Origin: a virus
Taxonomy: Duplodnaviria > Caudoviricetes
Length of the DNA: 61,194 nucleotides
Virus record (IMG/VR): IMGVR_UViG_3300047388_000109
Span: 1-61,194 of that record
Strand: one strand, 5' to 3'
The translations under genes were made by a program, and so were the position numbers. Shown here piece by piece: positions 1-61,194 of the stretch (within the stretch, counting starts at the first letter, position 1; the number at the start of each line of letters is the position of its first letter). The notes beneath the pieces are model-generated. The model was not told where the DNA came from, searched no databases, and was given only the letters and a program-made list of their open reading frames with translations.

Positions 1-46
1 CTGCCACTGCGCATCGGTCGCTACGACATCTACGACGCAGACTGAC

Positions 47-703
47 ATGCCAAACCGCTGGATTAAGGAGCAGTACAAGTCGTCCGAGCGCCTAGAGGCA
101 GCTGGCGTACACGGGCGCGACCTGTGGGTGCGGTTGCTGGTGACGTGCGACGATCACGGGCGCTACCACGGCGACCCGAGACTGATCGCGAGCGCCTGCT
201 ACCCCCTGAACCCTGACGTCCCGAAGTGCAAGCAGGGACTCGCCGACCTCGTCGATGCCAAACTTCTGGTTATATACGAGGTGGCCGGTAAGACCTATTT
301 GCAGCTAAGGCAGTGGTACGAGCGCCCACGTTATAAGAGCCGCTTCCCGTTAGTGCCAGAAGATATAAGCAATAGAATCAATGCAGAAGACTTTAGCGAA
401 CTTCAGCATGCTAAAGCACTCTCCCCACGCCATATAACCACGTCCACGATCACGTATAGTGCGGTGGAGGGCTTTTCTGGGATTACCCCTGCTGACATGA
501 AGGTCTGGGGTGAAGCCTACCCGGCCATCAACCTTACCGGCGAGCTGGCAAAGGCGGCGGCGTGGCTGAAGGCGAACCCGAAGAACACGAAGTCGAACTA
601 CGACCGCTTCCTGACGAACTGGTTTGCCCGGTCGCAGGACCGCGCGCCGCGCGCGCCGGGCCCACGTACCAACCCTGACGGCAGCTTCAAGGTAGCTCTG
701 TGA
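47..703 (+). CDS. phage replication initiator (O/replisome-organiser-like)
   Basis: N-terminal LWVRLLVTCDDHGR wHTH-like segment; C-terminal helical ELAKAAAWL...FLTNW domain; directly upstream of a helicase. Confidence 0.7.
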   Translation: MPNRWIKEQYKSSERLEAAGVHGRDLWVRLLVTCDDHGRYHGDPRLIASACYPLNPDVPKCKQGLADLVDAKLLVIYEVAGKTYLQLRQWYERPRYKSRFPLVPEDISNRINAEDFSELQHAKALSPRHITTSTITYSAVEGFSGITPADMKVWGEAYPAINLTGELAKAAAWLKANPKNTKSNYDRFLTNWFARSQDRAPRAPGPRTNPDGSFKVAL

Positions 704-1590
704 GCGATCTTCCCATCCTGAGCCCGGTCGAGCTGGCCGGGGCAACATCTGCCCTCTACGACACCGGTCTGACGCCCGGGGACAGCACCGGGTTCGACCT
801 GCTGCGCGAGTTCTATACCGTGGGGTCGTCGCAGTGGACTTGCGTCACCGGCTACCCCGGCAGCGGTAAGTCGGAGTGGGTCGATCAGGTCATGGTCAAT
901 CTTGCCCGCAACAGCAAGTGGAAGTTCGCGCTCTACTCGCCGGAGAACTACCCGCACGAGCTGCACGTCTCGAAGCTGGCCGAGAAGTTCGTTGGCAAGC
1001 CGTTCGGTGCCGGCCCGACAGAGCGCATGTCGAAGAGCGAGCTGAGCAACGCGATGGCGTGGGTGATGGAGCACTTTATCTTCCTCGACCCGCACCAGAA
1101 GGACTACCGCTCGCTCCTCGACGCGGCGGTGAAGTTCCGCTCAGCGTCGAGGAAGTTCGGGGTGCTGCTCGACCCGTGGAACGCGCTCGAAAGCCTGCGC
1201 GCGCCGAGTATGAGCGAGACCGACTACATCGGCCGCGCGCTGACCGACGTGGTGAGCTGGGTTCGCGACTACAAGCTGCACATGTGGATCGTCGCCCACC
1301 CGGCGAAGATGCTCCGCGACTCGACCGGAGCGCGCCCAGTTCCAACGCCATACGACATCTCGGGAAGTGCCCACTGGTTCAACAAGGCCGACAACATCAT
1401 CACGGTCCACCGCCCGGACATGCACGACGACGTCACGGAAATCCACGTACAGAAGGTACGATTCAAGAATTTGGGGAGGGTAGGTGGTGGGAAGCTGCGG
1501 TACAATCGAGTCACAGGGCAGTACCATGACATCCCAACAGGATTCAAACTTGACGCAAGAGCCGAGCCGCCACCAGAGGTTCCTTGGTGA
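700..1590 (+). CDS. SF4 (DnaB/Twinkle/T7 gp4-like) replicative helicase, no primase domain
   Basis: Walker A VTGYPGSGKS, LLDPWN, IVAHPAK, YDISGSAHWFNKAD, VQKVRF motifs. Confidence 0.9.
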   Translation: MSDLPILSPVELAGATSALYDTGLTPGDSTGFDLLREFYTVGSSQWTCVTGYPGSGKSEWVDQVMVNLARNSKWKFALYSPENYPHELHVSKLAEKFVGKPFGAGPTERMSKSELSNAMAWVMEHFIFLDPHQKDYRSLLDAAVKFRSASRKFGVLLDPWNALESLRAPSMSETDYIGRALTDVVSWVRDYKLHMWIVAHPAKMLRDSTGARPVPTPYDISGSAHWFNKADNIITVHRPDMHDDVTEIHVQKVRFKNLGRVGGGKLRYNRVTGQYHDIPTGFKLDARAEPPPEVPW

Positions 1591-1597
1591 CAGCTGG

Positions 1598-1852
1598 GTG
1601 CTTCACTCGATTCCCCCGCAGGACGAGCGGCTGATCGCCGCCGTCGACAGTCTGCGGGAGCGTGGCCTTTGGCCGGCTGCGCCAGCTGACAGGGTGCCTC
1701 TCGACATCGCGATGGAGATTGACGCGGTTCGACACATGACACCGGAGCAGCGGCGCGACATGCCGTTCGAGGTTCACGGGAACCACTACCTGAGGAAGTT
1801 GCAGTTGGTTGCTGAAGAGCTGGGGGCAATGGGAGGGGACGATGTTGATTGA
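1598..1852 (+). CDS. hypothetical protein (start uncertain)
   Basis: ORF fills the gap between the helicase and the next gene; phage-like codon usage. Confidence 0.55.
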   Translation: MLHSIPPQDERLIAAVDSLRERGLWPAAPADRVPLDIAMEIDAVRHMTPEQRRDMPFEVHGNHYLRKLQLVAEELGAMGGDDVD

Positions 1853-2135
1853 CCGCACAGCCGGCGGCCGGCTGAAGGTGAAGCCGCATGTGGAGTGGCG
1901 CGACAACGCTGTCGAGTTGATCCGCACCTTCGCACGCAATAGGACGCGGAAGTTCGCTGCGATTCACCTGATGCTGTTCGCTCAGCGCGAATGGTTCCCG
2001 GAACCGCCCGACCTGCGCGCATGGGGCCCGGCGTTGGTGCAGGCTCAGTACGACGGCATCATCAAGAAGGTCGGCACAATTAGCGCGCCCGGCTACCGCA
2101 GGGGAGCTAAGGTGACGCTGTGGCAAGCGGCGTAA
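1842..2135 (+). CDS. hypothetical protein, possible wHTH
   Basis: GGAGGGG RBS before ATG 1842; RAWGP motif. Confidence 0.7.
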   Translation: MLIDRTAGGRLKVKPHVEWRDNAVELIRTFARNRTRKFAAIHLMLFAQREWFPEPPDLRAWGPALVQAQYDGIIKKVGTISAPGYRRGAKVTLWQAA

Positions 2136-2329
2136 TCTGGACGTTGGGTGGAGGCACGATTGCTGATGACGGCAAGCCGTACTACTGCACCTACAACGAC
2201 TGGACGCTGGCGCGGTACCGAGTGAACGGCGTGTGGAAGTTCACGCTGTGGAAGGGCAAAGGAATGGTTGGCTTCTACGATTCGGTGGAGGCTGCGAACA
2301 CAACAGTCCATGAGACGGAGACGAAGTGA
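2120..2329 (+). CDS. hypothetical protein
   Basis: GGGGAG RBS; overlaps both neighbours. Confidence 0.65.
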   Translation: MASGVIWTLGGGTIADDGKPYYCTYNDWTLARYRVNGVWKFTLWKGKGMVGFYDSVEAANTTVHETETK

Positions 2330-3030
2330 GCATCCCGACGAAGTCGCTTGAGTTTTTGCTTGAGAGCTGGCGTGACCACAGCAAGACGGGGTTCCACGTC
2401 ACGTTCCTTGTGAGCCCGGAGGATCAGGAGTTCTTCAAAGCCTGTCCGCAGGGCCAGCGGTTCACGGCCGTGCTGGTGAAGTTGACCGACGAGGACAAGC
2501 CTGCACCGCTGCCGACGGCAGCCGACCTGAAGCGCGAAGAGGCGGCGCGCGCGAAGCGCGGCGCAGCGGAGGCCAAGGCGCACGGCATTACCGTGCCGGA
2601 GCTGGCTGCGCAGCAGTCGCTCCCGTTGCCGGGGCCGGGGAACATCGGGTCGCCGGAGCAGAAGGCAGAGCAGCACGCGAAGAACACAGAGATGTCGCGC
2701 GCGGTTGCTGAGCTACCGGTGGCAGAGCCGTACCATCACAAGTTCCCGTCTGGCCTCTGCGGGCTCGCCGTGAAGTGGTGCCAAGACCCGCACTTCCACC
2801 AGTGGTTGAAGAGAGACCGGCCGGTGGAGTGGGACGACGCCCGCGACGAGTCAGACATAGACGAATCGACGGCGAAGAACTTCATTTGCGGATGCTGCGG
2901 CATCGAGTCGCGCAAGGAGTTGGATACCAACGACGCGGCGGCGGCCACCTTCCGCACCGACTTCATGGGGCCGTACGCGGCGCAGAGACTGAAAGATGGA
3001 ATCGACGCCCCCTCCGACGCCCCCTTCTGA
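2326..3030 (+). CDS. conserved phage hypothetical protein
   Basis: GTGA overlap; C-terminal WCQDPHF...CGIESRKELD motif. Confidence 0.75.
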   Translation: MSIPTKSLEFLLESWRDHSKTGFHVTFLVSPEDQEFFKACPQGQRFTAVLVKLTDEDKPAPLPTAADLKREEAARAKRGAAEAKAHGITVPELAAQQSLPLPGPGNIGSPEQKAEQHAKNTEMSRAVAELPVAEPYHHKFPSGLCGLAVKWCQDPHFHQWLKRDRPVEWDDARDESDIDESTAKNFICGCCGIESRKELDTNDAAAATFRTDFMGPYAAQRLKDGIDAPSDAPF

Positions 3031-3286
3031 GCCGAAGGTCCGCCGCATGGCGGAAGACAAGGCGTTCCACGCCAACAACGCGTACGTCGCTGAACTCGAA
3101 CGCATTCACGGCGGCGACCTGAACATGATGGTCGTGAGCGTAATCAACGCGCAGCTCAACATCCTCTCCTCGATCCACGAGGGTGACGAGAAGGCAGTCG
3201 CCGCGATCTACATGCGCAACGCTCAGGGCGTGGTGAACCGCCTGCTCGACGGAAGCGTGGAGCTGGCGAAGGGGCCGCGCCATTAA
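2996..3286 (+). CDS. hypothetical protein
   Basis: tightly packed ORF with high GC3. Confidence 0.65.
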   Translation: MESTPPPTPPSEPKVRRMAEDKAFHANNAYVAELERIHGGDLNMMVVSVINAQLNILSSIHEGDEKAVAAIYMRNAQGVVNRLLDGSVELAKGPRH

Positions 3287-3599
3287 CTTCCGCTCACGCA
3301 AGTTGCTTGACCTCGCGCACCGCATCAATGTTTGCACGAACTGCTGCTGCTATGTTGTCGAGGGCTGCGAGCCGGCGCACGAGAACGGAGTGGAGTCCGG
3401 CAAGGGGTTCGGCATCAAGGCACACGACCATCGTCACGCTGCCCTATGTCATGCATGCCACGCGTGGTACGATCAAGGAAACACGATGGACCCGTCTGGC
3501 CTTTACGGGCCGAGCAAGTCAGACAAGGCTGAGATGTGGAACCGGTCGCACAAGTTGACGTACGACCGCTATTGGCAAGAGGGATGGATTTCGGTATGA
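3282..3599 (+). CDS. DUF1364/HNH-like Zn-binding nuclease-domain protein (start ATT 3282 or TTG 3303)
   Basis: RSRKLLDLA, CxxC, PAHEN..GKGFGIKAHD, ALCHACH motifs. Confidence 0.7.
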   Translation: MNFRSRKLLDLAHRINVCTNCCCYVVEGCEPAHENGVESGKGFGIKAHDHRHAALCHACHAWYDQGNTMDPSGLYGPSKSDKAEMWNRSHKLTYDRYWQEGWISV

Positions 3600-3883
3600 G
3601 CGAGCCGACCGTTCAAGTCATTCGCCCCGCCGGCTTCGAGTCATTCGACACGTCGCGTGAGGGTGACCTGCCTGAGTGGCGGGCCCTGCGCGCGCTGCTG
3701 GTGTCGCCGTCTGGGCGCAAGGCGCTGACCGTCGCGATGCTGGCGACCGAGACGCCTGACGCATGCTTCGGGCGCGTGCTCCAGTTCTGCAAGGCCAAAA
3801 GCAAGGCTGACCTGCTTCAGGGTGAGCCGCTTCTGTGGGTGAGACGGCTCATCGCGCGAGCCGCAAACGTGAGGGCGACTTGA
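3596..3883 (+). CDS. hypothetical protein
   Basis: ATGA overlap with the upstream stop. Confidence 0.65.
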   Translation: MSEPTVQVIRPAGFESFDTSREGDLPEWRALRALLVSPSGRKALTVAMLATETPDACFGRVLQFCKAKSKADLLQGEPLLWVRRLIARAANVRAT

Positions 3884-4416
3884 GACCAACCCTTAGAGAG
3901 GCAATGGCGATGACCATCGCCCACGGCGACCTGCGCCACAACATCCTGCGCGAGACCGGTGCTGACCGCATCGGAGCCCTCGGCCGCGCCGATCCACTGG
4001 GGGCCGCGCTCTGGCGCGTCTCGGACGACCACGACCACCGCTCGATGATCGCCGCCACCCGGATGCTCGCGCAGCAGCTGCGCCGGTCCCGGGAGTCGCT
4101 TCCCATCCTGATGCGTCTGGCCTCGGCCGTCATCCGAGAGTGGCTGGACAACAAGTGCCGGAAGTGCAAGGGCCGGGGTTTCATGATGAACGAGGAGCAG
4201 GTGGTTCACGTCTGCACGCACTGCCGTGGGGAGACCATCCGCCGGCCGTCGGACGCCGAGCGCTGCCGAGCCCTGAAGATCGACCGCCGGGCATACCCCA
4301 AGTGGGAGCGCCGGTTCGCCGACGCCCACGCCGTAGTCGCCAACGCCAACGACGCCGCCCGCCGGCAAGTCGCGCGTCAGCTGGAGCGCGGTTGGCGTGC
4401 TGAGCTGGTCGACTGA
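3880..4416 (+). CDS. late antitermination protein Q-like (Zn finger)
   Basis: CRKCKGRG...CTHCRGE finger; last gene before a promoter-terminator-lysis block. Confidence 0.7.
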   Translation: MRPTLREAMAMTIAHGDLRHNILRETGADRIGALGRADPLGAALWRVSDDHDHRSMIAATRMLAQQLRRSRESLPILMRLASAVIREWLDNKCRKCKGRGFMMNEEQVVHVCTHCRGETIRRPSDAERCRALKIDRRAYPKWERRFADAHAVVANANDAARRQVARQLERGWRAELVD

Positions 4417-4470
4417 TATAACCGCTGGATATAACGGCAGTGGTGTGGTACACTTGAAGTAGTAGAACCA
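4415..4470 (+). promoter_or_regulatory. pR'-like late promoter
   Basis: extended -10 TG-G-TACACT (4446-4454); -10-like TAGAAC just downstream; tandem GATATAAC repeat upstream. Confidence 0.45.
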
Positions 4471-4499
4471 CGGGCGGAAGTGGCGGGCCCGCGATGAGC

Positions 4500-4570
4500 A
4501 AGGCGAGCACAAGCGAAAGGCCGCAGGACACCGTGGTCGTGAGTCGCTTCTGCTCGCCTTTTTCTTTTGT
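4500..4570 (+). terminator. tR'-like intrinsic terminator
   Basis: AAGGCGAGCA..AAGCGA / TCGCTT..TGCTCGCCTT stem followed by TTTCTTTT. Confidence 0.7.
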
Positions 4571-4609
4571 TATCAAGGAGATAAACCATGAGTTTGAAGG
4601 CATAACACC

Positions 4610-5035
4610 ATGACACCAACGCGCAAGCCCTCTGGGCATACGGTGTCCAATGAGGTCTTGAGCGAGCAGGTCAAGGGCGTCTCTGGTCGCATCGACCAGA
4701 TCGACGTCACGCTTCGAGCCGTAGCCGAGTCGCTGACCGCGTTCGTTCGTCTGGAGGAGCGCCACGCGGCGCTCATCAAGCAGGTGGAGACCATCGTCAC
4801 CGAGATGACCACGCATCGCGAGGAAGACGACGATAGGCACGAGTTGATAGACGCGCGCATCAAGAGCGTGGAGTCGTCGCTACCCGGTCTGAGGGAGGTT
4901 CGGAGATGGGTGATCTCGTTGGTGCTCGGCGTGGTGGCGCTGGTTGGGATCGGCATCTACAACGGCTACATGAGCCACGAGCGCTCGACCACGCCGCAGC
5001 CGGTCTACAGCTCTCCGGGGCCCGTGGAACGCTGA
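4610..5035 (+). CDS. membrane-anchored coiled-coil protein (possible holin/antiholin)
   Basis: coiled coil plus one C-terminal TM helix; TGATG-coupled to the endolysin. Confidence 0.6.
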   Translation: MTPTRKPSGHTVSNEVLSEQVKGVSGRIDQIDVTLRAVAESLTAFVRLEERHAALIKQVETIVTEMTTHREEDDDRHELIDARIKSVESSLPGLREVRRWVISLVLGVVALVGIGIYNGYMSHERSTTPQPVYSSPGPVER

Positions 5036-5676
5036 TGGGCTGGCGTGACTCGCTCGTCAGCGTCTTCTCGGGTTCGCCACCCGACGGTACGACCCCACCT
5101 GCCGCGACGTCACCCGCCGGGCCCGCGCCGTACGAGATTTCGCACCTGCTGGCGGCTGGGATCGAACGCAGGCTCGCTGCTGTCTACCTCGACCCACTGA
5201 ACGCGGCGGCCATCAAGTTCGACATCGTTACCCCCATCCGGGCGGCGATGTTCCTCGCCCAGATCGCATGGGAGTCCGAGGACTTCAAGGCGGTCGAGGA
5301 AATCTGGGGTCCGACCCCGGCGCAGGTGGGCTACGAGAACCGGGCCGACCTTGGCAACAACCGCCCGGACGCTGGCGGCCCCGGCAACGGCCGCAGATGG
5401 GCCGGACACGGGCTCATTCAGGTCACCGGGTACCTGAACCACCTCGCTATGGCGAACTACTTCGGCATCCCCATCGACGGCATCGTGGCGTGGCTCAAGA
5501 CGCCTGAGGGTGGATGCCAGAGCGCCGCCATGTACTGGTTCACCCACGGTTGCAACGAGCTGGCCGACCGGGGTGACTTCATTGGGGTGACAAGGAAGAT
5601 AAACGGCGGCACCAACGGGTTGCCCGGGCGCAACGCCATCTTCAGCGCCCTCGTCAAGGCATTTGGGCTTGCATGA
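5035..5676 (+). CDS. endolysin, glycoside hydrolase family 19
   Basis: AMFLAQIAWES, GHGLIQVTG..N, TRKINGGTNGL motifs. Confidence 0.9.
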   Translation: MGWRDSLVSVFSGSPPDGTTPPAATSPAGPAPYEISHLLAAGIERRLAAVYLDPLNAAAIKFDIVTPIRAAMFLAQIAWESEDFKAVEEIWGPTPAQVGYENRADLGNNRPDAGGPGNGRRWAGHGLIQVTGYLNHLAMANYFGIPIDGIVAWLKTPEGGCQSAAMYWFTHGCNELADRGDFIGVTRKINGGTNGLPGRNAIFSALVKAFGLA

Positions 5677-5730
5677 GGGCGATGCCTCTGGCATACTCCA
5701 GTACCCACTAACCCACGTAAGGGGTAGCAG

Positions 5731-6207
5731 ATGGCTTCGTACGTCGACGTTGACCCGAACCAGAAGTTCGATCCGTTCTACGAAAAGCCGACGCCGGACC
5801 CGGCCCTCGTGCCGCCCGCGTTGCGCAAGCCTGAATTCCAAGTAAAGGACAGCGGTGTGCGGCATGAGTTCGAGTCCGGCATGCGCCGCGACACGTCCGA
5901 CAACAAGACCGACGTCGAGCTGATCTTCAACGGCCCGATGGCGGACCGCTGGGCAGAACACCTCACCAAGGGTGCGATCAAGTACCCTGACCCGGAAATC
6001 GGCGAGGCGAACTGGATGCGCGCCAACGGCAAGGCCGAGATGGTGCGCTTTCGCAAGTCAGCTGTGCGGCACTTCCGCCAGTGGCTCCGAGGTGACATCG
6101 ACGAGGATCACGCGTCAGCCGTGTTTTTCAACATCAACGGTTACGAGTACACCAAGGGGAAACTGGATGACGACAATCGCAGCCAACCGTCGAGGGATGT
6201 CGGCTGA
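5731..6207 (+). CDS. dATP/dGTP diphosphohydrolase-domain protein (DUF5664-like)
   Basis: FESGMRRD, LTKGAIKY, NWM, SAVRH, EDHASAVFFN. Confidence 0.75.
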   Translation: MASYVDVDPNQKFDPFYEKPTPDPALVPPALRKPEFQVKDSGVRHEFESGMRRDTSDNKTDVELIFNGPMADRWAEHLTKGAIKYPDPEIGEANWMRANGKAEMVRFRKSAVRHFRQWLRGDIDEDHASAVFFNINGYEYTKGKLDDDNRSQPSRDVG

Positions 6208-6628
6208 TCGCAAGATCAGCGGCTACAACTACACGACACCGAAAATTCAGATCATCGGCGACTCCATCGTTGGGGTGGCCGGCCTCGTGACGGCCACCAA
6301 CAAGTTCTTCACGTGGTTCCGTGCCGGGTGCCCTGCGGACGGCGCTCCAGAGCTGGTGGAGCTGGACAAGGAGAACGACTCGCCGTTCAGCGCTCTTGTG
6401 CTCAACCGAAGAGGGTTGTTCATCTACAACGAGGCGTGTGAGCCGGACAAGGTGGTCGAGGCCAACATGGCAATCGGCACCGGAGGTGACGTTGCCGTCT
6501 ACTGCATGCGTATCCGGGGGATGTCTCCGGCTGCTGCTGTGCGCGAGGCGGCGCGTCTTGAGGCAGCGCTTACTGGACCGAAGGTCGACAGCATCCCGCT
6601 GTCGGCGGTGCCCAAGGTGAAGGGATGA
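6167..6628 (+). CDS. HslV/proteasome-beta-like Ntn hydrolase
   Basis: N-terminal MTTIA; SADRKIS, KI, GVAG, AIGTGG. Confidence 0.7.
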   Translation: MTTIAANRRGMSADRKISGYNYTTPKIQIIGDSIVGVAGLVTATNKFFTWFRAGCPADGAPELVELDKENDSPFSALVLNRRGLFIYNEACEPDKVVEANMAIGTGGDVAVYCMRIRGMSPAAAVREAARLEAALTGPKVDSIPLSAVPKVKG

Positions 6629-7584
6629 TGACAACAGAGGAGCTGGTCAAGCACTACGGTGGAGTCACGAAGGCTGCGATAGCCACCGGCACGCCACGTA
6701 CCACGCTTCAGTCTCGCCTCGAACAGGAGAAGGTTGGTGTCAACCGCACAACATCTGTCGTGGTGCCGTGCGCAGTGCCGGCCCCTATTAAGCTGGCGAA
6801 GATGCGGCCCAGTGTGCATGCGGCCAAGCACTTCATCCTGCCAGACCCGCAGTGTCGACCGGGCGTCCCGCTCGATCACATGCGCTGGGCGGGACTCTAC
6901 TGCGCGAATCGGAAGCCGACGAAGGTAATCAATCTCGGCGACCACTGGGACATGCCGTCGCTATGCTCGTACGACAAGGGCAAGCGCGCGGCAGAGAACA
7001 TGCGCTACATGATCGACATCAAGGCCGGCAACAAAGGGATGGAGCTGTTCATGGAGCCCATCGCCGAAGAGCTGGAGGCGTGCTGGAAGCGCGGCGAAGA
7101 GTGGAGCCCTGAATTCCACTTGACGTTTGGCAACCACGACTGGCGCGCTGAGCGTGCGGCTGACGACCAGCCTGAGCTGGAGGGCCTTGTCGGCTACGCC
7201 AGCTTCGACACGACGGGATGGATCACGTACCCGTTCCTCGAAGTGGCGATGATCGACGGCATCGCGTACTCGCACTACTTCACCAGCGGCACGATGGGAC
7301 GCCCTGTCACGACAGCGCGCGCCCTGCTGACGAAGAAGCACCAGTCCTGTGTCATGGGGCACGTGCAGCGGTACGAGACCGCGATGGACTACAACGCAGA
7401 AGGCAAGCGCATCACAGGGCTGTTCGCGGGATGTTTTTATCAACATGAAGATGGGTACAGAGATACCCAAAGCAACATAGCCACTTGGCGCGGCGTTCAC
7501 GTGCTTTATGGCGTCAACGATGGAGAATTCACCCACAATGCGGTTGACCTTCCGTATCTGAAGGACCGCTTCGGTGGCAAGTAA
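6625..7584 (+). CDS. calcineurin-like metallophosphoesterase with N-terminal HTH
   Basis: PDPQ, LGDHWD, GNHD, YSHY, MGHVQ motifs. Confidence 0.85.
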   Translation: MMTTEELVKHYGGVTKAAIATGTPRTTLQSRLEQEKVGVNRTTSVVVPCAVPAPIKLAKMRPSVHAAKHFILPDPQCRPGVPLDHMRWAGLYCANRKPTKVINLGDHWDMPSLCSYDKGKRAAENMRYMIDIKAGNKGMELFMEPIAEELEACWKRGEEWSPEFHLTFGNHDWRAERAADDQPELEGLVGYASFDTTGWITYPFLEVAMIDGIAYSHYFTSGTMGRPVTTARALLTKKHQSCVMGHVQRYETAMDYNAEGKRITGLFAGCFYQHEDGYRDTQSNIATWRGVHVLYGVNDGEFTHNAVDLPYLKDRFGGK

Positions 7585-7867
7585 CAGAGCGGCGTACAAC
7601 AGGGCGTGGCACAAGGCGCACCCGGACAGGATAGACGGCAACAGAGCGCTGGTGCTGGCCGCCAAGAGCGGCCCGTGCATGGACTGCGGCGGCGTGTTTC
7701 ACTATTCTGTCATGGACTTGGATCACGTGCGCGGCGAGAAGCGATTCGCGCTCGCGCTCGCCGGTCATTACAGCAAGGCGGTGGTAGAGGCTGAGATAGC
7801 AAAGTGCGACTTGGTGTGCTCGAACTGCCACCGCATGCGTACGTTTAAGCGACGGGGCGGCCCATGA
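7574..7867 (+). CDS. HNH endonuclease
   Basis: CMDCG, DLDHV, KCDLVCSNCHR. Confidence 0.85.
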   Translation: MASNRAAYNRAWHKAHPDRIDGNRALVLAAKSGPCMDCGGVFHYSVMDLDHVRGEKRFALALAGHYSKAVVEAEIAKCDLVCSNCHRMRTFKRRGGP

Positions 7868-8292
7868 GCGCAGAAAGTATAATCAGCAACCTGTCGTACT
7901 TCGTCAGCGCATTCACGTGGGGCAACATCTTCCTCACGCTCGCGTTCATCTTCGCGATCTACCTGCTGTACCGCCTCAACAAGGACGACGCGCGCTTCGA
8001 CATCGCTGACCTGTTTATTGATCAGGGTACGCAGAAGGCCAGCGGCAGCCAGATCATCGTGCTGTCGATGGCCATCCTGAGCGGGTGGGTCGTCGTGACG
8101 CTGACGAATCGCGACAAGCCTGTCGAGACGATTCTGCTCGGCGTGCTCGGCATCTTCGTTGCCGGCAAGGCGCTCACCGCCATCTGGGGCAAGACGCCGC
8201 CAGACACCACAACAACAACAGTCTCACAGACGACGGCGGTCACGCCGCCGCCAGCGCCGCCAAGTGCGCCGCTACCAACAATCGGAGGTTGA
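7864..8292 (+). CDS. putative holin (3 TM segments)
   Basis: three hydrophobic helices; upstream of the spanins. Confidence 0.6.
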   Translation: MSAESIISNLSYFVSAFTWGNIFLTLAFIFAIYLLYRLNKDDARFDIADLFIDQGTQKASGSQIIVLSMAILSGWVVVTLTNRDKPVETILLGVLGIFVAGKALTAIWGKTPPDTTTTTVSQTTAVTPPPAPPSAPLPTIGG

Positions 8293-8293
8293 T

Positions 8294-8587
8294 ATGGAAC
8301 TGATCATCGGAATCGTAATCGGCGCGGCCATCTGCGCCTTCTTGCTTGGACATCACGTTGGAGCGCTGTCAGGTTACATCAAGCGCGCGAAGGAGTTCGA
8401 GGTGAGCGCACTGGCTGCTATCAACACCAACCAGACGCCCAAGGCCACCGGCTTGCTCGCGAAGATCGAATCGCATCTCGGTAAGCTGGCTGCGACGCCA
8501 GCGCCTGCCGCAGCTCCTCCGGCCTTCGTGCCGAACGCGGGCTTCGTTACCGGGAGCACTGTGCAAGACGGTGCTCTGAGAGCATGA
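8294..8587 (+). CDS. membrane-anchored hypothetical protein
   Basis: GGAGG RBS; N-terminal TM. Confidence 0.65.
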   Translation: MELIIGIVIGAAICAFLLGHHVGALSGYIKRAKEFEVSALAAINTNQTPKATGLLAKIESHLGKLAATPAPAAAPPAFVPNAGFVTGSTVQDGALRA

Positions 8588-9216
8588 CAGAGTGGCTGCC
8601 CTCCCCTTGGTGGATGGCGGGTACGGGTACTGCCCTGCTTGTGGGCGCGGGCCTCGTCTTCTTCTTCTTTCACCTGCTCCGCATAGCGCTGATGATGGCG
8701 GCTATCGGTCTGGTTCTGGGGTTCGCTGCCTCGGTTGCGTTCGGCTACGAGGAACTTGGGAAAGACAAGATTCGTCCAGAGCTGGTGAAGGCGCAGACTG
8801 AGCTGAGTCGTCTCGCGGCAGCCGCCGCTCAATTCCAGATCGACGCCGCAGTCGCACAGAAAAAGGCGGTTGACGCCAATCGTGCCAAGAACGCTGCGCT
8901 GTCGCAGCTGAAGGCCAAGGAAAAGGAACTGCTCGATGCACAAGACAAGTTGGTTGCCAATGCTCCTGTTGGTGGCGCTGCTGGGGTGTTCCTCAACACC
9001 GTCATCGCCAACGTCAACGATTCCAGCTTTGGACCCGGAGCTGGCGACGCGGCCAGAGCCGCTGCTGCCGTTTCCTCTGCCAGCGTCGTACGCCAGTGGG
9101 AAGAGTGGGGTGCCTACTGCGCCAACGAATACGGCAAAGTCAGCGCCCGTGTCGACGGACTCCAGACCTACGTCAACGGCCTCAACGCCGCCGGCCAGCG
9201 CGCCGTCGGCAATTGA
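8584..9216 (+). CDS. Rz: i-spanin (Rz-like)
   Basis: N-terminal TM segments, Ala-rich coiled coil, overlapping lipoprotein gene. Confidence 0.75.
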   Translation: MTEWLPSPWWMAGTGTALLVGAGLVFFFFHLLRIALMMAAIGLVLGFAASVAFGYEELGKDKIRPELVKAQTELSRLAAAAAQFQIDAAVAQKKAVDANRAKNAALSQLKAKEKELLDAQDKLVANAPVGGAAGVFLNTVIANVNDSSFGPGAGDAARAAAAVSSASVVRQWEEWGAYCANEYGKVSARVDGLQTYVNGLNAAGQRAVGN

Positions 9217-9277
9217 CACCGGGCTGTCGCTCGTCGACCGCCTGAAGGCGTGGGTGGGGAGCGTGTTGCCGAAATGA
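8936..9277 (+). CDS. Rz1: o-spanin lipoprotein (Rz1-like), +1 frame overlap
   Basis: signal peptide with lipobox LLGC, Pro-rich mature part, overlaps Rz. Confidence 0.75.
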   Translation: MHKTSWLPMLLLVALLGCSSTPSSPTSTIPALDPELATRPEPLLPFPLPASYASGKSGVPTAPTNTAKSAPVSTDSRPTSTASTPPASAPSAIDTGLSLVDRLKAWVGSVLPK

Positions 9278-9477
9278 GCCTGCTCGAAGAGTTCGATGCG
9301 ATCTTGAAGGGGCGGACCATTGCGGACCTAATCCGAGAGCGCGACGCTCCGGCGTGGCGAGCCGTGCAAAACCAGATTGACGCGGAGTTCATTCGCCTAA
9401 TGACAACGGGGGCCGAAGCCCCCGTCGTTGTTCCCTGCTGTGGTGTGCTCTCTGGTCAGCGTCCTCCTGTGGGGTAG
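9274..9477 (+). CDS. hypothetical protein
   Basis: ATGA overlap; GGGGAG RBS. Confidence 0.55.
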   Translation: MSLLEEFDAILKGRTIADLIRERDAPAWRAVQNQIDAEFIRLMTTGAEAPVVVPCCGVLSGQRPPVG

Positions 9478-9641
9478 TGGGCTTGGTAATTCCTGAGCAG
9501 CTTCGCGCCCGGCGTGCCGCGCGGCGAGCTGTCCTTGTCGTGGCGTTGTTTGGCCGCGTGCCACTCGCCGTGACCGTCGATGTATCCGTTGGTTGTGTAG
9601 ACGATGCGCTTCGACTTGCGTGCGTTCGAGCGGATGCTCAC
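9456..9641 (-). CDS. hypothetical protein
   Basis: GTGA overlap; GAGGAG RBS. Confidence 0.6.
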   Translation of the reverse strand: MSIRSNARKSKRIVYTTNGYIDGHGEWHAAKQRHDKDSSPRGTPGAKLLRNYQAHYPTGGR

Positions 9642-9910
9642 TTCGATCTCCTCTTGTTGACCTTGTCCCGCATGATAGCACGGGCTTCCGCGTACAACGC
9701 GTTCTCGTACAGAGTCGCAAGCGGAATGTGGACGGTGCGCTTCGCGCCAAGACCCAGCGGCCTCATGGCAAGCAGGTCGCCGGAAACGAACGAGCACACC
9801 AGCTGCCTACCGCGCGCCTCGTTCACGGGACCGTGGTACGGCCGGGCCGTGAGCCGCGACGTGGTCTGCGGCAGGTTGGTCTTCTTGCTGATCGAGCCGA
9901 TGACTTTCAT
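9638..9910 (-). CDS. hypothetical protein
   Basis: ATGA overlap; GGAG RBS. Confidence 0.65.
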   Translation of the reverse strand: MKVIGSISKKTNLPQTTSRLTARPYHGPVNEARGRQLVCSFVSGDLLAMRPLGLGAKRTVHIPLATLYENALYAEARAIMRDKVNKRRSK

Positions 9911-10146
9911 CTCTTCTCCGTGTGGTCCCAAAGGTTGGACGAGTAGCCGTGCCGGCCGCCGACGTTGCAGGCGTAGATCAGGCCCATCGCCTGAGCGCGC
10001 CCGGCGTTGATGACTTCGTGCTGGTTGGACGGGACGTGGAACCGGAGCCGCCCGACCACCCTCGCGTAGGCGATGGCGGCCAGCTTCTGCTCGGCGGCGA
10101 CGCCGGGCGAGGAGTGCAGGTTCGGATTGCGGAGTTGCGTGTGCAT
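9907..10146 (-). CDS. hypothetical protein
   Basis: AGGAGG RBS; first gene after a leftward promoter. Confidence 0.65.
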   Translation of the reverse strand: MHTQLRNPNLHSSPGVAAEQKLAAIAYARVVGRLRFHVPSNQHEVINAGRAQAMGLIYACNVGGRHGYSSNLWDHTEKR

Positions 10147-10205
10147 GGTGCCTCCTGAGTTAAGTGCTTGACAGCCGTGGTATACTTCTTTCACGACGCA
10201 ACGAA

Positions 10206-10252
10206 ATTGTCTCACACCCCTGGTCCGGCTGCAACACCAGCCGACGAACGGT
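10206..10252 (-). promoter_or_regulatory. leftward sigma70 promoter with upstream ACCGTTCGTCGG box
   Basis: minus strand reads ACCGTTCGTCGG-N6-TTGCAG-N17-GACAAT. Confidence 0.65.
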
Positions 10253-10279
10253 AAATCAACAAACGAATCAGAGGGTTAG

Positions 10280-10459
10280 ATGATCAAGCGCTGGGTTGGA
10301 CAAGTTGTAGTGTTCAAGGATAAGTCGGTAGGCGTGGTGCGCGAGGCCCAGATCATGGACATCGGAGGCCCAATCAACTTGCAAATCGAGTGCTCGAATG
10401 GTACGCTCTCGCTCTATCTCACCGAGACGGAGCTGTCTCTCAACCGGAGCACGAATTGA
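10280..10459 (+). CDS. hypothetical protein (59 aa, below the ORF-track cutoff)
   Basis: GAGGG RBS, ATG 10280, stop overlaps the next TTG. Confidence 0.6.
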   Translation: MIKRWVGQVVVFKDKSVGVVREAQIMDIGGPINLQIECSNGTLSLYLTETELSLNRSTN

Positions 10460-10971
10460 AGACCCTGATCCTCGTAGCGCTGGCGCTGTTTCTCGCCGCC
10501 GGCTGCAACAAGCCAGACCCGGCCGTGGTGATCCCCGACAAGACCGCCGTGTCGCCGCTGCCGTCCGGGCATAGCGACAACCGCATCGAGCTGGAGAAGA
10601 TGGGCGCGGTCAAGATGCTGCCGGCCCAGCCGACGCCGTTCGATACCGTGTTGCCAAAGCCAGAGCCTAAGCCTGTGATTGCAAAGGCAAAAGCACCGAT
10701 TAAGTTGTCAATCAAGAAGCCAACGGTTGACAATGCAGAGGCTGCGGCGACGGCCAAGGCGGCCAAGAACGCCGAGCGCATCAAGTGCCTGAACGCCGTG
10801 GTCGACTACAAGATCGACCGCGACATCGAGGCCGGAGAGATTCGCGACTGGGGGAACGCCATTACGGCGAAGACCTGCCGGCCGTACATGACACAAGCGA
10901 CGCCGGGCACCCTCGTGGGCATCCGGGCGTTCGGCGGCCCCGGTGTGGGGCTGCTGTTGACGAACATCTGA
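10456..10971 (+). CDS. lipoprotein
   Basis: MKTLILVALALFLAAGC signal peptide with lipobox. Confidence 0.7.
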   Translation: MKTLILVALALFLAAGCNKPDPAVVIPDKTAVSPLPSGHSDNRIELEKMGAVKMLPAQPTPFDTVLPKPEPKPVIAKAKAPIKLSIKKPTVDNAEAAATAKAAKNAERIKCLNAVVDYKIDRDIEAGEIRDWGNAITAKTCRPYMTQATPGTLVGIRAFGGPGVGLLLTNI

Positions 10972-10975
10972 TCAC

Positions 10976-11060
10976 GGTTCAGTAAACCACTATGGAGCTG
11001 GTTCGGCCTGTAAAGCCGACGTCTCTGACTCGCAGAGTTCGATTCTCTGCTGGACCACCA
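10976..11060 (+). tRNA. tRNA-Tyr(GTA)
   Basis: GGTTCAG/CTGGACC acceptor, TCGGC-CTGTAAA-GCCGA, TTCGA T-loop, CCA. Confidence 0.85.
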
Positions 11061-11065
11061 TCAAC

Positions 11066-11118
11066 GGGGGCGCAACGTCGCTCCCTCCTCCCGACGTGAC
11101 CGCAAGGTCTGCGTCCCC
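11066..11118 (+). ncRNA. three-way-junction RNA exposing CCUCCUCC
   Basis: GGGGCGCA/TGCGTCCC, ACGTCG/CGACGT and GACC-GCAA-GGTC stems. Confidence 0.4.
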
Positions 11119-11166
11119 ACCCAACATTTCCGCTACCTGCATTGGCGTGGACGGAGAGAGGGAAGT

Positions 11167-11571
11167 ATGGCAGTGACCTTGAAGAACGGCGACCGCCTGA
11201 AGCTGGAGCGGTGCGGCCCGATCCCCGAGGCGCGGTTCAACGGGGGCTTCAAGCTGACCCGGGGCCGCTCGAAGGACGGCAAGTTCAAGTCGACCTACTG
11301 CTACATCGACACGCGCGAGCTGCGCGCCTCGAAGGGCAAGGAGCAGTGGACCCCGTTGGCGGTCTTCCGCTGGTACAAGGGGGTCTTGCAGAGCATGCTG
11401 GACTTCGGTGTGACGCATGGCTGGAAGAAGTTCGCCGAGCAGCGCGAGGGCGTGCCTGTGTCAGAAAAACCACAGGAGCCTGCGGTGCGCGGTCAAAAAC
11501 GCTTGACAGGTTCCAAGAAGGAGAGCAGAATCGCTCCCTTGCAGTTGAGCCACAGCACGGATGCCGCGTAA
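11167..11571 (+). CDS. hypothetical basic protein
   Basis: GGAGAGAGGG RBS; phage-like codon usage. Confidence 0.65.
   Translation: MAVTLKNGDRLKLERCGPIPEARFNGGFKLTRGRSKDGKFKSTYCYIDTRELRASKGKEQWTPLAVFRWYKGVLQSMLDFGVTHGWKKFAEQREGVPVSEKPQEPAVRGQKRLTGSKKESRIAPLQLSHSTDAA
11503..11538 (+). promoter_or_regulatory. rrn-like sigma70 promoter of the tRNA operon
   Basis: TTGACA-N17-CAGAAT, GC-rich discriminator CGCTCCC, upstream A-tract. Confidence 0.7.
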
Positions 11572-11591
11572 GCCAAAGGGAAAAGTGCTAT

Positions 11592-11646
11592 GCACCGGAG
11601 CCCAACCGGTGTCGCGGACGCAGAGCGGTGGCATGTTCTTTTAACA
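11592..11646 (+). promoter_or_regulatory. boxB-like hairpin plus boxA-like antitermination element
   Basis: GCACCGG/CCGGTGT hairpin, then TGTTCTTTTAACA (rrn boxA is TGCTCTTTAACA). Confidence 0.5.
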
Positions 11647-11724
11647 ATTCGGGCATCATCGAAGCGTCTTCCTGCACGGCGCGCCGGGCCGGGGTGGGCG
11701 GATGCTTCGATGATGTCAGAACAT

Positions 11725-11800
11725 GGGGTTGTAGCTCAATTGGGAGAGCACCTGCCTTGCAAGCAGACGGTTGTCGGTTCGATGCCGACCTTCTCCACCA
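11725..11800 (+). tRNA. tRNA-Ala(TGC)
   Basis: canonical cloverleaf, CCA. Confidence 0.92.
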
Positions 11801-11809
11801 GTATTGTAT

Positions 11810-11894
11810 TGCGGGTTAGCGAGTAGTGGTACCTCAGGAGGCTCATAACCTCCCGCGAACGCCGACGCAGGTTCGATTCCTGCACCCGCAACCA
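11810..11894 (+). tRNA. tRNA with CAT anticodon (Met/fMet-like), enlarged variable region
   Basis: TGCGGGT/ACCCGCA, GGAGG-CTCATAA-CCTCC, CCA. Confidence 0.85.
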
Positions 11895-12008
11895 GAGCAA
11901 GGCCCCGGATAGCTCCGGGGTAGCCGGGTAGCTACCGGACGCGCCCCTTGGAGGGGCACTGGGCCAAAGTGGAACTGGGTTTTGCGACCCCCACAGGCCA
12001 AGTACACA

Positions 12009-12100
12009 GGAAGGTCCACCCGAGGGTTGGCGACGGGCGCTGTCTCGAAAACAGTTGGGCTTCGATGCCGTGGGAGTTCGATCCTACCCACCTTCCGCCA
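12009..12100 (+). tRNA. tRNA-Ser(CGA)
   Basis: long V arm, G discriminator, CCA. Confidence 0.85.
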
Positions 12101-12105
12101 GTTAT

Positions 12106-12182
12106 TGTCGTCAAGCACATACGGCATGTGCAATGGCTTGATAAGCCATCGGCAGGAGGTTCGAATCCTCTGGCGACAACCA
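12106..12182 (+). tRNA. tRNA-Ile(GAT)
   Basis: ATGGC-TTGATAA-GCCAT, CCA. Confidence 0.85.
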
Positions 12183-12247
12183 GTACACACGAAGAGCCGG
12201 TCGACCGGCACGGGGCGGACTGATCATCCGCTCCGTTTACTTACAAC

Positions 12248-12323
12248 GGGCCCGCATGTTCCGTAGCGGCGACAGCGCCTCCAAAGCGTGGTGTGGGGAG
12301 TGCAACTCTCTCCGGGCTTGCCA
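12248..12323 (+). tRNA. tRNA-Trp(CCA)
   Basis: CTCCAAA loop, GGGCCCG/CGGGCTT, atypical T-loop TGCAACT. Confidence 0.75.
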
Positions 12324-12389
12324 GTACAATGTGGGGCGGCTCGCAAGAGCAGCGCGGGGTTGTGAGACTCTACGCCCCGCGCCTTATTC

Positions 12390-12465
12390 GTCTCGTGATG
12401 CAAATGGTACAGCATCCAGTCCTTCAAACTGGCGTACGTGGGTTCGATTCCCCGACGGGACACCA
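12390..12465 (+). tRNA. tRNA-Glu(TTC)
   Basis: CCAGT-CCTTCAA-ACTGG (C33), CCA. Confidence 0.8.
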
Positions 12466-12470
12466 ACAAC

Positions 12471-12546
12471 GCCTCCGTGGTATACCGGAAGTGCGGCGGT
12501 CCTCTAAACCGTATCGAAGCGGGTTCGATTCCTGCCGGAGGTTCCA
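12471..12546 (+). tRNA. tRNA-Arg(TCT)
   Basis: GCGGT-CCTCTAA-ACCGT (C33), A20, CCA. Confidence 0.8.
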
Positions 12547-12585
12547 CACATGAACGCGTACACACGACAGCGGTTCCACCTCAGA

Positions 12586-12660
12586 TGGGGCGGAGCCAGA
12601 TGGGACGGCAGGGGCCTTTGAAGCCTCTATGACTCGGTCCGATTCCGAGCGCCCCTTCCA
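12586..12660 (+). tRNA. tRNA-Gln(TTG)
   Basis: GGGGC-CTTTGAA-GCCTC, CCA. Confidence 0.85.
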
Positions 12661-12664
12661 CAAC

Positions 12665-12739
12665 ATCGCCGTAGCCTAGCGGATAGGCCCCGCCCTCCGA
12701 AGGCGGCTGACGCTGGTTCGATTCCAGTCGGCGGTTCCA
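12665..12739 (+). tRNA. tRNA-Arg(CCG)
   Basis: CCGCC-CTCCGAA-GGCGG, CCA. Confidence 0.88.
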
Positions 12740-12744
12740 ACAAC

Positions 12745-12821
12745 GGGCCCTTCGTTCAACGGAACAAGGACAGCACGCTACGAACGTGCAAATCGGGGTT
12801 CGATTCCCTGAGGGCCTTCCA
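12745..12821 (+). tRNA. tRNA-Arg(ACG)
   Basis: GCACG-CTACGAA-CGTGC, CCA. Confidence 0.88.
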
Positions 12822-12824
12822 AAT

Positions 12825-12901
12825 TGCTCTGTGGCCGAAGGGTAGATGGCAGCGGACTTTTAATCCGATTGGCGTAGGTTCGAGTCCTACCAGAGCAACC
12901 A
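12825..12901 (+). tRNA. tRNA-Lys(TTT)
   Basis: CGGA-CTTTTAA-TCCG, CCA. Confidence 0.88.
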
Positions 12902-12906
12902 GATTC

Positions 12907-12983
12907 GCCTTTGATCCGTTCTAGGGAACGGCCCCGCCTTGTAAGCGGGTGACGGCAGGTTCGAATCCATGCCAGAGGCTCCA
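12907..12983 (+). tRNA. tRNA-Thr(TGT)
   Basis: CCCGC-CTTGTAA-GCGGG, CCA. Confidence 0.85.
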
Positions 12984-12991
12984 GTTTCAAA

Positions 12992-13066
12992 GCGGGTGTG
13001 GTCTAGTGGCTGGGCGTCAGCCTTCCAAGCTGTTCCACGCAGGTTCGACTCCTGTCACCCGCTCCA
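12992..13066 (+). tRNA. tRNA-Gly(TCC)
   Basis: GCGGG start, CTTCCAA loop, TCCA end. Confidence 0.92.
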
Positions 13067-13071
13067 ACAAC

Positions 13072-13145
13072 GCACTGATGGCAGAGAGGCCATGCACCCG
13101 CCTGCAAAGCGGTCGACGTCGGCTCGAATCCGGCTCAGTGCTCCA
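13072..13145 (+). tRNA. tRNA-Cys(GCA)
   Basis: CTGCAAA loop, U discriminator, CCA. Confidence 0.88.
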
Positions 13146-13207
13146 AGTAAGGCGGCAGACGGGTTCGACTCCCGTACTCATTAGTGTAACGGACGCACTC
13201 CGCCGCT
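13146..13207 (+). ncRNA. circularly permuted mini tRNA-like RNA (YrlA-module-like)
   Basis: T arm precedes D arm; closed by GGCGG/CCGCC; no anticodon loop or CCA. Confidence 0.6.
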
Positions 13208-13214
13208 CTTCAAT

Positions 13215-13299
13215 GGTGTGCATAGTGTACTGGCGCGCAAGCTGTGCATCTCGCCCTGTGAAGGCGAGGGTGTGGGTTCGATCCCCACTGTACACCCCA
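13215..13299 (+). tRNA. tRNA-His(GTG) with enlarged D loop
   Basis: G-1:C73, TCGCC-CTGTGAA-GGCGA, CCA. Confidence 0.88.
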
Positions 13300-13454
13300 A
13301 GCTGTACCTGAACGCCAGATGCCGGGCGGGGACCACAACTCGCGCGCCGGCTGTGTGGTGCGGGCAGGGAAAGTCGGCAGCACGAAGTCTCGTGTGCAAG
13401 CTGCGCGCCTCGTGCGTGCAAGGCAGTCACGCAGTGTGCTGCTGCATGAACATT

Positions 13455-13530
13455 GCATCTCCAGCTGACCAAGTGACAGCGGCGGTCTGAAAAACCGCAG
13501 AGCGTGGCGCGATACCACGGTGATGCACCA
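13455..13530 (+). tRNA. tRNA-Phe(GAA)
   Basis: GCGGT-CTGAAAA-ACCGC; atypical T loop CGCGATA; CCA. Confidence 0.8.
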
Positions 13531-13534
13531 GACA

Positions 13535-13622
13535 GGTAGGTTGGCAGAGAGGCCGATTGCAGCGCTTTGCTAAAGCGCCAACCGTAACAGGTTCAGTGGT
13601 TCGACTCCACTACCTACCGCCA
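13535..13622 (+). tRNA. tRNA-Ser(GCT)
   Basis: GCGCT-TTGCTAA-AGCGC, V arm, GCCA. Confidence 0.9.
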
Positions 13623-13682
13623 GCTCCACTACCCAAGGCCACCCGAAAAGATGGTGTGGATCAAGAGCCTTGGAAGATCAAT

Positions 13683-13759
13683 TCCGAGTGAGCAGCCAAG
13701 GTGTTTGCATCTGACTGTTAATCAGACCTCGCGTGGTTCGATCCCACGACTCGGAGCCA
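13683..13759 (+). tRNA. tRNA-Asn(GTT)
   Basis: TCTGA-CTGTTAA-TCAGA, GCCA. Confidence 0.9.
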
Positions 13760-13831
13760 GCATCAACGTCCGGTGTGAATCGCGAGCGACGCGCGCAGAT
13801 GCTCGTGGTCGGCTCCTCCGGGCACCTACGC

Positions 13832-13906
13832 AGTCCCTTAGCTCAGAGGCAGAGCGGTCTCCTTACAAGTGACGGGTCGGGGTTTCGAAATCCTCAGGGA
13901 CTACCA
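13832..13906 (+). tRNA. tRNA-Val(TAC)
   Basis: CTTACAA loop, AGTCCCT/AGGGACT, CCA. Confidence 0.88.
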
Positions 13907-13912
13907 ATCAGC

Positions 13913-14006
13913 TGTCCGTAGCACTGGGTGCGGGCCGGCCTTATACACCGGCGAGAGCGGGCGGACGGCCTGCGACGGCACGGATCGTTACCGTGGCGGA
14001 CTACCA
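13913..14006 (+). tRNA. atypical tRNA-Ile(TAT) with long variable arm
   Basis: GCCGG-C-CTTATAC-A-CCGGC, GCGGGC/GCCTGC V stem, CACGG/CCGTG T stem, CCA. Confidence 0.65.
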
Positions 14007-14011
14007 ACAAC

Positions 14012-14085
14012 GGGTTCATAGCAAAGTGCCTATGCCCTCGGCTCTTACCCGAGTGACCTTGGTTAAAATCCAAGTGAACCCACCA
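14012..14085 (+). tRNA. tRNA-Lys(CTT)
   Basis: CTCGG-CTCTTAC-CCGAG; T loop TTAAAAT; CCA. Confidence 0.82.
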
Positions 14086-14131
14086 ACAGAAGGCTCTAAT
14101 GGCCTGTGCCATCGCACCAGAACAAAACATC

Positions 14132-14207
14132 GCGGCATTAGCTCAATCGGAAGAGCGGCGGACTGTCTATCCGCAGGCAACCGGATCGAAACCGGTATGT
14201 CGCGCCA
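14132..14207 (+). tRNA. tRNA-Asp(GTC)
   Basis: GCGGA-CTGTCTA-TCCGC, GCCA. Confidence 0.88.
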
Positions 14208-14215
14208 AGATCAAT

Positions 14216-14293
14216 CAGGGATTAGCTCAGCCCGGCCAGAGTATTCGCTTTGGAAGCGAAAAGCCGAAGGTTCAAATCCTTCATCCCTGACCA
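14216..14293 (+). tRNA. tRNA-Pro(TGG)
   Basis: TTCGC-TTTGGAA-GCGAA, TTCAAAT T loop, CCA. Confidence 0.9.
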
Positions 14294-14298
14294 TCAAT

Positions 14299-14382
14299 GC
14301 CCCATTGGTGAAATGGCAGACACACTGCGCTTAGAACGCAGCGCCTTACGGCATCGCGGTTCGAGTCCGTGATGGGGTACCA
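14299..14382 (+). tRNA. tRNA-Leu(TAG)
   Basis: CTGCG-CTTAGAA-CGCAG, V arm, CCA. Confidence 0.9.
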
Positions 14383-14411
14383 AACGCAGGATAAAAAAGG
14401 GAATTATATAC

Positions 14412-14440
14412 TTGACTCCAGAGCCGTTTTGAGGGATAAT
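14412..14440 (+). promoter_or_regulatory. sigma70 promoter with -35 inside the left TIR
   Basis: TTGACT-N17-GATAAT. Confidence 0.7.
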
Positions 14441-14468
14441 CTCTACTCATAAACGGAGTCCATTGACC

Positions 14469-14564
14469 ATGAACGTAGTTCTCGCCTACCGTCCGAAGCC
14501 AAAGACGAAGCCCGCGAAGAAACGCCAGCGGGCGCGCAAGAAATTACAGAAGAATGAAGCCTGA
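14469..14564 (+). CDS. small basic peptide (MNVVLAYRPKPKTKPAKK...)
   Basis: 31-aa ORF after GGAG; overlaps the mom start. Confidence 0.45.
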   Translation: MNVVLAYRPKPKTKPAKKRQRARKKLQKNEA

Positions 14565-15120
14565 CTGCCCCACCTTCGATAAATCCTGGCGCGCAGCGTG
14601 TCAGGTTGTTGCCGTAGAACGCGGCGACGTGGACGGCATGATCCGGCGACACTACATCGGGAAATGGCCCGGCGTGTGCGTCTTGATTCTGGCGATGAAG
14701 CGCGCTGATAGCTTCCTCGGCGTGATCGTGTTTGCTCTCCCGCCGCGCGAAACGTCCAAGCGATACGGCGCCAAAACTTGGGAGCTTGCCCGCCTTTGGC
14801 TTGACGACTCCGTGCCGCAGAATGCAGAAACGTGGCTTATTGGTCGCGCCGTCCGCTACATTCGACAGCATCATAAAGCGGTGCAGGCTCTCGTTTCCTA
14901 CGCCGATCCTTCGGCCGGCCATGCGGGCACGATCTACAAGGCGGCGAACTGGATAGCCGACGGGCGCACGGACGAAGGCCGCAAGACGCCGCGATGCGAC
15001 TATGCCGACGCGGTGACTGGCAAGCGTTACAGTCGGCGCGGGCACGTCCCGGACGGCGCAACAATCAAGCGGATTCCTCGGGTATCGAAGCATCGGTTTA
15101 TCTACCGTCTTGCCGCTTGA
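14554..15120 (+). CDS. mom: Mom-family adenine modification enzyme (GNAT fold)
   Basis: RRHY, WELARLWL, NAETWLIG, VSYADP..GHAGTIYKAANW, KHRFIY. Confidence 0.85.
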   Translation: MKPDCPTFDKSWRAACQVVAVERGDVDGMIRRHYIGKWPGVCVLILAMKRADSFLGVIVFALPPRETSKRYGAKTWELARLWLDDSVPQNAETWLIGRAVRYIRQHHKAVQALVSYADPSAGHAGTIYKAANWIADGRTDEGRKTPRCDYADAVTGKRYSRRGHVPDGATIKRIPRVSKHRFIYRLAA

Positions 15121-15154
15121 AATGGCAAAATGGAATCATGTATATAATTCCCAT

Positions 15155-15192
15155 AAAAAAAGGGCGACTCCGTTTCCGGGGCCGCCCTTTTT
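15155..15192. terminator. bidirectional intrinsic terminator
   Basis: A-tract + GGGCGACTCCG/CGGGGCCGCCC stem + T-tract between convergent units. Confidence 0.8.
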
Positions 15193-15232
15193 GCATTGCA
15201 CGTCCGCTACCGTAGCGCCACGAGGTTCGCGC

Positions 15233-15625
15233 TCATAGCGGGTAACGCTTGCCGCGCCTGTCGAACCACGCGGTCACGACATCGTCCTTGTCCAGCAGGT
15301 CCCATGACCCACTGTCGCTGCGACGATGCAGCAGCATCAGCGACGGGTGCCATCCCGTGGTGGTCGTGATGGTGCCGCGCCGAACGAACTTCTCGCCGCT
15401 GTCGTAGGTGGTGGTCACCTCCACGCGCGTGTCGGTCCTGTAGAACCTGCGCTGCGCGTCTGTGGTCTCCGGCTCGACGAACCTGTCGCCGTACTGCGCG
15501 CGGAACCGATGGACCATCTGTTGGTACGGCGAATACTGGCCGATGATGACCGGCTTCAATGGCCTGTTTGCCGAACCAAGCTGACCGCATTCGCAGCGGC
15601 CCGGGCCTGTGTAGTTGCATGACAT
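15233..15625 (-). CDS. hypothetical protein
   Basis: AGGAG RBS; RRGTITTTTGWHP motif. Confidence 0.7.
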   Translation of the reverse strand: MSCNYTGPGRCECGQLGSANRPLKPVIIGQYSPYQQMVHRFRAQYGDRFVEPETTDAQRRFYRTDTRVEVTTTYDSGEKFVRRGTITTTTGWHPSLMLLHRRSDSGSWDLLDKDDVVTAWFDRRGKRYPL

Positions 15626-15643
15626 CGTGCTCTCCTGTGAATC

Positions 15644-15683
15644 GCCAGCAAGTCGCTGGAGCCTGCCTTGCGGCAGGGTTCAG
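15644..15683 (-). repeat. intergenic two-hairpin motif, copy 1
   Basis: CTGCC-GCAA-GGCAG plus CCAGC-GACTT-GCTGG on the minus strand. Confidence 0.55.
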
Positions 15684-15687
15684 CCAC

Positions 15688-15975
15688 CTACCTCCTCATC
15701 TCTCCCAACATCTCCGACATCAGCGTCTCGATGTCCTCCAGCGTCTTGGCAATCTTCGCCATGTAGAACTCAGGCGACTCGACCTTCGCGCCGAACGGGT
15801 CGGGGATGAACGCATCGGACAGCTTCAGCTCGCCGCCCTTGGGCGACAGGCCGAGAACCGGCAGGCCCATGAACTCGCCGACGACCGGCGTCTTGTCGAA
15901 TGCCGCCTCGAAGTCGGTGGTGCTGACCTGCCCGGCGGGGTGCGTGACGTCCTTGTGTGCCGCTCCTCTGATCAT
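15688..15975 (-). CDS. hypothetical protein
   Basis: GAGGAG RBS, ATGA overlap. Confidence 0.65.
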   Translation of the reverse strand: MIRGAAHKDVTHPAGQVSTTDFEAAFDKTPVVGEFMGLPVLGLSPKGGELKLSDAFIPDPFGAKVESPEFYMAKIAKTLEDIETLMSEMLGEMRR

Positions 15976-16118
15976 GACTGCTCCTCTGCGGCCTCGGCCG
16001 CTGCTTGTTGGACCGAATCTCCGCGCAGCTCGTCCGCCACTTCGGCGGGATCGAGATGCAGCGGCTCGATTGTGTAGCGTTGCTCCTGAGAGCTGAGACC
16101 GCGCTCGTAACGGTTCAC
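15972..16118 (-). CDS. hypothetical protein (48 aa)
   Basis: GGAGGAG RBS; GTGA and ATGA overlaps at both ends. Confidence 0.55.
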   Translation of the reverse strand: MNRYERGLSSQEQRYTIEPLHLDPAEVADELRGDSVQQAAAEAAEEQS

Positions 16119-16321
16119 AGCTCCTCCGGGTGCGATGCGCGGGCAACGCTGTCGTACGCGCAGCCGTTCGCGCTGTTTCGATAGACGGAGATGGTAGCCG
16201 GCGCGCAGTGGTGGTGGATCAGCTCGTCGCGCACCTGCTTCGCCGTGAAGAACTCAGCGAAGTTGACCACGTCCACGATTATCGTTCCAACGCGGACGTC
16301 AAACTTGCGAAAGTGGCTCAT
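16115..16321 (-). CDS. hypothetical protein
   Basis: ATGA overlap. Confidence 0.65.
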   Translation of the reverse strand: MSHFRKFDVRVGTIIVDVVNFAEFFTAKQVRDELIHHHCAPATISVYRNSANGCAYDSVARASHPEEL

Positions 16322-16635
16322 GACTTCCCCTTCGGTGCCGCCAGACGGCCGGCGCTGATGAACTTGACCAGCTCGCCGAGGAACCGCTCGACACCCTCGA
16401 CGTACATAACGCCATCGCCCAGACTACGGCCGGCGTCACGACTGAGCGCTTGGAACTTGACCCCGATGGGCCCGAAGTCGTAGGTGATGATCACCTCCGG
16501 CTTGGTGGTTCCCGGCGTCATGCCGTATAGCACGCCGGCAGGCTTCGCGCCTTCGGGTTGGTTCGCGACGTCCAGCTTGTTCGCTTCGAGCACTGCTGCA
16601 ACGGTGTTCAGATACAAGTCGTGAAGGTTGATCAT
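16318..16635 (-). CDS. hypothetical protein
   Basis: GGAGG RBS. Confidence 0.65.
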   Translation of the reverse strand: MINLHDLYLNTVAAVLEANKLDVANQPEGAKPAGVLYGMTPGTTKPEVIITYDFGPIGVKFQALSRDAGRSLGDGVMYVEGVERFLGELVKFISAGRLAAPKGKS

Positions 16636-16646
16636 GATGGCCTCCG

Positions 16647-16970
16647 TTAGATGCAATCACCATCGCCGGCTGGCATGGTGTACTTCACTTTCATGAACTT
16701 CGCCGTGTACCAGAGCCCGCCCTGCGACTCTGGCCTGTGGTGCTCAGTCACGCACTTAACCTCGACCACCGCCCATACGCGGCCATTCTTCGAGAGGTGC
16801 GGCGCGAACGGTCGCGCACAGCAGTGCCACCCGGGCCTGAACGCGAAGCCCGGCGTGAGGTGTTCTTCTGCAACCAGCCACTCGCCAACCGGGATGCGTT
16901 GACCGCGATTGATGAACAGTGGACCGAGCGAGCCGTCAGTTCGTTGGCGAATCAGCTTATAGGCGATCAT
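16647..16970 (-). CDS. conserved phage hypothetical protein
   Basis: AYKL...GPLFIN...RPGWHC...RPESQGGLW motif. Confidence 0.75.
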   Translation of the reverse strand: MIAYKLIRQRTDGSLGPLFINRGQRIPVGEWLVAEEHLTPGFAFRPGWHCCARPFAPHLSKNGRVWAVVEVKCVTEHHRPESQGGLWYTAKFMKVKYTMPAGDGDCI

Positions 16971-17200
16971 GATCCATCCCCAATCAACCGGGCGGGCTTG
17001 AGCGCATTAGCCAGTGCGGCGCACTTTTTGCACGTCACGCCAACACCCTGATCGTGCAGGACGAGCCACTTACCGCGACGTTTCATCATCCAGCAGTTGT
17101 CGCTGGCGTACGGATTGTGACCGCACAGCGAAGCCTCAGCGCTGCGTTCCTTGACGTGAATCTTGTGTCCGCCGTTTGCGCGGACCTTGTATGTGTCCAT
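16967..17200 (-). CDS. small Cys/His-rich (Zn-finger-like) protein
   Basis: KIH...LCG...VTCKKC; AGGAG RBS. Confidence 0.65.
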   Translation of the reverse strand: MDTYKVRANGGHKIHVKERSAEASLCGHNPYASDNCWMMKRRGKWLVLHDQGVGVTCKKCAALANALKPARLIGDGS

Positions 17201-17219
17201 CGTTTTCTCCTGTGGAGAT

Positions 17220-17256
17220 GCCAGCAAGACGCTGGAGGAAGGCCCGCACGCGGGCC
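17220..17256 (-). repeat. intergenic two-hairpin motif, copy 2
   Basis: GGCCCGC/GCGGGCC plus CCAGC-GTCTT-GCTGG. Confidence 0.55.
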
Positions 17257-17261
17257 AACCC

Positions 17262-17480
17262 TCAGAACCCTACACCTTCGGCGTAGTCTGCGAATGACTG
17301 GCGAGCGCTCCTGAGTGCGGCCCACCAATACTCGGTGCTGAACATAGCGAAGCCATCTTGCGTGACGCCGGCCGCGTTTTCAAGGTCGCGCGTCATGTCC
17401 GCATAGGGGAATTGACGGTGCCGTGTGTGCCATTCGTAAAAGGCCGCCTCGGCCTCTGTTCTTGGGTCGCGATTGGTCAT
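17262..17480 (-). CDS. hypothetical protein
   Basis: fills the operon gap. Confidence 0.6.
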   Translation of the reverse strand: MTNRDPRTEAEAAFYEWHTRHRQFPYADMTRDLENAAGVTQDGFAMFSTEYWWAALRSARQSFADYAEGVGF

Positions 17481-17495
17481 GATTGTCTCTGTTCA

Positions 17496-17529
17496 AGTGC
17501 AAGGCGCACTCCACTGCCCTTGCGGGCAG
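17496..17529 (-). repeat. intergenic two-hairpin motif, copy 3
   Basis: CTGCCC-GCAA-GGGCAG plus AGTGC-GCCTT-GCACT. Confidence 0.5.
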
Positions 17530-17540
17530 CAGGCTACGTC

Positions 17541-18533
17541 CTACAGTGCGAGCACCGCGTCGACTACGTCGGCCTTGCGGACCGCGCCGGGGCCGAACCA
17601 CGCGCTGTTGAGGCGCGCAGAGCGGTTGGACCCGAAGTGGTCAACCTCTTGCGTGACTGCGTTCACGAGACCCCACGCCGTGCCCTTCGAGCTGAGCATG
17701 TCAGCGCCGATCCCGAGCCCGGTGAAGTAGCCCAGCGTGCGGACCACGTTCGGGTTTTCGATCAACGTCGTTACGCTGGTCTTCTCGTCGGTCACCGGCT
17801 TCGGCTGACCGTACACCGAGCGGAGCACCGACTGCGCTTGTGCTACGGTGACCGTCTTGGCTGCGAGCGCACGCGCCTTCTCGATGAAGTTGGACCAGAC
17901 CGTTGCACCGATCCCCAAGTCTTCCTTCACCTTTTCGATGTCAATCTCACGCGAGTGGTACACGATGGCCGAGCCCTTGGCCTTCTCGCCGAGCGCCATC
18001 TGCAACGTGTTGTTGCACACGACGCGGGTGGCGATGAACCGAAACTCGGTGCCGCTCGAACCGTCGAACGACGTGGTCACGAGCAGGTAGCCTTCGACAA
18101 CGTCGCCACCGGGGAGTGTGAACGCTTCCTTGATCTTCAGCAGGGCCCAAATCTTGCGGCCACCGAAGAGCGAGCCCACCGTCTCGACCGGCCATCCCAT
18201 CGCCTTGCTCACGTCGGCGATGAAGTTCAGGATGTCCGAAGGCTGGTGAATCACATACTTGCTGACCGACATCACGGACAGCGGCGCGTACGTGTCGTCG
18301 CGGTACAGCACCGCACGATTCAACGTCGAGCCGGCTTCGCGAACGACGCCGTCGGCACCCTTGAACAGCAGCTCGCCCTTTACGACCTTGAAGTTCAGGC
18401 CGCCAGCGACTGCCCACTCGTCGACCGTCGAATCCGGTTCGACCGTGAACCCGAGACCGTGCCACGGGGTCTTGGAACCCTTGACGTACGCCATGTTGGC
18501 GCGGCCGTTGCTCATATCCAGTTCATGTGACAT
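17541..18533 (-). CDS. DUF932/DUF945 phage-plasmid protein
   Basis: MSHEL...PWHGLG, ETVGSLFGGRKIW, TSFDGS, TRVVCNNTL, GTAWGLVNAVT. Confidence 0.9.
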   Translation of the reverse strand: MSHELDMSNGRANMAYVKGSKTPWHGLGFTVEPDSTVDEWAVAGGLNFKVVKGELLFKGADGVVREAGSTLNRAVLYRDDTYAPLSVMSVSKYVIHQPSDILNFIADVSKAMGWPVETVGSLFGGRKIWALLKIKEAFTLPGGDVVEGYLLVTTSFDGSSGTEFRFIATRVVCNNTLQMALGEKAKGSAIVYHSREIDIEKVKEDLGIGATVWSNFIEKARALAAKTVTVAQAQSVLRSVYGQPKPVTDEKTSVTTLIENPNVVRTLGYFTGLGIGADMLSSKGTAWGLVNAVTQEVDHFGSNRSARLNSAWFGPGAVRKADVVDAVLAL

Positions 18534-18769
18534 GTGGTGCTCCTGTGTGGTTGAGGTTACGCCGGTATGGCGCACCGTGGGTGACCCGCAGTGCAGATCA
18601 CCTACGCTGCACCCCGTTCGAGGGGGTGTGGCGATACGATAGCGTGTTACCCTTGCACACCCGTGGTACCCGGTGGTGGGGCGCTACCTACTTGGCTTCA
18701 TGGCTCGCTACTGGTTGCCTGCCATCGGGCTTGTGGCCCTTCGCCGTGCTTGCTGCTGGAACTGACTCC

Positions 18770-18837
18770 ACTATCGAGCAAACCACCGGACCCGTCAACA
18801 GCAACCGACGAACGGTCGATTGAGACCGACGAACGGT
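18770..18837 (-). promoter_or_regulatory. leftward sigma70 promoter with two ACCGTTCGTCGG boxes
   Basis: boxes at 18805-18816 and 18826-18837 (21-bp period), then N6-TTGACG-N17-GATAGT. Confidence 0.7.
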
Positions 18838-18866
18838 CATGTACACCACAACCCAGTAGGCTACAA

Positions 18867-19046
18867 ATGCCGAAGATCGCAAAATGGCCCGATGCGTGGG
18901 GTCCCGAGCGCGTCCATAACTCCTTCTTCTCGCCCGAGGGGGTGGTAGAATTTCATCTCGATGGCTGCTGGTGCAGCCAATGCAAGGCAAGCCCACCCGA
19001 GAGGACGGCAGATGACCAAGATTTATCTCACCCCGGAGATGACTGA
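18867..19046 (+). CDS. hypothetical protein
   Basis: short ORF with HxxGCxCxxC. Confidence 0.45.
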   Translation: MPKIAKWPDAWGPERVHNSFFSPEGVVEFHLDGCWCSQCKASPPERTADDQDLSHPGDD

Positions 19047-19362
19047 CGGGCGATTCGGAGCAAGCATAGAGGCAGAGCTGGACGTGTCGCTGTCGTCGGT
19101 GGTGCTCACGGCGCAGTGGGCTATCAACGGCCCGTGCATGCCCAAGGCAATCCACGTCACCGACGGCCTCAAGCACCGCCGCACGGCATTCACCGCCGCC
19201 CGCACCATGATGGAGGGCGACGTCTTCACCGGCACGTATCGGCTGGAGTTCAACGACACGCCGCACTACGTGCAGGGTCCGATGGGCCCAATGGGGCCAC
19301 CGGGACCGCCGGGCCCTACGGGCCGCGATGGCCGCGATGGCCGAGACGCAGACGAGTTCTAA
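19012..19362 (+). CDS. hypothetical protein with a short C-terminal collagen-like tail
   Basis: GAGGA RBS; GPMGPMGPPGPPGPTGRDGRDGRD. Confidence 0.65.
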   Translation: MTKIYLTPEMTDGRFGASIEAELDVSLSSVVLTAQWAINGPCMPKAIHVTDGLKHRRTAFTAARTMMEGDVFTGTYRLEFNDTPHYVQGPMGPMGPPGPPGPTGRDGRDGRDADEF

Positions 19363-19383
19363 TCCTACCCACGGGCGGACAAC

Positions 19384-19656
19384 ATGAGCACATGGCCTTC
19401 ACAGAATCACGAGCGCTGGAAGGCGGGCGAGGTATCCCCTGACTCAGTGCCCCAATCGCTGTCGGTGCTGGAGACCGAGGCCGACCGCGCGCGCCGCACC
19501 CTGTCCATCCTCAACCTCAAGATGAAGCTGGCCGCTGAGCTGGAGCGCGAGCTGTTCATGGTCCGCTACAACCGCTGGTACCGCCGCCTCTGGCGCTATC
19601 TTCAGGCCATGTGGTGGTCGATCCTCGATTTCGACTACAACAAGGTGATGAAGTGA
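19384..19656 (+). CDS. hypothetical protein
   Basis: high-GC3 ORF. Confidence 0.65.
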   Translation: MSTWPSQNHERWKAGEVSPDSVPQSLSVLETEADRARRTLSILNLKMKLAAELERELFMVRYNRWYRRLWRYLQAMWWSILDFDYNKVMK

Positions 19657-19946
19657 ACCGCATCGCCATCCTCCACGGCGGGCCAAGCGACCGCCAACAG
19701 CACGTGGTCGACCGCTACAGCGACGTGATCTACGTGGACGTGCTCGAACCGATCCCCACGCTCACCGTGAAGTCACGTGGCAAGGTGGACCCAGACGTGG
19801 GCGTGGTGCGCAAGGCGCGCTACGAGCGCGTATCGGCCGCCGTCAACCCCGGGCGCGACTGGATGTACCGCCGCCCCGGGCGCATCGGCTGCTGGCTGCC
19901 TGACCAAGAGGTGGTCCTGTACGTGTACGTGGGGCAGGAAGAATGA
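19653..19946 (+). CDS. hypothetical protein
   Basis: GTGA overlap; LHGGPSD motif. Confidence 0.65.
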   Translation: MNRIAILHGGPSDRQQHVVDRYSDVIYVDVLEPIPTLTVKSRGKVDPDVGVVRKARYERVSAAVNPGRDWMYRRPGRIGCWLPDQEVVLYVYVGQEE

Positions 19947-20022
19947 CGTTCCAGTACCCGCCACCGCCCGGGCCCAAGGGTCCGAAGGTCCCCAAGCAAC
20001 CATTCGGCAAGGGAAAGAAAAA

Positions 20023-20193
20023 GTGAGCCACCCGCTGACCCCGGAGCCCACCGGTATGTTCGAGCTGGGACAGCGCTCGGTGATGCTGGAGCGCGTGAAG
20101 GCCATCGTTCGCGAGTGGAACGAAGCCCCGGGCTACCCCCGGCCAGACCCCTACGAGTTCATGGGCCGAGTCGCATCGGTGTTCGACCAATGA
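20023..20193 (+). CDS. hypothetical protein
   Basis: GTG start; stop overlaps the next ATG. Confidence 0.5.
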   Translation: MSHPLTPEPTGMFELGQRSVMLERVKAIVREWNEAPGYPRPDPYEFMGRVASVFDQ

Positions 20194-20576
20194 CCAAGCG
20201 CATCACGTGGCCCAAGGCCGCCATCGCCCTGACCCTCGACGTCTGGGACACGACAGTGTGGCTGATGCTGGACCCCAAGACGCGGGACGCGGTCGCGGCG
20301 TACCTGAGCAAAGACGGTCTCCTGAAGTGGGACAAGCACAGCCCCCACGGCTGGGCATCTCACCTCGTCAACGACGTCAGCGGCGCTCACTGCTTCGTTG
20401 CCTACGTGGGCGACGGTGAGCTGGTCACCCTCGTGCATGAGCTGGACCACGCCACGTTCATGGTGCTCAACAGCGCCGGCGTGCTCGACCTGCCCAACAA
20501 CCAAGAGCCCCACACCTACACGCTGGGCTGCCTCCTACGGCAGGCCCTGAAGGCTCGAAAGTGGAAGAGCGCATGA
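20190..20576 (+). CDS. HExxH-motif small metallopeptidase-like protein
   Basis: TLVHELDHA...NQEPHTY. Confidence 0.6.
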   Translation: MTKRITWPKAAIALTLDVWDTTVWLMLDPKTRDAVAAYLSKDGLLKWDKHSPHGWASHLVNDVSGAHCFVAYVGDGELVTLVHELDHATFMVLNSAGVLDLPNNQEPHTYTLGCLLRQALKARKWKSA

Positions 20577-20626
20577 ACCGCCTGCCCGAGCTGATGACTG
20601 AGCTGGTGGATATGCAGGCCGACTGA

Positions 20627-21181
20627 ATGGCTGAGACGATTGACGTTACCCCTCAAGCCCCAGCGCTGAGCATAGAGCACGAGAAGGTTCTACACCAGTA
20701 TCTGATCAACGGCGGCAATGCCGCGCAAGCCTACGCCTCTGTCTACCCGGCTGCCAATGAGGGTAGCGCCAAGCGCGCGGCCAGTAGACTTCTGTCCACC
20801 CCACAGGCTAGACAATGGTTGGACAAAGCGCGCGCTGACGTGATGGCCCGCAACGGCATCACCTTGGACGCTCTGGTCAATGTCCTGAAGATTCAAGCGC
20901 TTACGCCGATCTCAGAGGTGCTGGGCGATCCCCGCGACATCGAGGGCGACAAGGTGCTCGCAGTAGAGTCGTACCGGGCTGCCACCGCCAAGACGGCCGA
21001 GGTGACCAAGATCGCCGACCGCCGTGGCGCTGTGGTCGAGCTGCTGGATCGATTCTTCCCTGACGTGGGCAAGCCCCAGCCGAGCACTACGCCCGGCGGC
21101 GCGGTGACCAACGTCCAGATCAACGCTGAGAACATCATGCTGGACATCCGTGCCCTATTCGCCAAACATCGCCCGGGGTGA
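20627..21181 (+). CDS. terS: terminase small subunit
   Basis: YLINGGNAAQAY...AASRLLS HTH; upstream of terL. Confidence 0.85.
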   Translation: MAETIDVTPQAPALSIEHEKVLHQYLINGGNAAQAYASVYPAANEGSAKRAASRLLSTPQARQWLDKARADVMARNGITLDALVNVLKIQALTPISEVLGDPRDIEGDKVLAVESYRAATAKTAEVTKIADRRGAVVELLDRFFPDVGKPQPSTTPGGAVTNVQINAENIMLDIRALFAKHRPG

Positions 21182-22784
21182 CCTGCCAGCCGACCTGCGC
21201 AACGAGCTGCAAATCTGTCCCTTCGAACTGCTTCCCGACCTGTGGGAAATCATGCTCCGCAACGGGGTCACCAAGGCTGCGCTGGGACGCGCGGACCGCT
21301 ACTACCTGCTGACCCAGCTGCTGCACCGCAAGGACGCGATTCATCCGTGGCTGTACGACCGTTGCCGAGAGGTGGAGGCCAGCCCAGACGGTCACCTCGA
21401 CCTGTGGGCCCGGGAGCACTACAAGTCGACCATCATCACCTTCGCGGGCATCATCCAAGAGGTGGTGAACAACCCCGAAATCACGGTGTGCATCTTCAGC
21501 CACACGCGCCCCGTGGCGAACAAGTTCCTGAACCACATCAAGAGGGAGCTGCAATTCAATGCCGACCTACAGACCGCATATCCCGACGTGCTCTGGGAGA
21601 AGGCGCACCGAGACGCGCCCCTGTGGAGTCTTGAGAAGGGGATCACGGTCAAGCGTACGACCAACCCCCTCAACGCCACCATCGAGGCGTCAGGACTGGT
21701 TGACTCGATGCCTACAGGTTCCCACTACCTCCTACGGGTTTACGATGACGTCGTAACGCTCAAGAGCGTCAGCACGCCCGAGCAGGTTGAGAAGACCACA
21801 GACGCCTACGCCCTGTCCGACAACCTCGGCGCGCGCGGCCCGGATGGCATGATGCGCGAGTGGATGATCGGCACCCGCTACTCGTTCGCGGACACGTACC
21901 AGACCATCATCGACAAGGCCACCCTGAAGGTGCGCCTGCACCCGGCCACCGATGACGGCACCCGCAACGGCAACCCAGTCTTCCTGACGCGCCAAGCGCT
22001 CGACGAGAAGCTGGACAAGCAGCCGTCCCATATCTTCGCCAGCCAGCAGCTCCAGAACCCGAGCGCCGGCAACGAGGCCATGTTCAAGCCTCAGTGGTTC
22101 CGCTTCTCAGACGTCCGCCCGGCCACCATGAACGTGTACATCACGGTCGACCCCGCCGGCAGCAAGAAGAAGGGCTCCGACAACACCGCGATGGCAGTGC
22201 AGGGCTACGATGCCGCGCGCGTTCACTGGTTCCTTGATGGGTACTGTCACAAGATGGGGTTGGCTGAGAGATGGCTAAGAATCAAAGAGCTGCGCAAGAA
22301 GTGGATGGAGATGCCCGGCGTGCAAAACGTCTTCGTCGGATACGAGAGCTACGGGATTCCCGACGCCTTGGATCACTTCGAGGAGCGCATGGAAATCGAG
22401 AAGATTTACTTCCCGATTACGGTGCTTCAATGGCCGAGGCAGGAGGCTGGCTCGAAGACGGACCGGATCGCCCGTCTGGAGCCCGACTTGCGGATGGGGC
22501 GGTTCATCATGTCCAAGCTGCTGAAGGAGGAGAGCCCCGCGCAGCAGGAGATGCGCGCGACGGGCCACGACTTCCGCATCTTCCAGCCCCAGAAGCGAAT
22601 CGACCACAACGGCAAGATGTACGACCTGAACCGGACCCTGATCAAGGAAATGACCTTCTTCCCATTCGCCCAGCATGACGACCTGCTGGACGCTGTGTCC
22701 CGCTTCTATGACATGGACCCAAGACCTCCGGTGATAATAGACGAACGAGCGACAGAACCAGAGGCGTTCGGCGACGGAGCATAA
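21150..22784 (+). CDS. terL: terminase large subunit
   Basis: AREHYKST Walker A variant, VYDD Walker B, IGTRY, TVDPA, HDDLLDA. Confidence 0.92.
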   Translation: MPYSPNIARGDLPADLRNELQICPFELLPDLWEIMLRNGVTKAALGRADRYYLLTQLLHRKDAIHPWLYDRCREVEASPDGHLDLWAREHYKSTIITFAGIIQEVVNNPEITVCIFSHTRPVANKFLNHIKRELQFNADLQTAYPDVLWEKAHRDAPLWSLEKGITVKRTTNPLNATIEASGLVDSMPTGSHYLLRVYDDVVTLKSVSTPEQVEKTTDAYALSDNLGARGPDGMMREWMIGTRYSFADTYQTIIDKATLKVRLHPATDDGTRNGNPVFLTRQALDEKLDKQPSHIFASQQLQNPSAGNEAMFKPQWFRFSDVRPATMNVYITVDPAGSKKKGSDNTAMAVQGYDAARVHWFLDGYCHKMGLAERWLRIKELRKKWMEMPGVQNVFVGYESYGIPDALDHFEERMEIEKIYFPITVLQWPRQEAGSKTDRIARLEPDLRMGRFIMSKLLKEESPAQQEMRATGHDFRIFQPQKRIDHNGKMYDLNRTLIKEMTFFPFAQHDDLLDAVSRFYDMDPRPPVIIDERATEPEAFGDGA

Positions 22785-22934
22785 ATGCCAGACGACAAAA
22801 CCAGCCAGCCCAATCAGGACTGGCAATCCGAGTGTGAGCCCGAGGTTACCAATACCCCGACGCCCTACGACCGCAGGTACGAGTCTCTTGGCGATGGCGG
22901 CTATATCCGACGCCCTTGCCCGCACGACAAGTAA
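22785..22934 (+). CDS. hypothetical protein (49 aa)
   Basis: GGAG RBS; ATG immediately after the terL stop. Confidence 0.4.
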   Translation: MPDDKTSQPNQDWQSECEPEVTNTPTPYDRRYESLGDGGYIRRPCPHDK

Positions 22935-22938
22935 ACCC

Positions 22939-23175
22939 ATGCCCCAATCACTGGACCAGATCAGACAGCTGGGCACCAAGATGGCCGTGCGCAACCTCGT
23001 CATGCTGCGAGACGACCAGCTGGAGACCTACTTCGCGGACATCCGCGTCGCGATGGCCGAGCTGACGGACGTCGAGTGCGCCACGCTGGTGAACCGCCTT
23101 GGCGAGCTGCGCCACCTCGCCGCCGTGGTCTGCATGAACCGTCACCTGCACAAGCCTGAGGAGGCAGCCGAATGA
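22939..23175 (+). CDS. hypothetical protein
   Basis: high GC3 from ATG 22939. Confidence 0.6.
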   Translation: MPQSLDQIRQLGTKMAVRNLVMLRDDQLETYFADIRVAMAELTDVECATLVNRLGELRHLAAVVCMNRHLHKPEEAAE

Positions 23176-23444
23176 TCGAGACCCTGACATCCGCCGACGT
23201 GGCCGTGCTCCGCGTCGAGCCCGACTACAACGCCGTGGACATCTGCCTCGCTGTCAAGGCAGCACACCCGAGCCCGGATGCCCACCTCCCGAATAGCCCG
23301 GTGGGCCGCCTGTGCTACATCGTGGCCGCCTACATGGCGAAGCACCGCACCGACCTGCCTGCCGTGATCCCGGCACCGATGGACGCCGTGATCCGCACCG
23401 AGAGCCGCCACGGCGGCCCGGCACCGATAGCGGACGGCGGATGA
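23172..23444 (+). CDS. hypothetical protein
   Basis: GGAGG RBS, ATGA overlap. Confidence 0.65.
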   Translation: MIETLTSADVAVLRVEPDYNAVDICLAVKAAHPSPDAHLPNSPVGRLCYIVAAYMAKHRTDLPAVIPAPMDAVIRTESRHGGPAPIADGG

Positions 23445-23536
23445 ACCCCGTCATGGGCGTGTTCGGGATCATCGTCCTGATCATCTGCGCGTGCGTGCTG
23501 GCCGACCTGCTCGACGCCTTCGACCGAGTCGAATGA
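23441..23536 (+). CDS. small membrane peptide
   Basis: ATGA overlaps at both ends; one TM. Confidence 0.5.
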   Translation: MNPVMGVFGIIVLIICACVLADLLDAFDRVE

Positions 23537-23712
23537 CCTGTCTGTCCTGCGAGGAGCGCCGGGCCGCCATCGCGACCTACATGCGCAAGATGCTGCACCT
23601 ACCCGAGCCGATCCGGGCCAAGGCAATCGAGCAAGCAAAGAAAGACCAACGGCTGTACCAAGCGCTGGCCGCATCGTGGCTGGCCGAACACCCATTCAAG
23701 GACCACCCATGA
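23533..23712 (+). CDS. hypothetical protein
   Basis: MTCLSCEERR; ATGA overlaps. Confidence 0.55.
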   Translation: MTCLSCEERRAAIATYMRKMLHLPEPIRAKAIEQAKKDQRLYQALAASWLAEHPFKDHP

Positions 23713-25850
23713 GCCTGACGGCACCGCCACCTACCGTTTCGTCGCCCACCGGCCAGATGATCGACTGGAGGGGCGTAGTCTTCCCGTCAAAGTACATCGG
23801 AGGGGCTGGAGCTGGCAGCTACCATCGCCTCACGTACCACCTGTGCGCCACTGCGGACGGACCGTGGGAGTTTATGAAGACGGGGTACAACAGCAACGGC
23901 TCCTACGCGCCGTTTCTGTACCCGCGCTACAAGATGATGCTGTGGCCGATAGACGCGGCGACTGGGAAGGAGACCGCGCCGGTCACCGTAGCCACCCACG
24001 ACATCGTCGGCGCGGAGCTGAAGCCGGTGTTCAACGCGAAGTTCCCGCTGCCGGATGGGCTATACATCCTGCAAATCCTGCCGTTTACGCTGGCCGACGT
24101 GCCAATCGCCCCGGCCGCAGGCGAGTGCTACCCGCGCATCCCATTCTGGGTCGACAAGGGCGGCACCGCCAAGAACTTTCCGTGGTTCGCGCAAGCCTAC
24201 GGCGACTACGAGTGGACACACTCTGCGCTTGGGCCCACCGCCGGGATGACGCCGTTGCACTTCTACTGCATCAAGCCAGCGAGCGCGCACAAGGCTCAGG
24301 CGTACCCTCTTCCGCTGGACACGGACCCGTACCTGCCGATACCCACTGGAGAGAAGAAGAGCCTCACGCGCGTCAACCTGACTCTGGCTCAACAACAGGG
24401 CCTCAACTGGTACCCATGCACAACGGATCGGGGCATCCGCGTCACCGACGGCGAGCATGGCTACTACCCGGTCGGGTACACGTGCTTCCAGCCGTTCAAG
24501 CCGTACATCGACGGCCCGCGCGGTGTCGCGCAGACTGCATACACGCTCTGGCTGGGGGAGGGACGCAACAACAAGGTGTACTTCAATACGCCGCACTCGT
24601 GGCGCAGGCTTGACGCGGACGGGAAGGTGCGGACGACCATTGGCATCGTACACACCTACGCTCCCTATCACGAGGACGTGACGAAATACAGCGCGATGAA
24701 GATTCCGCAGTTTCACCCTGCGGTAAAAATCATGGGCAACTGGATCAACATACCACTGAGCGAGCAATATCCGAAACTCTCGTACTTCTCGTTCTTCGAC
24801 GACCTGACCACCCAGCCAGACCCGAACGCCGCTCCGGTGCAGGACGCCACGATGGCGTTCCCCGAGCAGCCGCATCTGGAGACCACCTTCAGGGGGCCCG
24901 TGCAGTATGGTGGCGACGCCCACGACGGCGGGTGGGTATTGGCGGCCGAGTTCGACAAGGCGGACCACCTGATACCGGCTAACGTCACGCGACACTTCAG
25001 GGTGCCTGACATCTTCGGCGGCGCGAAAAAGGACGGCATCGGCTTCTTCGCTTCGCGGAGCGGCAACGCCATCCAAATGTGGGACTACCGCTCGCGCCCG
25101 GCCAAGTTCCTCGGCAACCTGTGCGCGGCACCGGCCGGCCTCCTTGGCGGCATCATCGACGGCCGCAACCGCTACTTCCCGACGCTGAATGGCGTCGTTC
25201 TCACGCAAGCGCAGGCCCGCGCATACACCGTAGGCCCCAACGCGTTCATCCCGGGACCTGAGGGTATCTCCATCGTTGGCAACACGCTGTTCGTGGGCTC
25301 GTCATCGTGCGGGCAGGTTCTTTCCATCGACCTGACCACCAAGGTGATCACCCCCGCTTGCCCGGTCTCGATATACAACGGCCAGACCTTCGCGGTGATT
25401 CCGAGCGTGGACGCGTTGGGCAGAATCTTCACCGTCACCTTCGACAATCAGACCAACGGTCACGCGGTAGCGCACGTGCCGGGGGTAGGGGTCGGCAAGG
25501 ACGGCGTCACCTACTCGCACAACGCGGTGTGGGACTGGATCGACATTTCCTACGACGCCAGCGAGGGCGTTGGTGGGGCTACGCTCGACGGCGTCTACCC
25601 GATGTCGGTGTACGCCAGCGTGGACCGCATTATAGAGGGCGGGTCGGAAGAGAACATACGCTTCTGGCGCATGCCGAGACCCGGGGAGGCGGCGGCCCCC
25701 GACTACGCGAAACTCAAGGCTGGTCACGCGGAGTGGAATGCCGCTGGGTATGACGTGTACGGACGGCTTGGCTACCAAGCATCTGAGCTACCGTGGGGCG
25801 TCAGTTCCAACATCGACTACTGGCTACAACAACAAGGACACAAACCATAA
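23709..25850 (+). CDS. large hypothetical protein, beta-rich (possible beta-propeller)
   Basis: 713-aa ORF; aromatic/Pro/Gly-rich; PEGISIVGNTLFVG blade-like segment. Confidence 0.8.
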   Translation: MSLTAPPPTVSSPTGQMIDWRGVVFPSKYIGGAGAGSYHRLTYHLCATADGPWEFMKTGYNSNGSYAPFLYPRYKMMLWPIDAATGKETAPVTVATHDIVGAELKPVFNAKFPLPDGLYILQILPFTLADVPIAPAAGECYPRIPFWVDKGGTAKNFPWFAQAYGDYEWTHSALGPTAGMTPLHFYCIKPASAHKAQAYPLPLDTDPYLPIPTGEKKSLTRVNLTLAQQQGLNWYPCTTDRGIRVTDGEHGYYPVGYTCFQPFKPYIDGPRGVAQTAYTLWLGEGRNNKVYFNTPHSWRRLDADGKVRTTIGIVHTYAPYHEDVTKYSAMKIPQFHPAVKIMGNWINIPLSEQYPKLSYFSFFDDLTTQPDPNAAPVQDATMAFPEQPHLETTFRGPVQYGGDAHDGGWVLAAEFDKADHLIPANVTRHFRVPDIFGGAKKDGIGFFASRSGNAIQMWDYRSRPAKFLGNLCAAPAGLLGGIIDGRNRYFPTLNGVVLTQAQARAYTVGPNAFIPGPEGISIVGNTLFVGSSSCGQVLSIDLTTKVITPACPVSIYNGQTFAVIPSVDALGRIFTVTFDNQTNGHAVAHVPGVGVGKDGVTYSHNAVWDWIDISYDASEGVGGATLDGVYPMSVYASVDRIIEGGSEENIRFWRMPRPGEAAAPDYAKLKAGHAEWNAAGYDVYGRLGYQASELPWGVSSNIDYWLQQQGHKP

Positions 25851-25859
25851 GGAGCCATC

Positions 25860-26093
25860 ATGGCAGACAGCACCTACGACACAATCAAATACCGCAAGGG
25901 CAGCATTGACGACACGATGGACGCCGCCGAGGCCGGGACTCAGAAGCCGGGACCAGCGACGGCCAACGCGCCGCCATCCGTGCCCGTGCGCAACACCTCG
26001 GCCGGCCCGTTTGGAGGCAAGTCCAACCCAGACAACCAGCTGCCCGAGACCGCCTTCCACAAGGTGAAGACGTTCTTCGGGATCAAGGACTGA
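25860..26093 (+). CDS. hypothetical protein
   Basis: AAGGAG RBS. Confidence 0.7.
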   Translation: MADSTYDTIKYRKGSIDDTMDAAEAGTQKPGPATANAPPSVPVRNTSAGPFGGKSNPDNQLPETAFHKVKTFFGIKD

Positions 26094-26095
26094 CC

Positions 26096-26314
26096 GTGTC
26101 CAAGGCACCCCGCGCAGACTTCGCCCTTCCGGGCGGCAAGTTCCCACTGAACACCCCGGGGCGCGTCGCCGCCGCTCCCGGGCTCGCAGCCTACAGTGAG
26201 GCCAAGGGCAACATCACCCCGGGCCAAGAGGCCGAGGTGAAGGCCAAGGCCGCCTCGAAGCGCGGAGGAGACCGTCTCCCTGACAGCGCGTTCCATAAGC
26301 CCGGTAGCCGCTGA
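26096..26314 (+). CDS. small phage protein (DUF6582-like FALP..KFP motif)
   Basis: ADFALPGGKFPL, LPDSAF. Confidence 0.6.
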   Translation: MSKAPRADFALPGGKFPLNTPGRVAAAPGLAAYSEAKGNITPGQEAEVKAKAASKRGGDRLPDSAFHKPGSR

Positions 26315-26362
26315 CTCCCGGCGGTACAATAGCCGGACCACCCAATCCCCGAGGAGGGACCA

Positions 26363-26746
26363 ATGTTCTGTGACGTATGTGGCTGTGAGCCGTGCAGGGT
26401 AGGAGCGCCGGTGAATTACGAGAACGAGCGCCGCAAGGCTGTCGAGAGGGCTGAAGCCCAGCGCATCGCCGACATCATCAAGGACGCGTTCGCGCCGCTG
26501 TTCGACGAGCTGAAGCGCAAGCCTGCGTTCTGGGAGGATTTCGGCTTCAAGTCGAGCGACCCCGACGAGCTGGGCGTCAAGCCTGTCGAGGGCCACGTCA
26601 CCGGCGAGCAGCTGCAAAACATCATGGACCAGACGTGGCGCGCTCTGGGCGTGAAGCGCTACACCGCAGCGTACTGGCCAGACCCGGACAAGCGCTACCT
26701 CGTGACCGGCGTCGCCTTCTCGGCGACCGAGGAGGGGCAATGCTGA
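26363..26746 (+). CDS. hypothetical protein
   Basis: GAGGAGG RBS; MFCDVCGCEPC. Confidence 0.7.
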   Translation: MFCDVCGCEPCRVGAPVNYENERRKAVERAEAQRIADIIKDAFAPLFDELKRKPAFWEDFGFKSSDPDELGVKPVEGHVTGEQLQNIMDQTWRALGVKRYTAAYWPDPDKRYLVTGVAFSATEEGQC

Positions 26747-26991
26747 CCCCGTTCGACGCCGCCATCCTGATGCTGGTCCTCGTGGCCGCCGTCGGGTTCC
26801 CGCTGGTGATGATCATCAACAAACTCACCGAGGCCAACGCGCTCGCGCACAGACGCAACGAGCTGTGCGACGAGTCCAACAACATGATCGCCGCCGGCCA
26901 GCAATACGCTCAGGCTCTTGCCGAGCAGATGGCGGCCAACCAGCGCGAGCACTTCGCCGAGGTGCGCGAACAACTGAAGGACTACGAATGA
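26740..26991 (+). CDS. membrane-anchored hypothetical protein
   Basis: GGAGG RBS; N-terminal TM. Confidence 0.65.
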   Translation: MLTPFDAAILMLVLVAAVGFPLVMIINKLTEANALAHRRNELCDESNNMIAAGQQYAQALAEQMAANQREHFAEVREQLKDYE

Positions 26992-27707
26992 CGAGCCAAG
27001 AGTATATCCTGTCCGTCCTCAAGCTGCCGTTCTCCGACGAGGACAAGGCGGCCATGATCGTCAAGCTAATCGACGCCGGCATCAAGGCTGGCGTCTCAAC
27101 CGTATCGGGTTCGACCATAGGCAAAGCACCGGCAATTCAGGCCCAGCCGACAGAGCCGACGGTAGCGCCCGACCTTCTCGCCACCAAGCCGGTAACCCCA
27201 CCCGCGCCAGCTGTGACGCCAGCGCCCGTGTTCGTGCCGGCTTCGGGGGTGACTTTCCATGCCGAGAACGGCCAGCGCGTGGACGACATCGTCCCGAGCG
27301 GCACGCCCGGCACCGTGACCCTGCCGGCTACCGGCAACGTGGTCTCCGTGGGACAGCCGCAGAATGGCGAGACCGCCTTCGGCTACCTGAACCGCGTCAA
27401 GGCGCAGCTGCACGCCACCGACCTTGTGAACCGCTCGCTCGCCGTGCTGGCGATACAGGGCTGGGGCTACACCGCGACCCAGAACGGGCTCGACCCGAAG
27501 GACCCGAACAAGTGGCCGGAAATCGCCGACCGCGTCTGCAACGGCGCGTCGTACCAGACGCAGGCGCAGAAGGATGCCGCCGCGCTCGCGCGCCAGCAAA
27601 TGATCAGCGGCATGCAAAGCGTGGCCGCGCAGTATACAGCGCCTCAGCCAGCGCCCGCGCCGGCCGATGACGGAGGTACCGTACCGGTCCAGTTCGAGAA
27701 CCGGTAA
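26988..27707 (+). CDS. hypothetical protein
   Basis: ATGA overlap; Pro-rich linker. Confidence 0.7.
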   Translation: MTSQEYILSVLKLPFSDEDKAAMIVKLIDAGIKAGVSTVSGSTIGKAPAIQAQPTEPTVAPDLLATKPVTPPAPAVTPAPVFVPASGVTFHAENGQRVDDIVPSGTPGTVTLPATGNVVSVGQPQNGETAFGYLNRVKAQLHATDLVNRSLAVLAIQGWGYTATQNGLDPKDPNKWPEIADRVCNGASYQTQAQKDAAALARQQMISGMQSVAAQYTAPQPAPAPADDGGTVPVQFENR

Positions 27708-28054
27708 TGAGCCGCAACTGGAGGTGGGAAACCGCGTCCGAGCGCGCCGCCAAGGTGGTGATCGCGTTCGCCGCAGGCTTCGCATTCGGGGCGATGGTGT
27801 TCTGGTCCAAGCCAGCCCACGCCCAGAAGCCCCAGCCGCTGACCATCGTGGTGTGCGCGCAACAGGCCGCATCGTTCCGCTACGAAGGCGGGGTCATGTA
27901 CGTGACCTGTCCGCCCGACAACAAGCCGGTGCTCACCGTCTACGGATGCGTGGGCCCGTCTCTCGACCGCAACAAGACGCCCGGGCCGCGAGGCTACGAG
28001 TACACCTTCAAGTGCCAGTCATGGACGACGTACGTGCAGACCCCAAAGACGTGA
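27707..28054 (+). CDS. putative secreted Cys-containing protein
   Basis: signal-like segment ending PAHA; four Cys. Confidence 0.6.
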   Translation: MSRNWRWETASERAAKVVIAFAAGFAFGAMVFWSKPAHAQKPQPLTIVVCAQQAASFRYEGGVMYVTCPPDNKPVLTVYGCVGPSLDRNKTPGPRGYEYTFKCQSWTTYVQTPKT

Positions 28055-28338
28055 TGCGCGCAGTCGAGCAGATGGCCGGCATGCACAACTTCGTCCACGT
28101 GAGCGGCATGCCAAAGATGGGGCCGACCAGCTACACCGTGGGCAGCATCCAGTTCGCGCCGGGCACGTACGGAACCCCAGACCACAAGGGCGGCAACTTC
28201 TTCGACGGCCGCATCGCCCCGGGCATCGGCAGCGCGAGCAAGCAGACCGTCGACCTTGGTCCCATCAAGGATGCCATCGTCAAGGCGCTCGACGCGCTGA
28301 TCGACCTGCACGGCAAACTTAACGCAGTCCCAACCTGA
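28021..28338 (+). CDS. hypothetical protein
   Basis: high-GC3 ORF. Confidence 0.55.
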   Translation: MDDVRADPKDVMRAVEQMAGMHNFVHVSGMPKMGPTSYTVGSIQFAPGTYGTPDHKGGNFFDGRIAPGIGSASKQTVDLGPIKDAIVKALDALIDLHGKLNAVPT

Positions 28339-28347
28339 GGTAGACCA

Positions 28348-28722
28348 ATGGCCGTTACATACGCAGCAGCTCTCAAGAACACTCGGATGAATTCGGTCCT
28401 GACGGCCATCGACGCAGGAGGCTCTGCCGGTAGTCTGGAAATCGGGACCAGCGCGATGGGCACAGTGCTCGCCGTGCTCCCGCTGTCTCATCCAGCCGGC
28501 ACCGTATCGGCTGACGTTCTCACGTTCAGCTCGATCACCTCAGACTCGTCTGCTGATGTGACAGGTACGGCTGCCGCCGCTCGTATCAAGGACTCAGCAG
28601 GCAACGTAGTTGTGTCCGGCCTGACGGTAGGTACATCCGGGTCGAATATCAACCTCAACACCACGTCGGTCGTGTTAGGTGACAACGTAGCCATCAGCTC
28701 AGCCACGATCACGCACGGCTGA
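28348..28722 (+). CDS. virion structural protein-like (paralog of 42057-42473)
   Basis: GTAAAARIKD...LTVGTSGS motif; Ser/Thr/Ala-rich. Confidence 0.7.
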   Translation: MAVTYAAALKNTRMNSVLTAIDAGGSAGSLEIGTSAMGTVLAVLPLSHPAGTVSADVLTFSSITSDSSADVTGTAAAARIKDSAGNVVVSGLTVGTSGSNINLNTTSVVLGDNVAISSATITHG

Positions 28723-28725
28723 TAA

Positions 28726-29802
28726 ATGTCCGTCAATTTCGTCCAGCAGGTTCAGGCGAGCCTGCTGGGATCGGCGAGCACGCTGGACGCGCCGTCGATC
28801 ACACCAAGCGCCGGTAGCGTACTTGTATGCGTAGTCGAGTGCCTTGGTGCTGGCACGACCATGACACTGTCGGACACGACGGGAAGCAACGGTTCGTGGA
28901 CGTCGAGCCTGTCGCAGACCGACGCTGGCAACTTCGTCACGAAGGCGTTCTATTTGGTCAACGCCGCAGCTACGGCGTCAACGATCAGAGCGACATTCTC
29001 GCCAGCTGCCTCTGTCGTCGGGATATACGTCGCCGAGTTCTCTGGCGTAAAGACTTCCGGCGCGTTCCTTGCCGAAGCATCTCAGCTTCAACTAGCGCCG
29101 GGCAATGGAGCGGACCTCGTAAGCAGCGGACTGTCAGGCGTTCTTGGTGCGCAGCCGGCGCTGATCTTCGGGTTCACTTTCAGCGACAGCAGCCCCAACG
29201 CTACCGAGGTAGAGGGAACGGGTTTCACCGGACTGACGAAGGTATGGGACTACGCGCTTGGGTCTGGCCCATTCGCGATGCCGGAATGGAAGCGCGTGAC
29301 ATCGACCGCGTCTGTGGCTGCGACGTGGACGACGAGTGTTCAAGAGCACCACCACAACTACCTGCTGGCGTTCGCAGAGCAAACGGCAGCAAGCATCACT
29401 GGTACGCTTGACGCAACAGAGTCGGGAGACACGGCCTCAGCTACCGGGGTATTGACAGTCAGCGGTTCGCTTGTCTCGTCGGATGCTGTCGACGTCGTTG
29501 CGTTTACCGGAACGGTAACCTACACCCCGAACAGTGTCGCCGGCACGTTCGCCGCGACAGAGCAGGCGGACGTTGCAGAAATGCGCGGCCTTGGTGTTGT
29601 CCGCATCCCGCAGCTGGTGGTGCGCGGGTCCACGATGCTGTGGGGCCAGCAAGTCGCAATCATTGACGCGATGTCCGAGCTGGACTTCGTCGACCCGAAC
29701 GACAGCATCGAGCGCGCGCGCGAGCGCCGGCAGCCGGTGATCTATCCGTTCAACCGCAACGGCAAGAAGGGCTTCATCGCCCCGCTCGACCCATACGCCT
29801 GA
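28726..29802 (+). CDS. beta-sandwich virion accessory protein-like
   Basis: Ser/Thr/Ala-rich; VAEFSGV motif; ATE..D.A repeats. Confidence 0.65.
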   Translation: MSVNFVQQVQASLLGSASTLDAPSITPSAGSVLVCVVECLGAGTTMTLSDTTGSNGSWTSSLSQTDAGNFVTKAFYLVNAAATASTIRATFSPAASVVGIYVAEFSGVKTSGAFLAEASQLQLAPGNGADLVSSGLSGVLGAQPALIFGFTFSDSSPNATEVEGTGFTGLTKVWDYALGSGPFAMPEWKRVTSTASVAATWTTSVQEHHHNYLLAFAEQTAASITGTLDATESGDTASATGVLTVSGSLVSSDAVDVVAFTGTVTYTPNSVAGTFAATEQADVAEMRGLGVVRIPQLVVRGSTMLWGQQVAIIDAMSELDFVDPNDSIERARERRQPVIYPFNRNGKKGFIAPLDPYA

Positions 29803-29804
29803 CC

Positions 29805-29993
29805 ATGTGGGTTCTCATTGCGCTCGCTGGTAACGTGAACGGCCACGTGATCTACCCTGACAAGTTCGCCTCGCTGCCGGCGTGCGTTGCGCACGTGAAG
29901 GTGTTCCGCGCGGACCTTGAGAAGCAGTTCCCCACAGTCAAGTGGCGCGACATCTCGTGCTACGTCACGAGCGGAGCTGGCGAGACAACCTAA
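29805..29993 (+). CDS. small hypothetical protein
   Basis: MWVLI...F.S..AC...C pattern. Confidence 0.55.
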   Translation: MWVLIALAGNVNGHVIYPDKFASLPACVAHVKVFRADLEKQFPTVKWRDISCYVTSGAGETT

Positions 29994-30002
29994 CATGGTC
30001 TC

Positions 30003-30308
30003 ATGATGGACAAGATCACCCCCTATCGCGGGCCGCAACAGCCGTCTCCCGAGACGGAGCCTGCACCATTCGCCCCGAGAGACGTCGCTCCAGAGCGCCC
30101 GCCCCGGGAGAACTACATCGAGGCCGCCGCGCAGCTGCAACGCGACCTCGACAGAGATGCGGTCGTGGCGGCCAACCGGTCGAGTGACGACCCCTACCTC
30201 GCGCTGCCAACCGGAGTGCGAGCAAACTACAGCCGGGCAGAGTACATGTGGCTATCCGATGCGGAGAAGAGCACCCTCGTTCAGCGTGAGTGCGAACCCG
30301 ACTGCTAA
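30003..30308 (+). CDS. hypothetical protein
   Basis: YS..EY.WLSD motif. Confidence 0.65.
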   Translation: MMDKITPYRGPQQPSPETEPAPFAPRDVAPERPPRENYIEAAAQLQRDLDRDAVVAANRSSDDPYLALPTGVRANYSRAEYMWLSDAEKSTLVQRECEPDC

Positions 30309-30319
30309 GGAGAACTCCA

Positions 30320-30487
30320 ATGTTCGAATTCCTGTTGTTTCTGATCATCGGCCTGACCCTGTTCGTTCCACTGAGCGAGCGTGGCAAGCTGGTAGCGATG
30401 ATCTTCTACACCGTCATCATGGCGCTGTGGATTCTCGCTGGCGCTACTGGCTACAACGTGCCGCACTTCAACTTCGGCACGCGCTGA
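30320..30487 (+). CDS. small two-TM membrane protein
   Basis: AAGGAG RBS. Confidence 0.65.
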   Translation: MFEFLLFLIIGLTLFVPLSERGKLVAMIFYTVIMALWILAGATGYNVPHFNFGTR

Positions 30488-30543
30488 TGCTGTACACGAT
30501 TCTCATCATCCTGCTGATCCTGATCTTGCTGGGACGGCTGTAA
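30487..30543 (+). CDS. 18-aa hydrophobic peptide MLYTILIILLILILLGRL
   Basis: TGATG coupling; ends before a terminator. Confidence 0.45.
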   Translation: MLYTILIILLILILLGRL

Positions 30544-30573
30544 CATACTGACCCCATCAGGGGCAGATAGGAG

Positions 30574-30599
30574 CGGCCCCATCAGGGGCCGTTTCCTTT
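30574..30599 (+). terminator. intrinsic terminator
   Basis: CGGCCCC-ATCA-GGGGCCG plus T-rich tail; core CCCCATCAGGGGC duplicated at 30552. Confidence 0.65.
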
Positions 30600-30650
30600 C
30601 CTACCGTCGTGACGACAGGCAGACTCCCTTGGGGACTCTGAGGAGAGCGC

Positions 30651-30989
30651 ATGGAAGGTCAACTCGTCGAGTCGCCGCAAATCAGCGTGCTCGAATTCAA
30701 CCTCTGCAAGAATGCCGCAGAGCTGCTGCACAAGCACTACCCGGGCCACCTCTGGGCCGTGTCCATCAATGGATCGGTTCTCGACGTCCGCAACCTGTTC
30801 CTCTCCGGCGAGTGGGGCTTCCGCCTACACGTCCCGGCAATCTACAGCTCCAGCGACTGGGATAAGCGGATCATCACAGCCGGCGGCGAGATTCTGGAAC
30901 GGTACAAGCACAGACGCGGGGTCGTCCACGAAGGTCACATCCATGACCTGCCCACGGACTTCTCCGGGCGTCACAAACCGGAGCTGTGA
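30651..30989 (+). CDS. conserved phage hypothetical protein upstream of the portal
   Basis: LHKHYPGHLWAV...AGGEILER; GAGGAG RBS. Confidence 0.75.
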   Translation: MEGQLVESPQISVLEFNLCKNAAELLHKHYPGHLWAVSINGSVLDVRNLFLSGEWGFRLHVPAIYSSSDWDKRIITAGGEILERYKHRRGVVHEGHIHDLPTDFSGRHKPEL

Positions 30990-30992
30990 TAG

Positions 30993-33605
30993 ATGAGTTC
31001 ATCCCCAATCAATGGGTCCAGTTCCGACTGGCTCCAGATCACTCAGAGCGCCTTCAAGGACGGCCGCACGTATTTTGACGGCGGCGTCCGGCGGGACATC
31101 GAGCGGGACGTGCGCCAGTTCCAAGGGCTGCACCCGACCGATTCCAAGTACCTGTCCGACGCCTACAAGGCGCGGTCCCGGTTCTTCCGCCCGAAGACTC
31201 GCTCCACGATCCGCCGCAACGAGGCGGTCGCGGCAGCCGCGCTCTTCAGCAACACCGACGTGGTCGAGGTGGGTGCGTGGGATGACTCCGACAAGACACA
31301 GCAGGCAGCCGCATCGCTCCAGAAGGAGCTGCTGAACCTGCGCCTGAAGCACAGCATTCCGTGGTTCCACGTCGCCATCGGCGGATACCAGTCGGCACAG
31401 GCCGAAGGTCTCGTCTGCGCGCACGTGTTCTGGAAGACCGACAAGAAGCGGGACATCGACCAGCCGATGGTCGACCTCGTGCCCATCGAGAACATGGTCT
31501 TCTCGCCAGCCTCGTCGTGGTTCGACGTGGTCAACAGCTCGCCGTACCTGATCCGCATGATCCCGATGTTCGTCAAGGACGTTCAGGCGCGGATGAAGTA
31601 CACTGGCCCGACGGCGACCAAGAAGTGGAACCCATTGCCGGAGGCAACGATCCTTCAGGCGGTGCAGGCGTACAGCGACTCGATCACGCTGGCGCGCGAC
31701 AACAATCGGCCGGACGCCAAGACCACGGCGACCAGCCTGAGCCCGTACCAAGTGGTGTGGGTGTACGAGACCATCGCCGACATCGACGGCGAGGACTACA
31801 TCTGGCACTCGCTTGGTGAGACCGCGCTGCTCTCCAATGGCATCCCGTTGTCGAAGGTGTACTGGCACGGCAAGCGCCCGTACGTCATCGGCTACGCGGT
31901 AATCGAGACACACAAGATTTACCCGCCGGGCGTGTCGCGCCTGACGCGTGAGCTGCAAGGCGAGCTGAACGAAAACGCGAACCAGCGCTCCGACAACGTC
32001 AAGTTCGCGATGAACAAGCGGTACTTCGGCAAGCGCGGCGCGCAGCTGGACATCCGCTCGCTCGTGCGCAACGTGCCGTCGTCCGTGACGCTGATGAACG
32101 ACCCGGAGAAGGACGTCCACGTCGTTGAGACCAAGGACGTCACTCAGTCGGCGTTCGAGGAGCAGGACCGCCTCAACATAGACTTCGACGAAATCGCCGG
32201 CAGCAACAGCAAGTCCGCGCGGGGCGACCCGGACAACCTCGCCAACAAGGTGGGCGGTGCCGAGATGCTGTCGGAGGACGCCAACCAGATCGAGGGCTAC
32301 CAGCTCCGCACGTACGTCGAGACGTTCATCGAGCCCGTGCTCGTGCAGCTCATGCTCTGCGAGCAGCACTACGAGACCGACGAGTCGATCCTCGCCCTGT
32401 GCGGCAAGAAGGCCCAGCTGCAAGAGGACCACGGCGTCAACGAGATTGACGACAACCTGATGATGCAGGAGCTGACCCTGACGGTCCACGTCGGGATCGG
32501 GTCGACCAGCCCGCGCAAGCAGCTGGACAACCTGCTGTTCGCCCTGTCGAAGATTGTGGAGCTATTGTCGACTCCGGTTCTGTCACAATATGGGCTGGAC
32601 GTCGAGGAGCTGATCAACGAAATCTTCTCGCGCATCGGGTACCGCACGGCCGACCGCTTCTTCAAGTGGGACGACCAAGACCCGCAGATCAAGGCGCTCA
32701 ACGCTCAGGTTCAGGACCTGACGACCGCGCTGAAGAACAAGCAAGACCCGCCCGAAATCGTCGCGGCTAAGGTGCTGTTGCTCCAATCACAGGTCAAGAA
32801 AACCCTTGCGGACACATTCAATGTCAACGTCGAAGGTCTCTTTGGTTCGATGCAGGCCGCAGAAGTGGTTGCGGCCGTGCCGGCTGTGGCTCCTGTTGCG
32901 GACACCATCGCCAAGGCAGCTGGGTACGAGCCGCCTGTCCCAGAGGGTCAAGACCCGGGCATCCAACCTGCGGGCGCGGCACCCGCCGCTCCTGCGGGAC
33001 CGCCTGATGCGGGTCCTGCGCCGCCGCCAGTGGTGGGCCAACCTCCAGCGGGCCCAGCGGTTCCCCCAATGGGCACACCGGTGGCAGCGCCGGCTGGCCC
33101 GGCTGGCCCGGCCCCCGGCCTTTCGGTTGACCCCAAGGGCATCACCAACAAGCGGACCGGGATCAACTTCGTCCCCGGCACCTCACCGACCGCCGGACCA
33201 GCTGGCGTAAAGCCTGACGGCCTGCCGCAGGGCGTCAACAAGAACACGTCGCCGCAGCACACGGCCGTCGCCGGCAAGTCTTCGTTCGGCAAGCCGCCGA
33301 TGCCGAAGATGGCGAAGACAGGTCACCCTGACGTCGGGACGCACTCCGGCATCGAGGGCGGACAGACCAGCGCGCACCCAACGCGGCCACTTGCTGGCGG
33401 CATGCCGATGACTCCGGGCATGGAGCCAGCTGATCCTGAAGTCGACGCTCAAGCGCAGCACGAGCGCGACAAGGAAGCGCAGTCGCACAAGGTCAAGACA
33501 GAGACCGACGCGAAGGCGAAGCTGATCGACAAGCAGGCCGCCGCCGACATCCGTGTCGCGAAGGCCGCGCCGAAGCCGCCGAGACCAGCTTCAAAAGGAA
33601 AGTGA
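30993..33605 (+). CDS. portal protein (P22-like) with a long Pro/Gly/Ala-rich C-terminal extension
   Basis: SRFFRPKTR, RPYVIG, LQGELN...QRSDN motifs; position before scaffold and capsid. Confidence 0.85.
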   Translation: MSSSPINGSSSDWLQITQSAFKDGRTYFDGGVRRDIERDVRQFQGLHPTDSKYLSDAYKARSRFFRPKTRSTIRRNEAVAAAALFSNTDVVEVGAWDDSDKTQQAAASLQKELLNLRLKHSIPWFHVAIGGYQSAQAEGLVCAHVFWKTDKKRDIDQPMVDLVPIENMVFSPASSWFDVVNSSPYLIRMIPMFVKDVQARMKYTGPTATKKWNPLPEATILQAVQAYSDSITLARDNNRPDAKTTATSLSPYQVVWVYETIADIDGEDYIWHSLGETALLSNGIPLSKVYWHGKRPYVIGYAVIETHKIYPPGVSRLTRELQGELNENANQRSDNVKFAMNKRYFGKRGAQLDIRSLVRNVPSSVTLMNDPEKDVHVVETKDVTQSAFEEQDRLNIDFDEIAGSNSKSARGDPDNLANKVGGAEMLSEDANQIEGYQLRTYVETFIEPVLVQLMLCEQHYETDESILALCGKKAQLQEDHGVNEIDDNLMMQELTLTVHVGIGSTSPRKQLDNLLFALSKIVELLSTPVLSQYGLDVEELINEIFSRIGYRTADRFFKWDDQDPQIKALNAQVQDLTTALKNKQDPPEIVAAKVLLLQSQVKKTLADTFNVNVEGLFGSMQAAEVVAAVPAVAPVADTIAKAAGYEPPVPEGQDPGIQPAGAAPAAPAGPPDAGPAPPPVVGQPPAGPAVPPMGTPVAAPAGPAGPAPGLSVDPKGITNKRTGINFVPGTSPTAGPAGVKPDGLPQGVNKNTSPQHTAVAGKSSFGKPPMPKMAKTGHPDVGTHSGIEGGQTSAHPTRPLAGGMPMTPGMEPADPEVDAQAQHERDKEAQSHKVKTETDAKAKLIDKQAAADIRVAKAAPKPPRPASKGK

Positions 33606-33670
33606 CATTATTTTAGCTTTCTGCTGGTCAAAGTGAAAGAATACTTGCATTTCCACCCTGAGGAGGGACT

Positions 33671-34012
33671 TTGAAGAACACCGACATGTCGGCGTTCACG
33701 GACGGGCGCGCGCCTGACGTGGAAGCAGACGACGCAGCGGCACGCACCAACGCGCGCAACACCATTGCGTTCGGGATGGACATGGAGAACTTCATGCGCT
33801 CCGACGTCGGACGCTACCTCGATGCGTGCTCGCGTCGCGAGATCGTCGAGTTCCTTGACGAGCTGTCGAGGGTCACGCCGACCGACGCGGACGAGATTCG
33901 CAGGATTCAGATGGAGATTGCCAGCCGCCGCATGTGGGCTGACTGGCTGAGCACGGCGATCCAAGCGGGCCATGCTGCACAGGAAGTGTCGCTTGAGCGA
34001 GGCAGCATCTAA
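33671..34012 (+). CDS. hypothetical protein between portal and scaffold
   Basis: GAGGAGG RBS with TTG start. Confidence 0.7.
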   Translation: MKNTDMSAFTDGRAPDVEADDAAARTNARNTIAFGMDMENFMRSDVGRYLDACSRREIVEFLDELSRVTPTDADEIRRIQMEIASRRMWADWLSTAIQAGHAAQEVSLERGSI

Positions 34013-34033
34013 CACACGAAGGGACTACAACGA

Positions 34034-35248
34034 ATGAGTGCCACCCAGAACGCGGGCGTACAGGACGAGGGCAAGAGTCGTAGTGCGCAGGATTCAAAAG
34101 AGAGAGATGATGCCGACGCCGCGCGAGCGCGCGCCGAATTCGAGAAGGCCACCATCAAGGGCTTCGCTGACCTACCCGATGATCACCCGATGCGTCGTCG
34201 CATGGAGATGGTCGAGGACATCGAGCGCATCAACAACGCAGCGGCCGGCGTAGAGCCGGACGAAGCGGCGGTTGCCGGTGCGATTGCCAAGGCGGCCGGA
34301 GACACACCAGCGGTCGAAGCGTTCAAGGACAGGCCGGTCGACACACCTGCAAAGGTGGTGAAGCCGACAGAAGATGCAGCTCAGGCCGCGAAGCAGTTGG
34401 CCGGAGAAGATGGCATCACCGTCCTCGATCCCGCCGACCTCGCGAAGTACAACGTGCGCGTCAAGATCGACGGCGTGGAAGAAGTCGTTCCAGCCTCGAA
34501 GGTCTTGGGTACGTGGCAGAAAGGCGCGGCTGCCGATGTTCGGCTGGCCGCTGCAACGAAGGCGAAGGCCGATGCCGAGAAGGCGTTGGACGACGCCAAG
34601 AAGCAAGCGCAGCAAGCGGTCGCATCCGCTGCTACCTCGTCGGCAACGGCGGTGGCGCAGGACAAGGTTGCGACGTCAGAGGCCGCACAAGTGAAGTTCA
34701 AGGAAGCAAGTGACGCCATGTACAGTGGCGACACCGAAGCAGCAGCACGCCTCTTCGCAGAGGCGGTGGCCGTTGCGAGCACGCCGGTTGTGGATACGCG
34801 AAAGAGCGTTACCCCTGAAGACCTCGTGCAGCAGGTCACACAAGGAGTAGAGCAGCAGCTGTCGCAGAAAGGTGCATTGAAGCAACTCTTCATTGACTAC
34901 CCGCAGATCAAGGACAAGAAAGCCTTCCAGATCATCGCAGATGAATACATCGGTGCCTTCGTGGCAAACGGTGATGACATCGCGACCGCCATCGGCAAAG
35001 CCGGTGACGCGATTGGCGAAGAGTACGGGTTCGGCAAGTTCGCGCCGAAGGCCGTTGTTCCCCTTGATGCCGGGCGTCCAATCAAGACGGGCGGACCAAC
35101 CACCAGAGCGGAGAAGCTGAGTGCCAAGGAAGAGCTGGACGTAATTCAGTCTGGCAACGCGCGATCAAGTTCCACCGAATCCGAACCGCTGACTGTCTCG
35201 CAAGAGATTGACGCGATGCGGAAGACTCGGCCGGGATACATCGCGTAA
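34034..35248 (+). CDS. capsid scaffolding protein
   Basis: VKIDGVEEVV motif; helical, Ala/Glu/Lys-rich; precedes the capsid gene. Confidence 0.8.
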   Translation: MSATQNAGVQDEGKSRSAQDSKERDDADAARARAEFEKATIKGFADLPDDHPMRRRMEMVEDIERINNAAAGVEPDEAAVAGAIAKAAGDTPAVEAFKDRPVDTPAKVVKPTEDAAQAAKQLAGEDGITVLDPADLAKYNVRVKIDGVEEVVPASKVLGTWQKGAAADVRLAAATKAKADAEKALDDAKKQAQQAVASAATSSATAVAQDKVATSEAAQVKFKEASDAMYSGDTEAAARLFAEAVAVASTPVVDTRKSVTPEDLVQQVTQGVEQQLSQKGALKQLFIDYPQIKDKKAFQIIADEYIGAFVANGDDIATAIGKAGDAIGEEYGFGKFAPKAVVPLDAGRPIKTGGPTTRAEKLSAKEELDVIQSGNARSSSTESEPLTVSQEIDAMRKTRPGYIA

Positions 35249-35311
35249 CCCAACGCAACAGCGTCGCTGTCGTGTTACGCACGACATCCGACATCCAATG
35301 GAGCAACATCA

Positions 35312-36259
35312 ATGACCGGACAACTTTGGTCGACCAGCTCCCTCGGTGGATACCTCTTCAGCCCTCCGCTGTCGAAGGTGCTCCGTCACGCGGTTCAGCC
35401 GCTGGTGAAGTTCCGCCAGTTCGCTGACATCAAGGACGCGGCAACACAAGGGAAGCAAAAGGGAGATACGATGCACTGGAACGTCTTCAGTGACATCGTA
35501 ACGGCTGGTACTTCGCTCGCAGAAACGAGCACGGTGCCGGTGAGCAACTTCACCATCACGCAAGGAACGATGACCATCACGGAATACGCGAACAGCGTGC
35601 CGTACACCGGAAAGCTGGACGATCTGTCCGAGCAGCCGGTGAAGGAAATCATCTCCAAGGTCCTGAAGAATGACGCCAAGAAGGCGTTCGACAAGGCCTC
35701 GTGGACGCAGTTCGACGCAACGTACCTGCAATTCGTGGGAACGGCGACGGGCGCTGGGGTGCTGACAACGACTGGCGCATCGGCGACGACAAACACGTCG
35801 GCGCTTGACCTGTCGCAAGTCAAGCTGATCAATGACACCATGAAGGAGCGCAACATTCCTCCGTACATGGGCGATGACTACGTGTGCATCGCGCGGCCGT
35901 TGACTCTGCGTCCGCTGAAGAACGACCTCGAAGCGATCTTCCGCTACGTCGAGCCGGGCTTCCAGATGATCATCAACGGCGAAATCGGACGTTGCGAGAA
36001 CACCCGCTTCGTCGAGCAAACCAACATCGCGAAGGAGGTCAACCACTGGCCGACAAACACCAACGCGGCGTACTTCTTCGGCCAAGACACGGTCGCTGAA
36101 GGGATTGCTGTGCCGGAAGAAATGCGCGGCGCAATTCCGACGGACTACGGTCGGTCGCGTGGTATCGCGTGGTACTACCTCGGCGGTTTCGGCATCACGC
36201 AGGGGTACTCCGCAGCGACGTCTGCCAACGCTCGCATCCTGAAGTGGGCATCGGCGTAA
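35312..36259 (+). CDS. major capsid protein (HK97 fold, N4-gp56/P22-coat-like)
   Basis: GDTMHW, TITEYANSV, NGEIG...RFVE, DYGRSRGIAWY; followed by a terminator. Confidence 0.88.
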   Translation: MTGQLWSTSSLGGYLFSPPLSKVLRHAVQPLVKFRQFADIKDAATQGKQKGDTMHWNVFSDIVTAGTSLAETSTVPVSNFTITQGTMTITEYANSVPYTGKLDDLSEQPVKEIISKVLKNDAKKAFDKASWTQFDATYLQFVGTATGAGVLTTTGASATTNTSALDLSQVKLINDTMKERNIPPYMGDDYVCIARPLTLRPLKNDLEAIFRYVEPGFQMIINGEIGRCENTRFVEQTNIAKEVNHWPTNTNAAYFFGQDTVAEGIAVPEEMRGAIPTDYGRSRGIAWYYLGGFGITQGYSAATSANARILKWASA

Positions 36260-36284
36260 GCCGGTAGTCCGCTCAATGCGCGAC

Positions 36285-36317
36285 GAGACGGGGCCTTCGG
36301 GCCCCGTTTCACATTTC
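36285..36317 (+). terminator. terminator after the capsid gene
   Basis: GAGACGGGGCC-TTCG-GGCCCCGTTTC. Confidence 0.75.
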
Positions 36318-36337
36318 TCTCGAAAGGAGAACGAGCT

Positions 36338-36697
36338 ATGGTAGCTGGAAATTACGACGATCCGGTATACGCGATCAAGCGTGAAGTGTTTGTTCCTGCC
36401 CCTGCGGCGGGAGCTGCCGGTACAACGAAGTTCGCCCTGTTTTCGGCCGCAGTCGTTTCTCGTGCGCAAGCTGTCGTAAAGACGGCGGGCACGAGCGCGA
36501 CGAGCGGTTCGTACATTCAGGTTCTCAACGGAACCACAACCCTCGGCACACTGCTCACCGGGTCGGCAACAGCCGGCACGCTGATCACGGCCACTCTGTC
36601 AGGAACGGTCCCAGCTGCGTCACAGTGCCAGATTCTTCAGGGCACGGATGCGACGGGAGTGGTCTACGGCGTGACTGTCGAGTACCAAGACGCATAA
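36338..36697 (+). CDS. putative capsid decoration/cement protein
   Basis: AAGGAG RBS; small Ala/Thr/Gly-rich beta protein after the capsid gene. Confidence 0.65.
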   Translation: MVAGNYDDPVYAIKREVFVPAPAAGAAGTTKFALFSAAVVSRAQAVVKTAGTSATSGSYIQVLNGTTTLGTLLTGSATAGTLITATLSGTVPAASQCQILQGTDATGVVYGVTVEYQDA

Positions 36698-36709
36698 GGG
36701 AAATCAGAC

Positions 36710-37042
36710 ATGTCCGACGACCTGCGTTACATCACGCTTCCCGATCCACCGCTGGGGACAGAGAACGAAGCCAGCGAAGGCCGGGAGGATGTGGTCGGCA
36801 AGAATGGCGTGTGGCCGGAAACGGCGCTCGACCTCAACACGTCAGCAAACCTGCCGGAAGCGCCCGTCGCAACGGGCATGTCTCCCGACAGCCTCGCAGG
36901 TGTGACTCGTTCCGCCCTCTCGGACGGATTCGAAGTCGTGCCCGAAACAGAAACAATGCTGAGCATCATACGGATCGACTCGCCTGCGGACACCATTTCG
37001 CCGGGCGCACGTCCTGAAGTGTGCGTCTCACGCAAATACTAA
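36710..37042 (+). CDS. hypothetical acidic protein
   Basis: AAGGG RBS. Confidence 0.65.
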   Translation: MSDDLRYITLPDPPLGTENEASEGREDVVGKNGVWPETALDLNTSANLPEAPVATGMSPDSLAGVTRSALSDGFEVVPETETMLSIIRIDSPADTISPGARPEVCVSRKY

Positions 37043-37050
37043 GGAGCGTC

Positions 37051-37401
37051 ATGAACAACAATGGCGATTTGATCAAGGGCTTCACGGACGCCTACACAGT
37101 TCGTGGCGACACCAAGGGGTTTGCCGGCAGCGAGAATAGCTCGCCGATGGACTCCGGTGCTCCGGTCTGGCTCGAAGGAATGAGTGTGGACGCGAACGCG
37201 ACCAACTCGATGGGCGCGGTCGGCGACACGGGCAGCGACCCGATGTTCGACAAGTTCAAGCACCAAGCAACAGGCAACGCGGACCAAGTCAACCAGACCG
37301 GCAGCAACACCGCCGAAGGTGTGGCGTCGTCCTCAATGCCGAGCGGCAGCGACCCGATGTTCGAGGAAATGCCGCACGACAACTCAGTCAACAACGCGTA
37401 A
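37051..37401 (+). CDS. hypothetical protein with GSDPMF repeats
   Basis: AAGGAG RBS. Confidence 0.7.
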   Translation: MNNNGDLIKGFTDAYTVRGDTKGFAGSENSSPMDSGAPVWLEGMSVDANATNSMGAVGDTGSDPMFDKFKHQATGNADQVNQTGSNTAEGVASSSMPSGSDPMFEEMPHDNSVNNA

Positions 37402-37428
37402 CACCGCAACAACGGAGGAGGGACCAAT

Positions 37429-37653
37429 ATGCTTGACAAGAGCAAGCCCGCTGATCTTTGCATCGGCGGCGTTCTGAGCGGCTGTCTGATGCAGGGCGGT
37501 CGCTTCTATCGCGAAGGCGTCGAAGTTGACAAGGACAACGTCCCAGTCCCCGGCGCGAAGGCACCGAAGGAACCGAAGGGCAAGAAGGTAGACAACACCG
37601 ACATGTCCGCGTTCGTAGACCCGCAGGTGGCCGCACAGCTCGGACAAAGCTGA
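37429..37653 (+). CDS. hypothetical protein
   Basis: GGAGGAGG RBS. Confidence 0.7.
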   Translation: MLDKSKPADLCIGGVLSGCLMQGGRFYREGVEVDKDNVPVPGAKAPKEPKGKKVDNTDMSAFVDPQVAAQLGQS

Positions 37654-37655
37654 CG

Positions 37656-39179
37656 ATGGCGATGCGCGTGGGAGGTAAGGGGCCAGCGCTCCTGTCGGAC
37701 GTACGCTACGACATCGTGGCGTACACGAGAGGCCGTGGGCTAGACATCGGGCGCGGTGAGTACAAGGCGTTCCCGCATTTCATCGGGGTGCGCGAGAAGG
37801 GTGACGACATCAAGGACCCTGTCGTCGCCGACTTCGAGGTGGAGTCGTTCGCAAACCTGAGCGAGTTCATCGACGGAGAGCTGAACTTCATGTTCATCTG
37901 GGGCATCGGCCCCGAGGACACGATCAAGTACGGGCTAGAACAGTCAGCCGAGAAGTTGCTCATGCCGGGCGGGTTCTACATCAACGTCTGGCAGACCGAG
38001 CCAGCAGAGAACGAGCAGCCGATCAATGCGTGCTTCCTGATGCAGATGGGAGACAACGGCAAGCTGGTCCGCTGCGATCCGAAGTTCCGGTTCGAGCCGG
38101 TCGCAATCCCTTGGCACCGCATGCCTACCGAGGGAGAGAAGACCGCGTGCGTCATCCGCTACGGCGCAATTGGCGACATGTTGCAGACGGCGTCGATCCT
38201 GCCGGTACTGAAGCGCGAGGGCTACCACGTCACCGTGAACTGCCACCCCGAGGGCGAGCTGGTGCTCCGCTACGACCCGAATATCGACAGCTTCTCGGTG
38301 CAGGACAAGGACCAAGTCCCGAACGAAGAGCTGCAAGCGTACTGGAAGAACCTCGCGACGAAGTACGACCGCGTGATCAATCTCTGCGAGTCGGTCGAGG
38401 GAGCGCTCCTGCTGCACCCGGGGCGCGCGAACCACCGCTGGCCGCACGCCATGCGCAAGAAGTATTGCAACCTGAACTACCTCGAATTCATGTCGGAGAT
38501 CGCGGAGCTGCCGTTCAATCCCGATCACCACTTTGTGCCGACCGAGGAAGAGGCGAACAAGGCTAAGGATTTCATCGCGGACATCCGCGCCAAGATGAAC
38601 GTAAAGACCCCGCCGATGACGCGCGGAGTTGAGCCTTACGTGGTGATGATTGCCCTCGCTGGGTCGTCTGTCCACAAGTTCTACCCGCACCAAGACACCG
38701 TCATCGCTGAAATTCTCCTGCGCATCCCGAACTCGCACGTTGTGCTGATCGGCGGGCCCGAGAGCGAGGTGCTTGAGGGCGGGTGGGAGTCCAATTCGCG
38801 CGTGTCTTGCCTATCTGGCAAGCTGCCGATTCGCGACTCTATCGCGTTGGCGCAGGTGTGCCAACTGGTGATCGGTCCAGAAACGGGCCTGTTGAATGCC
38901 GTTGCGTTCGAGACTAACGCCAAGATCGTTTTGCTGTCCCACTCCACCGAAGAAAACCTAACGCGCGACTGGACAAACACAGAAGCGCTCCACTCTCTCG
39001 TGACCCCGTGCTATCCATGTCACCGGCTGCACTACAACCACGACTTTTGCCCGCAGGACGAGACAACCAAAGCTGCCATGTGTCAGGTGGAGCTGCAACC
39101 GTCCGCCGTTATGGGCGCAGTGCAAAAGGCCCACGTGGGCTGGGGCACCGTACGAAACCTTCTCCAACCGCAACGCTGA
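37656..39179 (+). CDS. methyltransferase-like domain fused to glycosyltransferase family 9 (heptosyltransferase-like)
   Basis: [12 protein letters not shown]-like motif, LMPGGFY; [33 protein letters not shown]. Confidence 0.82.
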
Positions 39180-39193
39180 TCAAGGAGCCAATT

Positions 39194-40567
39194 ATGGCGA
39201 AGCATTTCCCATTCATCGACGACGCACGGATCGACCGCGAACTCAAGGACCTGTTGAACCAAGTCCTCGACGAAGCGCCGTTCCTTACCGGGCGCGGCGA
39301 CAAGGGTGACCGAGGGCCGCAAGGCCAGCAAGGTCCCCAAGGACAGGACGGGCCTCAGGGTCCTCAGGGCGACCCCGGACCACAGGGTGACCCCGGACCG
39401 AAGGGCGACACGGGCGAGCGCGGCGACAGCGGCGCGGGAATCCCGGGAGCGACCGGACCCGAGGGGCCGCAAGGCCCAGCTGGTGCCGATAGCACCGTGC
39501 CCGGACCGAAGGGCGACCAAGGCGACGTAGGCCCAACAGGACCTGCCGGACCAGCTGGCGCGGACTCGACGGTGCCCGGACCTCAGGGTGACGTCGGACC
39601 GGTCGGTAACACAGGACCAGCCGGCCCTCCCGGGCCTCAGGGTCCTGCCGGAGCTGATGGCACAGGTGGCGGTGGCGGAACAGGCCCAGCCGGACCTCCG
39701 GGCCCAACAGGGCCGCAGGGTCCTGCCGGACCAGCCGGAGCCGACGGAGCACCGGGACCAGCGGGCGCACAAGGCAACACAGGTGACCCGGGACCCGCAG
39801 GGGCCGACTCGACCGTACCCGGACCGATGGGCGCAACAGGGCCTGCCGGAGCCGACGGAGCACCGGGACCGGCAGGCCCACAAGGCCCTGCTGGAGCCGA
39901 CTCGACAGTGCCCGGCCCAGCCGGCGCTGACGGAGCGCCCGGCCCTGCCGGAGCCGACAGCACCGTGCCCGGACCAGCGGGCCCACAAGGGGTCCAAGGA
40001 CCGGCCGGTGCCGATGGCGCACCCGGTGCCGATGGCGCACCCGGCGGACCTCCGGGCCCAGTTGGACCGCAAGGACCGGCTGGACCTCAAGGCAACCCCG
40101 GAGCTGACAGCGTCGTACCGGGACCGCAAGGACCCGCAGGCGCTGACGGAGCGGCTGGACCAGCTGGGCCCGCAGGGCCCGCAGGTGCGGACTCCGTTGT
40201 TCCCGGTCCTCAAGGCCCAGCAGGCGCTGACGGCGCTGTTGGTCCTGCCGGAGCGGCAGGCCCGCAAGGTCCTGCTGGCGCTGACTCGACCGTTGCCGGC
40301 CCAGCCGGACCGGCCGGTGCAGACGGGGCCGCAGGACCTGCTGGCCCTGCTGGTGCAGACGGCGCGGCTGGACCTGCGGGACCGGCTGGCGCTGATGGCG
40401 CGGCAGGACCTGTCGGACCAGCTGGAGCAGACGGAGCGGCAGGACCCGTTGGACCGCAAGGCCCAGCTGGCCCGGCAGCGAATGTTGCTGCGACAGTCGA
40501 CCCGGCGTCACCAACCTTCGCCGCCGACCTCGTCGCCGCGCTGAAGGCCGCCGGCCTGATGGCCTAA
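39194..40567 (+). CDS. collagen-like fibre protein
   Basis: AAGGAG RBS; about 400 aa of Gly-X-Y with GADSTVPGP interruptions. Confidence 0.9.
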
Positions 40568-40576
40568 CGCAACACG

Positions 40577-40617
40577 TCCCCCGCCTCTGAGCCTCGGCTC
40601 AAGCGGGGGATTTCTTT
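40577..40617 (+). terminator. probable terminator
   Basis: TCCCCCGC..TGAGCC/GGCTCA..GCGGGGGA plus TTTCTTT. Confidence 0.55.
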
Positions 40618-40626
40618 GGGGACATC

Positions 40627-40923
40627 ATGACCACAGCAGCCATCCAATCCCACGTCGGGATTGACAACGACATGAAGGTGTTGCTGGAGTACATCATCTC
40701 TAATCCGGGTGGCGGCTCTGCGGCATCAGTACAGACCGATCTTGACGCCGTCGAGGCGTCGGTGATCGTCGACCTTGGCAATCTTCGTACGGCCGTTATC
40801 GCCGCGCTCACCGCGCTCGACACGCTCGCCACGAAGCTGAACGCAGACGCTGGAGTTACCGACACCAACTACGCAACCAACAACGTATCGGGCAGCTCAC
40901 CAGCAGCCATTACGACAGCGTAA
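40627..40923 (+). CDS. hypothetical structural protein
   Basis: KLNADAGVTDTNY motif. Confidence 0.7.
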   Translation: MTTAAIQSHVGIDNDMKVLLEYIISNPGGGSAASVQTDLDAVEASVIVDLGNLRTAVIAALTALDTLATKLNADAGVTDTNYATNNVSGSSPAAITTA

Positions 40924-40926
40924 CGC

Positions 40927-41640
40927 ATGAGCCTTAATCTTGCTCAGCTGATCACGCTCTACCGGGAGACGGCGGACGACAACGCCACGCCGCCTTTCAT
41001 GAGCGATACCCTCGCCACCTCATACTTCAACGAGGCTCAGGTCGAGGCCGCTCGTCGGGCCCGGCTGTTCAAGGACACGACAACAACAGCAATCTGCATT
41101 AGCACCGCAACCGCCGGGCAGCAAAGCATCACGCTCGACCCGCGCGTCATCTTCGTTCGTCGAGTCAAGATCGACTCGAAGGACCTGCCGCTCTCACGAG
41201 CGCATCAGCGAGACCTTGATGCGATGCTCCCGAACTGGGACAGCATCGACTACCAAGACGTCTGCCGCTACATCCCAGACCGTGACACAGGTGCGCTGTG
41301 GTTCGACTCCAAGTTCCAAGGGACCGACACCATCCGCATGGCAGTGATCCGCGAACCTCTTGCGGACATGTCGCTCGATGTCGTAACGACAACGGGCACC
41401 GTAACCAACACGACAACCGGCACACCGCCCGAGGTGCGCCCGCGCTACCAGCGAGCACTCGTCGACTGGGTCGTGCATCGGGCACTGAACAGCCGCGACT
41501 TCGAGGAGAAGTACGACCCCGTGGGCGCGAAGAAGCATCTCGACATGTTCGAGGCCGAATTCGGCAAGAAGTCATCCGCCATCGACGAGACGTGGATCGA
41601 GCGTGAAAACCAGTACGATGAAAACGACGGAGTCTTCTGA
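40927..41640 (+). CDS. head-tail adaptor (podovirus connector-like)
   Basis: YFNEAQVEAARR, RALVDWVVHRAL, FEAEFG. Confidence 0.75.
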   Translation: MSLNLAQLITLYRETADDNATPPFMSDTLATSYFNEAQVEAARRARLFKDTTTTAICISTATAGQQSITLDPRVIFVRRVKIDSKDLPLSRAHQRDLDAMLPNWDSIDYQDVCRYIPDRDTGALWFDSKFQGTDTIRMAVIREPLADMSLDVVTTTGTVTNTTTGTPPEVRPRYQRALVDWVVHRALNSRDFEEKYDPVGAKKHLDMFEAEFGKKSSAIDETWIERENQYDENDGVF

Positions 41641-42047
41641 TGGCTAATTCGCTGTACGACATTGCGCGTCATGACTTCGCGACCGCAGCGCTCGACTGGG
41701 TGAGTATCACCACGATCAAGGTTGCCTTGGTCGACACCGGTGTGTACACCTACTCGGCGGCGCACCAATACTACTCGTCGGTCTCATCCGGCGTTGTTGG
41801 CACCCCGGTTGCGCTGACATCGCGCGCGGTGGGGGCGAGCACCGGCTGTGATGCTGACGACTCCACGTTCACCGCCGTTACCGGCGCGTCCGTTGAAGCG
41901 CTCGTCATCTACATCGACACAGGAACCGCAGGCACGAGCCGGCTGGTTGCCTACATCGACACTGCAACCGGTCTTCCGATAACCCCGAACGGTGGTGACA
42001 TCATCGTCATTTGGGATTCTGGTACCAACAGAATCTTCCGCGTGTAA
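41640..42047 (+). CDS. virion structural protein
   Basis: MANSLY...IKVALVD...LPITPNGGDI motif. Confidence 0.75.
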   Translation: MANSLYDIARHDFATAALDWVSITTIKVALVDTGVYTYSAAHQYYSSVSSGVVGTPVALTSRAVGASTGCDADDSTFTAVTGASVEALVIYIDTGTAGTSRLVAYIDTATGLPITPNGGDIIVIWDSGTNRIFRV

Positions 42048-42056
42048 AGGCCCACC

Positions 42057-42473
42057 ATGTCAAAGAACACCCAAATGACCAACCTCGCGGTGAACACCGA
42101 GGGGGACGCGCTCGCCGCGCTGATGAACTCCGGCACCATCGTCATCTACGACGGCACGCAGCCGGCGACCGGTGACACGGCGCTGTCTGGCAACAACGTA
42201 CTCGTGACGCTGACGTTCGGCGCGACCGCCTTCGGCGCGTCGTCTGCCGGCGTCATCACCGCGAACGCGATCACATCAGGCGTGGCCGGAGCGTCCGGTA
42301 CCGCGTCGTGGTTCCGCATCTTCGAGACGGGCGGATCGACCAAGGTTATGGATGGAACAGTCGGAACAGGTACGCACAACCTCGTGCTGCCTACGACAAC
42401 GATCACGTCCGGGCAGACAATCACCTGCTCGTCGTTCACCCACACCATCGCCAAGTCTACGTCGGGCAGCTAA
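42057..42473 (+). CDS. virion structural protein
   Basis: IYDGTQPA, SGTASWFRI, DGTVGT. Confidence 0.75.
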   Translation: MSKNTQMTNLAVNTEGDALAALMNSGTIVIYDGTQPATGDTALSGNNVLVTLTFGATAFGASSAGVITANAITSGVAGASGTASWFRIFETGGSTKVMDGTVGTGTHNLVLPTTTITSGQTITCSSFTHTIAKSTSGS

Positions 42474-43261
42474 TGGCTATCGCAACACTCAACGACTACA
42501 TCGGGTCGCTCAAGCAGGTCATTGCGCACTCGCGCACGACAACCCGCACGTCGGTTGCCAATGGCTGGTTCACCATCCATGACATCGCTGGCAACCCCGG
42601 CGCTGGCACGCTTGCCGTCGGCAACACGACAGCGGGGGTGGTTCCGACGGACGCAACTAACGGGTTCCCTCCTATCGGGTTTTCGTCCGGTCTCGGATAT
42701 ATCGCGACCGTCGACTTCTCGAATACGGTTGCCTCGCGCATCACACTATACGACCGCCTGTACCACATAGGAGCTGTAGCCACAACGTCGACAACAACGA
42801 CAACGTCGCCGCCGTCATACAGCGGTCGCATCCCGGGCGGCACCGACTACACTGGCACGCAACTGTGGCTCGAACAGGTGACGCTTGGGACCGGCACGCA
42901 GAACATCAACGTCACATACCTGAATCAAGCTGCCGGCACGAGCACGACTGGCGTGGTTGCTGTAGGTTCCGGTTTGACGGTTGGCCGCATGGTGCAGATT
43001 CCTCTCGCCGCTGGTGACTCTGGTATCAGCCAGATCAACATCATCGCCGCTACAACGGCCACTGGCGGTACATTCAATCTCGTTGTCACTCGTCCGCTGT
43101 GGACTGGCCGCGTCATCGTTGCGAACGCTGGCGACTCTCACGGTCTCGACCGCACAGGTTTGCCTCAGATTTGGACAACCAGCGCGCTCGCGTTGATGGT
43201 GGCGGCCGACTCATCAAGCACAGGATCACCTGACCTGACGATTGAAATAGCGAGTAACTAA
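42473..43261 (+). CDS. tail-associated protein, paralog 1 of 3
   Basis: TAATG coupling; LYDRL, PSYSGRIPGG, PLAAGDSG. Confidence 0.8.
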   Translation: MAIATLNDYIGSLKQVIAHSRTTTRTSVANGWFTIHDIAGNPGAGTLAVGNTTAGVVPTDATNGFPPIGFSSGLGYIATVDFSNTVASRITLYDRLYHIGAVATTSTTTTTSPPSYSGRIPGGTDYTGTQLWLEQVTLGTGTQNINVTYLNQAAGTSTTGVVAVGSGLTVGRMVQIPLAAGDSGISQINIIAATTATGGTFNLVVTRPLWTGRVIVANAGDSHGLDRTGLPQIWTTSALALMVAADSSSTGSPDLTIEIASN

Positions 43262-44082
43262 TGAGCATCACGACGCTGGCTGGATACGAGGCTGCGGCGA
43301 AGCAGAAGGTGTATTTCCAGAAAACAGTTTCCGGTGGCCCGGCGGCCAGATGGGTTTCTACGTGGGCCTCTGGCGCGGTCCCTGCGGCCGGCTCCTTTGC
43401 CGTCGGGAGCACGACGGTCGGCGTTGTTCCAGACAACACAACGACAGGCGCTGGCGCATTCAATGCGTACACCGGCACCGGGTACATCACCGGAGGTGAA
43501 TTCTCTGTTGCCAACGCCATATCTGGTAGCCCGAACGCCGTCAACTGTCGCCTGTTTGATCGGCTGTTCCACTGCGGAACGCACGCGTTCAATGCCGCAG
43601 ACACGCTTGGATCGCAGCCGTCTTACAGCGCTCGCGTTCCGGGCGGGGCCGACTTCACCGGTCTTCAGATTTGGATGGAGACCACGGTAGCGTTTGTCGG
43701 ACAATGCACGATTGCCGTGACGTACACCGATCAGGACGGCAACGCCGGAGCAACCACCGGCACCGTCCAACTTGCCACCGTCGGATCGCCGCCTGCCGCT
43801 GCCACAATGTTTCAACTACCGCTCGCCGCCGGCGACAGCGGTGTGCAGAAGATCGAGAGCGTGACGAGCACGGTGACGTCCGCAGGCAACTTCAACATTT
43901 TGGTGCTGAGGCCGCTGGAGAGTCTCGGGCTTTTCCCTATCGACCACAATAGCGGCGTCGTCCACGGCTTCGACAAGACGGGGTTTATCTGGGTGCCGTC
44001 AACAGCGTGCCTGATGTACGCGCACAACATCCCGTCTGGCGGCGTGATCACTGATGCTGTGTTCGAACTGGCGAGCGCGTAA
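43261..44082 (+). CDS. tail-associated protein, paralog 2 of 3
   Basis: LFDRL, PSYSARVPGG, PLAAGDSG. Confidence 0.8.
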   Translation: MSITTLAGYEAAAKQKVYFQKTVSGGPAARWVSTWASGAVPAAGSFAVGSTTVGVVPDNTTTGAGAFNAYTGTGYITGGEFSVANAISGSPNAVNCRLFDRLFHCGTHAFNAADTLGSQPSYSARVPGGADFTGLQIWMETTVAFVGQCTIAVTYTDQDGNAGATTGTVQLATVGSPPAAATMFQLPLAAGDSGVQKIESVTSTVTSAGNFNILVLRPLESLGLFPIDHNSGVVHGFDKTGFIWVPSTACLMYAHNIPSGGVITDAVFELASA

Positions 44083-44903
44083 TGTCAATCCTCTCTATTA
44101 CCGACTACGTGTCTGCCGCGAAGCAGACGATCCACATGAACAAGGCTCTTCCGGCCATTGCCGGAGGTGCGTGGGGTAGCGGTTGGATAGACGTCAGCGG
44201 CGGCTCTGACCCGGCCACGGCCGGGATTGTCGTGCTTACATCAACGGCATCCGGCACCGTGCCGACCAACTCTACTGCTGGCGCTCCATCCATTGTCAAC
44301 TTCAGCGGAGTCGGCTACATATCGAGAGTTGAGTACAACTTTCTGTCTCAGGGGGCCGGCACTTGCATGCTTGTTGATCGCCTGTTCGAGTGCGGTACGT
44401 TCGCGTTCGCAAGCGGACTGACAACACTGGCATCTCAACCTTCGTACAGCGGTCGCATCCCGGGCGGCGATTACACCGGAACAATGCTTGCTGTCGAGCA
44501 GAGCGGCGCTGGTAGCGGGCCGACAAGCGTCACGATCACATACACCAACCAATCCGGGGTTACAGGGCAGAGCACAGGCGTGTACACGCTGAAAAGCAAT
44601 GGCGGTCAGAACTCTGGATGCTGCGTTCAGTTTGTTCCGTTGGCGGCCGGCGATAGCGGCATTCAAAAGGTGGAGAGCGTAACGGTGACTGGCGGCTCGT
44701 CCGGCAACGTAAATGTGTTGGTTCTCAGACCGCTTGCGCGCTTCGGCACCAACAACTACTTCTCCATCAACGAGGGCAAGTCATACGTCAAGCCGCTCGA
44801 ACTGTGCGGGATGCGAATCATATACCCGACAAGTTGCCTGCAAGTTCTCGGCTGGGCATCGTCATCTACGATTGACTTGATAATTGAAGTCGTGAGCGCG
44901 TAA
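44082..44903 (+). CDS. tail-associated protein, paralog 3 of 3
   Basis: LVDRL, PSYSGRIPGG, PLAAGDSG. Confidence 0.8.
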   Translation: MSILSITDYVSAAKQTIHMNKALPAIAGGAWGSGWIDVSGGSDPATAGIVVLTSTASGTVPTNSTAGAPSIVNFSGVGYISRVEYNFLSQGAGTCMLVDRLFECGTFAFASGLTTLASQPSYSGRIPGGDYTGTMLAVEQSGAGSGPTSVTITYTNQSGVTGQSTGVYTLKSNGGQNSGCCVQFVPLAAGDSGIQKVESVTVTGGSSGNVNVLVLRPLARFGTNNYFSINEGKSYVKPLELCGMRIIYPTSCLQVLGWASSSTIDLIIEVVSA

Positions 44904-44905
44904 AC

Positions 44906-46573
44906 ATGGCTATCTTGTGGCGCAATAATCCGCGCAATGCGCCACGTGGTCTCGTCTATTCGATCACGCACCGGGCGTATGTCACAGCCGGCCCGGACAT
45001 TCAGACCTACCTATACTGGGGTGAGTACGGCCCGATAGCGACCGGCCAAGGATCGCAGTCGATTGACGCTGTCGGCACGATCATCTCTGTCACGGCCGGC
45101 GTAGCTCAGGGCTCGCAAACGATTGACGCCGTCGGTATCGTCAAGGCTGACGGACCAACAACAACAGGACAGGGCTCTGCCACCACCGACGCCGTCATGG
45201 CGCAGGTGCTGGACGCCACTGGCGTTGTTGCGCAGGGATCGCAGTCGATTCAGGCGTACGGCGACGCGCATACGCCGATCCCGTACTACGGCGGCCCAAC
45301 GCTGCTGTGGAGAGTCAACCCGCGTAACGCGGCGATCAGTCTGATCCACTCGTTCCTGACGAACGGGGACAGCAGTTCGACGTTCGACACAGTAGCGCTC
45401 GAACTGTTCTTCGGGACGCTGTGCGACATCGCTACCGGCCAAGGGTCGCAGTCGATTGCCGCAACAGGCAACGTCGTTGCTGACGCCACGCAGGGCGCTG
45501 GACAGGGCGGTCAGACCATCGACGCCGCCGGCGACGTGCTGTTGGTGTCCACCGCCTCGACCGGTCAGGGATCGCAATCCATCGCAGCTGCCGGCCTCGT
45601 CGAGGCCGACGCAACAGCAACGACAGCGCAGGGATCGCAGTCTGTAAACGCATCGTCAGTGTCGACTCTCGATGCCACGGTCACTACCGGCCAAGGCTCT
45701 CAGTCGATCAATGCCATCACTCCGGCCCATGCAACCACAGGGCAGGGAAAGCAGTCCATCGCGGCGGCGGGAACGGTCACACCGCGCTACATCAGACCGA
45801 CTGGCTACGACGCCCAGAAGTTTGGTACCGCGAACGTCCACAACTACACCCAGTACATCGACGATACGTCGTTCGATTCTCTGGAGTTCGGTACAGCCAC
45901 GGTTGTAGGTCCGCGCATCATCCGTGGTCAGGGTGCAGATCAGGCGCTGTTTGGTGACGCGAACGTCAGCAACAAGACTCAGTACATCACACCGACCGGG
46001 TTCAGCTCGCAGCGCTTCGGTCTGCCGAGCGTCTTCGATCCGCTGCAACGCGTGTACCCTGAAGGCTTCGACTCGCTTGAGTTCCCTCCGGTAGCTCGCG
46101 TCGACTTCCCTCCGTTCGAGTATTTCCAACCGAGCGAGTTCGACTCACTTGAGTTCGGGACGGCTCAGGTATACAACGGATATGACCGCGTACTGTACGT
46201 TCTTGGCTTCGACTCTGCGCAGTTCGGGACGGCAACGCTTGAGCCGCACGACATCTATCCTGCCGGGTTCAACTCCGCCCAGTTCGGAACGGCATGGGTC
46301 TCGAACAAGACTCGCTACATCACGCCGACAGGGTTCGATTCTCTGAGAACGAACACTCCGCGCGTTGAATTCAAGAACAGATCGCTGCACGCCGTCGGCT
46401 GGGACTCTGCCATTGTGTGGTACCAGTTCGGACCGCTCGGAACTGACGGCAGCCGTGGCCGCGTTGAGCACGGGCCTCAATACATCTACCCCGTTGGCTT
46501 CGACAACTCAGAACTTGATGGCTGCCTCAACCTGCATCCGTTTATTGGTGAGCCAACGGTAAGGCTGGTTTGA
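44906..46573 (+). CDS. repetitive tail fibre-like protein
   Basis: 10 (G/A)QGSQSI.A repeats, then about 11 P.GFDS..FG repeats. Confidence 0.75.
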   Translation: MAILWRNNPRNAPRGLVYSITHRAYVTAGPDIQTYLYWGEYGPIATGQGSQSIDAVGTIISVTAGVAQGSQTIDAVGIVKADGPTTTGQGSATTDAVMAQVLDATGVVAQGSQSIQAYGDAHTPIPYYGGPTLLWRVNPRNAAISLIHSFLTNGDSSSTFDTVALELFFGTLCDIATGQGSQSIAATGNVVADATQGAGQGGQTIDAAGDVLLVSTASTGQGSQSIAAAGLVEADATATTAQGSQSVNASSVSTLDATVTTGQGSQSINAITPAHATTGQGKQSIAAAGTVTPRYIRPTGYDAQKFGTANVHNYTQYIDDTSFDSLEFGTATVVGPRIIRGQGADQALFGDANVSNKTQYITPTGFSSQRFGLPSVFDPLQRVYPEGFDSLEFPPVARVDFPPFEYFQPSEFDSLEFGTAQVYNGYDRVLYVLGFDSAQFGTATLEPHDIYPAGFNSAQFGTAWVSNKTRYITPTGFDSLRTNTPRVEFKNRSLHAVGWDSAIVWYQFGPLGTDGSRGRVEHGPQYIYPVGFDNSELDGCLNLHPFIGEPTVRLV

Positions 46574-48579
46574 TTATGGACTTCTTTCCTACTGACGTAC
46601 AGGTCCGTATATCGGGCGACCATAACGCCGGCCTTCTGTTGATGGGCGAGGCTCGCAACATGCTATTCAAGGCGCAGCTCATGTTCGCGCAGAATGGCAA
46701 GCCTGTGCAAGTGAGCGGCAACTACCCCAACGGGTCGGTGTCAGTTCTCCTGCACGGCACACTGAAGATCGTAAGCATTATCCCGACGCCTCCGGTGCCA
46801 GAGACTGAGGAGTTCAACCCAAGCATCTACGTGCTGTGCGGAGAGATTATGGGTGGCAAGGTCCACGTCGACCCCGACACCGGGAAGAGATACTTGCGGC
46901 AGTACAGACCAACACTGCCGACAGCAATATCGCACAGCATACCGAACCGATTCCACGACAACGAGCGCCTGTGCCCGCCAACCGGAGTCGATACGTCTGA
47001 CACCGACTACGTGTTCAACAAGGCGACGCTGTTCTCTGGGTCGATGAAGCGAGTTGTGCAAGCGGTTCAGGGTCTCGGCAAGATCAACGACAAGTCCGGC
47101 TCCTACATCACCGCCGTCTCTGCTCAGAGATATGTGACGATGCAGTACGTCCCATCAGAGCACGGTATCGTGAAAGCCGGAGACAGGAACCACTGGCTCA
47201 TTTCTATCACAACCACAAACGGCATCCTCGCTATGCCGCTGCCGCTGGTGCCATCGACGCGTGGCGGCAAGTACAGACGCCACCTTCAGACCATAGGAGA
47301 CTTGGGCGGCCTTGAGATAGTGAACGAGTTCGGCGGTCTGCCGTCAGGAGAGACGTTCCCCACCGGGGCAACACTCGCGACAAACATCACTAACGGCAAG
47401 ATATTGCAGCTGATGACTGGTGCCGACTTCCTTGCGACCTACGACTTCGCTTACTGGTCTTCAAGCTGGGCCTTCTCGGAGACAACCGGTCGCGCTCGCA
47501 CAACGTCGATTGGCCGTAAATTTTTCTCTGCTGGCGATACGATACAGAGCCTTGTGTCGACTCACTGGGAGATGCAGATTTCTCTGTCTCAATATGACCT
47601 CGGAGCGATTGCTAGACACGAGCCAGTTGGTGTTGGCACTGCGACTATAGAGAAGATAGGAGAGGGTCGCATTGGTCGTCACGCCTGCCGCAACCTGTGG
47701 TTCGGTCCCGGGGAAAGTCTCGGTCTGGTGCTTCTTAACTTCGATAGCGAGTTCGGGGCGCATACGCTAATGGATGCCTCTGATCCATTCCTTCTCTCGG
47801 TAGGTGACGAGCAGCTTGGTTTCGGTGCTGTCGTGTATTCGTTCTTCGATGGAGACACACCAAAGACATTGTACTGGGTTCCTCCCGTGCTGATTGCTAA
47901 CGGCGGACATCTCGTAAGCATAACAACAACACCACTCGACTCGGAGCCGCCGGCTGATTTTGTCGAAGTATTTTTCACGTACGCATACATGCAATCTCCA
48001 GCCGCGTACGTTGGAAGCGACCTCGACTTGCGCGAGACAGTCCAAGTCTTCTACCCGTATGCCAAAGCGACTGGTACGTTCCCGACTGGAACCTTCGACG
48101 GCGACCAATACAACTGGGGCGTAGACTCAACGCCAGTGCCGGCCGACCGACAGGTGTCGGTCTGGGCGATGATCCCGGGGATGACGAGAGAGTCGTATGC
48201 GATTGTTGAGTCTACCGCCACGGCTGACGCTGCTCTAGATACAAGCGGTGGTGGCTATAACACGGCGTTCATCAATCCGCAGGCCGCAGGAACAACCTAT
48301 GCGAATCTCTGCGGCATAGGTAATGTTCATCTCGCCACCGACAGCAGGGTTGGCACTCCAATATACACAGCGAACGTATATTGTGCGGCCGTGTACAACG
48401 GTGCCGAGCGCGACAGTGGTGACAATCCCTCTGAAACAGCTTACGTAATAACAGAGGGCTTCCAGTACAACATGCCACCCCCAACGGTGGGCTCGTACAG
48501 ACGCAGCGGTCTTCTCGCAGGGGCAGAGACGGCCACGCCGCAGTACACGAACTTCATCGGATCAATGAGGGACTCATGA
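46570..48579 (+). CDS. hypothetical tail protein
   Basis: 669-aa ORF in the tail module; lower-GC C-terminal half. Confidence 0.75.
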   Translation: MIMDFFPTDVQVRISGDHNAGLLLMGEARNMLFKAQLMFAQNGKPVQVSGNYPNGSVSVLLHGTLKIVSIIPTPPVPETEEFNPSIYVLCGEIMGGKVHVDPDTGKRYLRQYRPTLPTAISHSIPNRFHDNERLCPPTGVDTSDTDYVFNKATLFSGSMKRVVQAVQGLGKINDKSGSYITAVSAQRYVTMQYVPSEHGIVKAGDRNHWLISITTTNGILAMPLPLVPSTRGGKYRRHLQTIGDLGGLEIVNEFGGLPSGETFPTGATLATNITNGKILQLMTGADFLATYDFAYWSSSWAFSETTGRARTTSIGRKFFSAGDTIQSLVSTHWEMQISLSQYDLGAIARHEPVGVGTATIEKIGEGRIGRHACRNLWFGPGESLGLVLLNFDSEFGAHTLMDASDPFLLSVGDEQLGFGAVVYSFFDGDTPKTLYWVPPVLIANGGHLVSITTTPLDSEPPADFVEVFFTYAYMQSPAAYVGSDLDLRETVQVFYPYAKATGTFPTGTFDGDQYNWGVDSTPVPADRQVSVWAMIPGMTRESYAIVESTATADAALDTSGGGYNTAFINPQAAGTTYANLCGIGNVHLATDSRVGTPIYTANVYCAAVYNGAERDSGDNPSETAYVITEGFQYNMPPPTVGSYRRSGLLAGAETATPQYTNFIGSMRDS

Positions 48580-49763
48580 GCGAAATGAAACTCAGCTGGG
48601 GCATGGGCATCGACCACATATCATCAGAAACCAACCTGCCTGATGGTGCGGTGATCGACGCGTTGAACGTCGACATCGACCGCGACGGCAACGTGGATCG
48701 TCGTGCGGGCCACACGCTCCTATCCACCGGAGCCGCGCACTCGCTGTGGTCCTCGGTCGATGGTGGTCGCTCGTTCGTCGTGATCAACGGCGTGTTGAAG
48801 GCGGTGACATACGCCAATGGCGCAGCCACGCTGACGACAATCCGCTCTCTGGAATACAACGCCCGGTTGTCATACGACACGCTGAACGACTCGACCGTCG
48901 CCTGCAATCACGCTGAGCTGTTCACCGTCGACCCGGATAACAACCACCGACTACTGGGGCTTGAAACCCCGGGCACGACGGTCGCTGCGGTAACCGGAGT
49001 CGGCGGGCTGGACGCAGGACGCTACGCGGTAGCAACGTCGTACATCAAGGGCGGCGAGGAAGGCCCGCTGTCGCCAGCTGCATTCGTGGACGTCGTGCAG
49101 GACGGCGGCATCACCGTCAACCTGACGCAGCCAAACGAGAGCCTGCCCACCAGCATCCGCCTCTACCGCACAGGTGCCAATGGAGACGTCCTGATGCGTG
49201 CCGCCGACGTGCCGCTCGCGCTCGCGACGTGGACGCTGGGGGCGCAGACACTTGGCAGAGCGGCCGACACCCAGTTCAAGGGTCGGATGTTTGGTGGCGA
49301 CATCGTCCGCTACTGGCGTGGGCGACTGCTTGTTGCGAAGGGAACGAGAGTCTACATGTCAGACCCGATGCGCTATGGAATGTACGACCCACGAGATGGC
49401 TTCCTGCAATTCCCACGGCGCGTCCTGATGATGCGGCCGGTGGAGGGGGGCATCTTTTTCGGCACAACAGATGGCGTGAAGTTCTACTCCGGCTCGGGGC
49501 CGACGGACATGACCATCAAGGACACCGGCGGCACAGCCCCGGTCGAAGGAACAGACACGCTGGTGTCGGCCGACGAGTTCGGTGACATCGGCATCAAAGG
49601 CAAGTTCGTCGCCCTCTGGCTTGCGGCGAACGGCTTCATCGTGGGGCAGCCAGACGGCAGCCTCATCTCGAAACAGTCAGACCGCATTCGTCTACCCAAC
49701 GGGGCGACGGGCACGGGAGCAGTGGTAGTCAATAGCCGCCAAGCTGTAGCGGTGGTTGCGTAA
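48576..49763 (+). CDS. tail tubular/nozzle-like protein
   Basis: ALNVDIDRDGNVDRRAG, WRGRLLVA.G..VYMS propeller-like motifs. Confidence 0.7.
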   Translation: MSEMKLSWGMGIDHISSETNLPDGAVIDALNVDIDRDGNVDRRAGHTLLSTGAAHSLWSSVDGGRSFVVINGVLKAVTYANGAATLTTIRSLEYNARLSYDTLNDSTVACNHAELFTVDPDNNHRLLGLETPGTTVAAVTGVGGLDAGRYAVATSYIKGGEEGPLSPAAFVDVVQDGGITVNLTQPNESLPTSIRLYRTGANGDVLMRAADVPLALATWTLGAQTLGRAADTQFKGRMFGGDIVRYWRGRLLVAKGTRVYMSDPMRYGMYDPRDGFLQFPRRVLMMRPVEGGIFFGTTDGVKFYSGSGPTDMTIKDTGGTAPVEGTDTLVSADEFGDIGIKGKFVALWLAANGFIVGQPDGSLISKQSDRIRLPNGATGTGAVVVNSRQAVAVVA

Positions 49764-49810
49764 ATTACAGCTCGTCAACCGGCGCTCCCGCGCCATCACC
49801 GGAGATTCAG

Positions 49811-50407
49811 ATGAACAACAAGTTTGATCGTTTCGTGTCGGAGTTCCGCTCCGACATCCGCAAGGAAAAGTACGACGTACTCAGCGAAGGTGGTATCGCG
49901 CTGAAGCACGGCAGCCTTCGTATCCAAGGTTTCTACGAGCACGGAGTCAACGGCAAGGACTGGATTCGGGAAGAGAACCTGATCCCCGACGCCGGCATTT
50001 TGCACGTGCTCAACGTAATCTGGGGTACGGCAACCAAGATCAGCGCGTGGTACGCGGCTCCGTTCTCGGGGACAGCGGCCGTTGCGTCGAGCTGGACTGC
50101 TGCCAACTTCACGGCGAACTCGACTGAAATCACGTCGGGCACCGAAGGGTACTCGGAAGGCACGCGCCAGCTGTTCGTGGCGAGCACGGCCACCGCCGGC
50201 ACCATCGACAACTACGCGTCGAAGTGCGCCTTCACCATCGTCACAGCGTCGTCCGTCAACATCAATGGCGCTGGACTTCTGTCCGTGTCGACGAAGGGCG
50301 GAACAACCGGCACGCTGTCGTCTGCTATCAAGTTCGGGGCAACCCGGACGGTGCAGAACGCCGACGTTTGGTCGCTCGGCTACCAGCTGCAACTGACCGA
50401 CAGCTAA
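49811..50407 (+). CDS. virion structural protein
   Basis: ENLIPDAG, GGTTGTLSSA..F motif; GGAG RBS. Confidence 0.75.
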   Translation: MNNKFDRFVSEFRSDIRKEKYDVLSEGGIALKHGSLRIQGFYEHGVNGKDWIREENLIPDAGILHVLNVIWGTATKISAWYAAPFSGTAAVASSWTAANFTANSTEITSGTEGYSEGTRQLFVASTATAGTIDNYASKCAFTIVTASSVNINGAGLLSVSTKGGTTGTLSSAIKFGATRTVQNADVWSLGYQLQLTDS

Positions 50408-50421
50408 TCCTGACGGGCTCA

Positions 50422-50449
50422 TCCTGCGGGGTATATATATTCCGCAGGA
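50422..50449. other. intergenic palindromic hairpin
   Basis: TCCTGCGGGG-TATATATA-TTCCGCAGGA. Confidence 0.45.
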
Positions 50450-50467
50450 CTTCAACCGGAGACGCTG

Positions 50468-51601
50468 ATGGCCGCATGGTGTGACCTCGCTGTAGAGACC
50501 GCCGTTCTCAATGACGCCTGCTCGATTGTGGGCGGTGAGAGCAACTTGGTGGAGACGGCCGTCCTCAACGACACCTACTCGTCAGCCAACCCGGGCATCA
50601 AGGTAGTAGAGTCTGCTGTCCTGAACGACACTACCACGCAGCACGGCGCGCTCGTGAACTACGCTATTGAGGCAGCTTTCCTCAATGACGACTTCTCGGT
50701 CAACTCATACAACAACGTCGTTGAGGTTGCTGTGCTCAACGACGCGAACTCGCTAGGCGTGTCGCAGGTGGTGAAAGAGTCAGCCATCCTGAACGACGCG
50801 AACACGTTCTACGCCGTCAAGTCCAACCTCGTGGTTGAGACTGCCGTGCTCAACGACTTCATCGGCGTCCATTGGGAGTCGAAGGCTGTCGAGGTTGCCG
50901 TTCTCAACGACGCCGTGTCGCAGCTCAATGCTCCAACCAGCTTGGCCGTGGAGACCGCCGTCCTCAACGATCACGCGGCGTCGACAATGTTCGACTACCT
51001 TGCAGAGACGGCCGTGCTGAACGACGCAACAACGCAGCACTTCGTTGGGTACGATAACGCCGTCGACCTCGGCTACCTCAGCGACGCAGTCTCTGGCGGT
51101 GGTGCTGGTATCGCGTGGCGAACCAACCTCGACACGCTCCCCATGAGTCGGTATAGCAATCAACCTTGGCAGTCGATGGCTTCGGTCAACGGCGTGGTGC
51201 TCATGGCGGACGTGGACGGGCTGTATGTCCGCTCTGGAAATACCGATGCTGGAGTCGCAATCGGCGCAACCATCGAGCACGACCTGCTCGACAAGATCGT
51301 TGGCAAGGACGGCAAGCCAGTAGAGAGCCGCAAGGTCAAGCGTCCGCGCTTCGCCTACCTCGACTACACCAGCTCCGGCCCGCTCATGTTCTCTCTCGGC
51401 CACGTCACTGGCTCTTCGGAGCAGACGCAAGGCTACACATTCCCAGCAGCCCGCGCCACCCAGTTCTCGAATAACCGGGTGGCTCTCGGCCGTGGCATTC
51501 GCTCCCGCTATCTGCGTCCAACAATCGCGAACGTGGCAGGCGACGACTTCACTCTCGGCGACGGAACGATGATCGTCGATGAACTTGATCGGAGCATCTG
51601 A
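50468..51601 (+). CDS. tail protein with E.AVLND repeats
   Basis: 10 clear repeats plus a C-terminal GRGIRSRYL domain. Confidence 0.75.
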   Translation: MAAWCDLAVETAVLNDACSIVGGESNLVETAVLNDTYSSANPGIKVVESAVLNDTTTQHGALVNYAIEAAFLNDDFSVNSYNNVVEVAVLNDANSLGVSQVVKESAILNDANTFYAVKSNLVVETAVLNDFIGVHWESKAVEVAVLNDAVSQLNAPTSLAVETAVLNDHAASTMFDYLAETAVLNDATTQHFVGYDNAVDLGYLSDAVSGGGAGIAWRTNLDTLPMSRYSNQPWQSMASVNGVVLMADVDGLYVRSGNTDAGVAIGATIEHDLLDKIVGKDGKPVESRKVKRPRFAYLDYTSSGPLMFSLGHVTGSSEQTQGYTFPAARATQFSNNRVALGRGIRSRYLRPTIANVAGDDFTLGDGTMIVDELDRSI

Positions 51602-53484
51602 TGGCTGATTGGTCCTTCTTCGACATCCCGGCGTCTGCCGTTACGACGAACCTGAGCATCATGAACGGTCGGGCGGACGACATGATCGGCCTCGCCACGT
51701 CCGTCATCAACAACCTGTCGAACATCACCGTTGACCCTGAGCCGGCCACTCCTATCGCCGACTTGCCGGACATCGTCATCAAGCCGGTGATTGCGCCAAC
51801 GAAGCCGTCGAACAACGACATGTTCGGAACGGTTCCGAACTTCGTAACGCCTTCGTTCGACGACCTGTGGGCGACGCTTGGCTTCAGCCTGTCTGACGTG
51901 GACATCACAGTGCCGCCGTTCGAATCGACCGTTGGCGCGCTAACGTTCCCTACCGCGCCGCCGCCAATCGACACCTCTGGTCAGCCTACAAAGCCTACGC
52001 TCGACACGGTGACGATCCCGACGCTGATCGACCCGACGATGCCCGTGCTGTCTGACCTGACAGACCTCGTCATCCCAGACTTCATCTTCCCGACGCTACC
52101 GACGTTCGACGATACAGCGCCGACGTTCGACGCCGTCGCCCCATCGACCTACCTCGACTACACGGAACCGACGTACTCGTCAGAGGTTCTGGCCGACATC
52201 AAGTCACGCCTGCGCACGCAGCTCGCAGGTGGCACTGGCATCCCAGCTGCCGTACAGCAGGCCCTGTTCGACAAGGCTCGTTCGCGCGAGATGTTCACCG
52301 CGTTGGAAGCTGAGCAAGCTGCTTTCGATACGTTCGCCGCGCGCAACTTCTCGATGCCTCCGGGCATGTTGGTTGCGCAGGTCAACGCCGCTCGCGAGAA
52401 GAGTCGCCTCGCGCAGAACGACCTTGAGCGCGCAGTCCTGATCAAGGCCACCGACGCCGAGATTGAAAACCTGAAGCAGGCCGTTGTTCAGGGTATGGCG
52501 TACGAGACGCTTCTCCACAACTACATCAACAACGTCGCGCAGCGCAGCTTTGAGGCGGCCAAGGCTCACCTCGACGCCGGCATCGCGCTCTACAATGCTC
52601 AGGCCGCCATCTTCACAGCTCGGTCTAGCGCCTACGGCGTCTTCGCTCAGGTGTTCAAGATCAAGACCGACGCTGAGCTGGCGAAGCTGGAGGTATTCAA
52701 GGCCGAGATTCAGGGCGAGATTGCCAAGGGTCAGGTCAACGAGCAGAAGGTTCGTCAGTACGAGGCTCAGGTCAAGGCCATCGCCACCATCATCGAGGTC
52801 TTCAAGGCTAAGATGCAGGGCGCTCAGGTCCAGTCCGAGGTTGTGAAGTCTCAGATCGAGGGCTACAAGGCTGACGTTGAAGCATACGACGTTATCCTCA
52901 AGGCGCGCAAGACGGCGTTCGACGCGTTCGAGTCAGAGGCCAAGGGCGTACAAGCGCAAGCCAGCGCTCTCGAAGCCGAGGCACGCGCCTACGCTGCGAC
53001 GGTTGGTGCGCAGGAAGCGCGCTCGAACGTCAAGATCAAGTACATCGAGGCGCGCATCCAAGGGATCGACGCCAGCCTGAAGAAGTTCGTTGCCCAGATC
53101 GAAGCGGAGCGAGACCAAGTTCAGGCCGTGCTCGACTCGATCCGCGCGCGCACAGCAGCGTTCACCGCAGACGTCGGCCGCTACACCGCCGAAATAGACG
53201 GGGCGACGAAGGCTGAGCTGGCATCGTTGCAGGTGCAAGAGTCACGCCTCCGCAACAACCTCGCGTACTTCGAGACGCTGATGCACGAGTACGATGCGCG
53301 TCTTGGCCGCGTGTTGCAACAGACGACCCTCAAGGTCGAAGGTCTCAAGTCAGCCGGACAGATTACATCTACGCTCGGTGCGGGTGCGATGGCGGCGATC
53401 CACGTTCAGGCCGGAATCTCTGGCAGCGGCAACGCCAGCGACACCAACAACTACAGCGTCATCCACCAATTTCAGGACTCATAA
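51601..53484 (+). CDS. long coiled-coil virion protein
   Basis: Pro-rich N-terminus, FAARNFSMPPG, long Ala/Glu/Lys heptads. Confidence 0.75.
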   Translation: MADWSFFDIPASAVTTNLSIMNGRADDMIGLATSVINNLSNITVDPEPATPIADLPDIVIKPVIAPTKPSNNDMFGTVPNFVTPSFDDLWATLGFSLSDVDITVPPFESTVGALTFPTAPPPIDTSGQPTKPTLDTVTIPTLIDPTMPVLSDLTDLVIPDFIFPTLPTFDDTAPTFDAVAPSTYLDYTEPTYSSEVLADIKSRLRTQLAGGTGIPAAVQQALFDKARSREMFTALEAEQAAFDTFAARNFSMPPGMLVAQVNAAREKSRLAQNDLERAVLIKATDAEIENLKQAVVQGMAYETLLHNYINNVAQRSFEAAKAHLDAGIALYNAQAAIFTARSSAYGVFAQVFKIKTDAELAKLEVFKAEIQGEIAKGQVNEQKVRQYEAQVKAIATIIEVFKAKMQGAQVQSEVVKSQIEGYKADVEAYDVILKARKTAFDAFESEAKGVQAQASALEAEARAYAATVGAQEARSNVKIKYIEARIQGIDASLKKFVAQIEAERDQVQAVLDSIRARTAAFTADVGRYTAEIDGATKAELASLQVQESRLRNNLAYFETLMHEYDARLGRVLQQTTLKVEGLKSAGQITSTLGAGAMAAIHVQAGISGSGNASDTNNYSVIHQFQDS

Positions 53485-54785
53485 TGGCCTACGACGAAGA
53501 CGCGTCCTACCTTGGCAGCAGCCAAGGCACACCAAAGAACTACGGCCCAAGCAACATCGACATGAAGGGCTACACGCGCCTGTCGGGTGCCGAGTCTGAC
53601 CCTGCCTACCCTGCGTACAAGGCTTCGATTGCGCCGCCACCTGAGGCTGCTGCCCCAGCGCCAGCTCCTGTCGCCTCGTATCGCGCTGCTATGGACCCAG
53701 ACAATCCGGGTGGCGGTCAGCCGGTGGACCAGCCACAGAGCCGTGGTGTGCCGTCGTGGTGGGACAAGCCTGTGACAGACACGATGCGTGACATCTCAAG
53801 TCACCAGTGGTTCGGTGGTCCGACACAGAATGCCGTGAGCCAACTCGGCGTCAACATCAGCGGGCCGCGCACCGGCGAGGACCGTTCTGCCGGCGCTGGC
53901 TACAACGACACCCAGTCAGTGACCGTGCCAGCTGGCGGTAGAGTGAAGCCGGCGATGACGTTCCCAACGGACCCCGACGCCAACCTGCCAACCGCTCCTG
54001 TGCAACCGTACGGGCAGGTGGTGCAGGCGGCCAACCAAGCGATGGCGAACAACTACAGCGACCGTCTTGCGGCTGAAGACGCGCGCCGGCCGAACTCGCA
54101 AGAGCTGGAGTCCGCCAAGAATGACGCGCGTATCGCACGTTTCCGCGCCACTGACGGTGCCGACATGATCCTCGGCAGCAACCGCTTGTATGGTGCGCAG
54201 CGAGCTGCCATCGTACAGAACGCGGTCGACGCTACAGCCAACGCAACACGCCTCGACAACTTGGCGCGCGGCGCATCTCAGGTGACGCCACCGAATCTCG
54301 TGCAAGGCGCGGTCGCTCAGACCGAGGCCGATCAGAAGGCTCGAAGCGGTTCGTTCGACCAACAGAAGGGGAGCGTCGCGGTTGCTGGCGGGAAGCAGGC
54401 GCTGCAAAAGGGCGCACAGGAACTTACTGCCAGCGGGCTCCAGCTGCACACCGCGCAACACCTCGCCGATCTTCAGAAGCGTGCGCTCTCTGGGGACACG
54501 AAGGCCAACGACATGCTCGCGCTGTACCAGAAGGCGCAGTCTGGCAAGGGCGGACCGATCACCGAGGAAGACAAACTCAAGCTGTACGACGACATGGTCA
54601 GTCGCGCCGTTGCGATGGGCGGACCGGAAGCGTACAAGTCGCTGCCTGACTTCCAGACGCTGTCGGCGCACATGGACGGACGCGCCACGCCGCCGCCGGC
54701 CGATTGGATGGCGCGAGCCAAGGCCGCGAACCCGGGAATGTCCGATGAAGAATTGACCGCGAATTACGCCAAGAAAGCACGCTGA
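53484..54785 (+). CDS. putative internal virion/ejection protein
   Basis: TAATG and TGATG coupling; Ala/Gln-rich; precedes the giant ORF. Confidence 0.7.
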   Translation: MAYDEDASYLGSSQGTPKNYGPSNIDMKGYTRLSGAESDPAYPAYKASIAPPPEAAAPAPAPVASYRAAMDPDNPGGGQPVDQPQSRGVPSWWDKPVTDTMRDISSHQWFGGPTQNAVSQLGVNISGPRTGEDRSAGAGYNDTQSVTVPAGGRVKPAMTFPTDPDANLPTAPVQPYGQVVQAANQAMANNYSDRLAAEDARRPNSQELESAKNDARIARFRATDGADMILGSNRLYGAQRAAIVQNAVDATANATRLDNLARGASQVTPPNLVQGAVAQTEADQKARSGSFDQQKGSVAVAGGKQALQKGAQELTASGLQLHTAQHLADLQKRALSGDTKANDMLALYQKAQSGKGGPITEEDKLKLYDDMVSRAVAMGGPEAYKSLPDFQTLSAHMDGRATPPPADWMARAKAANPGMSDEELTANYAKKAR

Positions 54786-57700
54786 TGCCTTTTGTTGATC
54801 CCGACAGCCTGCCTCAGGCAGGTGGGAAGTTTGTCGACCCCGATGACATCAGAAGCGCCTCTGGCGAGATTGGTGCAGCTGCCAAGCGCGGCCTATACCA
54901 AGGCGTTACCCAGATTGGTGGCGCGCTTCAGACGCCAGCCGAACGGCTGGGCATGGAGCCCGGTATCGTCTCGCGCGCAGGAAAGGCGGTCGAGGAGTAC
55001 GGCAAGGCCGGCGCGGAGCGCAACGCTCCGCAGGAGACCCTGCACGGACCGGTCACGAACTTCGCCTCTCAGGCAGCCGAAGGGCTGACCTCGTTCGCTC
55101 CAACTCTGGCCGCTCAGGCCGGGGTCGGTGCGGCCGTGGGGTCGGTCGCCGGCCCAGTAGGGACCGTTGTGGGCGGGGCGCTGGGAGCTGGCGGCTTCAC
55201 CGCCGGGCAGGTCTGGCACGAAGAGTACCAGAAGGCGCTCGCCGCCGATAAGTCGCCGGACGCGGCGCGCGACCACGCCGACAAGTCTGCCGAGCTGCAA
55301 GGCGGCCTGATGGCCGGGGCCGGCGGCGTCGCCGGTGGCGTTGCCAAGGGAGCCGGGATCGTCGGCAAGGCGCTTGGATACGGTGCCAAAGACGCGGCCG
55401 AGGCCGGGACCAAGGCCATCGGCAAGAAGTTCGGACCGGAGTTCGCCAAGGGAGCGGCCGAGACGACCGCCGTCAACACAGGCGCGACCGTCGGCGGCGC
55501 GGCCGGACAGGCGGCCATCGACTCCGGCGACAATCTGAACACCGAGAGCCCGGGAGATGCGGCGCTCCACGCCGTCATGCCGGCCCTCGGGGCGTCCGTC
55601 GGATTCCTGCCGCTGGCGGCTCTGGGAGCCCACACAAACGTCTCTCACGCCAAGATGGTAGCTTCGGTGCTCGCCAACCCGAACGCCGCCCCAAAGGCCC
55701 GCGCAGGGGCCGTCAAGCAGGTGTTCGACGCCATGCAGAAGGCCAACCCGGAGCAGGCCAACACATGGGCCCTGAATGCCGGGGAAGCCCTGCACGCCCG
55801 CGCGCCTATCGGGGTCGACTCCAGCTGGACCGAAGGTCTCCACCCAAGCGTCTTCCCTGAGCTGGCCGAACCAGCCAAGGAACCTCTCGCCCTGCCGGCC
55901 CCCGGTCAGGTCGCGATTCCGGCCGACCAGCGCGACTTCGGTCCGTTCGAGCAGTCCAACGAGGCCGATCAGGCTGCCATCGAGCGCGACGCCGCGCGCT
56001 CCAAGTACGAGGCAGAGCAGGCCACCCTTCGCGGCGACCCGCTGACGGCCGCTGCCTTCGCTGGCCGCGCCAGCGGTGCCGTCGACGCCAAGGCCGCAGA
56101 GCGCGCCGCCGAGATTCCGGCCGCCGAGGTCGAGGAGCAGAAGCCGACAGGCGACGCCGGGACCGACCAGTCCAACATGAACATCCGCTCCGCGCTGGGC
56201 AACCAGCCGCAGCTCTCGCTCGCCGACGCGCAAGCGAAGATCGCCGCCATCAACGGCAGCGGTGAAAGCCCGAACAACTACTCTGTTGTTCCGCACCCGA
56301 AGGGCGGCTACGGCATCGTACCCGACCACTTCATCACCCCACAAGTCAAAGAACTGTACGCGGGCCTACAGAGCCGTGGTACACCAGAGCGCGCGCCGAA
56401 CCTGACTCCGTTCGATCTCGAACGCGCGCAGGCTCACGCCGAGGACCTGACGTCGCAGTCCGGCGTCGAGCACGAGGTCGTGCCGCACCCTTACGCCCGG
56501 GACAAGTTCCTTGTTCAGGAAAAGGATGCGTTCACGTCACGTGAACAACCGAGAGAGGTCCTACAAGAGCAAGGCGCAGGAGGCGTACTTCAACGCGAAC
56601 CGGGCGAAGCTGGAGTCAGAGGGGGTGAACGTGGACGAGTGGAACCGGTCGTCCAAGGGGAAGAAGCTGCCCGCCAAGGTGAAGCAGCCCGTGTCGAAGA
56701 AGGTCCTGCAACGGGGGTACAGCAAGACGTAGCACGCCACGGCGTTAAGCTGCCTGAGGTCCCGGCCAAGACCAACATGGCAAGCGACGGGTACATCGGC
56801 ATCACCAAGCCGGAAGATGCGCGCGCGGTGTCCAGCCTGATCGACGCGTCGGTTGCGGCCGGCCACTCGCCAGAGCTGTTCCGTGGCGCTGGCATCATCA
56901 AGAACCAGAAGAACGACCCGTACTCAGCGCCGATGGCGGCGTTCGCGCACAACAAACTCATCTCGATCCACGAGAGCGTGCTCGGAGACGATGCGGCGCA
57001 GCGACCGCACCAGTTGGCGCACGAGGGTGGTCACCTGATTGACGCCAACCCGGCGACCGGAGGCATGCACTCCAACGAGCACCCGGCGTTCCGCATCAAG
57101 ACCAACGCTGACGGCTCTCGTGAGGCAGAGGGTGGTATTATGAAGGCGGCTGTTGCCGCGTTCCAGAACACGAACTCTCTCACAGGCAACTCCCTCTCCT
57201 ACCCGCTGCGCGACTTCAACCGCAAGGACTTCAAGAGACAGGGGTACGACTCCGCTCACCAGATGTCGCAGGTTCTGGAGAACGAGGTGTTCGCCCAGCT
57301 CAGCCGCATGTACGGGGAGAACCCGACGGCGATGATGTACGAGCACCCAGAAGCATACGCACTATTTAAGGAGATGCACGATGGAACGAAGAAATCCTCA
57401 GGAATCGCAGGACTTGAGCGCTCGCTACGGGGAGCGCTTCAACGCCGCGATCAGACCGGACGTGTACGACAAGGTGAGCCCGCAGGAGATGGACGCGCGG
57501 CAGAAGCAGGCGCTGGAGACCGGGGTGCCGATAACGGAGTGGCACGGGTATCCAACGAGTCTCGCAAACCTCTGGCCGTCGATGAAGGCGAACATGGCGG
57601 CACCGCTGACCGAGGCGGCGCAGGAAAGCCAGCAACCCGCGAAGACTTCAAGCCCGGCCGCGTAGGCGATCTTCTCAACAAGAAGGACTGGGCTGTCCTC

Positions 57701-60700
57701 AGCGCGGAGAACCCGGACGCCAAGCCGGCCGCGCCCGCAGCGAACAAGGCTGCTACCGCGCGCCTCGAAGCTGACCTGAAGCGGCTTGGCGTAGACTACC
57801 AACCGGTCAGAGGCAAGTACGGTGGGCCCGAGGAGAACTCGTTCGCCGTAACCGGCATCACGCCTGAGCAAGCGCGCACGCTGCGCGACCTGTACGGACA
57901 GGATTCGATCCTGACCAACAAGGGCTTCGAGCACAAGGACGGCTCTATCACGCCGGCGAAGTCTATCGCCGCCAAGGCCCCTGACGAAGCAGACTACTAC
58001 ACGCAGATGCCGGACGGTACCAAGTGGGCCGCCGACATGGACTGGGACGCGCGCACAGCTCCGACGCGTCCGCTCGCCGTGCGCGATGGCACAGTCAAGC
58101 GCGGCGCAGATAGCGCCATCGCCATCCGAGAGGGCGCGGAGATTCGCGGTCTGCCTCGCTACGCCGGCCTGCCGGACATCGCGCGCGCGCTCAACAACCT
58201 CGCGCCGAAGCGCAGCTACGACAAGGTGGCCGACATCAAGTCGGCGACCAAACAGCTGTTCAGCGAGATCGCCTACCAGCTCAAGCAAGCGAAGAGCGGG
58301 CTCGGCTGGTACGCCGGCGATGTCCAGAAGGCGTGGAGATGGGCTGCGCAAGAACACCCTGAGCTGGCGCACGATCCGATCAAGCGGCAGCTGGTGTCGA
58401 TCATCACCGGACTCCACTCGCCCAGCATCAAGGCTCGCAAGAACTTCACGTACGGGCTGATCCAGTACGAGCACTACAAAGAGAACGGACAGTTCTCGCC
58501 GATCATCGACCCGACGACCGGCCAGCGCTGGAGCGGCAAGCCTGCGCACGAGCAGGCGATTACGCACGTCAACCAGATGCTGGCGGACACCGCCCGCTGG
58601 GATGGCGACCCTGAGCACGGTGTTGTGCAGTGGCTTCTCACCGAGCACCCGAAGTCTGTGCTCGCCGCAGAGCGTGCGCGCTATGGCGTCTGGGCGCGCG
58701 AACAGAAGGGTGCCGAGTCGTCAGACCCCGGAGCGTGGCTGGACAGCGTTCCTCACACGGCAGACCTCAGCGACAAGGAACTTGGCATCAACGCCAACAA
58801 GTCGCCGGGCGACGTCGGATTCAAGAGCCCGTCGCTCAAGGTAGGCGAGGACAAGGAACTCTACCTCGGCACTGAGATGTTTGGTCCGAAGGTCGGGCCT
58901 TTCATCGGCAACCTGAACGGCATGAACACGCACATCACGGTCGACGTGTGGGCGACGCGCACGCTGCGCAGACTGTTCGGTACGCTGCCAACCAAGGTCA
59001 GCGAAGACGGCGGCATCGAGGGTGAAGGTCCAACGCCACAAGAACGCAACATCGTCACGATGATGCTGCGTCAAGCTGCGCACGATCCTGAGCTACAGAA
59101 GCTGGGCATCAAGAACGGACCCGATGCGCAAGGCGTGACGTGGTTCTTCGAGCAGCAACTTTATGATACAATAACGAAGGGAACCGAGTCAGGGTTCTTC
59201 TCAGACGGAGCACGCGACTATGTTGAATCAAAAGGCCATATCGTTGATGAGCAGGGTGCTGGCGCTCCAACGCTCACAGACGCCAGCGTCCATGCGCGGC
59301 CAAGCGAAGACGAAGCCAACGCAGCAGCCCAGCGCATCGCCGCAGAGCGTCCGCTCTACACCGACAAGCCCCGCAAGACTGACGTCTTCTTCTCCGCGCT
59401 CTCCCGCGCCGTAGACGAGAAGGCTCCGTTCGCCAAGGACGGCACCGCCAACGCGCAGATGCTGCGCAACTGGCTCGACGCCCGCACCAAGGACGGCACG
59501 ATCAAGCGCGACGAGCTACAGTGGACCGGGCTCGACGACTACCTGAAACTGCGCGACGGCAAGATCACCCGCGACGAGGTCAACCAGTTCCTCGACCATA
59601 ACGGCGTGAAGGTCACGGAGACGATGTTGAACGATAGCAGCGGCCGTGAAGCCGCCGAACGCGCGCGTCGGCTACACAACGTATACGCTGAAGCCGGGAA
59701 TCGTGTTGCCCATCTGAAGCAAATGATTGCTCCCGGCTCGCCTTACGCCAAGTCGATGCGCGACGAAGCAACCCAGAAGTTGCCGGAGGCGGAATCGGCT
59801 TTGGTTGAGGCCCGCGCCAATCTGGACAAGTCTGCGGCAGAAGCCAAGACGACCATCGACTCCAACAATCCAACTCGTTACGCCGACCGCGTCCTCCCCG
59901 GCGGCAAGAACTACCGCGAGTTGCTGCTGACGCTGCCGGGTGGCTCTGAGGCTACCAAGAAATTCGAGGTCTACGACCAAGGCACAGGAGAGGTTGTAGG
60001 CACATACACCTCTGAAGCAGCGGCCGAGGCTCACGCCAATCGAGTCGGCAACTACGCGGTGGACTCCGTTCGCGTCAATGGTGCAGGCTTCCAATCGTCG
60101 CACTTCACCCAACCCAACATCCTCGCCCACATCCGCTTCAACGAGCGCACCGACGCCAACGGCAAGAAGGTTCTCTTCATCGAGGAGATTCAATCCGACT
60201 GGGCGCAGAAGGGGCGGAAGGAAGGGTTTGACAGCCCGGCCAAAACGATCGAGCAACAGGCGGAGCTTCGGAAACAGCGCGATGTGCTGGTCGAGAAGCT
60301 CGACGATCTGAAGGAAGGAACGCCGCAGCACGGCGAGGTCATTGCGCACATCCGACAGCTCAACGAGGAAATCCAGAACACGCAAGCGTACAAGAAAGGC
60401 GTCCCGAACGCCCCCTTCGTTGGCAAGACCGAAGCATGGGTCGCGCTCGCGCTCAAGCGCATGATCCGCTACGCCGCAGACAACGGCTTCGACCGCGTCG
60501 CGTGGACGACCGGCGAGCAGCAGGCGTCGCGGGGCGACCTGAGCAAGCAAGTAGAGGCAGTTCGTGCTACCAAGGCCAAAGACGGAACGTATGATCTTGC
60601 TGTAGCACAGAGTGGATCGAGGGGCCGCTTTGAGGTGTTGGCTGACGGCATAAAAGAGTCTGACATAGAGACTCACGTTGGCAAAGACTTGGCGAAAAAA

Positions 60701-61194
60701 ATAGTAGAGCGCGGCGGCGGAACATACAAGGGCGTCGACCTCGCCGTCGGCGGCGAAGGCATGAAGTCCTTCTACGACAAGATCGTCCCCAACGTCGCCA
60801 ACGACGTGCTGAAGAAGCTGGGTGGCGGACGGGTGGAAGATGTGGCGGTTGATACCGGTGATCGTGTGATCGACGCGCGGCCCGGAAAGAATAGTGACGA
60901 GGTCGTAGAGCATTCACGTCAACAAGGCTTCGACATCACGCCTGCCATGAAGGACAAGGTCGTCGGCGGTCAGCCTCTGTTCGTGCGCGAAGACGGCACC
61001 AAGGCCACCGACAAGAGCGTGCTTCCTCCGATCACCGGCGGCAAGGCTGCCGACTCCGAGGCTCGCTTCGACAAGAACGGTGAGGTGCTGCACGAAGAGG
61101 GCACCGAGCCGCACGTGTTTGACCCGAAGCACCTTGAGCCTTGGATGCGCGGTCTGACGCACGATCAGATCGAAACCCTGCGCAAGGCCGGCGG
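54785..61194 (+). CDS. giant polyvalent internal virion protein (partial, more than 2100 aa)
   Basis: ATG 54785 (MPFVDPD); no stop in the segments I translated and no track ORF in this frame up to the window edge; HEGGH, SAENP, VDVW and EEIQSDW motifs. Confidence 0.85.
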   Translation, partial: MPFVDPDSLPQAGGKFVDPDDIRSASGEIGAAAKRGLYQGVTQIGGALQTPAERLGMEPGIVSRAGKAVEEYGKAGAERNAPQETLHGPVTNFASQAAEGLTSFAPTLAAQAGVGAAVGSVAGPVGTVVGGALGAGGFTAGQVWHEEYQKALAADKSPDAARDHADKSAELQGGLMAGAGGVAGGVAKGAGIVGKALGYGAKDAAEAGTKAIGKKFGPEFAKGAAETTAVNTGATVGGAAGQAAIDSGDNLNTESPGDAALHAVMPALGASVGFLPLAALGAHTNVSHAKMVASVLANPNAAPKARAGAVKQVFDAMQKANPEQANTWALNAGEALHARAPIGVDSSWTEGLHPSVFPELAEPAKEPLALPAPGQVAIPADQRDFGPFEQSNEADQAAIERDAARSKYEAEQATLRGDPLTAAAFAGRASGAVDAKAAERAAEIPAAEVEEQKPTGDAGTDQSNMNIRSALGNQPQLSLADAQAKIAAINGSGESPNNYSVVPHPKGGYGIVPDHFITPQVKELYAGLQSRGTPERAPNLTPFDLERAQAHAEDLTSQSGVEHEVVPHPYARDKFLVQEKDAFTSREQPREVLQEQGAGGVLQREPGEAGVRGGERGRVEPVVQGEEAARQGEAARVEEGPATGVQQDVARHGVKLPEVPAKTNMASDGYIGITKPEDARAVSSLIDASVAAGHSPELFRGAGIIKNQKNDPYSAPMAAFAHNKLISIHESVLGDDAAQRPHQLAHEGGHLIDANPATGGMHSNEHPAFRIKTNADGSREAEGGIMKAAVAAFQNTNSLTGNSLSYPLRDFNRKDFKRQGYDSAHQMSQVLENEVFAQLSRMYGENPTAMMYEHPEAYALFKEMHDGTKKSSGIAGLERSLRGALQRRDQTGRVRQGEPAGDGRAAEAGAGDRGADNGVARVSNESRKPLAVDEGEHGGTADRGGAGKPATREDFKPGRVGDLLNKKDWAVLSAENPDAKPAAPAANKAATARLEADLKRLGVDYQPVRGKYGGPEENSFAVTGITPEQARTLRDLYGQDSILTNKGFEHKDGSITPAKSIAAKAPDEADYYTQMPDGTKWAADMDWDARTAPTRPLAVRDGTVKRGADSAIAIREGAEIRGLPRYAGLPDIARALNNLAPKRSYDKVADIKSATKQLFSEIAYQLKQAKSGLGWYAGDVQKAWRWAAQEHPELAHDPIKRQLVSIITGLHSPSIKARKNFTYGLIQYEHYKENGQFSPIIDPTTGQRWSGKPAHEQAITHVNQMLADTARWDGDPEHGVVQWLLTEHPKSVLAAERARYGVWAREQKGAESSDPGAWLDSVPHTADLSDKELGINANKSPGDVGFKSPSLKVGEDKELYLGTEMFGPKVGPFIGNLNGMNTHITVDVWATRTLRRLFGTLPTKVSEDGGIEGEGPTPQERNIVTMMLRQAAHDPELQKLGIKNGPDAQGVTWFFEQQLYDTITKGTESGFFSDGARDYVESKGHIVDEQGAGAPTLTDASVHARPSEDEANAAAQRIAAERPLYTDKPRKTDVFFSALSRAVDEKAPFAKDGTANAQMLRNWLDARTKDGTIKRDELQWTGLDDYLKLRDGKITRDEVNQFLDHNGVKVTETMLNDSSGREAAERARRLHNVYAEAGNRVAHLKQMIAPGSPYAKSMRDEATQKLPEAESALVEARANLDKSAAEAKTTIDSNNPTRYADRVLPGGKNYRELLLTLPGGSEATKKFEVYDQGTGEVVGTYTSEAAAEAHANRVGNYAVDSVRVNGAGFQSSHFTQPNILAHIRFNERTDANGKKVLFIEEIQSDWAQKGRKEGFDSPAKTIEQQAELRKQRDVLVEKLDDLKEGTPQHGEVIAHIRQLNEEIQNTQAYKKGVPNAPFVGKTEAWVALALKRMIRYAADNGFDRVAWTTGEQQASRGDLSKQVEAVRATKAKDGTYDLAVAQSGSRGRFEVLADGIKESDIETHVGKDLAKKIVERGGGTYKGVDLAVGGEGMKSFYDKIVPNVANDVLKKLGGGRVEDVAVDTGDRVIDARPGKNSDEVVEHSRQQGFDITPAMKDKVVGGQPLFVREDGTKATDKSVLPPITGGKAADSEARFDKNGEVLHEEGTEPHVFDPKHLEPWMRGLTHDQIETLRKAG
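56526..56732 (+). CDS. nested +1-frame small protein (YKSKAQ...KLPAKVK)
   Basis: GC3 bias switches to the +1 frame; AGGA upstream of ATG. Confidence 0.55.
   Translation: MRSRHVNNRERSYKSKAQEAYFNANRAKLESEGVNVDEWNRSSKGKKLPAKVKQPVSKKVLQRGYSKT
57381..57665 (+). CDS. nested +1-frame small protein
   Basis: TAAGGAG-N7-ATG; GC3 bias switches to the +1 frame. Confidence 0.6.
   Translation: MERRNPQESQDLSARYGERFNAAIRPDVYDKVSPQEMDARQKQALETGVPITEWHGYPTSLANLWPSMKANMAAPLTEAAQESQQPAKTSSPAA

What the first reader, a model, noticed from the sequence alone, without database searches (positions are those of the whole stretch)
14391..15160. Transposase-less IS1595-like cassette carrying a Mom-type DNA-modification gene
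Seen: GGGAATTATATACTTGACTCCA (14399-14420) and the reverse complement of 15131-15152 (GGGAATTATATACATGATTCCA) match at 20/22 positions. Both ends are flanked by the same 8-mer ATAAAAAA. The 754 bp inside hold only a promoter whose -35 lies in the left TIR, a 31-aa basic peptide and a Mom-like ORF. Removing the cassette puts the terminator directly after the last tRNA. Established: IS1595-family elements make 8-bp duplications in AT-rich targets and have transposase-less derivatives with passenger genes; Mu Mom modifies adenine and blocks restriction. Inference: a self-expressing, mobile anti-restriction module moved in trans by a host transposase, which would also be read through from the tRNA operon promoter.
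Basis: partly seen in the sequence, partly recalled or inferred. Interest (0 to 1): 0.85.

Follow-up and report, generated by a model that had tools for sequence, protein, structure and literature searches.

The report
Transposase-deleted IS1595 transposon carrying Mom
A soil phage carries a small jumping-gene cassette that has lost its own transposase but still delivers a self-expressed Mom-type DNA-modification gene, and its intact relatives spread similar anti-restriction genes among phages and bacteria.

Summary
Window 14399-15152 is bounded by 22-nt inverted repeats (20/22) and by the only two ATAAAAAA octamers in the 61-kb phage. The same ends bound a 2057-bp element in other viral contigs. 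That element encodes an IS1595-family transposase, a small conserved ORF and a C5 DNA methylase. The window's first 77 nt are identical to it, after which about 1 kb (the transposase) is missing. Across 152 fetched loci, 58 of 90 facing end pairs carry matching 8-bp flanks, against 0 at shifted positions. A related phage in another soil metagenome has the empty site: tRNA-Leu, one ATAAAAAA, then the terminator. Two sediment metagenomes hold the same Mom module at about 99% identity, with other flanks and an undeleted upstream region. The passenger gene matches Pfam Mom, and Mu Mom (8bv8) is its best structural match. Not shown here: expression, Mom activity, and whether this copy moved after losing its transposase. 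Passenger-carrying IS1595 elements are known. A phage-borne lineage carrying Mom or methylases did not turn up in my literature searches.

The parts
10976..14382 (+). Array of 20 tRNA genes upstream of the cassette (context). It includes tRNA-Gly(TCC) at 12992-13066 and ends with tRNA-Leu(TAG) at 14299-14382.
   Evidence: ARAGORN
14391..14398 (.). Left copy of the 8-bp target-site duplication ATAAAAAA.
   Evidence: the only two copies in the window are the two flanks. The X2 contig shows a single copy at the empty site.
14399..14420 (+). Left terminal inverted repeat (IRL).
   Evidence: It is identical to the transposase-proximal end of the L012 element.
14412..14440 (+). Promoter-like site TTGACT-17-GATAAT, the transposase promoter of the parent IS, with its -35 hexamer inside IRL.
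   Evidence: A -10-like hexamer lies at this spacing at 19 of 32 transposase-proximal ends, against 2 of 32 distal ends.
14463..14564 (+). Leader ORF of 33 aa (31 aa from the ATG at 14469). It fuses the transposase start (MTMN) to the C-terminal 29 aa of the IS's conserved small ORF2. Its stop overlaps the Mom start by 11 nt.
14473..14475 (.). Deletion junction (ACG microhomology) where about 988 bp of the parent are missing: the transposase gene and the 5' part of ORF2.
   Evidence: Window 14399-14475 is 100% identical to L012 6096-6172, and 14478-14518 is 93% identical to L012 7161-7201. X3 and X4 contigs break or branch here and run on into transposase and ORF2 sequence.
14554..15120 (+). 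Passenger gene: a Mom-family GNAT of 188 aa.
   Evidence: Pfam PF25680 2e-28; PHROG 1384 5e-32; PDB 8bv8 by sequence at 2.6e-8; Foldseek top hit 8bv8 at 7.8e-11
15131..15152 (-). Right terminal inverted repeat (IRR).
   Evidence: It is identical to the distal end of the L012 element.
15153..15160 (.). Right copy of the 8-bp target-site duplication ATAAAAAA. It is also the A-tract of the terminator.
15157..15192 (.). Hairpin with an A-run before it and a T-run after it. This is the terminator of the tRNA array, and probably also of the converging minus-strand genes.
   Evidence: (I3). In X2 it follows tRNA-Leu directly.

Best explanation
Window 14399-15152 is a non-autonomous, transposase-deleted derivative of an IS1595-family 'transporter IS'. 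Its passenger is a Mom-family GNAT.

Shown by the calls:
- The parent type has 22-nt terminal inverted repeats and a promoter whose -35 lies in the left repeat. It carries a transposase gene, a small conserved ORF2 and, before the right repeat, a cargo gene.
- The element inserted into the octamer ATAAAAAA, which is the A-tract of the terminator behind the phage's tRNA array, and duplicated it.
- About 1 kb between two ACG triplets is missing. This removes the transposase and fuses its first codons to the tail of ORF2.

Inferred:
- The IS promoter and transposase ribosome-binding site now drive a 31-33-aa leader whose stop overlaps the Mom start. Mom would therefore be expressed from the cassette itself and by read-through from the tRNA array.
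- Mom, like Mu Mom, transfers glycine from Gly-tRNA(Gly) to N6 of adenines in double-stranded phage DNA, giving 6-NcmdA and protection from restriction.
- Because both ends are intact, a cognate transposase supplied by a host or a co-infecting phage could move the cassette again.
For: Ends and target duplication:
- The repeats and the two flanking octamers are confirmed.
- Family-wide, 58 of 90 facing end pairs over 152 loci plus the window have flanking 8-mers with at most 1 mismatch (52 are perfect). None do at outward shifts of 8, 16 or 24 bases. The flanks are 83% A+T.

Autonomous relatives:
- The L012 and L010 elements (2057 bp) encode a transposase (PF12762 3e-42, PF12760, NF033547 at 189.6 bits), ORF2 and a C5 methylase.
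- The two copies are 96% identical, share nothing outside the element, and have different duplications.

Deletion:
- The window matches L012 across both sides of the junction.
- ORF2 is conserved in 17 paired elements.

Empty site:
- X2 record 12 covers 14131-14398 with 3 differences, then runs on with letters equal to 15161-15168. After a shorter loop it matches 15180-15193 at 13 of 14.

Same cargo elsewhere:
- X3 covers 14475-15160 (5 differences) and X4 covers 14473-15152 (3 differences), each with a different right flank.
- The sequence upstream of 14473 in X4 equals ORF2 of L012 over the 30 letters shown.

No transposase in the window.

Mom identity:
- Searches support it.
- The residues aligned with Mu H58, Y59, R111, D149 and Y159 are invariant in 11 sequences, and Mu S124 aligns with T93.
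- The mechanism comes from PMC13219725 (abstract and sections 10 and 13 read).

Promoter conservation.
Against: - No RNA or protein evidence for expression was obtained.
- This clade is 17 aa shorter than Mu Mom at one gap in the C-terminal part (columns 209-225 of A2), which probably lies in Mu Mom's required HTH-like insertion. The chemistry may therefore differ.
- No NCBIfam model matches the protein.
- The empty site rests on one contig at depth 5.7, of which only 30 run-on letters were shown.
- No close relative of the phage was found in GenBank phages or IMG/VR.
- The deletion junction was found nowhere else, so mobility of this exact copy is unproven.
- Two viral-contig elements (L015, L016) lack matching flanks.
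Confidence: 0.86

Rival explanations
1. The structure is the same, but the full-length transposase-bearing Mom element inserted into the phage and the transposase gene was deleted afterwards in place. On this reading the cassette has never moved without its own transposase and is a decaying, domesticated insertion rather than a module mobilised in trans.
For: - A 24-mer across the deletion junction has 0 exact matches in metagenome contigs and viral contigs.
- A nearly identical (about 99%) undeleted form exists in X3 and X4, so the deletion is recent.
- Among the Tnp-less cassettes in viral contigs, the window, L011 and the L020/L021 pair each have their own inner structure.
- L013 and L021 show one-ended decay in phage genomes.
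Against: - A sister Tnp-less Mom cassette with one and the same inner left junction lies at two unrelated loci. L020 and L021 share 630 nt at 89.5% and no flanking similarity.
- Three related 115-121-bp derivatives with different duplications lie in one MAG.
- Together these show that the family does mobilise Tnp-less derivatives.
Confidence: 0.45
2. The passenger is a Mom-family GNAT that does not make Mu-type 6-NcmdA. It may use another acyl donor or acceptor, or it may be inactive, so the cassette would not be an anti-restriction module.
For: - Identity to Mu Mom is only 26%.
- The residue aligned with Mu R151 is serine.
- This clade is 17 aa shorter at one gap in the C-terminal part, probably within Mu's HTH-like insertion. 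Deleting that insertion abolishes Mu Mom activity (PMC13219725 section 13).
- Model confidence is lowest at residues 119-150.
Against: - The Pfam and PHROG Mom profile hits are well above threshold.
- Mu Mom is the top structural hit, four or more orders of magnitude in E-value ahead of other GNATs.
- Five of the seven residues named in the Mu structure are invariant and a sixth is Ser to Thr.
- 47 columns are invariant among 9 relatives at 53-78% identity, which argues for purifying selection.
- Sister elements carry DNA methylases in the same slot.
Confidence: 0.2
3. The inverted repeats are phage regulatory or recombination cassettes (promoter/terminator modules shuffled by homologous recombination), not transposon ends.
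For: - The left repeat contains a promoter hexamer.
- L021 is flanked by a 27-bp direct repeat rather than by an 8-bp one.
Against: - 8-bp duplications of unrelated sequence occur at 58 sites, with 0 in the shifted controls.
- A transposase is encoded between the same ends in 31 elements.
- The elements occur across many bacterial phyla.
Confidence: 0.02

Closest known systems
IS1595-family transporter IS (tIS). Probably the ISNwi1 group, whose end consensus I recall as ggnnatTAT. That assignment is recalled, not tested.
   Same: - 8-bp target duplication in A+T-rich DNA and terminal inverted repeats starting GG.
- In full-length relatives, one transposase with an N-terminal zinc ribbon and a DDE_Tnp_IS1595 domain.
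- Passenger genes inside the ends.
- Family features: passage read in PMC8101967. The tIS concept, restricted to IS1595 and IS66: passage read in the TnCentral preprint.
   Different: - This copy has lost the transposase.
- It sits in a phage genome.
- Its cargo is a Mom-type DNA modifier.
- The lineage has a conserved small ORF2 that matches no Pfam or NCBIfam model.
Bacteriophage Mu Mom (PDB 8bv8), with its regulator Com.
   Same: - GNAT fold, and Mu Mom is the best structural and sequence match in PDB.
- The counterparts of H58, Y59, R111, D149 and Y159 are conserved.
- A small upstream ORF overlaps the mom start.
   Different: - 26% identity.
- S124 is replaced by T and R151 by S, and this clade is 17 aa shorter at one gap in the C-terminal part, probably in Mu's HTH-like insertion.
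- The upstream peptide has no cysteines and is not Com-like.
- Expression would come from an IS promoter rather than from Mu's Dam/C/Com control (that control is recalled).
MITEs (miniature inverted-repeat transposable elements).
   Same: Non-autonomous, retains both ends and a target duplication, and depends on a transposase supplied in trans. True 110-350-bp MITEs of the same family exist.
   Different: At 754 bp it carries an intact promoter and a functional-looking cargo gene, so it is a cargo cassette rather than a non-coding MITE.
Orphan DNA methyltransferases as flexible or mobile genes of phage pan-genomes (PMC7468147, passages read).
   Same: Anti-restriction DNA-modification genes that vary between otherwise similar phages.
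   Different: That paper names no vehicle of this kind. Here the vehicle is a defined transposon with ends, a target duplication and a transposase.

Membership tests
IS1595 family (as a non-autonomous derivative) | Encodes a DDE_Tnp_IS1595 transposase with an N-terminal zinc ribbon. | tested here: not met
   No PF12762 match anywhere in the window. The gene is deleted in this copy. Elements with the same ends do encode it: L012 has PF12762 3e-42, PF12760 1.9e-7 and NF033547 at 189.6 bits. 31 of 58 paired elements have a transposase aligned over more than 250 aa.
IS1595 family (as a non-autonomous derivative) | Ends identical to those of transposase-bearing members. | tested here: met
   Window 14399-14475 is 100% identical to L012 6096-6172, and 15128-15152 is 100% identical to L012 8128-8152.
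IS1595 family (as a non-autonomous derivative) | 8-bp target-site duplication. | tested here: met
   ATAAAAAA lies on both sides and nowhere else in the window. The X2 empty site has a single copy. 58 of 90 family pairs have matching flanks, against 0 in the shifted controls.
IS1595 family, ISNwi1 subgroup | Match to ISfinder reference elements and the subgroup's end consensus. | not testable with these tools
   ISfinder is not available. The end consensus is recalled from memory. The two papers that mention ISNwi1 were not opened.
Mom family (Pfam PF25680) | Profile match above the curated cut-off. | tested here: met
   99.9 bits against 27.1, covering residues 29-186. PHROG 1384 'Mom-like DNA modification protein' at 5e-32. 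No NCBIfam model matched.
Mom family (Pfam PF25680) | GNAT fold closest to Mu Mom. | tested here: met
   AF2 model with pLDDT 81.6 and pTM 0.72. Foldseek ranks 1 and 2 are 8bv8_B and 8bv8_A (E 7.8e-11 and 3.7e-9, TMq 0.62). The next GNATs come at E 8e-5 or worse.
Mom family (Pfam PF25680) | Residues shown to matter in Mu Mom (H58, Y59, R111, S124, D149, R151, Y159) and the HTH-like insertion. | tested here: inconclusive
   H33, Y34, R80, D118 and Y128 are conserved. T93 stands for S124 and S120 for R151. This clade is 17 aa shorter at one gap in the C-terminal part, probably within the HTH-like insertion (residue roles from PMC13219725 section 13). I mapped the numbering from the crystal chain, with an offset of 9 that I inferred.
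Mom family (Pfam PF25680) | Forms 6-NcmdA on dsDNA from Gly-tRNA(Gly) and protects the DNA from restriction. | not testable with these tools
   This needs expression plus LC-MS or SMRT sequencing and a restriction challenge.

The most novel reading that the evidence does not exclude
A lineage of IS1595-family transporter ISs acts as a shuttle for self-expressing DNA-modification (anti-restriction) genes: Mom, C5 methylases and N6 methylases. It moves them between bacteria and phages and from phage to phage. Once an element has landed in a phage, loss of the transposase fixes the cargo as a compact module under the IS promoter. In this phage the module landed behind a tRNA array that includes tRNA-Gly, the co-substrate class that Mu Mom uses. 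Cargo and co-substrate could therefore be co-transcribed. I treat that placement as most likely coincidental.
Probability: 0.5. Interest if true: 0.75.

Novelty: new variant of a known kind. Interest (0 to 1): 0.64.

Why it matters
Insertion sequences appear uncommon in deposited phage genomes. Only 2 of 50,697 GenBank phage records, both unannotated fragments, hold even a distant relative of this transposase.

Here a defined transposon lineage is seen in at least 14 uncultivated viral contigs. In most cargo-bearing viral copies it carries DNA-modification genes: C5 methylase, D12 N6 methylase or Mom. That gives a concrete, testable vehicle for the known patchiness of orphan methylases and Mom-like genes among phages. 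It also gives a route by which counter-defence genes cross between bacterial chromosomes and phages.

The pieces needed for a transposition assay are all identified: the ends, a candidate partner transposase (L012), and an empty and a filled site. The conserved ORF2 is an uncharacterised component of the IS.

Tried and rejected
- Megablast of window 13000-17000 against GenBank phages found no match.
- The neighbouring 130-aa protein (15233-15625, minus strand) found no relative in viral contigs.
- A 25-mer from the 3' end of tRNA-Leu had 0 hits in viral contigs.
- The left-flank 25-mer had 0 hits in metagenome contigs. No empty site could therefore be found in assembled collections. It came only from laid contigs.
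- The deletion-junction 24-mer had 0 hits in metagenome contigs and viral contigs.
- Composition gives no foreign-DNA signal. The cassette is 58% G+C, like its surroundings.
- Pfam and NCBIfam gave nothing for the leader peptide or for ORF2.
- The simple terminator scan missed the 15157-15192 hairpin and listed a probably spurious site inside Mom.
- Mom relatives L019 and L022-L028 have no recognisable ends, so they are ordinary phage genes.
- Parts of the window without cover in X2-X4 are not used as evidence.
- Literature searches found no paper on an IS-borne Mom or on IS1595 elements in phages. This covers only the held library, and Siguier et al. 2009 on IS1595 was not available.
- Supplements are closed. 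Supplementary Figs 40-42 of PMC13219725 (alignments and mutants of active homologues) could bear on the R151 and insertion question.
- I considered and rejected the idea that the leader peptide is a Com-like regulator. It has no cysteines and is a fusion remnant.

Full report
**Setting.** The window is a whole IMG/VR virus record of 61,194 bp, estimated 94% complete. It is a tailed phage with a large terminase and a portal protein. Twenty tRNA genes lie on the plus strand at 10976-14382. The genes downstream of the finding are on the minus strand.

**Observation.** The two 22-nt arms (14399-14420 and 15131-15152) pair at 20 of 22 positions. They are the only matches to that 22-mer in the window at up to 3 mismatches, and 0 of 100 shuffles gave any match. 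ATAAAAAA occurs only at 14391-14398 and 15153-15160 in the whole window, against an expected 0.14. A TTGACT-17-GATAAT site lies at 14412-14440. A 31-33-aa ORF at 14463-14564 overlaps the start of a 188-aa ORF at 14554-15120. A strong hairpin with a T-run lies at 15157-15192.

**The ends are IS1595-family transposon ends.**
- An exact-pattern scan of viral contigs found the 22-mer in 16 stretches.
- In L012 the two ends lie 2057 bp apart and are flanked by TTTTTTTT on both sides.
- Between them lie three genes: a 310-aa protein with DDE_Tnp_IS1595 (3e-42) and Zn_ribbon_IS1595 (NF033547, 189.6 bits against a cut-off of 75); a 55-aa ORF2; and a 298-aa C5 DNA methylase.
- L010 holds the same element at 96% identity, with TATTTTTG flanks and no other similarity to L012.
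These span Acidobacteriota, Alpha-, Beta- and Gammaproteobacteria, Planctomycetota, Dehalococcoidia and others.

**Family-wide target duplication.**
- Over the 152 fetched loci plus the window, 90 facing end pairs lie 40-7000 bp apart. Of these, 58 have flanking 8-mers with at most one mismatch, and 52 are perfect.
- None match when the compared octamers are shifted outward by 8, 16 or 24 bases. The duplications are 83% A+T.
- Of the 58 elements, 31 encode a transposase aligned over more than 250 aa (53-100% identical to L012's), 4 have fragments, and 23 have none (48-2384 bp).
- These features fit the published description of the family: 8-bp duplications, one transposase, and a zinc finger plus DDE domain (PMC8101967, passage read). 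They also fit the 'transporter IS' concept, which is restricted to the IS1595 and IS66 families (TnCentral preprint, passage read).

**How the window copy arose.**
- Window 14399-14475 is 100% identical to the first 77 nt of the L012 element: the end, the promoter, the ribosome-binding site and ATGAAC.
- The next similarity, 14478-14518, is 93% identical to L012 7161-7201, inside ORF2. About 988 bp, the whole transposase and the 5' part of ORF2, are therefore missing. The junction lies at an ACG shared by both sides (14473-14475).
- ORF2 (motif ...LDAIADxVLAYRPKPK followed by a basic tail) is present in 17 paired elements and about 10 unpaired ones.
- No PF12762 match exists anywhere in the phage.

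**Empty site and parent (Logan contigs; one contig each).**
- In run X2, a different soil sample, a 690-nt contig covers 14131-14398 with 3 differences.
- It then continues with letters equal to window 15161-15168, a shorter inner hairpin (8 letters against 11), and letters matching 15180-15193 at 13 of 14. That reads as tRNA-Leu, one ATAAAAAA, then the terminator.
- X2 also covers other parts of the 5-kb stretch at 90-100%, so it holds a relative of this phage.
- In sediment runs X3 and X4, contigs cover 14475-15160 (5 differences) and 14473-15152 (3 differences). Their right flanks differ from the window.
- In X4 the 30 letters shown before 14473 equal ORF2 of L012.
- In X3 the left end (14398-14475) runs on into the transposase start as in L012.
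- The simplest reading is an undeleted transposase-ORF2-Mom element at other sites. The left-end contigs cannot be tied unambiguously to the Mom copy, because sister elements share that end.

**Is this copy mobile without its transposase?**
- Against: the junction 24-mer is absent from both collections scanned.
- For, at family level: L020 holds a 638-bp Mom cassette (76% aa identity) with CATTTAAG duplications and only 13 nt of left end. L021 holds the same cassette with the same inner left junction (630 nt at 89.5%) in unrelated flanks.
- Also for: three related 115-121-bp derivatives with different duplications lie in one MAG.
- I rate in-place deletion and trans-mobilisation as about equally likely for the window copy.

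**Promoter.** At the transposase-proximal end, 19 of 32 elements have a -10-like hexamer 16-18 nt after the hexamer in the repeat, although the spacers are unrelated. Only 2 of 32 distal ends do. This supports a real transposase promoter, which in the window now heads the leader and Mom. Expression itself was not tested.

**Cargo.**
- The 188-aa protein matches Pfam Mom and PHROG 1384.
- By sequence it matches Mu Mom 8bv8 (2.6e-8).
- Its model (pLDDT 81.6) has 8bv8 as the top two Foldseek hits, well ahead of other GNATs.
- In an 11-sequence alignment with Mu and Salmonella phage SP-031 Mom, the counterparts of Mu H58, Y59, R111, D149 and Y159 are invariant. S124 is T, R151 is S, and this clade is 17 aa shorter at one gap in the C-terminal part, probably within Mu's HTH-like insertion.
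- According to PMC13219725 (abstract and sections 10, 13 and 38 read), Mu Mom transfers glycine from Gly-tRNA(Gly) to N6-adenine of dsDNA. All three E. coli isoacceptors work, including TCC. R111, S124 and R151 are essential, and so is the insertion.
- Mu-type chemistry here is therefore likely but not assured.
- GenBank phages hold 307 records with relatives, all below 60% identity.

**Cargo census.**
- In viral contigs, elements or remnants carry the following:
  - C5 methylases: L010/L012, L011 (Tnp-less, 1050 bp, AAAAAAAA flanks), L013, L015 and L017.
  - A D12 N6 methylase: L016.
  - Mom: the window, L020 and L021.
  - An ASCH protein beside a weak, below-cut-off Lar-like hit: L018.
  - Unknown small proteins: L003, L006, L014 and L017b.
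- Of 34 cargo ORFs of at least 100 aa from bacterial copies, 6 match N6_N4_Mtase and 2 match HSDR_N_2. Single ORFs match HNH, P63C, TnpB-like, DUF1643, nucleotidyltransferase/HEPN and ASCH.
- The copies are not independent, so I claim only a trend.

**Verdict.** The kind of element (an IS1595 tIS and its non-autonomous derivatives) is known. Its occurrence in phages with Mom or methylase cargo was not found in print in my searches.

Noticed in passing
L012 7089-7256; window 14478-14561; others listed: A conserved small ORF2 (about 45-80 aa, motif LDAIADxVLAYRPKPK followed by a basic tail) follows the transposase in this IS lineage. It matches no Pfam or NCBIfam model, and its function is unknown.
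   Followed up: partly
L021 4600-5300: This Mom cassette has an intact right end, but its left end is replaced. It is flanked by a 27-bp direct repeat instead of an 8-bp duplication, and no mechanism explains this yet.
   Followed up: partly
L004 270-317: A 48-bp element consists of only the two ends back to back, with perfect GCTCAGGT duplications. It is either a minimal derivative or a deletion product.
   Followed up: no
L017 2914-4920 and 5763-6047: Two family members lie 843 bp apart in one 98-kb viral contig. One is a 2007-bp transposase plus C5-methylase element. The other is a 285-bp mini-element with a 77-aa ORF. Each has its own duplication.
   Followed up: no
window 10976-14382, with tRNA-Gly(TCC) at 12992-13066: The phage has 20 tRNA genes in one array, including a tRNA-Gly. 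Mu Mom uses Gly-tRNA(Gly) as its donor, and the cassette sits directly behind the array. This is probably coincidence.
   Followed up: partly
window 15153-15192: The target octamer is the A-tract of a hairpin that has an A-run before it and a T-run after it, lying between converging transcription units. The duplication recreates the A-tract next to the hairpin, so the terminator stays intact.
   Followed up: partly
window 15193-15640 versus run X2: The relative in X2 has no cover over the 130-aa minus-strand ORF next to the terminator, but resumes at 15640. This neighbouring gene may be variable between the two phages. Absence of cover is not proof.
   Followed up: no
A1 members (genome contigs elements): One bacterial copy carries a TnpB-like ORF (OrfB_IS605 plus a Cas12f-like TNB domain) between the IS1595 ends, and another carries a nucleotidyltransferase/HEPN pair. 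The tally does not say which member each one is.
   Followed up: no

Follow-up and report, generated by a model that had tools for sequence, protein, structure and literature searches.

The locus considered here, from an uncultivated soil phage, raises two questions: whether an open reading frame wholly enclosed in the phage's largest gene is a gene in its own right and, if so, whether its product acts on the metallopeptidase-like domain encoded immediately ahead of it. The window analysed is the whole 61,194-nt stretch of DNA, to which all coordinates refer, and every feature described lies on the + strand. The host gene (54785–61192), delimited from the ORF list and its translation, is the largest in the 61 kb genome; it is open over at least 2136 codons, the number present, and its 3′ end lies beyond the end of the record. 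The genes upstream of it match portal, head-closure, tail-fibre and virion-protein PHROGs, and the gene itself, probably of the polyvalent virion protein type, stands at the end of this structural module. Related giant proteins have 1970–3344 aa, and LPD38 is present in two of them (P0003 and the protein of locus L011); in the window protein only DUF3293 was found (aa 972–1042, 57698–57910; Pfam PF11697, E 7.7e-10), its 2136 codons ending before the position that LPD38 occupies in the relatives. DUF3293 is the first recognisable domain of the giant protein downstream of the nested ORF. A scan of genome contigs with an alignment of the giant protein gave seven loci, which had only a C-terminal part (aa 1428–2068) in common and in which no nested ORF of the family described below was detected.

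The domain ahead of the nested ORF (aa 661–865, 56765–57379) was assigned as zincin-like from its motif, an alignment and a fold model. HEGGH lies at 57020–57034, within the longer HEGGHxxD at 57020–57043, and the third-ligand Glu is found within ENEVFAQ; in the alignment of the family (A7), H86, E87, H90, D93, Y146, P147, E174, F176, A177 and Q178 are invariant or nearly so. The model of the domain has a pLDDT of 79 and a pTM of 0.82, and its best structural neighbours in VIA-align are zincins, namely 1yqy (Z 9.9, rmsd 3.9, 152 residues aligned), followed by 4fxq (Z 9.4, rmsd 4.5, 155 aligned) and 6fpc (Z 9.0, rmsd 3.6, 139 aligned). The domain therefore has a zincin fold with HExxH and, further along the chain, a Glu ligand, and Pfam gave no peptidase match for the window giant protein. 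Zincin-like MPTase domains of polyvalent proteins have been related to lethal-factor-type peptidases and are predicted to self-process the polyprotein (PMC5512222; Iyer et al. 2017). The host gene fits this class, in that it encodes a multidomain phage protein of giant size whose HExxH zincin has an Asp three residues past the motif, and our fold search with the window domain gave the same neighbours as those MPTases. Nested genes and a trans-acting partner for the MPTase are absent from that paper, in which neither 'overlap' nor 'frameshift' occurs.

The nested ORF (57381–57665), identified from homologues, nested relatives and GC3, comprises 94 codons (product P0002) and ends with TAG at 57663–57665; since 57381 − 54785 = 3 × 865 + 1, it lies in the +1 frame of the giant ORF. 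A Shine–Dalgarno-like AAGGAG (57368–57373), contained in TTTAAGGAG at 57365–57373, stands 7 nt upstream of its ATG; the spacer (57374–57380) includes the giant-frame ATG at 57374, and in the giant frame AAGGAG is read as the K-E of ...FKEMH. The earlier note had described this arrangement of motif, spacing, frame, length and stop, had placed the start past the HEGGH and ENEVFAQ motifs of the zincin-like domain, and had remarked on the G/C-ending codons of the +1 frame, and all of this is confirmed from the sequence. Across the ORF, GC1, GC2 and GC3 are 0.62, 0.50 and 0.81 in the +1 frame, and GC3 in the giant frame is 0.50; the giant gene as a whole (G+C 64%) has a GC3 of 0.76, and seven other long genes of the window have values of 0.65–0.84. 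The openness of the nested frame is unremarkable by itself, because the giant gene contains 28 stretches of 60 codons or more that are open in an alternative frame and the nested span stayed open in 53% of trials when the giant frame was resampled synonymously. The feature that goes beyond chance in the window is the composition, to which homology and comparative evidence add: the GC3 of the alternative frame exceeds that of the giant frame by more than 0.05 in only two of the 28 stretches, the nested ORF (+0.28) and a stretch at 56451–56729 (+0.35).

Homologues of P0002 exist both as predicted proteins and as ORFs nested in other viral contigs. Two proteins, P0010 (E 6e-19, with two tandem copies) and P0011 (E 1.6e-11; 72 aa, its alignment beginning at M1), begin at the aligned Met, and a profile search with the family added 29 further predicted proteins. 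The conserved core consists of residues 1–60 (Y16, F20, P26, A44, L45, P50 and W54), and the tail is poorly conserved. In all 21 of the viral contigs found with the small-ORF profile, whose host open frames run to 1153–2823 codons, an ATG-started homologous ORF of 75–82 aa lies in the +1 frame of the giant ORF; when loci were located through the zincin domain alone, seven of eight had the nested ORF just downstream of it. An HMM built from the nested loci only, without window sequences, recovers P0002 at 25.8 bits (E 5e-10, Z = 1). In 17 of 19 loci, GGAG or GAGG occurs 4–12 nt upstream of the nested ATG, compared with approximately 8.5% of positions in the same genes, so that the AAGGAG-N7-ATG of the window and the conserved ATG and GGAG/GAGG of the relatives are, as sequences, those of a gene with its own start. 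The earlier note had staked its case on a +1 frame free of stops in relatives and on conservation of the ribosome-binding site and ATG, and both hold in these loci. The position after the zincin domain is kept across clades with only ~24% identity in that domain, and also in L002, which has no DUF3293 at the corresponding place.

Other searches placed the family no further. GenBank phage records contained no match to the region or to either of the small proteins discussed here, and no match came from two scans of metagenome contigs, from a genome-contig scan with the small-protein alignment, or from viral-contig scans with the single protein and the first small alignment. Among curated families, neither Pfam nor PHROGs matched the small protein, and no published report of the nested gene was found. 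The family does include proteins of ~300 aa (P0013, P0015, P0016, P0023 and P0039), which have two copies of the domain and a further conserved C-terminal domain and so hint at a role wider than that of a simple peptidase plug; scans for such ~300-aa members found none, and the idea that remnants of the longer forms lie past the stop in the viral loci was rejected, because the +1 frame there is soon full of stops.

Comparison of the diverged loci indicates that the two frames are unequally constrained. In 14 loci, the third-position diversity of the giant frame is 0.44–0.72 in the flanks and 0.13–0.32 in the overlap, and the most variable position inside the overlap is the third position of the nested frame (0.28–0.37); pairwise identity is 0.70–0.79 in the +1 frame compared with 0.53–0.61 in the giant frame. 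When the small protein was held fixed and its codons were resampled, the giant frame was open in at most 0.3% of trials (16 lower-GC loci); in the converse resampling the nested frame stayed open in 1–37%. These codon-level tests cover L002 and a clade that is lower in GC, has 24% identity to the window in the zincin domain and is more distant from it than its closest relatives (P0003–P0006, P0010 and P0011). Both frames are open beyond chance, substitutions in the relatives covered follow the codon periodicity of the +1 frame, and the host frame has reduced synonymous variation, which is the pattern looked for in overlapping genes. At 57301–57857, the contigs of other soil runs showed no differences (X3) or a few (X2 and X4), with no indel among the differences listed; of those listed from four soil runs, two fall inside the ORF (57419 and 57420), too few for a test by codon position.

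Comparison shows, at the level of the sequences, conservation in two frames, start signals and a fixed position after the zincin domain; on this evidence, the ORF at 57381–57665 is a real nested gene rather than a chance ORF, and it is probably translated. By the same comparison the sequence of the small protein appears to be more constrained than the giant frame, which mainly has to stay open. The hidden gene with its own ribosome-binding site proposed for the linker after the zincin domain is thus supported by the open frame, the start signals and the codon periodicity in relatives. The giant frame does read as a G/E/R/A linker, as had been stated, but it is better viewed as a by-product reading of the small gene.

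The monomer model of the small protein has a mean pLDDT of 66, rising to 80–87 over residues 11–50. Modelling it together with the adjacent zincin domain, a check that the earlier note had suggested, gave a complex score of 0.74, compared with 0.00 for the best of three controls; the individual runs scored 0.22, 0.74 and 0.74. The mark used for this score is reached by 58 of 80 solved complexes and by two of 110 mismatched pairs, a calibration that is only roughly valid with the custom alignments used. Agreement of contacts from run to run was low (at least 3%), and the pLDDT of the partner was at least 71. The predicted interface comprises, on the domain, the zinc ligands H86 and E174, the edge strand 52–58 and the conserved YP motif at 145–154 and, on the small protein, residues 9–14, 26–37 and 52–59. 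The score is unlikely to reflect memory of a known complex, because the small protein has no solved relative by sequence (best PDB sequence E 0.24); structure searches were equally empty, the best values being E 2.2 (PDB) and 0.26 (BFVD) with Foldseek and Z 4.2 with VIA, and no usable match came from the Atlas.

Some peptidase inhibitors that act in trans, like some pro-peptides and immunity proteins, are encoded beside their enzymes. The small protein is similar in being encoded with the enzyme and in being predicted to lie over the catalytic cleft, and expression of both from a single mRNA would couple its amount to that of the enzyme; it differs from known inhibitors in that no relation in sequence or fold to any solved protein was found. 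The guess made in the earlier note, that the small protein serves the domain as its cognate inhibitor, as an immunity protein or as a chaperone, has the complex model as its support and may be right.

The earlier note had seen a single hidden gene beside the domain; there are in fact two nested genes, one on each side of it. The second ORF, detected from its GC3, encodes 68 aa from ATG 56526 (56526–56732; product P0012) in the +1 frame upstream of the zincin domain, and its GC3 is 0.91, compared with 0.40 in the giant frame. P0012 belongs to a very large set of small phage proteins starting MPYKSKAQ, matched by 3706 protein clusters; the window copy lacks the canonical start, which is present in two near-identical relatives, a soil-run contig with a 9-nt insertion and protein P0151. 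Relatives of P0012 occur in 76 viral loci, in 63 of which the gene is free-standing, so that the small gene is the older and more widespread partner and the overlap looks like a large ORF grown over a living small gene. The remaining 13 copies are nested, 12 of them in giant ORFs without such a zincin domain nearby. Kinship between the two nested families was considered and rejected: hhalign gave a probability of 0.64%, on a 16-column GV.V.EW motif only, and the P0002-family HMM gives P0012 1–2 bits.

The explanation that we favour, and to which we would give a little better than even credence, is that 57381–57665 is a genuine nested gene whose product docks in the cleft of the adjacent zincin-like domain and controls that domain. 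Ribosomes in the giant frame would read the overlap as a low-complexity G/E/R/A linker, other ribosomes would start at the internal AAGGAG-N7-ATG and make a helical protein of ~60 residues with a loose tail, and selection would keep both readings. The small product would then dock into the substrate cleft of the zincin-like domain and control the peptidase, its likeliest role being that the self-processing peptidase of the injected giant protein is held inactive, or correctly folded, in the producing cell.

A less probable but still quite plausible explanation is that the gene is translated and its product has nothing specific to do with the zincin domain, being for instance a small factor of the virion or of packaging, or an effector that acts independently on the host, and that a disordered linker merely tolerates a second frame. 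Every coding argument made above holds equally for this explanation. In addition, the family's domain is present in L007 with its HExxH...E intact but the nested ORF undetectable, and in L031 the ORF is displaced, lying ~100 codons further from the domain, so that partnership with the domain is neither obligatory nor strictly adjacent; longer members of the P0002 family bear extra domains or hydrophobic tails; and the 12 nested MPYKSKAQ-family copies without a nearby zincin indicate that nesting in a linker is by itself no sign of partnership with the neighbouring domain. Against an unrelated product stand the complex model, which reaches the mark while each of its three controls scores 0.00 and in which the protein sits on the catalytic cleft, and the position after the domain, which is kept both at ~24% domain identity and in L002 despite the different downstream domain.

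A bolder form of the favoured explanation, which we regard as unlikely, is that giant polyvalent proteins have partly grown over living small genes, of which two bracket the zincin domain. The inter-domain linkers would be alternative-frame read-throughs of genes that still function, and the downstream gene would encode a keeper, a cleft-binding protein made from the same mRNA in the producer cell and not itself injected. On this view the peptidase would become active, and set the effector domains free, in the next host only.

We think it very improbable that the nested ORF is a relic, left when a small gene was swallowed by fusion of two genes into the giant ORF and now untranslated in the window. 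Decay of a nested gene does occur here, as the second ORF has lost its canonical start by a 9-nt deletion; P0002, on the other hand, retains its ATG with a strong AAGGAG at ideal spacing and a coding GC3 in the +1 frame, and the arrangement is held, with intact ATG and stop, in all 21 profile-found loci and in seven of the eight found through the zincin domain, diverged as these loci are, with substitutions of the wobble type; this requires that selection still acts on the small protein across the family.

Less credible again is entry by programmed ribosomal frameshifting from the giant frame, which would yield a truncated giant protein ending in P0002 and no separate protein. In extensions of this type, of which the tail chaperone G/GT is an example, ribosomes pass into the alternative frame from the host frame, and the alternative frame lacks a start of its own. 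Such a fusion is formally possible in the window, where the +1 frame is open for 15 codons ahead of the ATG (57336–57380), but in L011, L012 and L024 a +1 stop lies one codon before the ATG, the ATG and Shine–Dalgarno-like motif are conserved, and P0010 and P0011 start at the aligned Met, and a G/GT-like extension was accordingly rejected. Finally, the ORF might be open by chance, the DNA being rich in G+C, or might have arisen in assembly through two indels that compensate each other. Only the 28 open stretches and the 53% openness on resampling speak for this explanation, and its claim is negligible in view of the homologues down to E 6e-19, the recurrence of the arrangement in independent assemblies, the soil-run contigs with no indel among their listed differences, and the homologous giant proteins (P0003–P0006), in which no match to P0002 was found and which thus do not carry the +1 peptide in frame.

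Among known systems, one of the nearest is the spanin pair Rz/Rz1, in which Rz1 is wholly contained in Rz in the +1 frame. There, as here, a larger phage gene encloses a small one that has its own start and is read in another frame, and the products of Rz and Rz1 work together physically; this embedded class has been described for phage JC1 (PMC9144972). The Rz1 protein, encoded in a lysis cassette, bears the signal peptide and lipobox Cys of a lipoprotein, whereas P0002 has no cysteine, no signal-like segment and no homology to it, and its gene lies in a linker of the giant virion protein gene that ends the structural module; identity as an embedded spanin was therefore rejected. A second comparison is with the overprinted genes of small viruses, such as B, K and E of phiX174. 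The p19/p22 pair of tombusviruses is a further example. Like these, the present locus has dual-coding DNA, with stronger constraint on one frame than on the other and reduced synonymous variation in the host frame; they differ in that small-virus overprints are usually read as new genes born within old ones in tiny genomes under size pressure, and here the genome is of 61 kb. Set beside overprinting as defined in PMC8227390, the nested gene is a new form of viral gene overprinting.

Genes nested in this way are invisible in phage annotation, because gene callers forbid long overlaps on the same strand, and this one is conserved across dozens of uncultivated phages within the largest gene of the genome. 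The second nested gene, whose family spans more than 3700 clusters and is free-standing for the most part, makes the order of events in an overlap unusually clear: the small gene is old, and the large ORF came to cover it later. The self-processing step of polyvalent proteins has been assumed without demonstration; if the product of the gene at 57381–57665 does control the zincin peptidase, it would be the first proposed regulator of that step and would offer a simple way to test it.

The giant ORF occupies 54785..61192 on the plus strand, and an earlier note had placed a hidden gene, with its own ribosome-binding site, in its +1 frame directly after an HExxH peptidase domain. The coordinates on which that claim was based are all correct: AAGGAG (57368-57373) stands 7 nt ahead of the ATG at 57381, from which 94 codons run on the same strand to the TAG at 57663-57665, and HEGGH (57020-57034) is read in the giant frame within the zincin-like domain. 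An open +1 frame is by itself unremarkable in so G+C-rich a gene, because the alternative frames of the giant gene contain 28 open stretches of 60 codons or more and the +1 span remained open in 53% of trials in which the synonymous codons of the giant frame were resampled. The nested ORF (57381-57665) has GC1/2/3 values of 0.62/0.50/0.81, as is usual for coding sequence in this genome, and the preference for G/C-ending codons noticed previously is borne out, GC3 over the ORF being 0.81 in the +1 frame and 0.50 in the giant frame, compared with 0.76 gene-wide. A sliding scan along the giant gene found exactly two switches of GC3, at ~56510-56735 and ~57335-57635, and only these two of the 28 stretches had an alternative-frame GC3 clearly above that of the giant frame (by 0.35 and 0.28, compared with 0.05 for the third-ranked stretch).

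The host frame is open for 2136 codons and runs off the 3' end of the window, a complete IMG/VR virus record of 61,194 bases, for which CheckV gives a completeness of 94%; the giant gene itself has a G+C content of ~64%. The genes preceding it match PHROGs for portal, head-closure, tail-fibre and virion proteins. Relatives of the giant protein are 1970-3344 aa long; the polyvalent-protein-associated domain LPD38 is present, by domain scan or precomputed domains, in two of them (P0003 and the L011 giant), and DUF3293 or DUF7178 in several others. From these domains and the structural-gene neighbourhood, we class the host gene as probably encoding a giant polyvalent-type virion protein as the term is used in the available text of Iyer et al. 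2017 (PMC5512222). Parts of the giant gene are matched, with 85-100% likeness, by contigs from four further soil metagenome runs (X2-X5), and several joints in these contigs jump over 77-273 bases (one of them from 56227 to 56450), which suggests that the linker regions vary in length among related phages.

Relatives align with giant-protein residues 661-865 around HExxHxxD, YP(F/L) and EEVFAQ, and the predicted fold of these residues has a pLDDT of 79 and a pTM of 0.82. Pfam did not recognize this zincin-like domain, and Foldseek returned weak matches (all E of at least 0.087), nearly all of them zincins. A VIA-align 2 fold search of the domain model against 48,161 chains gave the lethal-factor catalytic domain (1yqy; Z 9.9, rmsd 3.9, 152 aligned), 4fxq (Z 9.4, rmsd 4.5, 155 aligned), PPEP-2 (6fpc; Z 9.0, rmsd 3.6, 139 aligned) and PPEP-3 (9g0j; Z 8.5, rmsd 3.9, 149 aligned). 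The lethal-factor-like neighbours and the HExxHxxD motif agree with the description, in the available text of PMC5512222, of polyvalent-protein MPTases as resembling lethal factor, with one phage clade having an Asp three residues past HExxH, and as probably processing the polyprotein.

Scanning viral contigs with the giant-protein alignment, through two zincin-domain motifs only, gave nine loci, eight of which match the zincin domain, and in seven of the eight (L002, L004, L005, L006, L008, L009 and L010) an open +1 ORF homologous to P0002, the predicted 94-aa nested product, lies just downstream of the domain. In the eighth (L007:3001-3420), no P0002-family ORF was detected after the domain, the relative of which is intact (HEFGH...D (HExxH...E) and REEVFAQ). 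A second scan, with the small-ORF alignment as query, gave 21 loci, all with an ATG-started ORF of 75-82 aa that occupies the +1 frame of a larger open frame (1153-2823 codons, many of these host frames being truncated where the locus ends); none of the 21 is a free-standing copy. The expectation that homologues would keep the +1 frame free of stops held in the 21 loci and in seven of the eight found through the zincin domain, and failed in L007, where stops interrupt it.

No family in Pfam or PHROGs matched P0002. A full HMMER pass with the +1 peptide over 1.84 billion representative proteins gave two homologues: P0010 (E 6e-19), a 203-aa protein with the domain in two tandem copies, and P0011 (E 1.6e-11), a 72-aa protein with a first Met that aligns with that of P0002. 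An HMM built from 15 nested ORFs of the viral loci, with no window sequence, gave scores of 25.8 bits for P0002 (E 5e-10 for one target), 33.5 bits for P0010 and 18.0 bits for P0011; the signature residues of the family are Y16, F20, P26, A44-L45, P50 and W54. Two N-terminal copies of the domain precede a conserved C-terminal domain of ~170 aa, matching no known family, in P0013, P0015, P0016, P0023 and P0039 (~300-316 aa), and P0018 and P0022 combine the P0002-type domain with a hydrophobic tail.

P0002 is modelled as a small unit of helices (6-20, 28-31 and 34-47; pLDDT 80-87 over 11-50) with a floppy tail. Among solved structures, neither a relative by sequence (best E 0.24) nor a convincing neighbour by fold (best Z 4.2) turned up for P0002. 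Modelled with the zincin-like domain, the small protein gave a complex score of 0.74 (runs 0.22, 0.74 and 0.74), against 0.00 for the best of three controls; 58 of 80 solved complexes attain this score mark, as do 2 of 110 mismatched pairs, a calibration that is only rough with custom alignments. Contact agreement between the runs is at least 3%, and the partner pLDDT is at least 71. On the domain, the confident predicted interface comprises edge strand 52-58, R80, H82, Q83 and H86 of the HExxH helix, 133-136, the conserved YP segment 145-154 and E174, and would coincide with the substrate cleft, including two zinc ligands. The model supports P0002 as a putative cleft-binding partner of the adjacent domain, but would fit an inhibitor, a cofactor, a chaperone or a substrate-like segment alike, and cannot distinguish between them. 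In the mechanism that we prefer, the small protein would be made from the same late mRNA as the giant protein, would hold the peptidase quiet during assembly and would stay behind when the giant protein is injected. A strict pairing is spoken against by the domain of L007 without a nested ORF, by L031, where the ORF lies ~100 codons further downstream, and by the longer family members, those of ~300 aa with two domain copies and a conserved C-terminal domain and others with hydrophobic tails.

The start signals of the nested ORF, also put forward previously, are conserved: besides the ATG in 21 of 21 loci, GGAG or GAGG lies 4-12 nt upstream in 17 of 19, compared with ~8.5% of positions in the same genes, the exceptions being L002, which has AAGGA, and L026, where the first ATG lacks such a motif. 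The segment might instead be entered from the giant frame by frameshifting, but in L011, L012 and L024 a +1-frame stop one codon upstream of the ATG leaves no room for such entry. The peptide has no in-frame match in the giant homologues P0003-P0006, and the ORF is therefore not explained by an in-frame segment that underwent a compensated frameshift.

Across 14 non-redundant loci aligned by codon, giant-frame third positions had a mean pairwise diversity of 0.44-0.72 in the flanks and of 0.13-0.32 in the four alignment windows touching the overlap. In the two of these four wholly inside the overlap, and by a narrow margin in the first of the four, the most variable position was the giant-frame first, which is the nested-frame third (0.28-0.37). 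Pairwise amino-acid identity, with near-identical pairs excluded, was 0.70-0.79 in the nested frame compared with 0.53-0.61 in the giant frame. When the small protein was held fixed and its codons were redrawn from the gene's own usage (2000 trials per locus), the giant frame stayed open in at most 0.3% of trials in each of 16 lower-GC loci, which argues that it is actively kept open and must presumably be read through; the figure was 12.9% in the window. With the giant frame fixed, the nested frame stayed open in 1-37% of trials per locus; the loci share kinship, and products of these per-locus figures are not probabilities. On these sequence comparisons, made mainly in lower-GC loci more distant from the window, selection appears to act on both frames.

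Nesting as such is well known, from Rz1 in Rz (in the available text of PMC9144972) and from overprinting in general (in that of PMC8227390), and we therefore regard the finding as a variant of a known phenomenon, what is new being nested genes inside a polyvalent-type giant phage gene. Full-text literature searches turned up no description of nesting inside giant phage genes of the polyvalent or DarB-like kind; the available text of PMC5512222 contains neither 'overlap' nor 'frameshift' (0 occurrences each) and no nested genes in giant phage genes, and a word search of that of PMC9144972 returned no such report.

The other GC3 switch marks a second nested ORF (56526-56732, plus strand), also in the +1 frame and before the zincin domain, with GC3 of 0.91 in its own frame compared with 0.40 in the giant frame. 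By its core, the predicted product, P0012, is a member of a very large family of small phage proteins that start with MPYKSKAQ (~46-79 aa among the matches listed), for which 3706 of 4237 candidate clusters in a profile search had an E of at most 0.001; the 120 clusters listed have no Pfam domain and are named only 'hypothetical protein' or by a bare gene-call record. Family HMMs and profile comparison demonstrated no relationship between the two nested families. The canonical start is missing in the window; a contig of soil run X2 has a 9-nt insertion at 56559/56560 that restores the canonical ATG and keeps both frames, and P0151 (58 aa, 98% identical) is the form with that start. The window copy may use the ATG at 56526, or may be decaying and losing expression.

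The giant-frame reading across this gene (56540-56730) is a recurrent motif in its own right, rich in G/E/R/Q and recurring in giant ORFs that otherwise differ from one another and range from 32 to 70% G+C (L042, L043, L047, L060, L061, L067, L076, L081 and L090), which explains why P0003 is ~80% identical to the window across this segment compared with 47% overall; it may reflect either one old engulfment event or a reading forced by the sequence of the small gene. Some free-standing genes of this type directly follow an ORF of >1000 codons, and in L051, L066 and L044 (~3995-4190) the gene lies a few bases past the stop of such an ORF on the same strand, an arrangement that the loss of a single stop codon could turn into nesting. 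The MPYKSKAQ-type gene is free-standing, with the other frames closed, in 63 of the 76 viral loci; the remaining 13 copies are nested, each in the +1 frame of a longer open frame (939-2375 codons), and only one of these, on the contig of L002, has a P0001-like zincin domain (that of the window's giant protein) nearby. This second gene, which is mostly free-standing, shows that in an overlap the older of the two partners can be the small one, and it suggests that giant ORFs grow over small genes that are still functional.

Follow-up and report, generated by a model that had tools for sequence, protein, structure and literature searches.

A conserved small phage gene nested in the +1 frame of a giant structural-module open reading frame, and an allele without its usual start codon

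Results

The locus

The window (the whole 61,194-nt stretch of DNA analysed here, IMG/VR record IMGVR_UViG_3300047388_000109, Caudoviricetes) contains a giant open reading frame (ORF) at the end of the structural module. Genes 5' of this ORF match head closure Hc3 and virion structural PHROGs, and the terminase and portal genes lie farther 5'. Inside the giant ORF, a frame offset by +1 carries a copy of a small phage gene, here called S. The features of the locus are:

54785..61192, + strand: giant ORF (main frame), 2136 aa visible, 3' end open at the contig end
56511..56732, + strand: +1-frame ORF (P0001), from the first TTG past a stop to TAG, 73 aa
56517..56520, + strand: Shine-Dalgarno-like AGGA, 5 nt upstream of ATG 56526, weaker than the usual GGAG
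56526..56732, + strand: candidate replacement ORF, 68 aa (MRSRHVNNRER-S-YKSKAQ...), proposed from sequence only
56551..56558, + strand: remnant Shine-Dalgarno sequence GAGAGAGG of the lost S start, 6 nt before ATG in the X3 allele
56555..56750, + strand: main-frame linker over S (..EVLQEQGAGGVLQREPGEAGVRGGERGRVEPVVQGEEAARQGEAARVEEG..), its residues dictated by the S codons
56556..56729, + strand: S gene body, family positions 1-58 by alignment, 98% identity to P0003, GC3 0.97
56559..56560, + strand: junction left by a 9-nt deletion, with the X3 allele as reference; that allele has GAACGATGC behind 56559
56730..56732, + strand: S-frame stop TAG, right after which GC3 reverts to the main frame

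The ORF at 56511..56732 is offset by +1 relative to the giant ORF at 54785..61192, and its translation includes YKSKAQEAYFNANRAKLESEGVNVDEWNRSSKGKKLPAKVK exactly. Over 56556-56729 GC3 was 0.97 in the +1 frame versus 0.40 in the main frame, which has a GC3 of 0.76 over the giant ORF as a whole. The bias is local, with an onset at about 56480-56540 and an end at about 56720-56780. The main frame stays open over S and is rich in Gly, Glu and Arg (..VLQEQGAGGVLQREPGEAGVRGGERGRVEPVVQGEEAARQGEAARVEEG..). A small ORF thus lies wholly within a larger ORF on the same strand, in the +1 frame and with both frames open. An earlier sequence-only reading of this DNA had described a nested +1 ORF with G/C-ending codons opposite a low-complexity linker, and both descriptions held.

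A second local GC3 frame switch was seen in the giant ORF at 57365-57634. The second +1 ORF (P0123) had no homologs among proteins of near or greater length, no language-model match and no Pfam match.

Matches to the giant ORF itself were few. Pfam gave DUF3293 and a sub-threshold match to S-adenosylmethionine (SAM) lyase (20.8 bits versus a cut-off of 28) in a polypeptide that is cut short by the contig end, and PHROGs gave phrog_7348. No relatives of the regions flanking S were found in viral contigs, and blastn of the region against GenBank phage records gave no match. When the giant protein was compared with 80 loci by tblastn, the sole match was to L013 and was confined to the S overlap.

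The nested ORF is a copy of a widespread phage gene

Searched against its own genome, P0001 gave a match at E 6e-45. All 218 word-sharing candidates aligned with the nested peptide at E <= 10, and the 120 matches listed ranged from E 4e-27 to 2e-11 with 52-98% identity. These homologs are 44-107 aa long, start with MP(Y/F)KS.AQ and contain KGKKLP.(R/K)V. The family consensus is MPYKSKAQ..YFNANR..LE.QGVNVDEWN..SKGKKLP (in a longer form MPYKSKAQExYFNANRAKLExQGVNVDEWNxASKGKKLP) followed by a basic tail. Judged by sequence similarity, the resemblance is far beyond chance, and a likeness to stand-alone phage proteins beginning MP(F/Y)KS.AQ, suggested in the sequence-only reading, is now confirmed by homologs. 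A profile search with S returned 734 representative clusters at E <= 1e-3, of which 342 were found at E <= 1e-10.

The copy in the window has all nine invariant residues of the family (S5, F12, N13, G23, V26, E28, W29, N30, G35). Its basic tail, KVKQPVSKKVLQRGYSKT, is identical in P0003 and similar in P0004, and ends at its own stop, TAG 56730-56732. Family positions 3-58 are intact. Positions 1 and 2 read AGG TCC (R S) and not ATG CCN, so that by its core similarity, invariant residues, tail and stop the gene body belongs to the family, and the start that would give M1-P2 has been removed by the 9-nt deletion described below. M1 and P2 are conserved in at least 90% of the members; altered N-termini occur elsewhere, as MYKS in L015, MSPYKS in L071, and behind GTG or TTG starts.

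Most S genes are free-standing, often in the interval between the large terminase and portal genes, or form the N-terminal domain of larger proteins. The order terminase-S-portal was found in 4 of 5 free-standing loci checked. Among profile matches of at least 200 aa, S was the N-terminal domain in 65 of 66, and these large proteins are often rich in Gly-zippers. A single protein, P0197, carries S as an in-frame C-terminal fusion, and at five loci (L038, L040, L047, L064 and L079) S begins 6-9 nt past the stop of giant ORFs of at least 1995 aa. Read from their sequences, the genes just 3' of giant ORFs and the P0197 fusion look like intermediate states.

Searches of Pfam, PHROGs and NCBIfam with the nested peptide and 24 S members gave nothing meaningful, and tblastn of three S members against 50,697 GenBank phage records gave no match; no cultured phage is known to carry S. 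Neither Cys nor a signal peptide was present in the window S and the 23 S members read. S is predicted to form a domain of about 45 aa with three helices, followed by the basic tail (AF2 model, pLDDT 74, moderate confidence), and fold searches of this model against PDB and BFVD gave no match at E <= 0.001. With a fold of moderate confidence and no structural neighbours, the proposed function therefore rests on context. Because S adjoins terminase, portal and giant genes, and is the N-terminal domain of large Gly-zipper-rich proteins, we propose tentatively, and with more doubt than belief, that it may be a packaging- or virion-associated adaptor module acting with large internal virion proteins.

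An equivalence between the HEGGH region of the window and the HEL(G/T)H domain of S fusions was considered and dropped, as the profile of that domain had no match in the window giant at E <= 10. The same profile, built from S fusions, gave only marginal matches, in L039 and L034.

Nesting in the +1 frame recurs in unrelated giant ORFs

Among 101 motif-bearing loci, S was crossed by an open +1-offset frame in 16 giant-ORF loci, where at least 108 codons were open to either side. A further 4 loci had this frame open over a short length by chance, and in the remaining 81 it was closed. This count leaves out 15 of 115 fetched loci (L002-L116) that failed the motif expression (L002, L007, L024, L033, L076, L092, L097, L099, L107 and L111-L116). 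Some loci are the same contig from two collections, and the counts of stops and T-ending codons given below use distinct core DNAs. The nested copies comprise 13 distinct sequences in about 10 lineages, L128 being an additional nested lineage, with GC contents of 33-69% and in giant ORFs that are otherwise unrelated. Similarity among these giants is limited to the overlap segment. The large terminase gene follows the giant ORF in L005, L011 and L039. The out-of-frame recurrence in other giant genes that the sequence-only reading had raised was thereby found, and the offset was +1 in every nested case.

The +1 frame was open in 4 of 66 free S copies versus 10 of 66 for the other frame. The exclusive +1 phase thus uses the more stop-prone frame of S, and this counts against the explanation that we favor.

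The signals around the nested genes bear on whether S is a separate gene. A Shine-Dalgarno sequence stands ahead of the nested ATG in L013, L077, L034, L082 and L128, and the S frame is closed by a stop 1-11 codons ahead of the ATG in L005, L039, L043, L048, L011, L013, L014, L068 and L077. Within the nested set, the window, L082, L034 and L128 are the only sequences with an open S-frame path from upstream.

One alternative is that the S-like stretch is a former in-frame domain of the giant protein that was shifted by two compensating indels, with no separate gene involved. The occurrence of S as an in-frame N-terminal domain of large proteins, and in one case as a C-terminal one, is in line with this, as is the further local GC3 frame switch at 57365-57634. 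However, the nested gene of the relatives is complete (Shine-Dalgarno sequence, ATG and stop) with S-frame stops 1-11 codons upstream of its ATG, the same phase recurs in unrelated giants together with codon recoding, and a search for close giant relatives with S in the main frame found none. We regard this origin as very improbable.

A programmed +1 ribosomal frameshift would instead join S to the first 590 aa of the giant protein, and the product would be a truncated A-S fusion. In the window, 35 codons ahead of the S body are indeed open in the S frame, and P0197 provides one natural in-frame A-S fusion. Against it, no slippery site or stimulator was evident on reading 56450-56560, and a stop placed 1-11 codons ahead of the ATG, as seen in the X3 allele and most nested lineages, would block entry into the S frame by a shift. 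We give a frameshift very little credence.

A tree of S, based on 40 columns only, has well-supported branches that force at least 2 changes between the nested and free states, and it fits one origin or many. When relatives of the L039 giant were sought, the 7 contigs returned were already known and all carry S, and no giant with an empty site was found; engulfment of S and its insertion are therefore not distinguished.

Both frames are maintained

Free S copies from genomes with a GC content below 0.45 had a mean of 6.9 stops in the +1-offset frame and none of 13 was open, versus zero stops in the giant frame of 9 nested copies. Within the same GC class, T-ending codons numbered 0.7 of 39 (range 0-2) in nested copies versus 10.5 (8-15) in free ones. 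The earlier suggestion that the nested gene might be a fossil does not describe its general state, as this codon recoding shows active maintenance across about 10 lineages.

Substitutions between close relatives fall unevenly on the two frames. Between the window and L082 there were 11 synonymous and 9 non-synonymous changes in S versus 3 synonymous and 17 non-synonymous changes in the main frame, and close pairs repeat this pattern (synonymous in S, non-synonymous in the giant frame). The same two sequences share 85% identity in S versus 42% and 26% in the flanks of the giant. Mean pairwise identity was 0.70 for S versus 0.47 for the main frame. The main-frame value is barely above the null obtained by synonymous shuffling (0.467 versus 0.436), a difference that kinship among the sequences can explain. 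We make no claim of selection on the linker sequence itself; the giant frame shows no constraint beyond openness. By these sequence comparisons both frames are under selection, the giant frame being kept open by recoding and S being kept by purifying selection.

Since S has the wider distribution and the genome-like codon usage, we take it as the older frame, which the giant linker has overprinted. The sequence-only reading had pictured a neighboring gene engulfed by the expanding giant ORF. That picture stands insofar as S is usually a stand-alone gene and the older frame with the linker overprinted on it, and fails insofar as the arrangement is not private to one phage.

A 9-nt deletion has removed the usual start in the window

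The earlier proposal had been that the nested ORF is either still translated from ATG 56526 or a fossil. ATG 56526 is not the normal start; the normal Shine-Dalgarno-ATG arrangement was removed by a 9-nt deletion. In X3, an independent soil run, the 9 nt are kept and the Shine-Dalgarno sequence stands 6 nt before ATG CCC. Record 15 of this run (847 nt) bridges the deletion site, and its allele reproduces P0003, with the start MPYKSKAR; the P0003 contig itself did not turn up in a metagenome scan. It differs from the window allele by 12 substitutions, including A>G at 56578, and the indel over 838 nt. At the homologous place L082 reads GGAG-N6-ATG CCG TAC, with an upstream region 9 nt longer than that of the window. 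The comparison of the deletion site excludes runs X2 and X4, which have no coverage of this point. Lost with the 9 nt were the ATG of S, the first nucleotide of its Pro codon and a TGA in the S frame. This TGA closes a separate mini-ORF in the X3 allele, made up of the first 11 codons from ATG 56526.

The missing start could in principle be an assembly artefact, with a real genome that keeps the 9 nt. In X1, the likely source run, the Logan contigs break at just this place, two of them ending or beginning at 56560 and 56551, and no contig spans the deletion point by 31 nt; moreover, the S core is nearly identical in other phages of the same soils (records 17 and 22), which tangles assembly graphs. 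Both X1 contigs nevertheless carry the deletion allele and cross the junction in deleted form, by 1 nt and 9 nt, and the window, a separate assembly, agrees with them. An artefact is accordingly considered highly improbable.

What the deletion did to S is less easily decided. The window copy may be a fresh pseudogene in which initiation was abolished and only the giant linker is functional. The gene has lost its ATG together with the first nucleotide of its Pro codon, M1 and P2 being conserved in at least 90% of the family, and the GGAG usual for this phage (GGAG, 6-9 nt, then ATG) is absent at ATG 56526. As the deletion is a multiple of 3, sparing would be needed only for the giant frame. Yet the S body is intact, with the consensus residue at every invariant site, other S members tolerate changed N-termini, and the deletion also took the TGA that would otherwise stop translation begun at ATG 56526, where an AGGA lies 5 nt upstream. 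The alleles are only 12 substitutions and an indel apart over 838 nt, too recent for visible decay. A pseudogene has, in our judgment, close to an even chance.

The other possibility is that the window would still express S, with ATG 56526 as the start of a 68-aa protein that is extended by 10 residues at its N-terminus. An in-frame ATG with AGGA 5 nt upstream and a frame open to the S stop are present, and the deletion fused the mini-ORF to S exactly in frame. The Shine-Dalgarno sequence is atypical for the window phage, however, and the MP(Y/F)KS N-terminus is highly conserved in the family. A search for RNA runs containing the stretch found none. We place continued expression, on these sequence features, somewhat below an even chance. 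As between an N-terminally extended S and very recent silencing, we hold the two to be about equally probable.

Discussion

We consider it very probable that a genuine S gene, selected dual coding and a 9-nt deletion jointly account for this locus. Positions 56556-56732 would be a real copy of S that lies within a giant structural-module gene and is read in its +1 frame, and one stretch of DNA would yield S as well as a flexible linker in the giant protein. The dual coding would be inherited and maintained by selection. In the relatives, S is probably made from its own Shine-Dalgarno sequence and ATG inside the giant ORF, by internal initiation, and the wobble positions of S appear to have been recoded so that the giant frame is free of stops. 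S would be the older, constrained frame and the giant linker its overprinted passenger. The window allele would be derived, through an in-frame deletion that spares the giant protein and joins an 11-codon mini-ORF (ATG 56526) to the S body.

S could have entered the giants through read-through fusion of its neighbors across it, or through insertion in an alternate frame. A broader reading of the sequences, which we think possible but rather unlikely, is that S may be a frame-transparent gene repeatedly carried, in the same phase and recoded, in unrelated giant virion or polyvalent genes. If this reading were true, separate genes would be naturally stitched into giant ORFs with a partner that is encoded and expressed along with them, and these giant genes would have in the S segment their sole shared sequence for recombination.

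To our knowledge, few same-strand embedded phage genes are known, each bound to one gene pair. In contrast, one conserved small gene is here found in the same phase in about 10 giant-ORF lineages that share nothing else. Nested S offers a clean natural system in which to study the upkeep of dual coding, and the two soil alleles, with and without the internal start, are a natural knock-out pair for S. It also points to one concrete way in which giant phage ORFs may gain linkers and fuse modules. The sequence-only reading had offered nesting as a mechanism by which polyvalent proteins gain their linkers; the sequences support this for one linker only. Gene callers that forbid nested genes miss S, a family of hundreds of clusters that is absent from Pfam, PHROGs and NCBIfam.

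The nearest known arrangement is Rz/Rz1 of phage lambda, in which an embedded small gene is read in the +1 frame from an internal start of its own, and the proteins of both genes are produced. Like Rz1, S lies wholly within a larger same-strand gene in the +1 frame. The Rz and Rz1 proteins act together, and by analogy with these cooperating partners S may work with the giant protein. Rz1 carries a lipoprotein signal and a lipobox, whereas S has no Cys and no signal. The two systems further differ in that the embedded S is an older and widespread gene, its enclosing frame is a featureless linker, and the arrangement recurs in unrelated hosts.

DUF3008 (PF11450) was the nearest named cluster in a language-model search (score 0.84), which we treat as a lead only. 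Its members start in a similar way, with MP.KSKAQ, and end in LPE, and like S they are small proteins, mostly viral or bacterial. The PF11450 profile (cut-off 24 bits) had no match in the window at E <= 10 and none of 24 S members matched it at E <= 1; by profile, S is not a member.

Polyvalent proteins, which occur in phages and conjugative elements, join many recognisable conflict or effector domains in a single polypeptide. A MuF-type head-targeting domain is typical of them, and none was found in Pfam scans of the visible part of the window giant ORF. The DUF3293 match and the sub-threshold S-adenosylmethionine lyase match would fit an anti-restriction cargo. The window gene is, like them, a giant multi-domain phage ORF, and was compared with the polyvalent proteins as described in the parts of Iyer et al. 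2017 (PMC5512222) consulted here; that text, as far as it was available, has no mention of overlapping genes or frameshifts and uses "nested" only for a hairpin fold.

Alternate-frame insertion has been put forward as a synthetic design for overlapping genes (bioRxiv 10.1101/2024.11.07.622342). It likewise places a gene in another frame of a host gene with both readable. It is an engineering method, whereas the S arrangement is natural. The overprinted and overlapping genes of viruses have been reviewed (PMC8227390). Viral overprinting shares with nested S two proteins from one DNA, an ancestral frame with genome-like codons and a novel frame that is disordered. In the classical case, a new small protein is born inside an existing gene, whereas at the S loci an existing small gene is covered. 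The novel product would here be the linker and not a new protein, gained through extension or fusion of the giant ORF.

A small phage gene lies in the +1 frame of the giant ORF

The viral record under study (61,194 nt, completeness estimate 94%) encodes tail fibres in addition to the terminase and portal, and genes for head-closure and structural proteins lie directly upstream of a giant ORF. The relevant features are:

21150-22784, large terminase
30993-33605, portal
54785..61192, + strand, giant ORF, 2136 codons visible, running off the contig end
56511..56732, + strand, nested ORF, 73 aa from the first TTG, one base right of the giant-ORF frame

The sequence-only reading had described a +1-frame ORF biased towards G/C-ending codons and had likened its product to small phage proteins beginning MP(F/Y)KS.AQ, and both observations were confirmed. 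Over 56556-56729 GC3 was 0.97 in the nested frame versus 0.40 in the giant frame, which averages 0.76 elsewhere. The frame switch was sharp at both edges of the nested ORF, over which the giant-frame translation is rich in Gly, Glu, and Arg. A word-indexed search with the nested peptide returned 218 proteins, the best 120 of which (E 4e-27 to 2e-11) were 44-107 aa long. In the members inspected, sequences of this family, here called S, start with MP(Y/F)KS.AQ, continue with YFNANR..LE.QGV(N/D)VDEWN..SKGKKLP, and close with a basic tail that varies.

When 1.84 billion cluster representatives were searched with a family profile, 734 clusters scored E <= 1e-3, and 342 of them reached E <= 1e-10. 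Among the best 150 matches, 66 were proteins of 200-1022 aa, with the S domain N-terminal in 65 and C-terminal in one (P0197). Confirmed occurrences of S in 185,579 species genomes were limited to 15 MAG contigs. No match to S was found in Pfam, PHROGs, or NCBIfam, nor by tblastn of three members against 50,697 GenBank phage records. In a language-model atlas S falls among unnamed viral clusters; the nearest named family, DUF3008 (score 0.84), was taken as a lead only, and its profile PF11450 gave no match. An AlphaFold2 model built from 111 sequences (pLDDT 74) has three short helices (residues 6-14, 16-21, and 26-33) and a tail predicted to be disordered; a fold search with it found no structural neighbours.

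A second GC3 switch occurs within the giant ORF at 57365-57665 (+1 frame 0.78-0.88, main frame 0.42-0.48). It coincides with a +1 ORF of 94 aa at 57381-57665 (P0123), over which the main frame is once more rich in Gly, Arg, and Glu. In calling the S copy the second nested gene, the sequence-only reading probably alludes to this ORF. Searches with P0123 against proteins of similar or greater length, against the atlas, and against Pfam gave no homologues. The stretch 57602-59002 (giant residues about 940-1406) contains a DUF3293 domain (E 1.7e-10), and the S-adenosylmethionine lyase family matches an overlapping part at 20.8 bits, below its cut-off of 28; judged by these matches, the region may be an anti-restriction cargo domain of the giant protein.

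Genomic arrangements of S

Loci fetched for context comprised 80 viral, 35 metagenomic, and 15 genomic sequences, and four arrangements were distinguished. In the majority S is free-standing, and in 4 of 5 such loci examined it is flanked by the large terminase and the portal. In a second arrangement (L038, L040, L047, L064, and L079) free-standing S follows directly behind a giant ORF of at least 1995 aa, its ATG 6-9 nt past the giant stop. Thirdly, S forms the in-frame N-terminal domain of larger proteins, part of which carry Gly-zipper-like segments and a HEL(G/T)H motif; some HExxH motif is present in 12 of the 66 long fusions. In the fourth arrangement S lies out of frame within a giant on the same strand. 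This was found in the window, in L005/L117, L011, L013, L014, L034, L068/L126, L077, L082 (the nearest relative with genomic context), and L128, and in a group comprising L039, L042, L043, L044, L048, L049, and L070.

The shortest of these giants has 1044 aa and the longest more than 3100, and the GC content of their genomes is 33-69%. The start of S within them varies widely, the earliest being at residue 137 and the latest past residue 1998. Close relatives excepted, no similarity among them was detectable outside the overlap. The offset was +1 in every case.

The HEL(G/T)H region, which is metallopeptidase-like, was noted in the N-terminal-S proteins P0135, P0151, P0170, P0186, P0188, P0211, P0226, P0228, P0236, and P0241. 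Its profile also matched separate ORFs just 3' of S-fusion genes (L061 7828-8406 and L067 7374-9587; E 2e-16 and 5e-11) and gave no match to the HEGGH region of the window giant. Two further long fusions, P0198 and P0251, end in DUF6321 (E 3e-18 and 3e-21), and a Pfam scan of 8 others returned no domain at all.

Selection on the two frames

Stops interrupt the giant-type frame in 62 of 66 distinct free-standing S copies. In genomes with GC < 0.45 the free copies carry on average 6.9 stops in that frame (0 of 13 open), and the 9 nested copies carry none. A wobble T in S followed by a codon starting AA, AG, or GA creates a giant-frame stop, and nested copies escape such stops because T-ending S codons are nearly avoided: across residues 3-41 in AT-rich phages they number 0.7 (range 0-2) of 39 in nested S and 10.5 (range 8-15) of 39 in free S, with GC3 of 0.73 and 0.41, respectively. 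Substitutions between nested copies fall mostly at S wobble positions.

Synonymous/non-synonymous substitutions in each frame between nested copies
Pair; S frame; giant frame
Window vs. L082; 11/9; 3/17
L039 vs. L043; 5/3; 1/7
L043 vs. L048; 2/0; 0/2

Between the window and L082, S is 85% identical (40 columns) and the giant protein 42% upstream and 26% downstream, which together with the substitution pattern indicates strong purifying selection on nested S. Mean pairwise identity among nested copies was 0.70 for S and 0.47 for the giant frame, the latter barely above the 0.436 obtained by synonymous shuffling of S, an excess for which kinship of the sequences can account. These comparisons show that selection holds both frames open, that S is the constrained one, and that the giant frame over S is required only to stay open.

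Probable expression of nested S

Properly spaced Shine-Dalgarno sequences precede the nested ATG in L013 (GAGGAGG), L077 (AAGGAGGGGG), L034 (AAGGAGG), L082 (GGAG + 6 nt), and L128 (AGGAG + 8 nt). None was found before the nested ATG in the AT-rich lineages, as would suit hosts that do not use such sites. In L005, L039, L043, L048, L011, L013, L014, L068, and L077 an S-frame stop lies 1-11 codons ahead of the ATG, so in these nine ribosomes have no path into S by frameshifting out of the giant frame. We infer that nested S is translated by internal initiation.

The window carries a start-deleted allele

In the window AGG TCC replaces the family ATG CCN. When contigs of four public soil runs were aligned to 55900-57300, an 847-nt contig of the independent run X3, spanning 56412-57249 with 12 substitutions, had nine additional bases after 56559 (GAACGATGC) and, at 56578, G in place of A. 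Together with the window's letters this allele reads GAGAGAGG, six bases, and ATG CCC TAC AAG, has an S-frame TGA two codons ahead of the ATG, and encodes P0003, which begins MPYKSKAR. Since L082 and all other members have the longer form, the 9-nt deletion is derived in the window.

The deletion drops three giant-frame codons (N-D-A) and leaves that frame unbroken, but strips S of its start codon and upstream TGA, thereby joining an 11-codon mini-ORF from ATG 56526 to the S body in a 68-aa ORF. An AGGA lies 5 nt upstream of this ATG; the usual signal of this phage is GGAG + 6-9 nt. The sequence-only reading had proposed that the gene is either still translated from ATG 56526 or a fossil; ATG 56526 is, however, not the family-type start. 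The S body is undamaged. Given how little the two alleles differ, damage would not yet be expected, and an N-terminally extended S that is still made and a freshly lost S are about equally probable.

Could the missing start be an assembly artefact? Two contigs of X1, the likely source run, end and begin exactly there (56560 and 56551), and neither bridges the site by 31 nt; both, however, show the deletion form, and an artefact is unlikely.

Contigs from X1 and X2 break at the S start (56551-56563). Within the S core (56610-56665), stretches of 34-46 nt are common to contigs of other organisms with 4-5 mismatches (records 17 and 22), and this conserved core may tangle metagenome assembly graphs. 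A 151-nt X3 contig omits 222 nt at 56227-56450, with 8 other letters joining the sides; it may come from another organism, its shorter side having only 22 letters.

Origin of the overlap

As S is widely distributed and has genome-like codon usage, the linker of the giant is the more recent of the two readings. The sequence-only reading had envisaged engulfment of a neighbouring gene by one expanding ORF. This interpretation is partly supported: its core, a homologue of a small phage gene inside the giant, is retained, and the setting widens considerably, from one lineage to many. S frequently adjoins large genes or is fused to them, as seen in the copies abutting giants and in P0197 (586 aa), the sole long match among the best 150 with C-terminal S, placed in frame behind a 537-aa protein, and this fits engulfment; P0197 represents a third phase of merger of S with an upstream gene. 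A relative with an empty site, that is, a giant without S, was not found.

The S tree (40 columns) needs 8 nested/free changes; its branches with good support require no more than that there be at least 2. The frame used by the giants is the more stop-prone (open in 4 of 66 free copies vs. 10 of 66 for the other), so frame openness does not account for the exclusive +1 phase, which may reflect an S segment that had already been recoded and was then inherited or transferred, and not fusions that arose anew each time. The order of modules around S also varies: residues 821-1423 of the L014 giant, 3' of nested S, match residues 432-1090 in L038/L064, upstream of free-standing S (about 600 aa, 51% identical). 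Modules have thus been shuffled around S.

Function and relation to described systems

Next to S lie the terminase, the portal, or giant genes of the structural module, which places it in a packaging and virion context. That S serves as a conserved N-terminal part of large, highly variable proteins and has a basic tail prompts the tentative and rather doubtful proposal that it is an adaptor or targeting module acting on DNA or on large proteins inside the virion.

A literature search found no paper on the S family, on DUF3008 (0 papers for the term), or on a gene nested within giant phage ORFs. In the main text of the polyvalent-protein paper (PMC5512222), a term search found neither "overlapping" nor "frameshift", and "nested" there concerns only a hairpin fold. 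Across many phage lineages, one stretch of DNA encodes both the conserved small gene S and a linker of a giant ORF.
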